DNA of 4,902 nt from a virus (taxonomy: Duplodnaviria > Heunggongvirae > Uroviricota > Caudoviricetes): IMG/VR virus record IMGVR_UViG_2703718771_000001. One strand, written 5' to 3'. Positions within the stretch are counted from its first letter, which is position 1, and the number at the start of each line of letters is the position of its first letter. The notes beneath the pieces are model-generated. The model saw only the letters and a list, made by a program, of their open reading frames with translations. It made no database searches and had not been told where the DNA came from. Positions 1-4,902 of the stretch are shown here, one piece after another. The position numbers and the translations under genes are program-made.

Positions 1-223
1 CTCGCTGGCCTGCCGCAGTTCTTCAACTTCCCGGCGCAGCTTTTCGTTCTCAATTTCAGCATCCCTTTCGGCATACCATTTTATGACGGCGGCAGAGTCA
101 TAAAGCACCTCATTACCCTTGCCACCGCCTCGCAGAACGGGCATTCCCTGTTCCTGCCAGTTCTGAATGGTACGGATACTCGCACCGAAAATGTCAGCCA
201 GCTGCTTTTTGTTGACTTCCATT
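1..223 (-). CDS. nu1: Terminase small subunit Nu1, N-terminal part (CDS runs off the 5' edge of the window)
   Basis: Minus-strand ATG at 223..221 opens a frame with no stop to position 1. My translation reads MEVNKKQLADIFGASIRTIQNWQEQGMPVLRGGGKGNEVLYDSAAVIKWYAERDAEIENEKLRREVEELRQASE, which matches lambda gpNu1 from memory (winged-HTH DNA-binding N-terminus). It lies about 189 nt from the cohesive end, as in lambda. Not in the ORF track because it has no in-window stop. Confidence 0.9.
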
Positions 224-246
224 GTTCATTCCACGGACAAAAACAG

Positions 247-411
247 AGAAAGGAAACGACAGAGGCCAAAAAGCCCGTTTTCAGCACCTGTCGTTTCCTT
301 TCTTTTCAGGGGGTGTTTTAAATAAAAACATTAGGTTACGGCGAAGAAGAACGGAAACGCCTTAAACCGGAAAATTTTCATAAATAGCGAAAACCCGCAA
401 GGTCGCCGCCC
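247..411 (-). other. Lambda-type cos site: cosN 12-nt cohesive end (400..411) plus cosB with three terminase-binding R elements
   Basis: Plus 400..411 'aggtcgccgccc' is the reverse complement of GGGCGGCGACCT, the lambda cohesive end. Flanks match recalled lambda left and right end sequence with a few substitutions. The heptamer GGAAACG occurs at 252..258 and 352..358 and its complement CGTTTCC at 292..298, the R1 / R2 (inverted) / R3 arrangement of lambda cosB. An A/T-rich stretch at about 316..337 lies where the lambda IHF site I1 sits. Confidence 0.85.
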
Positions 412-669
412 CGTAACCTGTCGGATCGCCGGAAAGGACCCGCGAAAATGATAATGGTTATCAGTTGCAGCAAATCCAGTTTCTTCCACCATCGCACCGG
501 ACCAGCGACCATGAGGGGACAACGCCGCGCTCCGTTTACGCGGTAAACCCCGGTGTGTATCGTTTTTGATTATCCCCGCACACTCGCGCAGAGGAGTCTC
601 CCTGTCGGGCTGCGGTCTCTGTTAATGCAGGAATACGGCGACAATACCGCGCATGGATAATAAGGTCGC

Positions 670-894
670 TCAACACACTGGCTGTAATGCAGCGGATGCC
701 ATGCGGCATTTAGCGGCATTCATCGTACACTCCACGGTTAGTTCTTCATTCGTGGCATTCACCTGAAAGGTCCGGGAGTGTAATTGCGTACATTTACCAC
801 TGAACGAACCTTCAACAAGAACACGACCACGCTGCAAAATACGGAACGGAATTGTTCCCTGAAAAGGTTCTACGGTTATCCGTAATTTCTTCAT
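670..894 (-). CDS. Hypothetical 74-aa protein between Rz/Rz1 and cos; function unknown
   Basis: ATG at 894..892 preceded by GGAGG (plus 'cctcc' 899..903) at 4-nt spacing. The start overlaps the stop of the Rz reading frame as ATGA (plus 891..894 'tcat'). No signal peptide or transmembrane segment is obvious; four Cys residues. I do not recognise the family. Confidence 0.5.
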   Translation of the reverse strand: MKKLRITVEPFQGTIPFRILQRGRVLVEGSFSGKCTQLHSRTFQVNATNEELTVECTMNAAKCRMASAALQPVC

Positions 895-1385
895 GTATCC
901 TCCGGATAATAAAAAGCCTGCTTAGTACACTGAGTGCGGATATAGTCCTGTGCCCCTTCCACCTGCTTCTGCATTGTCATCAGCCGTTCTCTGAGGATGA
1001 AATAATCCCGTTCAGCGGTGTCTGCCAGTCGGGGGCCGGTTGCATTATCCACGCCGGAGGTGCCGGTGGCTTCACGCACGGTACCGGGGCAGGTGGCGTT
1101 GATCCGCAGGCGCTTACGACCAGCGGCAACATCAGCGCGCAGAGTTTAATTTTCAGCTCTCGCATCGGCTAATTCCCTCGAGTATCTGGCATCAAGTGCA
1201 GCAACATCACGCTGGCGCTGCTGCATATCAGTAATGGTGGCGTTCGCCTTCTCCAGTTCACTGGCCTTGTTATCGCGCTGCTCTTTGTAGGCGATTGCGT
1301 TATCACGGTAATGATTAACAGCCCATGACAGGCAGACGATGATGCAGATAACCAGAGCGGAGATAATCGCGGTTAACCGACTCAT
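891..1385 (-). pseudogene. Rz: Rz i-spanin (inner-membrane spanin subunit) interrupted by an in-frame TAA at 1146..1148
   Basis: ATG at 1385..1383 gives [29 protein letters not shown]... (N-terminal TM helix then coiled coil), resembling lambda Rz from memory. After 79 codons the frame hits TAA (plus 'tta' 1146..1148). The same frame then continues without further stops as [73 protein letters not shown]... to the stop at 891..893, and this part resembles the lambda Rz C-terminal domain. The two ORF-track entries 1146..1514 and 891..1079 are in one frame (1514-1079=435). Confidence 0.7.
980..1165 (-). CDS. Rz1: Rz1 o-spanin (outer-membrane lipoprotein spanin subunit)
   Basis: 61 aa, [20 protein letters not shown]...: lipoprotein signal peptide with lipobox ending in Cys20, then a Pro-rich mature region ([28 protein letters not shown]) as in lambda Rz1. 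Encoded in the +1 frame relative to Rz, as expected for spanins. Confidence 0.8.
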
Positions 1386-1473
1386 GACATCAACACTCCA
1401 ACGGCCAGAAACCACGGCCACGCATCGTTGCCATTGAATGCGAGCAACGCTGCCATGAAAAAGCAAATCATGC

Positions 1474-1971
1474 TCATTGTTGCCCCCACAAACAGACTTC
1501 ACGCTCAATCTCACGACGAGTCATCAGACCTTTCCATTGCTTACCGCCAGCGTATGTCCAGCGACGTAGCTGATCACATGCGCCTTTGATATCGCCCTGG
1601 TTGATTTTGCGCAGAAGCGTCGATGTTCTGAAATTGCCAGCACCCACGTTGTAAACGAATGAGTAAAGAGCGCCGCGCGTTGTTTCCGGTATATCGACTT
1701 TGATGTACGGGTTAATTTGTCTGGCTACCGTGGCAAGGTCTTTATTCAGGAGGGCTTTGCATTCTGCTTCGGTATACGTTTTACCGGGAATGATGTCTTT
1801 TCCTGTATGCCCGTGACATACAGTCCATACGCCAACGATATCTTTGTATGGTATGTAGCTGACACCTTCCAGACCATCGTTACCACCTGGACCAGTGATT
1901 AACACTGATGCTATAGCAATAGCCCCGCCACCAATAGCAGCTGCAACAGCTTTTCGTAATGACGGAGGCAT
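1474..1971 (-). CDS. R: SAR endolysin (phage-21 R21-like lysozyme with N-terminal signal-anchor-release domain)
   Basis: 165 aa. The N-terminus [30 protein letters not shown] is a Gly/Ala-rich weakly hydrophobic SAR segment, followed by a T4-lysozyme-like domain. Strong resemblance to R21 from memory. ATG at 1971..1969 overlaps the holin stop (TAATG). Confidence 0.9.
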
Positions 1972-2186
1972 TATTCACCTCTCGCAGCCTTTCTTCTGTC
2001 TTCTCTGATTTTGAAGTACAGATTTGTCAGATAAGTCAAAAAGCCCAGAACTAGACTTCCCAGCACACCAATTGCAGCCCACTGTGACGGACTGACCTGA
2101 TCCAACCACTGTAAAAACCAGTATCCCGCACTACCAGCGGATGTTCCGTAGGCAATGCCAGTAGAGATTTTGTCCATTGATTTCAT
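1971..2186 (-). CDS. S: Class II holin / pinholin (phage-21 S21-like) with dual-start motif
   Basis: 71 aa, [71 protein letters not shown]: two TM segments and a charged C-terminus. Two in-frame ATGs (2186 and 2177) give the M-K-S-M dual start of the antiholin/holin pair (S21-71 / S21-68). GGAGG sits 8 nt upstream of the first ATG. Confidence 0.9.
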
Positions 2187-2304
2187 AGCAACGCCTCCGC
2201 AAGTAACGGATTGCGTAGTTCTTATATTGGGAAGGGGAAAAAAGAAGGCCGCGGCATAACTATCACTGATGAGTTCAGGATAGCCAGTGGCTACGGCTCA
2301 GTTA

Positions 2305-2380
2305 TGGTGCTGGTTAACGGACTTGAACCGCTACCCATTCGCTTACAAGGCGACTGCTCTACCATTGGAGCTAAACCAGC
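2305..2380 (-). tRNA. tRNA-like gene, predicted anticodon TGT (Thr), 76 nt including encoded CCA
   Basis: Minus-strand sequence GCTGGTTTAGCTCCAATGGTAGAGCAGTCGCCTTGTAAGCGAATGGGTAGCGGTTCAAGTCCGTTAACCAGCACCA. By hand fold: perfect 7-bp acceptor stem, 4-bp D stem (GCTC/GAGC) with GG in the loop, anticodon loop CTTGTAA, T arm with TTCAAGT loop. One G-A mismatch at the top of the anticodon stem and one G-T wobble in the T stem. Not run through tRNAscan. Confidence 0.55.
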
Positions 2381-2385
2381 ATATT

Positions 2386-2460
2386 TGGCGGGACAGCGTG
2401 GACTCGAACCACGATAAGAAGGTTAACAGCCTTCCGTAATGACCTTTATACGACTGACCC
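2386..2460 (-). tRNA. tRNA-like gene, predicted anticodon GTT (Asn), 75 nt including encoded CCA; possibly degenerate
   Basis: Minus-strand sequence GGGTCAGTCGTATAAAGGTCATTACGGAAGGCTGTTAACCTTCTTATCGTGGTTCGAGTCCACGCTGTCCCGCCA. T arm CGTGG/TTCGAGT/CCACG, anticodon stem GAAGG/CCTTC with loop CTGTTAA. One T-T mismatch in the acceptor stem (4:68), one in the D stem, and a 4-nt variable loop. Immediately preceded on the minus strand by a T-rich run. Confidence 0.5.
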
Positions 2461-2516
2461 AAATAAAAAAAGCCACCGTTGCAACTTAAGAGTCACTAAC
2501 GGCAGCTTATGCCAAT

Positions 2517-2545
2517 AGTGTTGCTCATTTGCTCAATGATGTCAA
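2517..2545 (-). promoter_or_regulatory. Candidate late promoter (pR'-like) immediately downstream of Q
   Basis: Minus-strand TTGACA (plus 'tgtcaa' 2540..2545) lies just after the Q stop codon, where lambdoid phages carry pR' and the Q-utilisation site. The -10 element is weak or ambiguous (AACACT / CACTAT depending on spacer). Position-based call only. Confidence 0.3.
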
Positions 2546-2551
2546 CACGTT

Positions 2552-3040
2552 CTATGCTACATGTTTAATTTTCTCTACACGTTTCCGACTTTTAAACGCA
2601 CTATCCAGAACCGGGTAAATCATAAACAACGAGGCATTAAGGATTTCGTCAACTTCCCGTCGACAGGTTGCGAGCGATGGTTTTTGAATGCGCCCGCCGC
2701 CACGGCATAACATCTTGCGAGGTCTTGCGACGCGATGATAGTAAGATGCAATGGCGTGCTTGGAAGAGCCATGAGCGTAGTAGCTGAGGAGGATTCCAAA
2801 GGCTTTCTTGTCAATGTACATGACGGAATCGACGACCTGAGAAATCAACATTCCATCATCATCATTACACATTGGCCTTGTCATAACTCTTCCCGGCTCT
2901 ACGCTCTCCATGAACTTCGCTATTACGCTGCTCATGCGCTTTTCCAGACGACCTGAATAAACCCATGCGCCCCACAGTTCAAGCCAGCCATTCAGCCACT
3001 CATGCTGTTCTTTGGTGAGGTTTAGTTCTCTTATGCCCAC
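2552..3040 (-). CDS. Q: Late-gene antiterminator Q (short QuuD / phage-21-type family)
   Basis: 162 aa starting at GTG (3040..3038), with AGAAGG 3 nt upstream. The segment [11 protein letters not shown]...[19 protein letters not shown] resembles the WGAW...RPxC-DDD-M-I core of E. coli QuuD (DLP12) as I recall it. It sits between the phosphatase gene and the lysis cassette, the position of Q; it does not resemble lambda Q (207 aa). Confidence 0.7.
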
Positions 3041-3702
3041 GCGCCTTCTCCCTGTACCTGAATCAATGTGAGATTTCCGCAGAACACTGCCCCAGTATCG
3101 ATATACATCTGGTTGGCAAATTTGAGTGGTTTCACTGCTGGCGTATGACCAAAGATAAACGTGTCCGCGCCTTTAATTTCTTTAACGATCCCGTCTTGTG
3201 AGTTGCTGATTCGTTCGCGGTTCCAGATTACCTGCTGATGATCAACTGGCTTTCCAAATTCGTATTCGTCACAAGGATAATCGGCGTGGCAGATGACATA
3301 TTTTTTACCTTTGCTCACCAGTTCGATGATTAACGGAAGTTCTTCTGCTTTATGGGCAAGAGCTTTAGCCAGAATTTCTTTGTCGTAATCGAGATTAAAG
3401 AACCAGCCACCGCCATTAAGCAGCCAGTGATTAACGTTTCCACGCTCTGATAAGCCATCAATCATCATTTGCTCATGGTTTCCACGTACAGCTCTGAACC
3501 AGGGGAATGTGATTAATTCCAGGCATTCAACGTTCTCTGCACCACGATCAACCAAATCGCCCACCGAGATAAGCAGGTCTTTTTTGTTGTCGAATCCAAT
3601 CGTATCCAGTTTGTTCATCAGGTTCGTGTAGCATCCGTGCAGATCGCCAACTACCCAAATATTTCGGTATTTGCTGCCATCAATTCTTTCGTAGATATTC
3701 AT
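3031..3702 (-). CDS. ninI: Ser/Thr protein phosphatase (lambda PPase, calcineurin-like metallophosphatase)
   Basis: 223 aa with the metallophosphatase motifs GDLHG, GDLVDRG and GNHE. Closely matches lambda phosphatase from memory ([54 protein letters not shown]...). ATG at 3702..3700 overlaps the ninG stop as ATGA; GTGAGG lies upstream. Confidence 0.93.
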
Positions 3703-4310
3703 GCGGCCTCACTTCTGCTGTTTCGCAGTTTTTTAAGTTTCTGTTGATACTCCGCCTTGATGGTCCTGCACTCTTCGACAGTCCAGCGATGGCGGTTATG
3801 GTTTGATTCGATTTCGTCTACTGCTTCCTGCCCGATGCGGTTAATCAGTTCGACGCGATACGGAACGAGATTTCCGCTTTTGTGCTGGTTGCACACCACG
3901 CATTGCTTGTGAATATTGCGTTCATCAAATCGGAGTTGAGGTGCCGCAGCAGTTGTCCGGTAATGTCCGGCATCCCACTGAGCAGACGTGAGCGTTCCGC
4001 ACGAGATACATGGTAAGTCGCAGTCTCTTTCTCTGATGAAGGCGTTTACGGCTTGTTGGGCTTGTTTAATCCAGTAACTGCGGGGCTTTAAGGCGAGTTT
4101 TCGAATCTTCAGTTTATCTTTCTGTTTCTGCTCCTCTCGTCGTCGTTTCTTCTCTGCTGCTTTTTCCGCTTTTTCGCGTTCTTTACTTCGTCGTTCGAGT
4201 GCTATCTTGGTTCCACACTCTGGAGAGCACCACCACTGATTAGCGAATGCAGGGTGAAACCATTCCCGACATTCATCGTTTTTACATCGTCTTCGCGCTG
4301 GTTTAGCCAT
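3699..4310 (-). CDS. ninG: NinG / Rap-like recombination endonuclease
   Basis: 203 aa. N-terminal Cys cluster ([24 protein letters not shown]), a Lys/Glu-rich central stretch and a C-terminal Cys/His-rich nuclease-like region (CISCG...HYRT...CVVCNQHK). Matches lambda NinG (Rap) from memory in length and sequence. Confidence 0.88.
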
Positions 4311-4479
4311 CGTCTTCTTCCTCGTACATTGAGCTATTCGGATCGCTCATCAGTTCTGCGCAGCAATCGGAGCACACGTGAACTTCCAGCACATGCAGCT
4401 TCTTACCGCAGTTAGCGCACGTTAAAGCCCGCTCGACGCTTTCTTTCTGGTATTGAAGAGATTGGGATGGACTAAGCAT
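4303..4479 (-). CDS. ninF: NinF-like small zinc-ribbon protein
   Basis: From ATG 4479: [58 protein letters not shown] (58 aa), matching lambda NinF from memory, with CxxC...CxxCC. The ORF-track start at 4536 is a TTG extension. An alternative ATG exists at 4491. Confidence 0.8.
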
Positions 4480-4879
4480 GGCTTTCACCATTAAAAAGTC
4501 GCTTGTAAGCATCAATGTCTCGTTTTGCTTCACCAAGCTTTCGTCTTAATTCCATGTTTTCTGATTCAAGCTTTTCCATGTCTTGCTGGTATCTATCGCG
4601 GTGTTCTTTCCATGCTTTTTGATACGCCTTCATGTATGTCATATTGGCCTTTCTCTTTGCCTGACGAACTGCGTGGTGGTTTTTCACAAACCAGTCAGGG
4701 TCGTTAAATGCTGCTCTGGCGCATGTATACCAATAATTTGTTGCCTCCCTGTTTAGCCAATAAATACTGATAAATGGCAACCGGATAGACACCATTTTTC
4801 GTTGAGACTCTTTCTCGCCAAACATGTGCCCTTTTTTGATGCTAAGGCCAAATCCAGGTTGAATTAAAAGCATTATCAT
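4472..4879 (-). CDS. Hypothetical nin-region protein (135 aa, or 133 aa from ATG 4873) with a predicted C-terminal coiled coil
   Basis: Long ORF immediately upstream of ninF and overlapping it by 8 nt, in the position of lambda ninD/ninE but with no resemblance to lambda NinE that I can recall. The C-terminus (QQDMEKLESENMELRRKLGEAKRDIDAYKRL) is heptad-like; the N-terminal half is Trp/Tyr-rich. Best ribosome-binding site (GAGAGG at 8-nt spacing) favours the ATG at 4873. Confidence 0.5.
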   Translation of the reverse strand: MIMLLIQPGFGLSIKKGHMFGEKESQRKMVSIRLPFISIYWLNREATNYWYTCARAAFNDPDWFVKNHHAVRQAKRKANMTYMKAYQKAWKEHRDRYQQDMEKLESENMELRRKLGEAKRDIDAYKRLFNGESHA

Positions 4880-4902
4880 GTCCTCTCACATTGAAAATTC
4901 AG

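Follow-up and report, generated by a model that had tools for sequence, protein, structure and literature searches.

The 4,902-nucleotide stretch of DNA analysed here (the window) carries a phage lysis cassette in which the gene for the i-spanin Rz is interrupted by an in-frame TAA codon. The question is whether this stop codon is an error in the sequence, part of an unusual form of Rz, or a genuine mutation that has inactivated the gene, and what it would mean for lysis.

Gene content of the window

All of the genes in the window were found on the minus strand. The window is the late-gene junction of a lambdoid prophage, and the following features were identified:

Highest-coordinate genes, minus strand: a 135-aa ORF (PHROG 1511, unknown function), NinF, NinG and a NinI-like phosphatase.
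3040 to 2552, minus strand: antiterminator Q.
2305–2380 and 2386–2460, minus strand: tRNA-Thr(TGT) and tRNA-Asn(GTT), respectively, between Q and the holin.
1971–2186, minus strand: class II holin (phage 21 S-type), 71 aa, intact; PF04971 'Bacteriophage P21 holin S', E = 8.6e-36.
1474–1971, minus strand: endolysin, an RrrD/R21-like phage lysozyme, 165 aa, intact; Pfam Phage_lysozyme, E = 5.8e-46.
1477 to 1382, minus strand: 31-codon hydrophobic ORF in the 88-bp spacer between lysozyme and Rz (ORF reading).
1385 to 891, minus strand: Rz i-spanin gene, whole, on both sides of the stop (translation, Pfam and PHROG).
1165 to 980, minus strand: Rz1 o-spanin, 61 aa, embedded in the +1 frame of Rz (Pfam PF06085).
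670–894, minus strand: 74-aa ORF of unknown function; its ATG overlaps the TGA of Rz.
1–411, minus strand: lambda-type cos region, then the start of nu1 (222 to 1), by comparison with the lambda left end.

Rz is the last gene of the holin–endolysin cassette, with the o-spanin gene embedded in its +1 frame. The holin and the endolysin, which the preliminary description had taken to be intact, were both full-length ORFs with Pfam matches. The endolysin had a Gly/Ala-rich segment at its N-terminus, and near-identical homologues carry the annotation 'lysozyme RrrD'. The phage 21/DLP12 cassette (essD–rrrD–rzpD–rzoD) shares the PF04971 holin, the RrrD-like lysozyme and the gene order with the window. 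However, the Rz of DLP12 is intact and its gene overlaps the lysozyme gene, whereas the window has the spacer with the 31-codon ORF at that place, and the 3′ half of the window Rz is of the Stx-phage type, unlike that of DLP12.

Positions 400–411, read on the minus strand, give the 12-nt cohesive-end sequence GGGCGGCGACCT, and the region after it had an overall identity of about 96% with the left end of lambda. With a lambda-type cos and nu1 start, the prophage therefore pairs lambda-type packaging with a phage-21-type lysis cassette. The tRNA-Thr(TGT)/tRNA-Asn(GTT) pair is also annotated in E. coli WAT, and Stx phages have tRNA genes at this position, between Q and the holin. The 74-aa ORF at 670–894 sits where lambda has bor, which is on the opposite strand. 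It had no match in a Pfam search and matched PHROG 2571 (unknown function) only over positions 100–172 of 291, and could thus be either a fragment or a short relative. In E. coli O111 strain 8E it is annotated as a hypothetical protein.

Reading frame and domains of the interrupted Rz gene

Within the Rz gene, four features were located:

1146–1385, minus strand: N-terminal ORF of 79 codons, with the transmembrane domain (TMD) and most of coiled coil 1 (CC1), from translation, Pfam and PHROG 13.
1146–1148, minus strand: premature ochre codon TAA at Rz codon 80; the mutated base is plus-strand position 1148, where the coding strand has T and relatives have G.
891–1145, minus strand: untranslated Rz remnant past the stop, 84 open codons plus TGA, with the end of CC1, the linker, coiled coil 2 (CC2), the C-terminus and both conserved Cys.
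1200–1220 (approximate): mosaic junction inside Rz, from a five-way alignment.

The conceptual translation of the Rz frame from 1385 to 891 starts with MSRLT and finishes with YYPEDT*. The first 79 codons end in ADARAEN and are followed by the TAA, 84 sense codons and the terminal TGA at 891–893. The 79-aa N-terminal fragment matched positions 1–51 of 126 of PF03245 (Phage_lysis, E = 5e-12) and positions 1–79 of 154 of PHROG 13 'Rz-like spanin' (E = 1.5e-39). The 84 codons of the downstream frame matched positions 54–125 of PF03245 (E = 5.4e-31), so this frame is the remainder of Rz and not a chance open frame. Translation and the two Pfam halves thus agree with the initial reading of an in-frame TAA at 1146–1148 with about 84 Rz-like codons beyond it. 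That reading had also placed the stop within the first codons of an uninterrupted Rz1, and indeed the TAA overlaps Rz1 codons 6 and 7, while the 61-aa Rz1 frame is unbroken and matches PF06085.

The Rz sequence was 77–91% identical to the Rz proteins of lambda, DLP12, O111 and Stx2_95. Its N-terminal anchor is present: in lambda Rz the TMD is defined as residues 1–24 (PMC5295617), and in the alignment residues 1–24 of the window Rz showed one difference from it. Cys99 and Cys153 of the aligned sequence were invariant across the homologues, and both lie past the stop. A functional Rz needs an unbroken periplasmic domain through CC2 and the C-terminal residues that contact Rz1, and in the window this domain is broken by the TAA at codon 80. 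The gene is Rz by descent and a pseudogene by state.

Origin of the stop codon

The closest full-length alleles, those of E. coli O111:H8 8E and the Stx2a phage Stx2_95, read GAA AAT GAA ACT where the window reads GAA AAT TAA ACT, and, the mutated base apart, about 60 nt to either side are identical in the window and in these alleles. Because the nearest intact alleles read GAA, the lesion is one G-to-T transversion, which produced E80* in Rz and M6I in Rz1. In 891–1145 there were just three more base differences from the Rz of Stx2_95. Over the aligned part of Rz, Stx2_95 (LC567838.1) and O111:H8 8E were 96% and 93% identical to the window at the nucleotide level, respectively, and both share with it the C-terminal extension TKQAFYYPEDT. 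At the position of the stop, in contrast, they have GAA (Glu), and Rz1 has Met6 (Rz1 was compared for O111 8E only).

The preliminary description had given the same stretch of lambda as AENDALRDD in Rz and LKMMLC in Rz1, which the alignment showed to be correct, and had deduced that base substitutions rather than an indel made the stop and also altered residues of Rz1. A substitution was found, but it was one G-to-T change and not several, as the nearest alleles read GAA, and this single base altered a single Rz1 residue. The three differences from lambda (ATGATG versus ATTAAA) are for the most part ordinary allelic divergence. The multi-substitution origin that the lambda comparison had suggested was rejected, since the nearest alleles differ at one base.

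The Rz gene is a mosaic. The 5′ third, 5′ of the junction, was nearly identical to an E. coli WAT-type cassette, and the part 3′ of the junction was of the Stx2_95 type, identical save for the stop and three SNPs. The codon at the stop position is GAT in the WAT type and GAA in the Stx2_95 type. Since neither has T there, and the junction lies about 55 nt upstream, an origin of the stop in the recombination between the two types that made the mosaic was rejected.

Rarity and inheritance of the TAA allele

For the search, a 40-nt query centred on the mutated base was used, so that every 28-nt megablast seed spans this base, with the G-version as a control. It replaced an earlier 101-bp query, which could not tell a TAA plus another mismatch from a GAA. 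The T-version had no match in 5,426 complete E. coli genomes and none in 50,697 phage records, while the G-version was found at 6,257 places in 2,069 of the complete E. coli genomes. Exact scans with the 24-mer GAGCTGAAAATTAAACTCTGCGCG, which marks assemblies with the TAA allele, found nothing in the GTDB species representatives, the IMG/VR viral contigs and the JGI metagenome contigs; the GTDB representative of E. coli does not have the TAA allele. The null scans with the 24-mer speak to rarity only.

The exact 79-aa Rz product was found on 34 contigs, under the NCBI name 'lysis system i-spanin subunit Rz [Escherichia coli]', and the exact Rz1 protein with Ile6 on 92 contigs, all of them named E. 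coli. Whether the TAA is conserved in other isolates had been asked at the outset, and it was present in all 14 of the loci that were fetched, which were taken from one metagenome assembly of ENA and otherwise from different NCBI assemblies. Thirteen of the 14 were 100% identical to the window across the whole Rz region, and three were 100% identical to it over all 4,902 bases. Carriers were 99.9–100% identical to each other over 2.7–4.9 kb, and one 6-kb contig with the TAA recurs in 19 samples. The TAA allele is real, rare and limited to a set of draft E. coli assemblies, with GCA_021082445.3 and GCA_012706625.1 among the carriers.

The preliminary description had also suggested a sequencing error. 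According to this explanation, sequencing or assembly introduced the stop into an unbroken Rz gene with GAA at this codon, which would fit the one-base difference from intact alleles and the absence of the TAA allele from all of the complete genomes and phage records searched. However, the same TAA occurs in 14 loci from different assemblies and with different flanking structures, on a contig seen in 19 samples and in products present on 34 and 92 contigs. An error was therefore excluded, its probability being practically nil.

The sequences flanking the allele varied among carriers, with an IS insertion, the presence or absence of ninH, an antirepressor-like gene and, in the metagenome scaffold, a different terminase region. 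Altogether, at least four different prophage contexts and two mosaic forms of Rz were found to contain the TAA allele. The second mosaic is that of the metagenome scaffold (ENA ERZ28571838, positions 683–1177), which has the TAA together with three linked window-specific SNPs, an Rz N-terminal segment of a different type (Stx2_95-like) and the different terminase region downstream. The occurrence of the TAA and its linked SNPs in another Rz background indicates identity by descent followed by recombination, and not recurrent mutation or error. The nonsense-bearing segment has thus moved between lambdoid prophages by recombination.

The called genes in the surrounding 16 kb were undisturbed and full-length, with O, a DnaB-like helicase, the nin genes, Q, S, R, Nu1, A, W, the portal, the protease, D and E among their products. 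In most carriers, the Rz stop is the sole evident lesion in the 16 kb examined, which fits a recent event. The initial interpretation had placed an inactivated spanin in the one prophage at hand. The inactivated Rz stood, but the lesion is not that of one isolate, since it occurs in many draft E. coli assemblies and in a second Rz background.

In loci L003/L009 (GCA_003015285.1; about 5213–6426 of L009), an IS3-family element with HTH_Tnp_1 and rve ORFs replaces the nin–Q region and adjoins early-region genes in inverted orientation. This insertion is further decay of the same prophage.

Predicted consequence for lysis

In lambda Rz, CC1 comprises residues 27–87 and CC2 residues 121–150 (PMC5295617). 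Lysis was defective with nonsense mutations at 34 positions spread over the periplasmic domain of lambda Rz, and likewise with site-directed stops at 151 and 152; R153 alone was dispensable, and the authors concluded that the chain length of Rz is strictly required (PMC5295617). Codon 80 of the window Rz aligns with lambda D80 and falls inside CC1, the range in which the laboratory nonsense alleles abolish lysis. Spanins are needed in the canonical pathway and in the pinholin/SAR-endolysin pathway, that of phage 21 included (PMC6139136), and spanin knockouts leave fragile spherical cells with the outer membrane as boundary (PMC6139136; PMC5295617).

We conclude, with a probability of roughly 0.9, that the window carries a genuine, vertically inherited Rz nonsense mutation (E80*) leaving a cassette that is predicted to be spanin-null. 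What was demonstrated here is that the mutation exists, that it is a single-base change, that it is inherited and that it is rare. The truncated Rz that results from the change of GAA to TAA would retain the N-terminal membrane anchor and most of CC1, and would lose the end of CC1, the linker, CC2, both conserved Cys and the C-terminal region that contacts Rz1. Such a protein should neither reach nor bind the outer-membrane lipoprotein Rz1, and no spanin complex would therefore form. Upon induction, the holin and the endolysin would work and the outer membrane would stay undisrupted; the induced cells would end as fragile spheres that lyse only with shear or without stabilising divalent cations. 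We infer the loss of function from a map of essential regions borrowed from lambda Rz, which is 77% identical, and a spanin-null phenotype is expected because the 79-aa fragment lacks CC2, the conserved cysteines and the Rz1-contact region. The proposal of a recently inactivated i-spanin beside an intact holin, endolysin and Rz1 is thus supported by the TAA, its single-base origin and its inheritance, with the phenotype as a prediction.

The preliminary description had offered an unusual split architecture as the alternative. According to this, the 79-aa product is the short i-spanin of a functional 'overlapped' pair, or the two halves of Rz work as separate polypeptides. The overlap of the 79-codon ORF with Rz1 is confined to the first 20 nt of the latter, which resembles overlapped spanin pairs (PMC6139136), and the allele has persisted and recombined. 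However, this geometry is only superficially like that of the P2 lysB/lysC type, since the i-spanin here is half of a lambda-type Rz without CC2 and the Rz1-contact region, and Kongari et al. reported no spanin family that mixes the embedded with overlapped or separated architectures (PMC6139136). In lambda, the strict chain length and the lysis defect of all tested stops up to codon 152 (PMC5295617) also argue against it. Nor could the downstream half enter the periplasm, for it lacks both an export signal and a membrane anchor, and the earliest in-frame start available to it is a GTG at 1079. In complete genomes, all 6,257 homologous places lack a stop at this site, and with the regions essential in lambda lost, a new functional architecture is very unlikely.

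It is just as doubtful that readthrough or suppression of the stop still yields full-length Rz. This idea could appeal to the downstream frame, which is wholly open and nearly unchanged, and to the tRNA genes that the prophage itself carries just upstream of the lysis cassette. However, the only tRNAs in the window are an ordinary tRNA-Thr(TGT) and an ordinary tRNA-Asn(GTT) and no ochre suppressors, and a prophage-borne suppressor tRNA was rejected as an explanation. The readthrough of UAA in wild-type E. coli is generally very low. The open downstream frame is accounted for by the recency of the event and by its overlap with Rz1.

The TAA allele has persisted long enough to turn up in no fewer than four prophage contexts and in both Rz mosaics, so selection against it in lysogens is not strong, and it could be neutral or even beneficial. 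The number of Rz-like places per E. coli genome has a median of two, and another resident prophage might supply Rz in trans. A benefit could take the form of an adaptive loss of Rz, by which lysis is blunted after spontaneous induction or the truncated Rz poisons other lambdoid spanins through CC1. The spread over several contexts and both mosaics, and the undisturbed, full-length state of the other called genes in the surrounding 16 kb, are compatible with such a loss. Against it, the allele is rare (none of the 5,426 complete genomes), the near-identity of the carriers fits a young clonal group better than long maintenance, and in one carrier the nin–Q region is gone to an IS element, which is typical prophage decay. 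The support for adaptive loss comes down to an allele that was shuffled once, and we regard it as unlikely. There is a still slimmer chance that the truncated Rz is kept for a function, with its CC1 fragment poisoning the Rz of co-resident or superinfecting lambdoid phages, or with lysogens gaining from an unbroken outer membrane. If true, this would explain the spread of the allele by recombination into a second Rz background.

The inactivating nonsense mutation that we favour is already known in kind. The amber and other nonsense alleles of lambda Rz (Cahill et al. 2017, PMC5295617; Berry et al. 2012, cited there) likewise combine a stop in the periplasmic domain with an intact holin, endolysin and Rz1. 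The window, in contrast, has a natural allele in a wild prophage lineage, an Rz that is 77% identical to that of lambda, a holin and lysozyme of the phage 21 type, and a phenotype that is predicted. The Rac prophage of E. coli K-12 similarly has a damaged Rz with an intact embedded Rz1, and the MG1655 annotation lists rzpR as a pseudogene and rzoR as a CDS. However, rzpR as annotated is a remnant of 300 nt, and the cryptic prophage around it has suffered heavy deletion, whereas the window Rz is a whole gene with one point mutation within 16 kb that look intact.

With the TAA allele, the laboratory Rz nonsense mutants have an equivalent in nature, which is also a handy marker of one E. coli prophage lineage. 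When induced, strains that carry it are predicted to lyse incompletely and in a Mg2+-sensitive manner, and to release phage poorly. In annotation, the Rz gene here should be marked as a pseudogene and Rz1 as an orphan; the truncated protein is already in NCBI as an i-spanin subunit Rz. Outside annotation the lesion has little importance, as it is an ordinary prophage pseudogene and opens no new biological question.

Rz1 and the M6I change

Rz1 matched PF06085 with E = 1.7e-21 and PHROG 3198 with E = 9e-31. In the alignment with the Rz1 proteins of lambda, DLP12, Rac and O111, the lipobox Cys20 was invariant and its VSAC context was kept, and the proline-rich mature region was conserved; processing as a lipoprotein is predicted. 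Residue 6 is Ile in the window and Met in all four comparators, where the Asn-Asp/Glu codons in the Rz frame dictate the conservation of Met6. In lambda Rz1, missense changes in the signal sequence that made lysis defective occurred only at positions 1, 12, 19 and 20 (PMC5295617). M6I lies in the n-region of the signal peptide, outside these positions, and is for this reason probably neutral. Rz1 is formally intact, yet without a partner it would be functionally orphaned.

A 31-codon ORF between the lysozyme and Rz genes

In lambda and DLP12 the lysozyme and Rz genes overlap, whereas in the window they are separated by the 88-bp spacer, which was present in 60 of the 5,426 complete E. coli genomes. 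The ATG of the 31-codon ORF overlaps the TGA of the lysozyme gene and its own TGA overlaps the ATG of Rz, both as ATGA. No CDS was annotated within the spacer in the six records examined. The ORF varied among six loci at three sites, all of them third codon positions, with two synonymous changes and one F-to-L replacement. The ORF may be an unrecognised small membrane peptide of such lysis cassettes, a candidate that probably merits more attention than the stop in Rz. The exact 31-aa peptide was found on 561 contigs. Its 90% cluster had 27 members, and 14 of the 15 retrieved were 31 aa long; they came from E. coli, Salmonella, Klebsiella, Shigella and one Salmonella phage, and all of the names listed were uninformative.

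Follow-up and report, generated by a model that had tools for sequence, protein, structure and literature searches.

The 74-codon open reading frame between the lysis genes and cos of a lambdoid prophage, hereafter gene A (product, protein A), is on comparative evidence a genuine protein-coding and selectively maintained prophage gene. It is very probably a real, expressed late accessory gene of the PHROG 2571 family. The best explanation overall, to which we give a probability of roughly 0.7, is that gene A is a late-operon cargo gene with its own Shine–Dalgarno (SD) sequence, left over from a two-gene A–B module, and that its product belongs to PHROG 2571, forms a β-sandwich, and has a binding role. 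The gene is already catalogued, as a RefSeq hypothetical protein and in PHROG 2571, and is an uncharacterized accessory cargo gene of a well-known kind; a literature search found no characterization of gene A or of its partner, gene B.

The window (the whole stretch of 4,902 nucleotides that was analyzed) carries on its minus strand the late-regulatory and lysis end of the prophage, in the order NinG, Ser/Thr phosphatase, Q antiterminator, tRNA-Asn, tRNA-Thr, S21-type holin, SAR endolysin, Rz with embedded Rz1, gene A, a non-coding stretch, cosN, and Nu1. The following features are used below.

670–894, minus: gene A, ORF of 74 aa (ATG 894–892, TGA 672–670)
899–903, minus: SD sequence GGAGG, 4 nt before the gene A ATG
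891–1385, minus: Rz (i-spanin) reading frame, 164 codons (ATG 1385–1383, TGA 891–893)
980–1165, minus: Rz1 (o-spanin), intact, inside Rz
475–660, minus (late-transcript strand): conserved non-coding tail, candidate structured RNA
400–411, minus: cosN 12-nt cohesive-end sequence, GGGCGGCGACCT
1–222, minus: Nu1 (lambda-type terminase small subunit), 5′ part, running off the window
2305–2380 and 2386–2460, minus: phage-borne tRNA-Thr(TGT) and tRNA-Asn(GTT)

The ORF at 670–894 with its 74 residues, GGAGG site, ATGA overlap, and truncated Rz upstream, all described in a first-pass annotation of this DNA, were confirmed in the sequence, and the placement of the ORF between Rz/Rz1 and cos agrees with cosN at 411–400 and the start of Nu1 at 222. 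The tRNA-Thr(TGT)/tRNA-Asn(GTT) pair between Q and the holin sits in the late operon's other cargo slot.

Coding capacity and distribution of gene A

The length of the ORF is by itself unremarkable and not beyond chance, as the window holds many spurious ORFs of that size and some longer ones; the significance of gene A comes from comparative evidence. We extracted 104 gene A loci, representing 29 distinct DNA sequences. The frame was kept in all 104 copies, which encode 69 to 76 aa and differ by in-frame indels only, and it remained stop-free across 18 to 40% DNA divergence; frameshifted singletons (P0011, P0014, and P0001) were rare. Among 14 divergent alleles, the annotated frame gave a median pairwise dN/dS of 0.31 with zero internal stops, whereas the other five frames of the region contained 19 to 95 stops each. 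Omega was 0.88 to 1.6 in four of these five frames; the fifth, an antisense frame that has its third positions in common with gene A, gave 0.37 with 19 stops. The synonymous excess was significant in six of seven phylogenetically independent pairs (binomial p < 0.01; 7.5e-5 to 7e-3), and omega was 0.25 for the N-terminal 56 codons versus 0.44 for the C-terminal third. In RefSeq/PGAP, this frame is entered as hypothetical protein WP_032313457.1 and comes immediately after a 164-aa Rz. The first-pass annotation had proposed a survey of related prophages for conservation and purifying selection; neither disruption of the frame nor a lack of codon-level constraint, the outcomes named as adverse, was observed.

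Gene A DNA was present in 1,244 of 5,426 complete E. coli genomes (about 22%), with up to six copies per genome. The protein was found in 26 phage records, mostly of Stx phages, and the copy in phage Stx2_95 was 100% identical. A scan of IMG/VR with gene A returned near-identical copies only, and no confirmed relative of protein A was found in a scan of GTDB species-representative genomes.

Family and predicted fold of protein A

Protein A (8.2 kDa, pI 9.5) matched the PHROG 2571 profile with an E-value of 2.9e-27 over residues 1–73. Members of this family of unknown function include phage mEp237 gp60 and the RefSeq annotations of gene A in close relatives, namely, WP_032313457.1, WP_000736096.1 (an allele 71.6% identical to protein A), and WP_000736382.1 (a 71-aa variant). 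For mEp237 gp60, hhalign gave a probability of 99.6%. We found 49 homologs with phmmer and 44 matching proteins when a profile was run exhaustively against 1.84 billion representatives; among these 44, the wider family comprises proteins of 71 to 81 aa plus a few fusions and shows the pattern MK.L.VT...F.V.Q.G..L.ED..SGK...Y...Y.VDA.D..L.VEH. Remote relatives with 23 to 37% identity occur in Salmonella, Enterobacter, Yersinia, Providencia, Xenorhabdus, and phage mEp237; those from the five bacterial genera are all annotated as hypothetical, and the remote homologs hold the same length and strand pattern. The PHROG profile has 291 positions, and we considered whether protein A is a fragment of a longer protein; this was rejected because full-length members have 69 to 81 aa, and the few long proteins that match the family (P0063 and P0064) are fusions. 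PHROG 2571 members share their size and late-operon position with gene A of the window, whereas the window allele differs from other members in being without B, in being basic (pI 9.5), and in having a start that overlaps an extended Rz.

An AlphaFold2 model of protein A, built from an 18-sequence alignment, had a mean pLDDT of 86.3 and a pTM of 0.68 and contained seven strands and one short helix. Protein A is thus predicted to be a compact, soluble, single-domain, small all-β sandwich. A sequence scan detected no signal peptide, lipobox, hydrophobic N-terminus, or transmembrane (TM) segment; the highest Kyte–Doolittle 19-residue mean was 0.63, corresponding to no hydrophobic segment, in line with the small cytoplasmic protein envisaged at first pass. 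That annotation had not recognized the protein, and the searches bear this out, PHROG 2571 being the only family matched. Pfam and NCBIfam gave zero matches, the PADLOC defense models gave 0 families at E ≤ 1, and a PDB sequence search with the single sequence and the profile gave none below E 0.17. With neither a Pfam/NCBIfam match nor a TM segment, protein A could not be placed among the spanins, holins, or antiholins.

Among small β-sandwich binding modules, we compared protein A with CBM6/35/36, LecB-type lectins, and the FN3-like FNIII-A domain of lambda J. Identities were 6 to 16%, Foldseek E-values were not significant, and no ligand-binding residues could be mapped onto protein A from the CBM, lectin, or FN3 modules; against FNIII-A of the tail-tip protein J (PF24801), protein A scored below the Pfam gathering threshold. 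Such modules normally occur as domains within larger extracellular proteins, whereas protein A is free-standing and predicted to be cytoplasmic. No specific structural or sequence homolog pointed to a function. Nucleic-acid binding, suggested by the basic pI, was ruled out because relatives are acidic, and a metal-binding or disulfide role of the four cysteines was ruled out because the wider family does not retain the cysteines found in the E. coli clade.

Expression signals, the cargo slot, and partner gene B

The gene A ATG and the Rz-frame TGA (893–891) overlap as ATGA, from which the first-pass annotation had suggested coupling to Rz translation. The overlap is present here but is not general. 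In most relatives, Rz ends ...CAGTG(T/C)AT(T/G)AAG TAG, 22 to 24 nt upstream of the gene A ATG, and most lineages have 0 to 24 nt between the Rz stop and the start of gene A. In the lineage of the window, this TAG is changed to CAG and Rz grows from 155 to 164 aa, running into the gene A ATG; the nine added codons (QAFYYPEDT; window 891–920 compared with L094, L099, L103, L085, and L089) are translated across the gene A SD. Because this extension is confined to the lineage of the window, the ATGA overlap and any coupling to Rz are a derived, lineage-specific by-product. By contrast, the SD and ATG of gene A are conserved in nearly all lineages, with a purine-rich SD in 14 of 15 upstream contexts that were read, the exception being L092, with GGAGT.

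Rz of the window carries an in-frame TAA at 1148–1146 (codon 80, GAA to TAA), a change that is an M-to-I missense in the embedded Rz1. It was seen in only 1 of 81 related loci, which marks it as a recent private lesion, and the codon-80 stop probably leaves this prophage without a functional two-component spanin. The loss of coupling to gene A through this truncation, raised at first pass, probably matters little, because what is conserved is the SD of gene A itself, and the TAA is unlikely to shut down a gene with a strong SD on a transcript that would be antiterminated. A simple consensus scan found no sigma-70-like promoter on the gene A strand within 230–1500. Nor did it place a terminator-like site downstream of gene A; the sole nearby minus-strand terminator-like match (858–843) falls inside the gene A coding sequence. 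The absence of a promoter-like site upstream fits transcription from a Q-dependent late promoter, and together with the co-orientation of gene A with the late genes it is consistent with the earlier suggestion of expression with the late/lysis operon.

Gene A was located in the late operon beside the lysis cassette in every context read, all of them in temperate Enterobacterales phages. In the E. coli/Salmonella clade, it is always 3′ of the i-/o-spanin genes on the same strand and is followed by packaging modules of the Nu1/GpA, DUF1441/GpA, or HNH plus Terminase_2 kind. One context has an unrelated holin/M15-peptidase cassette before gene A, the Yersinia gene follows a holin_3_3/DUF2570-LysC cassette, and the Providencia and Xenorhabdus genes lie between Q and the holin, apart from the spanins. 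Since remote homologs follow other spanin types or precede the holin, gene A is not tied to Rz or cos; these homologs mostly come together with the second small gene, B, described below. A cos/terminase accessory role was ruled out because gene A occurs with Nu1-, DUF1441-, Terminase_2/HNH-, and Terminase_4-type packaging modules.

Irrespective of the packaging genes that follow, the window and its relatives are homologous over the 3′ part of Rz, gene A, and approximately 190 to 235 nt beyond (670 to 475/435). The conserved tail was found in 398 phage records versus 26 for gene A. In VT1-Sakai and VT2-Sakai, the slot is empty and the tail starts 9 nt after the Rz stop, and in lambda and ev207 the tail follows bor. 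The interval from Rz to the tail is therefore a cargo slot, which may be empty or hold bor, A, or A plus further genes, as the first-pass annotation had supposed. Gene A is dispensable for lysis and packaging, since it is missing from sister phages whose Rz and tail are nearly identical. Gene A is 82% identical to the Stx2a/2c-phage allele, whereas the flanking Rz segment is 94 to 96% and the tail 97 to 98% identical; a divergent ORF between near-identical flanks indicates that gene A is an allelic cassette, its alleles being swapped through recombination within those conserved flanks. A 9-nt direct repeat, TTATTATCC, stands on both sides of gene A (904–912 and 655–663, minus strand). An origin of the ORF-less phages by deletion between these repeats was rejected, as the VT1/VT2-Sakai junction does not carry that signature, and the repeat may be a chance occurrence.

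The bor gene of lambda lies on the opposite strand, has its own promoter, and encodes a secreted lipoprotein that is expressed in lysogens. Gene A resembles bor in its dispensability, its patchy distribution, and the variable slot, from Rz/Rz1 to the tail, that it fills, but it is co-oriented with the late operon and has no detectable promoter or signal peptide, and the two show no sequence similarity. In a Xenorhabdus prophage (L114 3699–3941), the post-Rz slot, which is filled by gene A in E. coli, holds an 80-aa gene with a weak Pfam match to Acb2_Tad1_hairpin (anti-CBASS/Thoeris sponge), adjoining a GhoS-like gene. This weak match hints that the post-Rz slot can carry counter-defense cargo.

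The tail is a non-coding element of about 185 nt that begins approximately 10 nt after the gene A stop. It lies at about 46,845–47,035 in lambda (NC_001416), between bor and lambdap78, and at 1495–1681 in L104/L105 (L104 being VT2-Sakai), 1494–1676 in L106, and 5151–5340 in L089. The consensus fold consists of nested helices, including GTATCGT/ACGATAC, TATTCCCGCAT/GTGCGGGAATA, and CGCAG/CTGCG; 96% of cells are paired, nine pairs show compensatory changes, and the fold scores were reached by 0 of 500 shuffles. The excess of G·U over A·C (76 versus 5 cells) accords with an RNA on the late-transcript strand, and the tail matched no Rfam family. It is thus a conserved, apparently structured RNA and a candidate 3′ stabilizer or processing element of the lysis operon. 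VT2-Sakai orf48 (L104 1479–1739; 86 aa), annotated as an "Rz-like spanin," overlaps the tail; because the region is conserved in an RNA-like pattern, this annotation and the PHROG 6954 label look doubtful.

In six lineages, gene A is followed 39 to 94 nt downstream, on the same strand, by gene B (68 to 73 aa, PHROG 4280), with the pattern MFVE..LKADPDN.GWVLGWAVVR..PWHLVGVYAT...YGSHRLGSDDF. Copies of gene B are located as follows.

L085 2765–2980 and L086 2766–2981: E. coli
L089 4265–4471: Salmonella
L107 4341–4559: Yersinia (lineage L107–109)
L112 1801–2022: phage mEp237, gp61 (A is gp60)
L114 1736–1951: Xenorhabdus

The A–B pairing occurs in five genera, where B is 62 to 88% identical across genera versus 23 to 37% for A, and the Xenorhabdus pair lies upstream of the holin, which indicates that A and B travel together. 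Homologs of B also occur in Pseudomonas phages. B is annotated as hypothetical everywhere, with a weak, sub-threshold Pfam match to DUF7457 and no relative in the PDB. B is absent from the window, where the conserved tail directly follows A and tblastn detected no remnant of B; it carries a nonsense codon in L101 and is truncated in L097/98. Omega of A was 0.13 to 0.27 in the B-associated clade versus 0.25 to 0.49 in the B-less clade. The B-less lineage L096/P0017 showed 16 to 20 non-synonymous versus 2 to 5 synonymous changes relative to its closest relatives, giving an omega of 1.3 to 2.6 that is not significantly greater than 1 by a binomial estimate. A and B each have their own SD within the late operon. 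That location, the 39- to 94-nt gaps, and the absence of toxin–antitoxin-related Pfam domains in A or B speak against a toxin–antitoxin pair.

Possible functions of protein A

In the model that we favor, gene A would stand last in the lysis part of the Q-antiterminated late operon and would be expressed late, from a pR′-type transcript, through its own GGAGG. The ancestral state of PHROG 2571 would have been a two-gene module with the more conserved partner B of about 70 aa, of which the lineage of the window retains A alone. Protein A would act late in infection by binding a ligand or a partner protein. We hold the odds that it is a non-catalytic binding protein to be about even; its 74 residues, the lack of a conserved catalytic motif, and the lectin/CBM/FN3-type fold argue for binding over catalysis. 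More tentatively, protein A may modulate an interaction with the host or with competitors, of the counter-defense or exclusion type and outside lysis itself. We prefer such a role because A evolves fast while B is conserved, the distribution is patchy, and the alleles are shuffled. It is likewise conceivable, as a speculative extension, that A and B form a previously unrecognized two-protein late-phase module that serves as an arms-race device, with B as the effector or scaffold and A as the diversifying specificity subunit.

The main rival is that protein A is a lysis accessory or regulator that works with the holin, endolysin, and spanins, for example, in lysis timing or spanin function. This would explain the constant location of gene A beside the lysis cassette, but phages with near-identical Rz and tail do without the gene, so it is not needed for lysis, and in Providencia and Xenorhabdus it stands upstream of the holin, apart from the spanins. 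Both positions are, moreover, known permissive cargo slots of lambdoid late operons, and protein A has no membrane or periplasmic targeting, whereas the holin, spanins, and murein belong to the envelope. We consider a lysis role unlikely. It seems improbable that gene A is a bor-like moron for lysogenic conversion, benefiting the host through expression from the repressed prophage: although gene A fills the slot occupied by bor in lambda and ev207 and is very frequent in pathogenic E. coli prophages, it lies on the late-operon strand and bor on the opposite one, the simple consensus scan gave neither a promoter-like site on its strand within 230–1500 nor a terminator-like site after it, its product has no signal peptide or lipobox, and its start is close to the Rz stop in most lineages.

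We regard as very improbable that gene A is a non-functional conserved ORF, either hitch-hiking with Rz and the tail or decaying as a remnant after the loss of B. Decay would suit the higher omega of the B-less clade, the excess of non-synonymous changes in the L096 lineage, the rare frameshifted singletons, and a carrying prophage whose Rz is already broken. However, omega stays well below 1 within the B-less clade, the 104 divergent copies contain zero stops, homologs of only 23 to 37% identity keep the length and strand pattern, and AlphaFold2 folds the protein confidently.

For specialists, gene A is a solid but unsurprising annotation, which alone leaves the understanding of lambdoid phages unchanged; among the leads, the A–B module and the structured tail are of greater interest. 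The borders of the recombination hotspot are now defined as the Rz stop, the cargo, and the conserved structured tail. If the A–B module is real, A would be swapped as an allelic cassette, a pattern typical of arms-race proteins (counter-defense and superinfection exclusion), and would keep a stand-alone activity in the widespread EHEC/Stx-phage lineage without B. Roughly one in five complete E. coli genomes carries gene A, many of them in several prophages at once; Stx-converting phages carry it as well. A real, selected late gene and an A–B module that spans the Enterobacterales would be a concrete and cheap target for phage-accessory-gene screens, in which A and B may be assayed for counter-defense, exclusion, and lysis timing.

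Follow-up and report, generated by a model that had tools for sequence, protein, structure and literature searches.

A 4,902-nucleotide stretch of a caudoviricete genome (IMG/VR virus record IMGVR_UViG_2703718771_000001; hereafter the window) carries a tRNA-Asn gene and a tRNA-Thr gene. The two make up a compact mobile cassette, placed right where the late operon of a phage 21-like lambdoid prophage begins. In our assessment these tRNAs are probably replacements for host tRNAs cut by nucleases—tRNA-Thr against the Old enzyme of P2, tRNA-Asn presumably in the same role—that are delivered late and under the control of Q, with codon supply playing a minor part. That tRNA-Thr counteracts P2 Old has been shown, through published experiments on an identical sequence. 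The pair itself is already known and is a routine genome feature: phage 21, Sf6, SfI and BTP1 have it in their annotation, as do hundreds of E. coli prophages, and several genome papers cover it. It illustrates how phage tRNAs can act as spare parts that resist the tRNA-cutting defences of a host or a rival prophage, and not as codon-usage helpers; here, such spare parts amount to two genes under the switch that turns on late expression in temperate phages.

Two tRNA genes behind the late terminator

A first-pass annotation of the window had folded by hand two tandem minus-strand tRNAs with encoded CCA ends and the anticodons GTT and TGT. ARAGORN, one of the checks that it had named, called exactly two tRNA genes in the entire window, with the same coordinates, strand and anticodons (Table 1). 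Their Rfam RF00005 scores, 61.5 bits (E 5e-12) for tRNA-Thr and 55.3 bits (E 2.6e-10) for tRNA-Asn, far exceed the gathering score of 29 for this family, and in folding calculations the cloverleaf was the minimum-energy structure of both. U8, G18G19, U33, the purine at position 37 (A37), T54-Psi55-C56, A58 and the 3' CCA are present in either gene. E. coli AsnRS relies on G34, U35, U36 and G73 as identity elements, and ThrRS on G1-C72, C2-G71, G35 and U36; tRNA-Asn possesses the full first set and tRNA-Thr the full second set. Relative to their host counterparts, tRNA-Thr is identical to thrU at 55 of 78 aligned positions and tRNA-Asn to asnT at 48 of 78.

Neither cloverleaf is perfect. The anticodon stem of tRNA-Thr is shortened by a G27·A43 mispair at its top, and tRNA-Asn has mispairs in the acceptor stem (U4·U69) and the D stem (U13·U22). 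At position 14, tRNA-Thr has C14 in place of the near-universal A14, whereas tRNA-Asn is canonical. C14 and the U4·U69 mispair are deviations to which no role is known to attach. Those in tRNA-Thr are evidently tolerated, given that an identical tRNA-Thr works in vivo (PMC12445682).

We rejected the idea that the genes are partial tRNA copies of an attP site, for they are full length and sited in the late leader, away from int. Two plus-strand open reading frames (2211-2417 and 2287-2439) run antisense to the conserved tRNA genes and were treated as spurious, and weak Rfam matches to miRNA families at 242-308 were attributed to chance, arising from the cosB inverted repeat.

Table 1 Features of the late region of the window
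Feature	Position	Strand	Details	Basis
S21 pinholin/antiholin gene (holin S)	1971..2186	-	dual start Met1/Met4; Pfam PF04971 'Bacteriophage P21 holin S', E 8.6e-36	Pfam; phage 21 annotation
Long hairpin + CUUCUUUUUU	2238..2297	-	hairpin 2297-2248, directly 3' of tRNA-Thr; CUUCUUUUUU at 2247-2238; right end of the mobile cassette	
tRNA-Thr	2305-2380	-	anticodon UGU (tgt), 76 nt; G1-C72, C2-G71, A73, encoded CCA	ARAGORN + Rfam
Spacer AAUAU between tRNA-Asn and tRNA-Thr	2381..2385	-	5 nt; highest diversity within the cassette (pi 0.11)	sequence
tRNA-Asn	2386-2460	-	anticodon GUU (gtt), 75 nt; discriminator G73, encoded CCA	ARAGORN + Rfam
tR' terminator	2508-2461	-	hairpin 2508-2470, U tract 2469-2463	
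50-nt late leader	2461..2510	-	putative transcription start 2510; putative sigma-dependent pause element 2509-2503	homology to phage 21 annotation
Late promoter pR'	2517..2545	-	-35 TTGACA 2545-2540; -10 2522-2517	as annotated in phage 21
Q-binding element ATTGAGCA/AATGAGCA	2537-2522	-		phage 21 annotation, OL657228
Q antiterminator gene, phage 21 type	2552..3040	-	162 aa; Pfam PF06530 Phage_antitermQ, E 8.8e-25	Pfam; aligns with phage 21 antiterminator CDS

The genes lie within a late control region that is essentially that of phage 21 (OL657228), to which coordinates were mapped as window position = 5161 minus L001 position. The 3' end of the Q gene falls just upstream of the late promoter, and both pR' and the Q-binding element match phage 21, the sole base difference being at window position 2513 (-3), between the pR' feature and the start site. 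The tR' hairpin folds with -20.2 kcal/mol (z = -4.6; 0 of 200 shuffles folded as well), and tRNA-Asn begins right behind its U tract. With transcription starting at 2510, tR' occupying 2508-2461 and tRNA-Asn running from 2460, transcription of the tRNAs would require read-through of the terminator. Scanning 2150-2650 against a promoter consensus gave no sigma-70-like site for the tRNAs themselves, the scan being strict enough to miss the known pR' as well.

By homology with the phage 21 late region, pR' would be constitutive and its transcripts would end at tR', one base before tRNA-Asn, until Q-modified RNA polymerase reads through both tRNAs and on into the genes for holin, endolysin, spanin and virion proteins. 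Mature tRNAs, their CCA ends pre-encoded, would next be freed by RNase P and 3' trimming enzymes of the host, so that their delivery would coincide with bulk late protein synthesis. The position between late promoter and holin that the first-pass annotation had proposed is thus borne out by the alignment with the annotated phage 21 and Sf6 records and by the Pfam matches of Q and holin, and its suggestion of Q-dependent co-transcription with the late operon gains support from this homology. The phage L genome paper leaves it open whether tRNAs of this kind are processed out of the late mRNA or made from a promoter of their own (PMC8022706).

In the late operon, the S21 holin gene precedes all other protein genes. 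It is separated from the tRNAs by a 118-nt stretch (2304-2187; folding z = -3.5) that contains the long hairpin, which is kept in nearly all of 70 loci, accompanied by a U run only upstream of S21-type holins. RNAalifold revealed no compensatory changes in this hairpin, which may act in processing or stability, or as a weak second terminator.

Replacement of nuclease-cut tRNAs versus codon supply

The P2 prophage encodes a Toprim tRNase, Old, that destroys the host tRNA ThrU (its primary target); overexpressed ThrU gives no rescue, but the phage version does (PMC12445682). In the same work, ThrU is described as the sole decoder of ACA in E. coli and as a tRNA of low abundance, the tRNA-Thr of phage 21 shielded cells from Old and was almost fully resistant at site 1 in vitro, and an anticodon change in Thr6, another rescue tRNA, abolished protection (PMC12445682). 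Independently, the Thr(UGU) of HK446 was reported to restore plating of Old-sensitive phages, and the tRNAs most depleted by Old were Thr, Gly(UCC), fMet, Val and Pro, with Asn not among them (bioRxiv 10.64898/2026.07.10.737580). At 100% identity, the window tRNA-Thr has the very sequence of these two phage tRNAs, which the experiments show to be a cleavage-resistant stand-in for ThrU, the tRNA that Old amputates during growth of lambdoid phages.

To relate this to sequence, we compared the recognition features of two nucleases: for Old, a paired CNG at 28-30/40-42 together with stem length, and for AriB, the related nuclease of the PARIS system, U36AAUC|A41 together with U16. Host thrU reads C28U29G30/C40A41G42 with UAAUCA, whereas the window tRNA-Thr reads UCG/CGA with UAAGCG and A16. 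Its resistance to Old rests on two changes: the anticodon stem no longer has the paired CNG motifs, and G27·A43 shortens that stem. The same comparison for tRNA-Asn sets CGG/CCG and UAAUCC in host asnT against AAG/CUU, UAACCU and A16 in the window; hence, the phage tRNA is devoid of the features that its host counterpart offers to Old (both CNG) and to AriB (U39 of UAAU, and U16). AriB targets Lys(UUU), Thr(UGU) and Asn(GUU), and the substitutions U39A, A41C and U16C block or impair cleavage (PMC12409363). Both anticodons in the cassette accordingly match nuclease targets: UGU is that of ThrU, the primary target of Old and a major one of AriB, while GUU is that of tRNA-Asn, a secondary target of AriB that has also been assayed as an Old substrate.

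Based on these sequence features, we predict an anti-defence role for tRNA-Asn, which would replace host tRNA-Asn(GUU), a secondary substrate of both Old and AriB; in the literature searched, we found no assays of this tRNA-Asn against either enzyme. PARIS as the main target is weakened by the composition of the cassette, as tRNA-Lys(UUU), the prime AriB target, is absent, and for the same reason the pair is probably insufficient on its own against PARIS.

The classical view in genome papers is a different one, namely that such tRNAs speed the late reading of codons overused by the phage, here ACA (Thr) and AAC/AAU (Asn). The genome paper of SfI gives ACA values of 17.3 in the phage versus 7.1 in the host, 24 of the 25 Asn codons in the phage L capsid gene are AAC (PMC8022706), and the low abundance of ThrU as the only ACA decoder points in the same direction. 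The first-pass annotation had asked for late-gene codon usage to be set against the anticodons. ACA accounts for 19-31% of Thr codons in the late genes of phage 21, in its early genes and in the window genes. In its late genes, however, phage 21 uses ACA at nearly the same rate as lambda, whose tail genes are close relatives and which lacks tRNA genes (12.4 in phage 21 and 10.2 in lambda per 1000 codons), and the most highly expressed gene of phage 21, encoding the major capsid protein, uses ACA for 1 of 22 Thr codons and favours AAU (9) over AAC (2). E. coli K-12 has four gene copies of tRNA-Asn(GUU). The SfI authors, moreover, found no Asn bias. Codon supply also leaves the invariant G27·A43 and the recoded anticodon stems unexplained, and sits poorly with the failure of ThrU overexpression against Old toxicity where the phage version succeeds (PMC12445682). 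Given the small gap to lambda and a capsid gene that avoids ACA, we reject codon supply as the main driver and consider it an improbable account of the cassette; since the SfI authors did report an excess of ACA, it may contribute something, yet as an explanation it is weak and describes a minor bonus at most.

Distribution, variation and mobility of the cassette

The pair, annotated by PGAP as tRNA-Thr plus tRNA-Asn, was present in 369 of 5426 complete E. coli genomes. For both genes the window carries the majority allele (59 of ~80 copies in the case of tRNA-Asn). The cassette is likewise common in P22-like phages of Salmonella. When we searched genome contigs with a 33-nt tRNA-Asn pattern, we obtained five matches—in Escherichia sp., E. 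albertii, Shimwellia and two gut MAGs that are probably mis-binned—and these show little beyond the enterobacterial range. At least four types of late promoter precede the cassette: the phage 21 type, the Sf6 type, one other located upstream of a phage 21-type tR', and the lambda-type pR'/tR' of HK446. Of 124 loci that have this tR', 40 are free of tRNA genes, and some relatives with the same terminator harbor a 25-nt tRNA-Asn remnant followed by an ileX/ileZ-like CAU tRNA. The variable cargo at the site includes Gly(UCC), a CAU tRNA and a Thr-bodied tRNA with a UAA anticodon. Degraded forms occur among relatives as well: besides the 25-nt Asn stump, there are a T-arm fusion of Asn and Gly, a GTT->GAT anticodon mutant and a hybrid Thr without an ARAGORN call.

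These degraded and tRNA-free loci, along with the non-canonical features of the window genes (U4·U69 and U13·U22 in tRNA-Asn, G27·A43 and C14 in tRNA-Thr), might suggest that the tRNAs are decaying hitch-hikers, or mere punctuation in the form of RNase P signals separating the tR' leader from the late mRNA. We regard this as very unlikely. Across 67 loci, nucleotide diversity was 0.0085 in tRNA-Asn and 0.0093 in tRNA-Thr, compared to 0.038 over the 62 nt that follow and 0.11 in the spacer, both tRNAs being ~4x less diverse than flanking non-coding DNA. Changes in the stems of tRNA-Thr preserve pairing, either by compensation (G5U+C68A in three loci) or by yielding G·U pairs (C40U, A70G, A49G, C68U), and a single pair-breaking change, G1A, occurred in one locus. 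The window alleles themselves are intact, prevalent and well past the Rfam threshold; anticodon, U33, A37, G18G19, T-loop, discriminator bases and CCA are all in place, and, according to the literature, ACA decoding by the identical tRNA-Thr suffices for the rescue of cells and phages, which indirectly speaks for a mature, aminoacylated tRNA-Thr of about 76 nt. The first-pass annotation had weighed active genes against remnants, pointing to mismatches in the stems. The mismatches are real, but they are not signs of decay: G27·A43 does not vary in ~70 copies and is a reported part of resistance to P2 Old. Altogether, low diversity, pair-preserving changes and the published function of an identical tRNA-Thr favour live genes.

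Equally remote is the idea that the cassette counters other tRNA-targeting systems, such as the Gifsy-1 HEPN anticodon nuclease HepS (Thr, Ile, Ser) or colicin E5-type toxins (Q34 tRNAs, including Asn). Its prevalence in Salmonella P22-like phages would fit, as would the facts that HepS cuts tRNA-Thr (GGU strongest, then UGU and CGU) upon a trigger from lambda-type J tail-tip proteins (PMC13043305) and that colicin E5 targets queuosine-containing tRNAs (PMC12409363). However, the anticodon loops are those of the host (CUUGUAA, CUGUUAA) and would probably still be cleaved by loop-cutting nucleases, all differences between phage and host tRNAs fall in the stem and D-loop, where Toprim enzymes act, and the main HepS target, the GGU isoacceptor, is not supplied by the cassette.

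Returning to the replacement of cut host tRNAs, we tentatively put forward an extended version, which we hold as a plausible conjecture with the odds slightly against it: the Asn-Thr pair may constitute one minimal counter-defence unit of temperate enterobacterial phages against ABC-ATPase/Toprim tRNases (P2 Old, and AriB of PARIS on P4-like satellites). In this scheme, tRNA-Asn would be cleavage-resistant and relieve the toxicity left by tRNA-Thr alone; G27·A43, the recoded anticodon stems and A16 would be adaptive; placement behind tR' would time late delivery; and the variable cargo would be the record of an arms race. If tRNA-Asn is indeed the second half of the countermeasure, the cassette would mark lambdoid prophages able to grow in P2-lysogenic or PARIS-carrying strains.

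Comparison with known tRNA cassettes

The closest relatives of the cassette are those of phage 21 (GenBank OL657228), Sf6 (AF547987), SfI (JX509734), BTP1 and HK446, which share the Asn-then-Thr order, the position behind tR', the 5-nt spacer, the downstream hairpin and the S21 holin/SAR endolysin cassette. Both window tRNAs are 100% identical to the copies in phage 21, Sf6 and HK446. Differences to phage 21 are confined to detail: one base in the spacer (AAUAU in the window, AACAU in phage 21), the base at -3 of the promoter and, between ninG and Q, a phosphatase gene of NinI type that the window phage has in common with Sf6 and phi458 and that phage 21 lacks.

The ileZ-argN-argO cluster of Stx phages occupies the same niche, a late leader between Q and the stx/lysis genes, and is usually explained by the supply of rare codons. 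Its tRNAs are Ile2 (CAU) and Arg, as opposed to Asn and Thr in the window, and the sequences are unrelated. The first-pass annotation had been surprised to find anticodons outside this Ile/Arg set; ARAGORN assigns the same GUU and UGU, and cargo of the phage 21/Sf6 type accounts for them.

Phage P1, another temperate coliphage, has a tandem of the same specificities and order in its ban operon, trnA (Asn) and trnT (Thr), 2 nt apart. Identity to the window tRNAs extends to 45 of 78 positions for Asn and 63 of 78 for Thr, and the P1 context is C1-controlled. As P1 Thr retains CUG/CAG and a 5-bp stem, and P1 Asn retains UAAUCA, we rejected the P1 tandem as an independent case of the resistance logic. 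These host-like motifs therefore imply that an Asn-Thr combination is not always tied to resistance features.

Functionally, the nearest parallel is to the rescue tRNAs of virulent phages, namely T5 Lys, Thr and Asn against PARIS AriB, and T4, T5 and Bas32 Thr against P2 Old. There, too, anticodons match the targeted host tRNAs and substitutions lie at or beside the cleavage sites in the stem: U39 is replaced in Thr and Asn of both the window and T5, and upper-stem mispairs occur in window Thr, T5 Thr and T5 Asn. In contrast to the T5 set, the window cassette is devoid of tRNA-Lys(UUU), and where the virulent phages express an early array of 20-plus tRNA genes, the temperate phages have two tRNAs under late control by Q. 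Identity to the T5 tRNAs is only ~60-64%; the similarity is therefore functional or convergent rather than orthologous.

Late-promoter context of the tRNA pair

ARAGORN called exactly two tRNA genes in the whole window, and both lie far above chance, with scores well beyond the gathering score of 29 of the Rfam tRNA model. The first-pass annotation was thus correct in placing two minus-strand tRNAs here, in their coordinates and GTT and TGT anticodons, and in the CCA encoded at both 3′ ends. The genes are separated by 5 nt (AAUAU). The stem mismatches it reported are likewise real: tRNA-Thr carries G27·A43, and tRNA-Asn carries U4·U69 and U13·U22. Position 14 of tRNA-Thr is C14, as opposed to the A14 of nearly all tRNAs.

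Features of the window
Feature	Position	Strand	Basis
ninF-like ORF	4303-4536	-	
ninG	3699-4310	-	
NinI-like phosphatase	3031-3702	-	
Q antiterminator	2552-3040	-	PF06530
-35	2545-2540	-	mapped from phage 21 annotation
Q-binding element	2537-2522	-	mapped from phage 21 annotation
-10 as annotated in phage 21	2522-2517	-	mapped from phage 21
Transcription start	2510	-	mapped from phage 21 annotation
Pause element	2509-2503	-	mapped from phage 21 annotation
tR′	2508-2461	-	mapped from phage 21 annotation
tRNA-Asn, first base	2460	-	mapped from phage 21 annotation
tRNA pair, between Q and S21 pinholin genes	2305-2460	-	
tRNA-Asn (gtt)	2386-2460	-	ARAGORN; Rfam tRNA model 55.3 bits, E 2.6e-10
tRNA-Thr (tgt)	2305-2380	-	ARAGORN; Rfam tRNA model 61.5 bits, E 5e-12
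S21 pinholin	1971-2186	-	PF04971
Lysozyme-family endolysin	1474-1971	-	
Rz (i-spanin)	about 1388-891	-	
Rz1	980-1165	-	

The 371 nt around the tRNAs share 99.7% identity with phage phi458 and 97.8% with phage 21, whose curated record (OL657228) annotates, in this order, the late promoter, Q-binding element, start site, pause element, tR′, tRNA-Asn, and tRNA-Thr. The positions of these elements were transferred to the window base by base, each being 5161 less the corresponding position in L001, the phage 21 sequence. The tR′ hairpin has a folding energy of −20.2 kcal/mol (z = −4.6). With tR′ abutting tRNA-Asn, transcripts from pR′ would end one base short of the tRNA, and reach the pair only when Q-modified polymerase reads through tR′. 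Homology to the phage 21 late region therefore supports the earlier proposal that the tRNAs would be co-transcribed with the Q-dependent late operon.

Elsewhere in the window, Rz contains an in-frame TAA at 1146-1148 after '...ADARAEN', where phage 21 Rz runs on as '...AENDALRDDV'. Downstream of the stop, the reading frame of the C-terminal half is unchanged and the embedded Rz1 ORF is intact; the spanin gene could be a pseudogene or an engineered or amber allele, or the TAA could stem from an error in sequencing. Beyond Rz/Rz1, and unlike in phage 21 with no bor gene between Rz and cos, the minus-strand stretch 1-411 matches the lambda left end at 403/412 positions. It spans a lambda-type cos site (GGGCGGCGACCT at 411-400) and then enters a Nu1-like gene for the small terminase, whose start lies near 212, so the sequence derives from a prophage or from a DNA form that is circular or concatemeric. 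At 242-308, an inverted repeat that is long and looks perfect gave weak Rfam 'mir-578/mir-9201' matches (E 0.2-0.8). Its place in the cosB region, immediately ahead of Nu1, and its near-identity to the lambda left end show it to be the inverted repeat bound by terminase, and we rejected an RNA gene here.

Cargo and variation at tR′

To place the pair among its relatives, we compared 124 stretches with a phage 21-type tR′, namely those of the window, phage 21, and Sf6 and the remainder from IMG/VR contigs. Asn and Thr follow tR′ in 70 of them and no tRNA in 40; in about seven, Asn is accompanied by a hybrid Thr and a Gly(UCC) resembling glyT, three carry a 25-nt tRNA-Asn stump and then an ileX/ileZ-like CAU tRNA, and a few hold fusions or point mutants. 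Decay thus happens at this site in some relatives. The window itself has the majority allele of both tRNAs. Across 67 gap-free loci, nucleotide diversity was low in tRNA-Asn (pi 0.0085) and tRNA-Thr (0.0093), compared with 0.038 in the next 62 nt and 0.11 in the spacer. In tRNA-Thr, three loci combine G5U with a compensatory C68A; C40U, A70G, A49G, and C68U lead to G·U pairs; G27·A43 is invariant; and the only pair-breaking stem change is G1A, in one locus. Variation in tRNA-Asn is concentrated at the base facing U4, which is already unpaired. Functional tRNAs maintained by purifying selection would be expected to vary in this way; of the two states initially considered, active genes are favored and decaying remnants are not.

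The block conserved among loci runs from the U tract of tR′ to a hairpin 3′ of tRNA-Thr (2297-2248), and several kinds of late promoter precede it. Three of them, the phage 21-type, the Sf6-type, and one other, lie upstream of a phage 21-type tR′, and in HK446 (L136; NC_019714) the block stands behind a lambda-type pR′/tR′ with the same junction, UUUUUUAUUU/GGGUCAG. There, tR′ is directly followed by copies of tRNA-Asn and tRNA-Thr that share 100% identity with those of the window (L136, 821-976); neither is annotated in the RefSeq record, and HK446 is described as encoding a single tRNA in a 2026 preprint (10.64898/2026.07.10.737580). The 2297-2248 hairpin is conserved, with no compensatory changes seen across the compared loci, and the terminator-like U run that follows it in the window occurs only upstream of S21-type holins.

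Several loci carry other cargo. In four (L012, L044, L093, L114), the segment about 120-280 nt past the tR′ anchor holds, after an intact tRNA-Asn, a hybrid tRNA-Thr without an ARAGORN call and then a tRNA-Gly(UCC) that closely resembles host glyT. The 5′ third of the hybrid is phage-like, and its anticodon arm and 3′ half match host thrU almost exactly. The arrangement points to the host thrU-tyrU-glyT-thrT operon as a source, through recombination or capture; Gly(UCC) has also been reported as a target of Old, the Toprim tRNase of P2 prophages (bioRxiv 10.64898/2026.07.10.737580). In L016, L030, and L051, about 220 nt of unrelated sequence separate the 25-nt 5′ end of tRNA-Asn from the CAU tRNA; these loci record cargo replacement at tR′ and provide a link to the Ile/Arg set of Stx phages mentioned in the first-pass annotation. 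L107 has, after tRNA-Asn, a class I tRNA-like gene with a Thr-type acceptor stem (G1-C72, C2-G71, A73) and anticodon UAA, which ARAGORN does not call and which is the 'tRNA-Leu' of phage L (PMC8022706). About 35 of the 40 tRNA-less IMG/VR loci (e.g., L018, L027, L007) display a long conserved hairpin (GCACAACAGGTAAGAGCATTG...CAGTGCTCTTATCGTTGTGC, apical sequence variable) directly after tR′, where the tRNA cassette would be; it may be a structured leader RNA.

The pair itself is already known, being annotated in phage 21, Sf6 ('similar to phage 21'), SfI, BTP1, and many others (92 matching phage records), and present in 369 of 5426 complete E. coli genomes (tRNA-Thr and tRNA-Asn by PGAP). The SfI genome paper describes tandem Asn GUU and Thr UGU tRNA genes downstream of Q, shared with Sf6, ST64T, PS3, and p21 (PMC3636060), and the phage L (PMC8022706) and epsilon34 (PMC2629481) papers discuss this position. 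Exact tRNA-Asn matches on two short contigs binned as Segatella copri and Collinsella MAGs (L132, L135) are almost certainly mis-binned enterobacterial prophage fragments.

tRNA-Thr and resistance to P2 Old

tRNA-Thr is likewise known, and its counter-defence function has been characterised. According to Govande et al. (NAR 2025), Old of prophage P2, an ATPase-coupled Toprim nuclease, kills lambda-infected cells by excising the anticodon arm from host tRNA-ThrU(UGU), with cuts at CNG motifs that are paired (nt 28-30 and 40-42), and phage tRNA-Thr(UGU) variants save cells by substituting for ThrU; the phage 21 tRNA, tested explicitly, 'also protected against P2-OLD', its Site 1 being nearly fully resistant in vitro (PMC12445682). 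With the Thr(UGU) of lambdoid phage HK446, phages sensitive to Old regain plating (10.64898/2026.07.10.737580). Both the phage 21 and the HK446 tRNA share 100% identity with tRNA-Thr of the window. Given its loss of the CNG motifs and its shortened stem relative to thrU, the decay-like G27·A43 is thus part of the resistance mechanism.

Anticodon arms of host and window tRNAs
Feature	Host thrU	Window tRNA-Thr	Host asnT	Window tRNA-Asn
Stem 27-31/39-43	ACUGA/UCAGU	GUCGC/GCGAA	GCGGA/UCCGU	GAAGG/CCUUC
CNG motifs 28-30, 40-42	CUG, CAG	UCG, CGA (lost)	CGG, CCG	AAG, CUU (lost)
Anticodon stem length	5 bp	4 bp (G27·A43)		
Positions 36-41			UAAUCC	UAACCU
Position 16			U	A
Anticodon loop			CUGUUAA	CUGUUAA (unchanged)

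Codon supply is at most a side benefit. ACA makes up 12.4 per 1000 codons (19% of Thr codons) in phage 21 late morphogenesis genes, near the 10.2 per 1000 (14%) of lambda, which has closely related tail genes and no tRNA genes, and only 1 of 22 Thr codons in the major capsid gene; over-expressed host ThrU, unlike the phage tRNA, gave no protection from Old (PMC12445682). Asn codons in the capsid gene are 2 AAC and 9 AAU.

A predicted counter-defence role for tRNA-Asn

The sole new element here is a prediction for tRNA-Asn, on which we found no experiments in the literature. The PARIS nuclease AriB, which is related to Old, attacks host tRNA-Asn(GUU) as a target that is secondary yet of biological relevance; it cleaves between nt 40 and 41, beside the U36AAU39 motif, and is blocked or impaired by U39A, A41C, and U16C changes (PMC12409363); host tRNA-Asn was also among the substrates used for ranking Old cleavage rates (PMC12445682). 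The motifs lost relative to asnT, together with the likeness to the T5 rescue tRNAs Thr and Asn, in which U39 is similarly replaced and upper-stem mispairs are present, lead us to infer that tRNA-Asn may be the second half of a counter-defence cassette. Against such a role, Asn is absent from the preprint's list of tRNAs most depleted by Old (10.64898/2026.07.10.737580), tRNA-Lys(UUU), which AriB targets foremost, is missing from the pair, and the U4·U69 mispair is left without explanation.

A further counterpoint comes from phage P1 (NC_005856; L137, 2423-2576), where tRNA-Asn(GUU) and then tRNA-Thr(UGU) lie in tandem in the same order as in the window, 2 nt apart, within the C1-controlled ban operon. 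The P1 sequences differ from those of the window, and this unrelated pair has kept host-like anticodon-stem motifs. The same Asn-Thr pairing hence recurs in unrelated temperate coliphages, P1 and the phage 21-like group.

Follow-up and report, generated by a model that had tools for sequence, protein, structure and literature searches.

A common lambdoid nin-region protein with a predicted beta-sheet head, basic helix and leucine zipper: a candidate dimeric accessory factor of the delayed-early operon

Among the nin products of phage lambda, NinB/Orf is a recombination mediator, NinG/Rap a junction endonuclease and NinH a Fis-like DNA binder. In phage P22 the genes run in the order ninE - ninX - ninF, and the slot held there by ninX is the one taken in other phages by a gene (presumably missing from phage lambda) whose product belongs to the protein family phrog_1511. 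This family (VT1-Sakai H0039, HK630 gp55, PA28 gp41 and PY54 ORF53 being among its members) is annotated in PHROG as 'unknown function', has neither a Pfam entry nor a solved structure, and a literature search found no study of H0039 or of the phrog_1511 protein. Its bearing on the basic-leucine-zipper (bZIP) proteins is of some interest here, as the discussion in PMC12255303 has bZIPs generally regarded as eukaryotic, with few bacterial analogues having been proposed.

The DNA analysed (hereafter the window: a stretch of 4,902 nt from a Caudoviricetes virus, IMG/VR record IMGVR_UViG_2703718771_000001) carries on its minus strand the terminal part of an early-right operon of lambdoid type together with the lysis cassette. 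In the direction of transcription (all genes given here lie on the minus strand) the phrog_1511 gene (4472..4873) is followed by ninF (4303..4479; 58 aa, zinc-ribbon CxxC...CxxCC, Pfam NinF E 3.7e-13), by ninG/rap as the next gene but one (3699..4310), by genes for a calcineurin-type Ser/Thr phosphatase (3031..3702) and antiterminator Q (2552..3040), by tRNA-Asn(GTT) and tRNA-Thr(TGT) between Q and the holin gene (2305..2460), and by those for a class II holin (1971..2186), a lysozyme (1474..1971) and Rz/Rz1 (about 891-1514). An 8-nt start/stop overlap also joins ninF to ninG (ATGGCTAA, 4303..4310), and ninG overlaps the phosphatase gene by 4 nt (3699..3702) with no ninH between them, unlike HK630 and OkiPb01713; Escherichia sp. 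E1V33 (L014) shares this ninH-less order, and the tRNA-Thr/tRNA-Asn pair is annotated also in OkiPb01713 and Salmonella phage S107. Within the lysis cassette the Rz frame (about 891..1382) is broken by a single in-frame TAA (1146..1148), beyond which the same frame runs on to a normal Rz C-terminus, and which may represent a nonsense mutation in a prophage spanin gene; Rz1 (980..1165) is intact, as is the homologous 'lysis protein' of OkiPb01713 (153 aa). Positions 1..890 of the window, downstream of Rz/Rz1, contain only short unassigned ORFs (e.g. a 74-aa one at 670..894, minus strand). The window as a whole occurs in no complete E. coli genome, the best match covering 76% of it at 98.2%.

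The gene had been described as an ORF of 135 aa (4472-4879) with two candidate start codons (ATG 4879 or 4873); the ORF itself is present in the ORF list, while the length has to be revised to 133 aa, as the second ATG (4873) is the true start (CDS 4472..4873, with the TAG stop at 4474..4472 included). This assignment is based on the spacing of the ribosome-binding site, on the starts of homologues, which every database annotation places at this ATG, and on the origin of the first ATG in a ninE stop. A Shine-Dalgarno GAGGA, read from the sequence at 4881..4885 (minus strand), lies 7 nt before ATG 4873 and just 1 nt from the in-frame ATG further upstream (4877..4879); the homologues of HK630, PA28, SE1, S107 and OkiPb01713 have a CDS annotated at 402 nt that starts with M-L-L-I, and all homologues aligned have an N-terminus of the form M-L/I-L/I-I; in NinE-type relatives the bases at the place of the 'first ATG' are a codon-final A followed by the TGA stop of ninE. 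An alignment of five flanks showed that GAGGA is kept in both types of upstream flank and that the mosaic junction between the two types falls ~17-20 nt before the start codon, with a megablast breakpoint at query base 14 for this upstream junction. In the window the 29 nt before the start codon, and with them the upstream flank at 4886..4902 (minus strand), are of the PA28/Stx-phage type, in which Ant/Roi lies upstream of the gene, and not of the NinE type.

The product aligns from end to end with the phrog_1511 HMM (E 1.6e-86; positions 1-133 of the 133 in the profile being covered by residues 3-135 of the longer ORF), and is 100% identical to H0039, a hypothetical protein of the Stx1 phage VT1-Sakai. 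No other strong family match was recovered for the 133-aa protein: neither Pfam nor NCBIfam gave one at threshold (the weaker ones being coiled-coil noise), and PADLOC yielded LmuB as its best match (E 0.0096, 12.4 bits, coiled coil only), so that the protein is rightly called unrecognised, and a confident match to a characterised nin family was not obtained from Pfam, NCBIfam, PADLOC or PHROG. As the sub-threshold LmuB match is all that PADLOC gives, an identity with a known defence or anti-defence protein was rejected. An Rz-like spanin was likewise discarded, since the matches to phrog_1327 and phrog_89 are weak (E 0.019 and 0.00096, respectively) and confined to the coiled coil, the N-terminus is modelled as charged beta strands, and the gene belongs to the nin region and not to the lysis cassette, where the real Rz/Rz1 are found.

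The gene was found in 58 phage records, every one of which annotates it as 'hypothetical', the carriers being lambdoid, Stx1 and Stx2 phages of E. coli, P22-like Salmonella phages and Yersinia phage PY54; it is also carried by Klebsiella prophages and by 385 of the 5426 complete E. coli genomes (about 7%). The 90% cluster to which the protein belongs numbers 966 entries, named 'hypothetical' throughout save for a few automatic 'bZIP' labels, and a word-index search returned 81 clusters, of which the named ones are all from Enterobacteriaceae. When 1.84 billion representatives were searched exhaustively with an HMM, 58 proteins were recovered at E <= 0.001, ~40 of them distant full-length relatives (20-30% identity, 123-147 aa); a word-index search seeded with the profile gave only 9 matches, and two distant members used as tblastn queries on the phage collection gave none. 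All of the 48 relatives that were aligned match phrog_1511, and most of the distant ones match in addition phrog_8749, a distant sister family. The sequence is therefore not new, as it has been catalogued many times, always as hypothetical; what is new here is the correct start, the relation to the NinX slot, the size of the wider family and a confident fold prediction, together with the parallel-zipper and basic-helix features and the test of the automatic bZIP label.

The gene is real and under strong purifying selection. In comparison with the copies of Salmonella phages SE1 and S107, dN/dS is 0.11-0.13 at a dS of about 0.85, and the frame is kept in Flyfo Tbat2_3 (69% identity) and Yersinia PY54 (47%), where synonymous sites are saturated, which disposes of the earlier concern that the frame might not be conserved. 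Several short plus-strand ORFs overlap the gene in the ORF list and could be taken to point to a chance ORF, or to a frame mis-called over another feature. We assign this explanation a negligible probability: dN/dS is far below 1 despite saturated synonymous change, relatives among the 1.8 billion representatives share length and motifs, and the AlphaFold model is confident (a chance ORF being rejected on these grounds), while a search across the gene region found no Rfam family and no promoter-like or terminator-like site over which a frame could have been mis-called.

At its 3' end the gene shares with ninF the octamer ATGCTTAG (4472..4479, minus strand), in which the ATG of ninF (4479..4477) and the TAG of the phrog_1511 gene (4474..4472) can be read directly, as had been reported; the 8-nt overlap implies that ninF is probably translationally coupled to the gene that precedes it. 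A synteny comparison across lambdoid prophages, which the preliminary description had proposed, was carried out and revealed that in close relatives (E. coli, Salmonella and Flyfo Tbat2_3) ninF always comes next with the 8-nt overlap (and with a conserved start MLSP in SE1 and Flyfo), while the upstream neighbour varies: HK630, OkiPb01713 and Escherichia sp. E1V33 have ninE there, PA28-type Stx phages have ant/roi, Flyfo Tbat2_3 has a Dam methylase gene, and Salmonella phages have ninC or ninB, separated from the gene by a stretch that carries no annotation. Further from this clade, PY54 has an unrelated ORF after ORF53, between the Pluralibacter copy and ninF there are genes for an acidic protein of 80 aa and for a cytosine methylase, the copies of L016 and Biostraticola are flanked by a NinE-like gene and ninG, and the neighbours of the more distant members are assorted small genes. 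In every relative's locus examined, the gene is situated between the replication genes and Q/lysis, within a temperate-phage early operon.

The joint movement of the gene and ninF between differing flanks, their constant 8-nt overlap in all close relatives and the acidic end of NinF (EEEDDG) might be explained by a Nin complex of small size, formed by the basic phrog_1511 protein with the acidic-tailed, zinc-ribbon NinF (and perhaps NinE). We consider such a partnership improbable, because beyond the close relatives the two genes no longer go together (an adjacent NinF is missing in PY54, Pluralibacter, L016 and Biostraticola as well as in the distant members), and with this link lost at greater distance there is no obligate partner, a role for which NinF was accordingly rejected. 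Furthermore, NinF is found in many phages that lack the gene (220 records match a query spanning the gene and ninF, as against 58 that encode the phrog_1511 protein), P22 has NinX beside ninF instead, and the shared octamer is a recombination junction that ninX uses as well. Two side observations concern the outlying loci. The protein that follows the gene in the Pluralibacter MAG (L015, 4378..4620) is strongly acidic over its 80 aa and, together with the NinF tail, could point to a recurrence of small acidic products encoded after the basic one. The L016 scaffold (NZ_SZPQ01000041.1, GC 0.487), on which a 56%-identical homologue has NinB, NinE-like, NinG and Q genes nearby, is labelled Martelella alba; Martelella is an alphaproteobacterium, and the presence of an enterobacterial-style nin region on a scaffold so labelled makes contamination or mis-binning possible.

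The gene had been assigned to the ninD/ninE slot, which has to be corrected: the slot is that between ninE and ninF, i.e. the one of P22 ninX. An identity with NinE or NinD was rejected, as no nin-family Pfam match was obtained and a separate 58-aa NinE is encoded directly upstream in HK630, OkiPb01713 and E1V33, in agreement with the first impression that the protein does not resemble NinE. P22 NinX is alike in its slot, in its ATGCTTAG overlap with ninF, in its similar size (112 aa) and in its likewise unassigned function, but differs in sequence, since BLASTP returned no alignment, hhalign gave a probability of 0.5%, and NinX falls in phrog_444 and not in phrog_1511; homology was rejected on this basis, and NinX is a positional analogue of the phrog_1511 protein. 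Given that P22 ninX ends on the same octamer, with the remainder of the gene unrelated, the octamer doubles as a mosaic recombination junction (the downstream one of the phrog_1511 gene), and the gene is one of at least two non-homologous cassettes that are swapped at gene-boundary junctions, as expected from lambdoid mosaicism. The variable neighbours and the exchangeability with unrelated NinX uphold its initial designation as an accessory gene of a mosaic nin region, and the exchange of cassettes in P22 implies that it is dispensable for basic lytic growth.

The product is a 16-kDa protein with a computed pI of 9.79, and its N-terminal half, noted at the outset as rich in Trp and Tyr, is indeed rich in aromatic residues (4 W, 7 Y and 6 F in the whole protein). 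AlphaFold2 monomer models were obtained with 21 close sequences (pLDDT 74.8) and with 48 sequences including distant relatives (pLDDT 89.9). In the 48-sequence model the head domain (residues 1-58; 4700..4873, minus strand) comprises beta strands at residues 2-6, 11-16, 26-31 and 35-40 and a helix at 42-56; it is followed by a short helix (59-65), a break at 65/66 and one long helix (67-129), in which residues 71-120 have a pLDDT of 96-98. The boundary between the head and the long helix is marked by the most conserved motif of the family, D-P-D-W-F-V-K-N (residues 58-65; 4679..4702, minus strand), in which D58 is present in 90% of the sequences, W61 in 47 of the 48 and N65 in 45 of the 48 (distant relatives included); together with M1, W61 and N65 are the only near-invariant residues of the wide family. 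As N65 is positioned at the helix break, and a Pro two residues further on is frequent in distant members, it may act as a helix N-cap.

The segment that follows (basic helix, residues 66-94; 4592..4678, minus strand; defined by charge calculation and column frequencies) is strongly basic, with a pI of 10.45 over residues 59-94 and with K or R in 81, 79, 71 and 69% of the 48 relatives at the columns of R70, K73, R74 and K75, respectively. It bears in addition an Ala/aromatic stripe (V69, A72, A76 and positions 80, 84 and 88), which suggests that one portion of this helix is packed on the head or on a partner chain. The C-terminal part (residues 95-128; 4490..4591, minus strand) is a predicted leucine zipper of roughly six heptads as judged from the heptad table and its periodicity, with Y95, L102, L109, A116 and Y123 at d and M99, N106, L113, I120 and F127 at a in the window protein. 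The heptad-like C-terminus proposed earlier is thus a property of the whole family: family-wide columns have a hydrophobic periodicity peak at 3.5 residues, positions a and d have hydrophobic occupancies of 0.49 and 0.70 (~residues 88-127) and the other positions 0.07-0.21, and 42 of the 48 members keep the seam in one phase with respect to N65, the other 6 having a 4-residue deletion and keeping the seam through an a/d swap. Under the established rules for coiled coils, an Asn buried at 'a' together with salt bridges between g and e' points to a zipper of two parallel strands. Within the family, a-positions 106 and 113 are most often Asn, the g-positions 105 and 112 are mostly Glu, and the e-positions 110 and 117 are mostly Arg or Lys, and these pairings indicate, with fair confidence, that the protein would form a soluble parallel homodimer. 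Foldseek searches of both models against the PDB returned nothing significant (best E 0.84-0.96), the scattered matches being to dsRBD, COMM, PURA, XRCC4 and roadblock/longin folds at probabilities of at most 0.38, and PDB sequence searches (with the single protein, two profiles and the C-terminal half) returned generic coiled-coil and bZIP chains at E >= 0.0006 that leave the head uncovered.

A basic helix that continues into a zipper raises the question of whether the protein is a bona fide bZIP transcription factor, as the automatic names of some near-identical entries have it ('BZIP domain-containing protein' for UniRef A0A2T3V8M5_ECOLX, 'bZIP transcription factor' for NCBI CTW47535.1). 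In a bZIP the signature Asn stands 18 residues before the first heptad Leu, and N77 and Y95 are 18 residues apart; an ungapped alignment to bZIP_1 accordingly places N77 at the invariant Asn and Y95, L102, L109, A116 and Y123 at the heptad Leu positions. The scores of near-identical variants, on the other hand, are at best 13.6 bits for bZIP_1 (cutoff 27.6) and 10.2-11.9 for bZIP_2 (cutoff 22.3), and the window protein itself gave no bZIP_1 or bZIP_2 row even at E <= 10. At the right phase the signature N-x2-AA-x2-[SC]-R reads N77-MT-YM-KA-Y84-Q85, the residue at 77 is N, K, T, M or S among close relatives and T, K or E family-wide, the conserved N65 lies 30 residues before Y95 and hence in the wrong phase for the bZIP Asn, and the protein has a beta-sheet domain at its N-terminus that is conserved in phrog_1511. 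A canonical bZIP was therefore rejected (Pfam PF00170 and PF07716 below the gathering threshold, basic-region signature not conserved), and we regard the bona fide transcription factor as very unlikely; with a Pfam score of about half the gathering threshold and the signature not conserved, the automatic names look like over-annotation. In the PDB, C/EBP, GCN4 and Fos chains were matched weakly (E 0.2-5), as often happens through coiled-coil bias; the recurrence of such matches, with the sub-threshold Pfam scores and the automatic names, also makes the layout of basic helix plus zipper recognisable, in a predicted design that is bZIP-like.

Taken together, these observations are best accounted for by a dimeric accessory factor of the rightward delayed-early (nin) operon that would bind nucleic acid or a nucleoprotein complex, a reading to which, as a whole, we give a probability of roughly 0.4. 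The gene itself is a conserved, non-essential cassette carried between ninE (or ant/roi) and ninF, and its product is predicted to be a soluble basic protein with a beta-sheet/helix head, a DPxW...N junction, an Arg/Lys helix and a C-terminal zipper; the zipper would pair two chains in a parallel homodimer, whose paired basic helices and heads could, during lytic growth, grip nucleic acid or a nucleoprotein complex in a manner that resembles, in outline, the two-pronged hold of basic-zipper proteins. The binding step in particular (of DNA, RNA or nucleoprotein, by paired basic helices and heads during lytic development) is put forward tentatively, on the strength of the conserved Arg/Lys cluster, the basic charge and the neighbourhood of genes for DNA transactions. 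The basic cluster may be turned towards the head or towards a partner protein instead of DNA; moreover, the segment after N65 is weakly charged or neutral in several distant members (e.g. P0091, P0111, P0121 and P0128), so that nucleic-acid binding, if real, may not be universal. A more specific version, in which a non-canonical basic-helix/zipper DNA clamp (a parallel zipper opening into two Arg/Lys helices, each with a beta-sheet head at its end) arose in phages within phrog_1511/8749, independently of eukaryotic bZIPs, and serves lambdoid phages, those with Shiga toxin included, as a delayed-early regulator or as a recombination/replication cofactor, appears to us rather unlikely.

About equally likely as nucleic-acid binding, and proposed just as tentatively, is a protein-targeting factor acting in host takeover or counter-defence, whose zipper would only dimerise and whose head and basic neck would bind a protein of the host or an anti-phage system so as to block or divert it. 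It is consistent with a mosaic region rich in counter-defence-type genes (Lar-like, Dam and cytosine methyltransferases, Ant/Roi, DinI, HicB), with varying neighbours and no obligate partner, with a cassette that is interchangeable with unrelated NinX, and with the lack of an enzymatic motif in the phrog_1511 protein; PADLOC and known anti-defence families were unmatched, though, a conserved cluster of Arg and Lys would sooner be expected in a protein that binds nucleic acid, and the protein is basic, unlike an acidic DNA mimic (an identity that its pI excluded).

The gene is a common one, present among others in Stx1- and Stx2-converting phages, in which the same operon leads into Q and the Stx toxin genes, and a role for its combination of head, basic helix and zipper would fill a blank in the best-studied phage gene region. 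If bZIP-like DNA binding is true, the protein would offer a prokaryotic-virus example of a design mostly looked on as eukaryotic; should it be just one more dispensable accessory, the practical value is limited to a better annotation and to dropping the unsupported 'bZIP transcription factor' label. We see the phrog_1511 protein as an ordinary conserved hypothetical phage accessory, for which the chance of proving to be a bZIP-like DNA binder is modest.

In comparison with known systems, H0039, HK630 gp55, PA28 gp41 and PY54 ORF53 share full-length homology and a common operon position with the window protein and make up the gene's own family. The lambda proteins NinB/Orf, NinG/Rap and NinH resemble it in operon and expression class and in being small and mostly basic, but have no homology to it, and their functions are not transferable. 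Eukaryotic bZIPs such as C/EBP and GCN4 resemble the arrangement predicted here, in which a basic helix continues, as a single helix in the model, into a putative zipper of the parallel-dimer type with a buried Asn at 'a', and differ in that the phrog_1511 protein adds a beta-sheet head and has its conserved Asn (N65) out of phase, where it appears as a cap.
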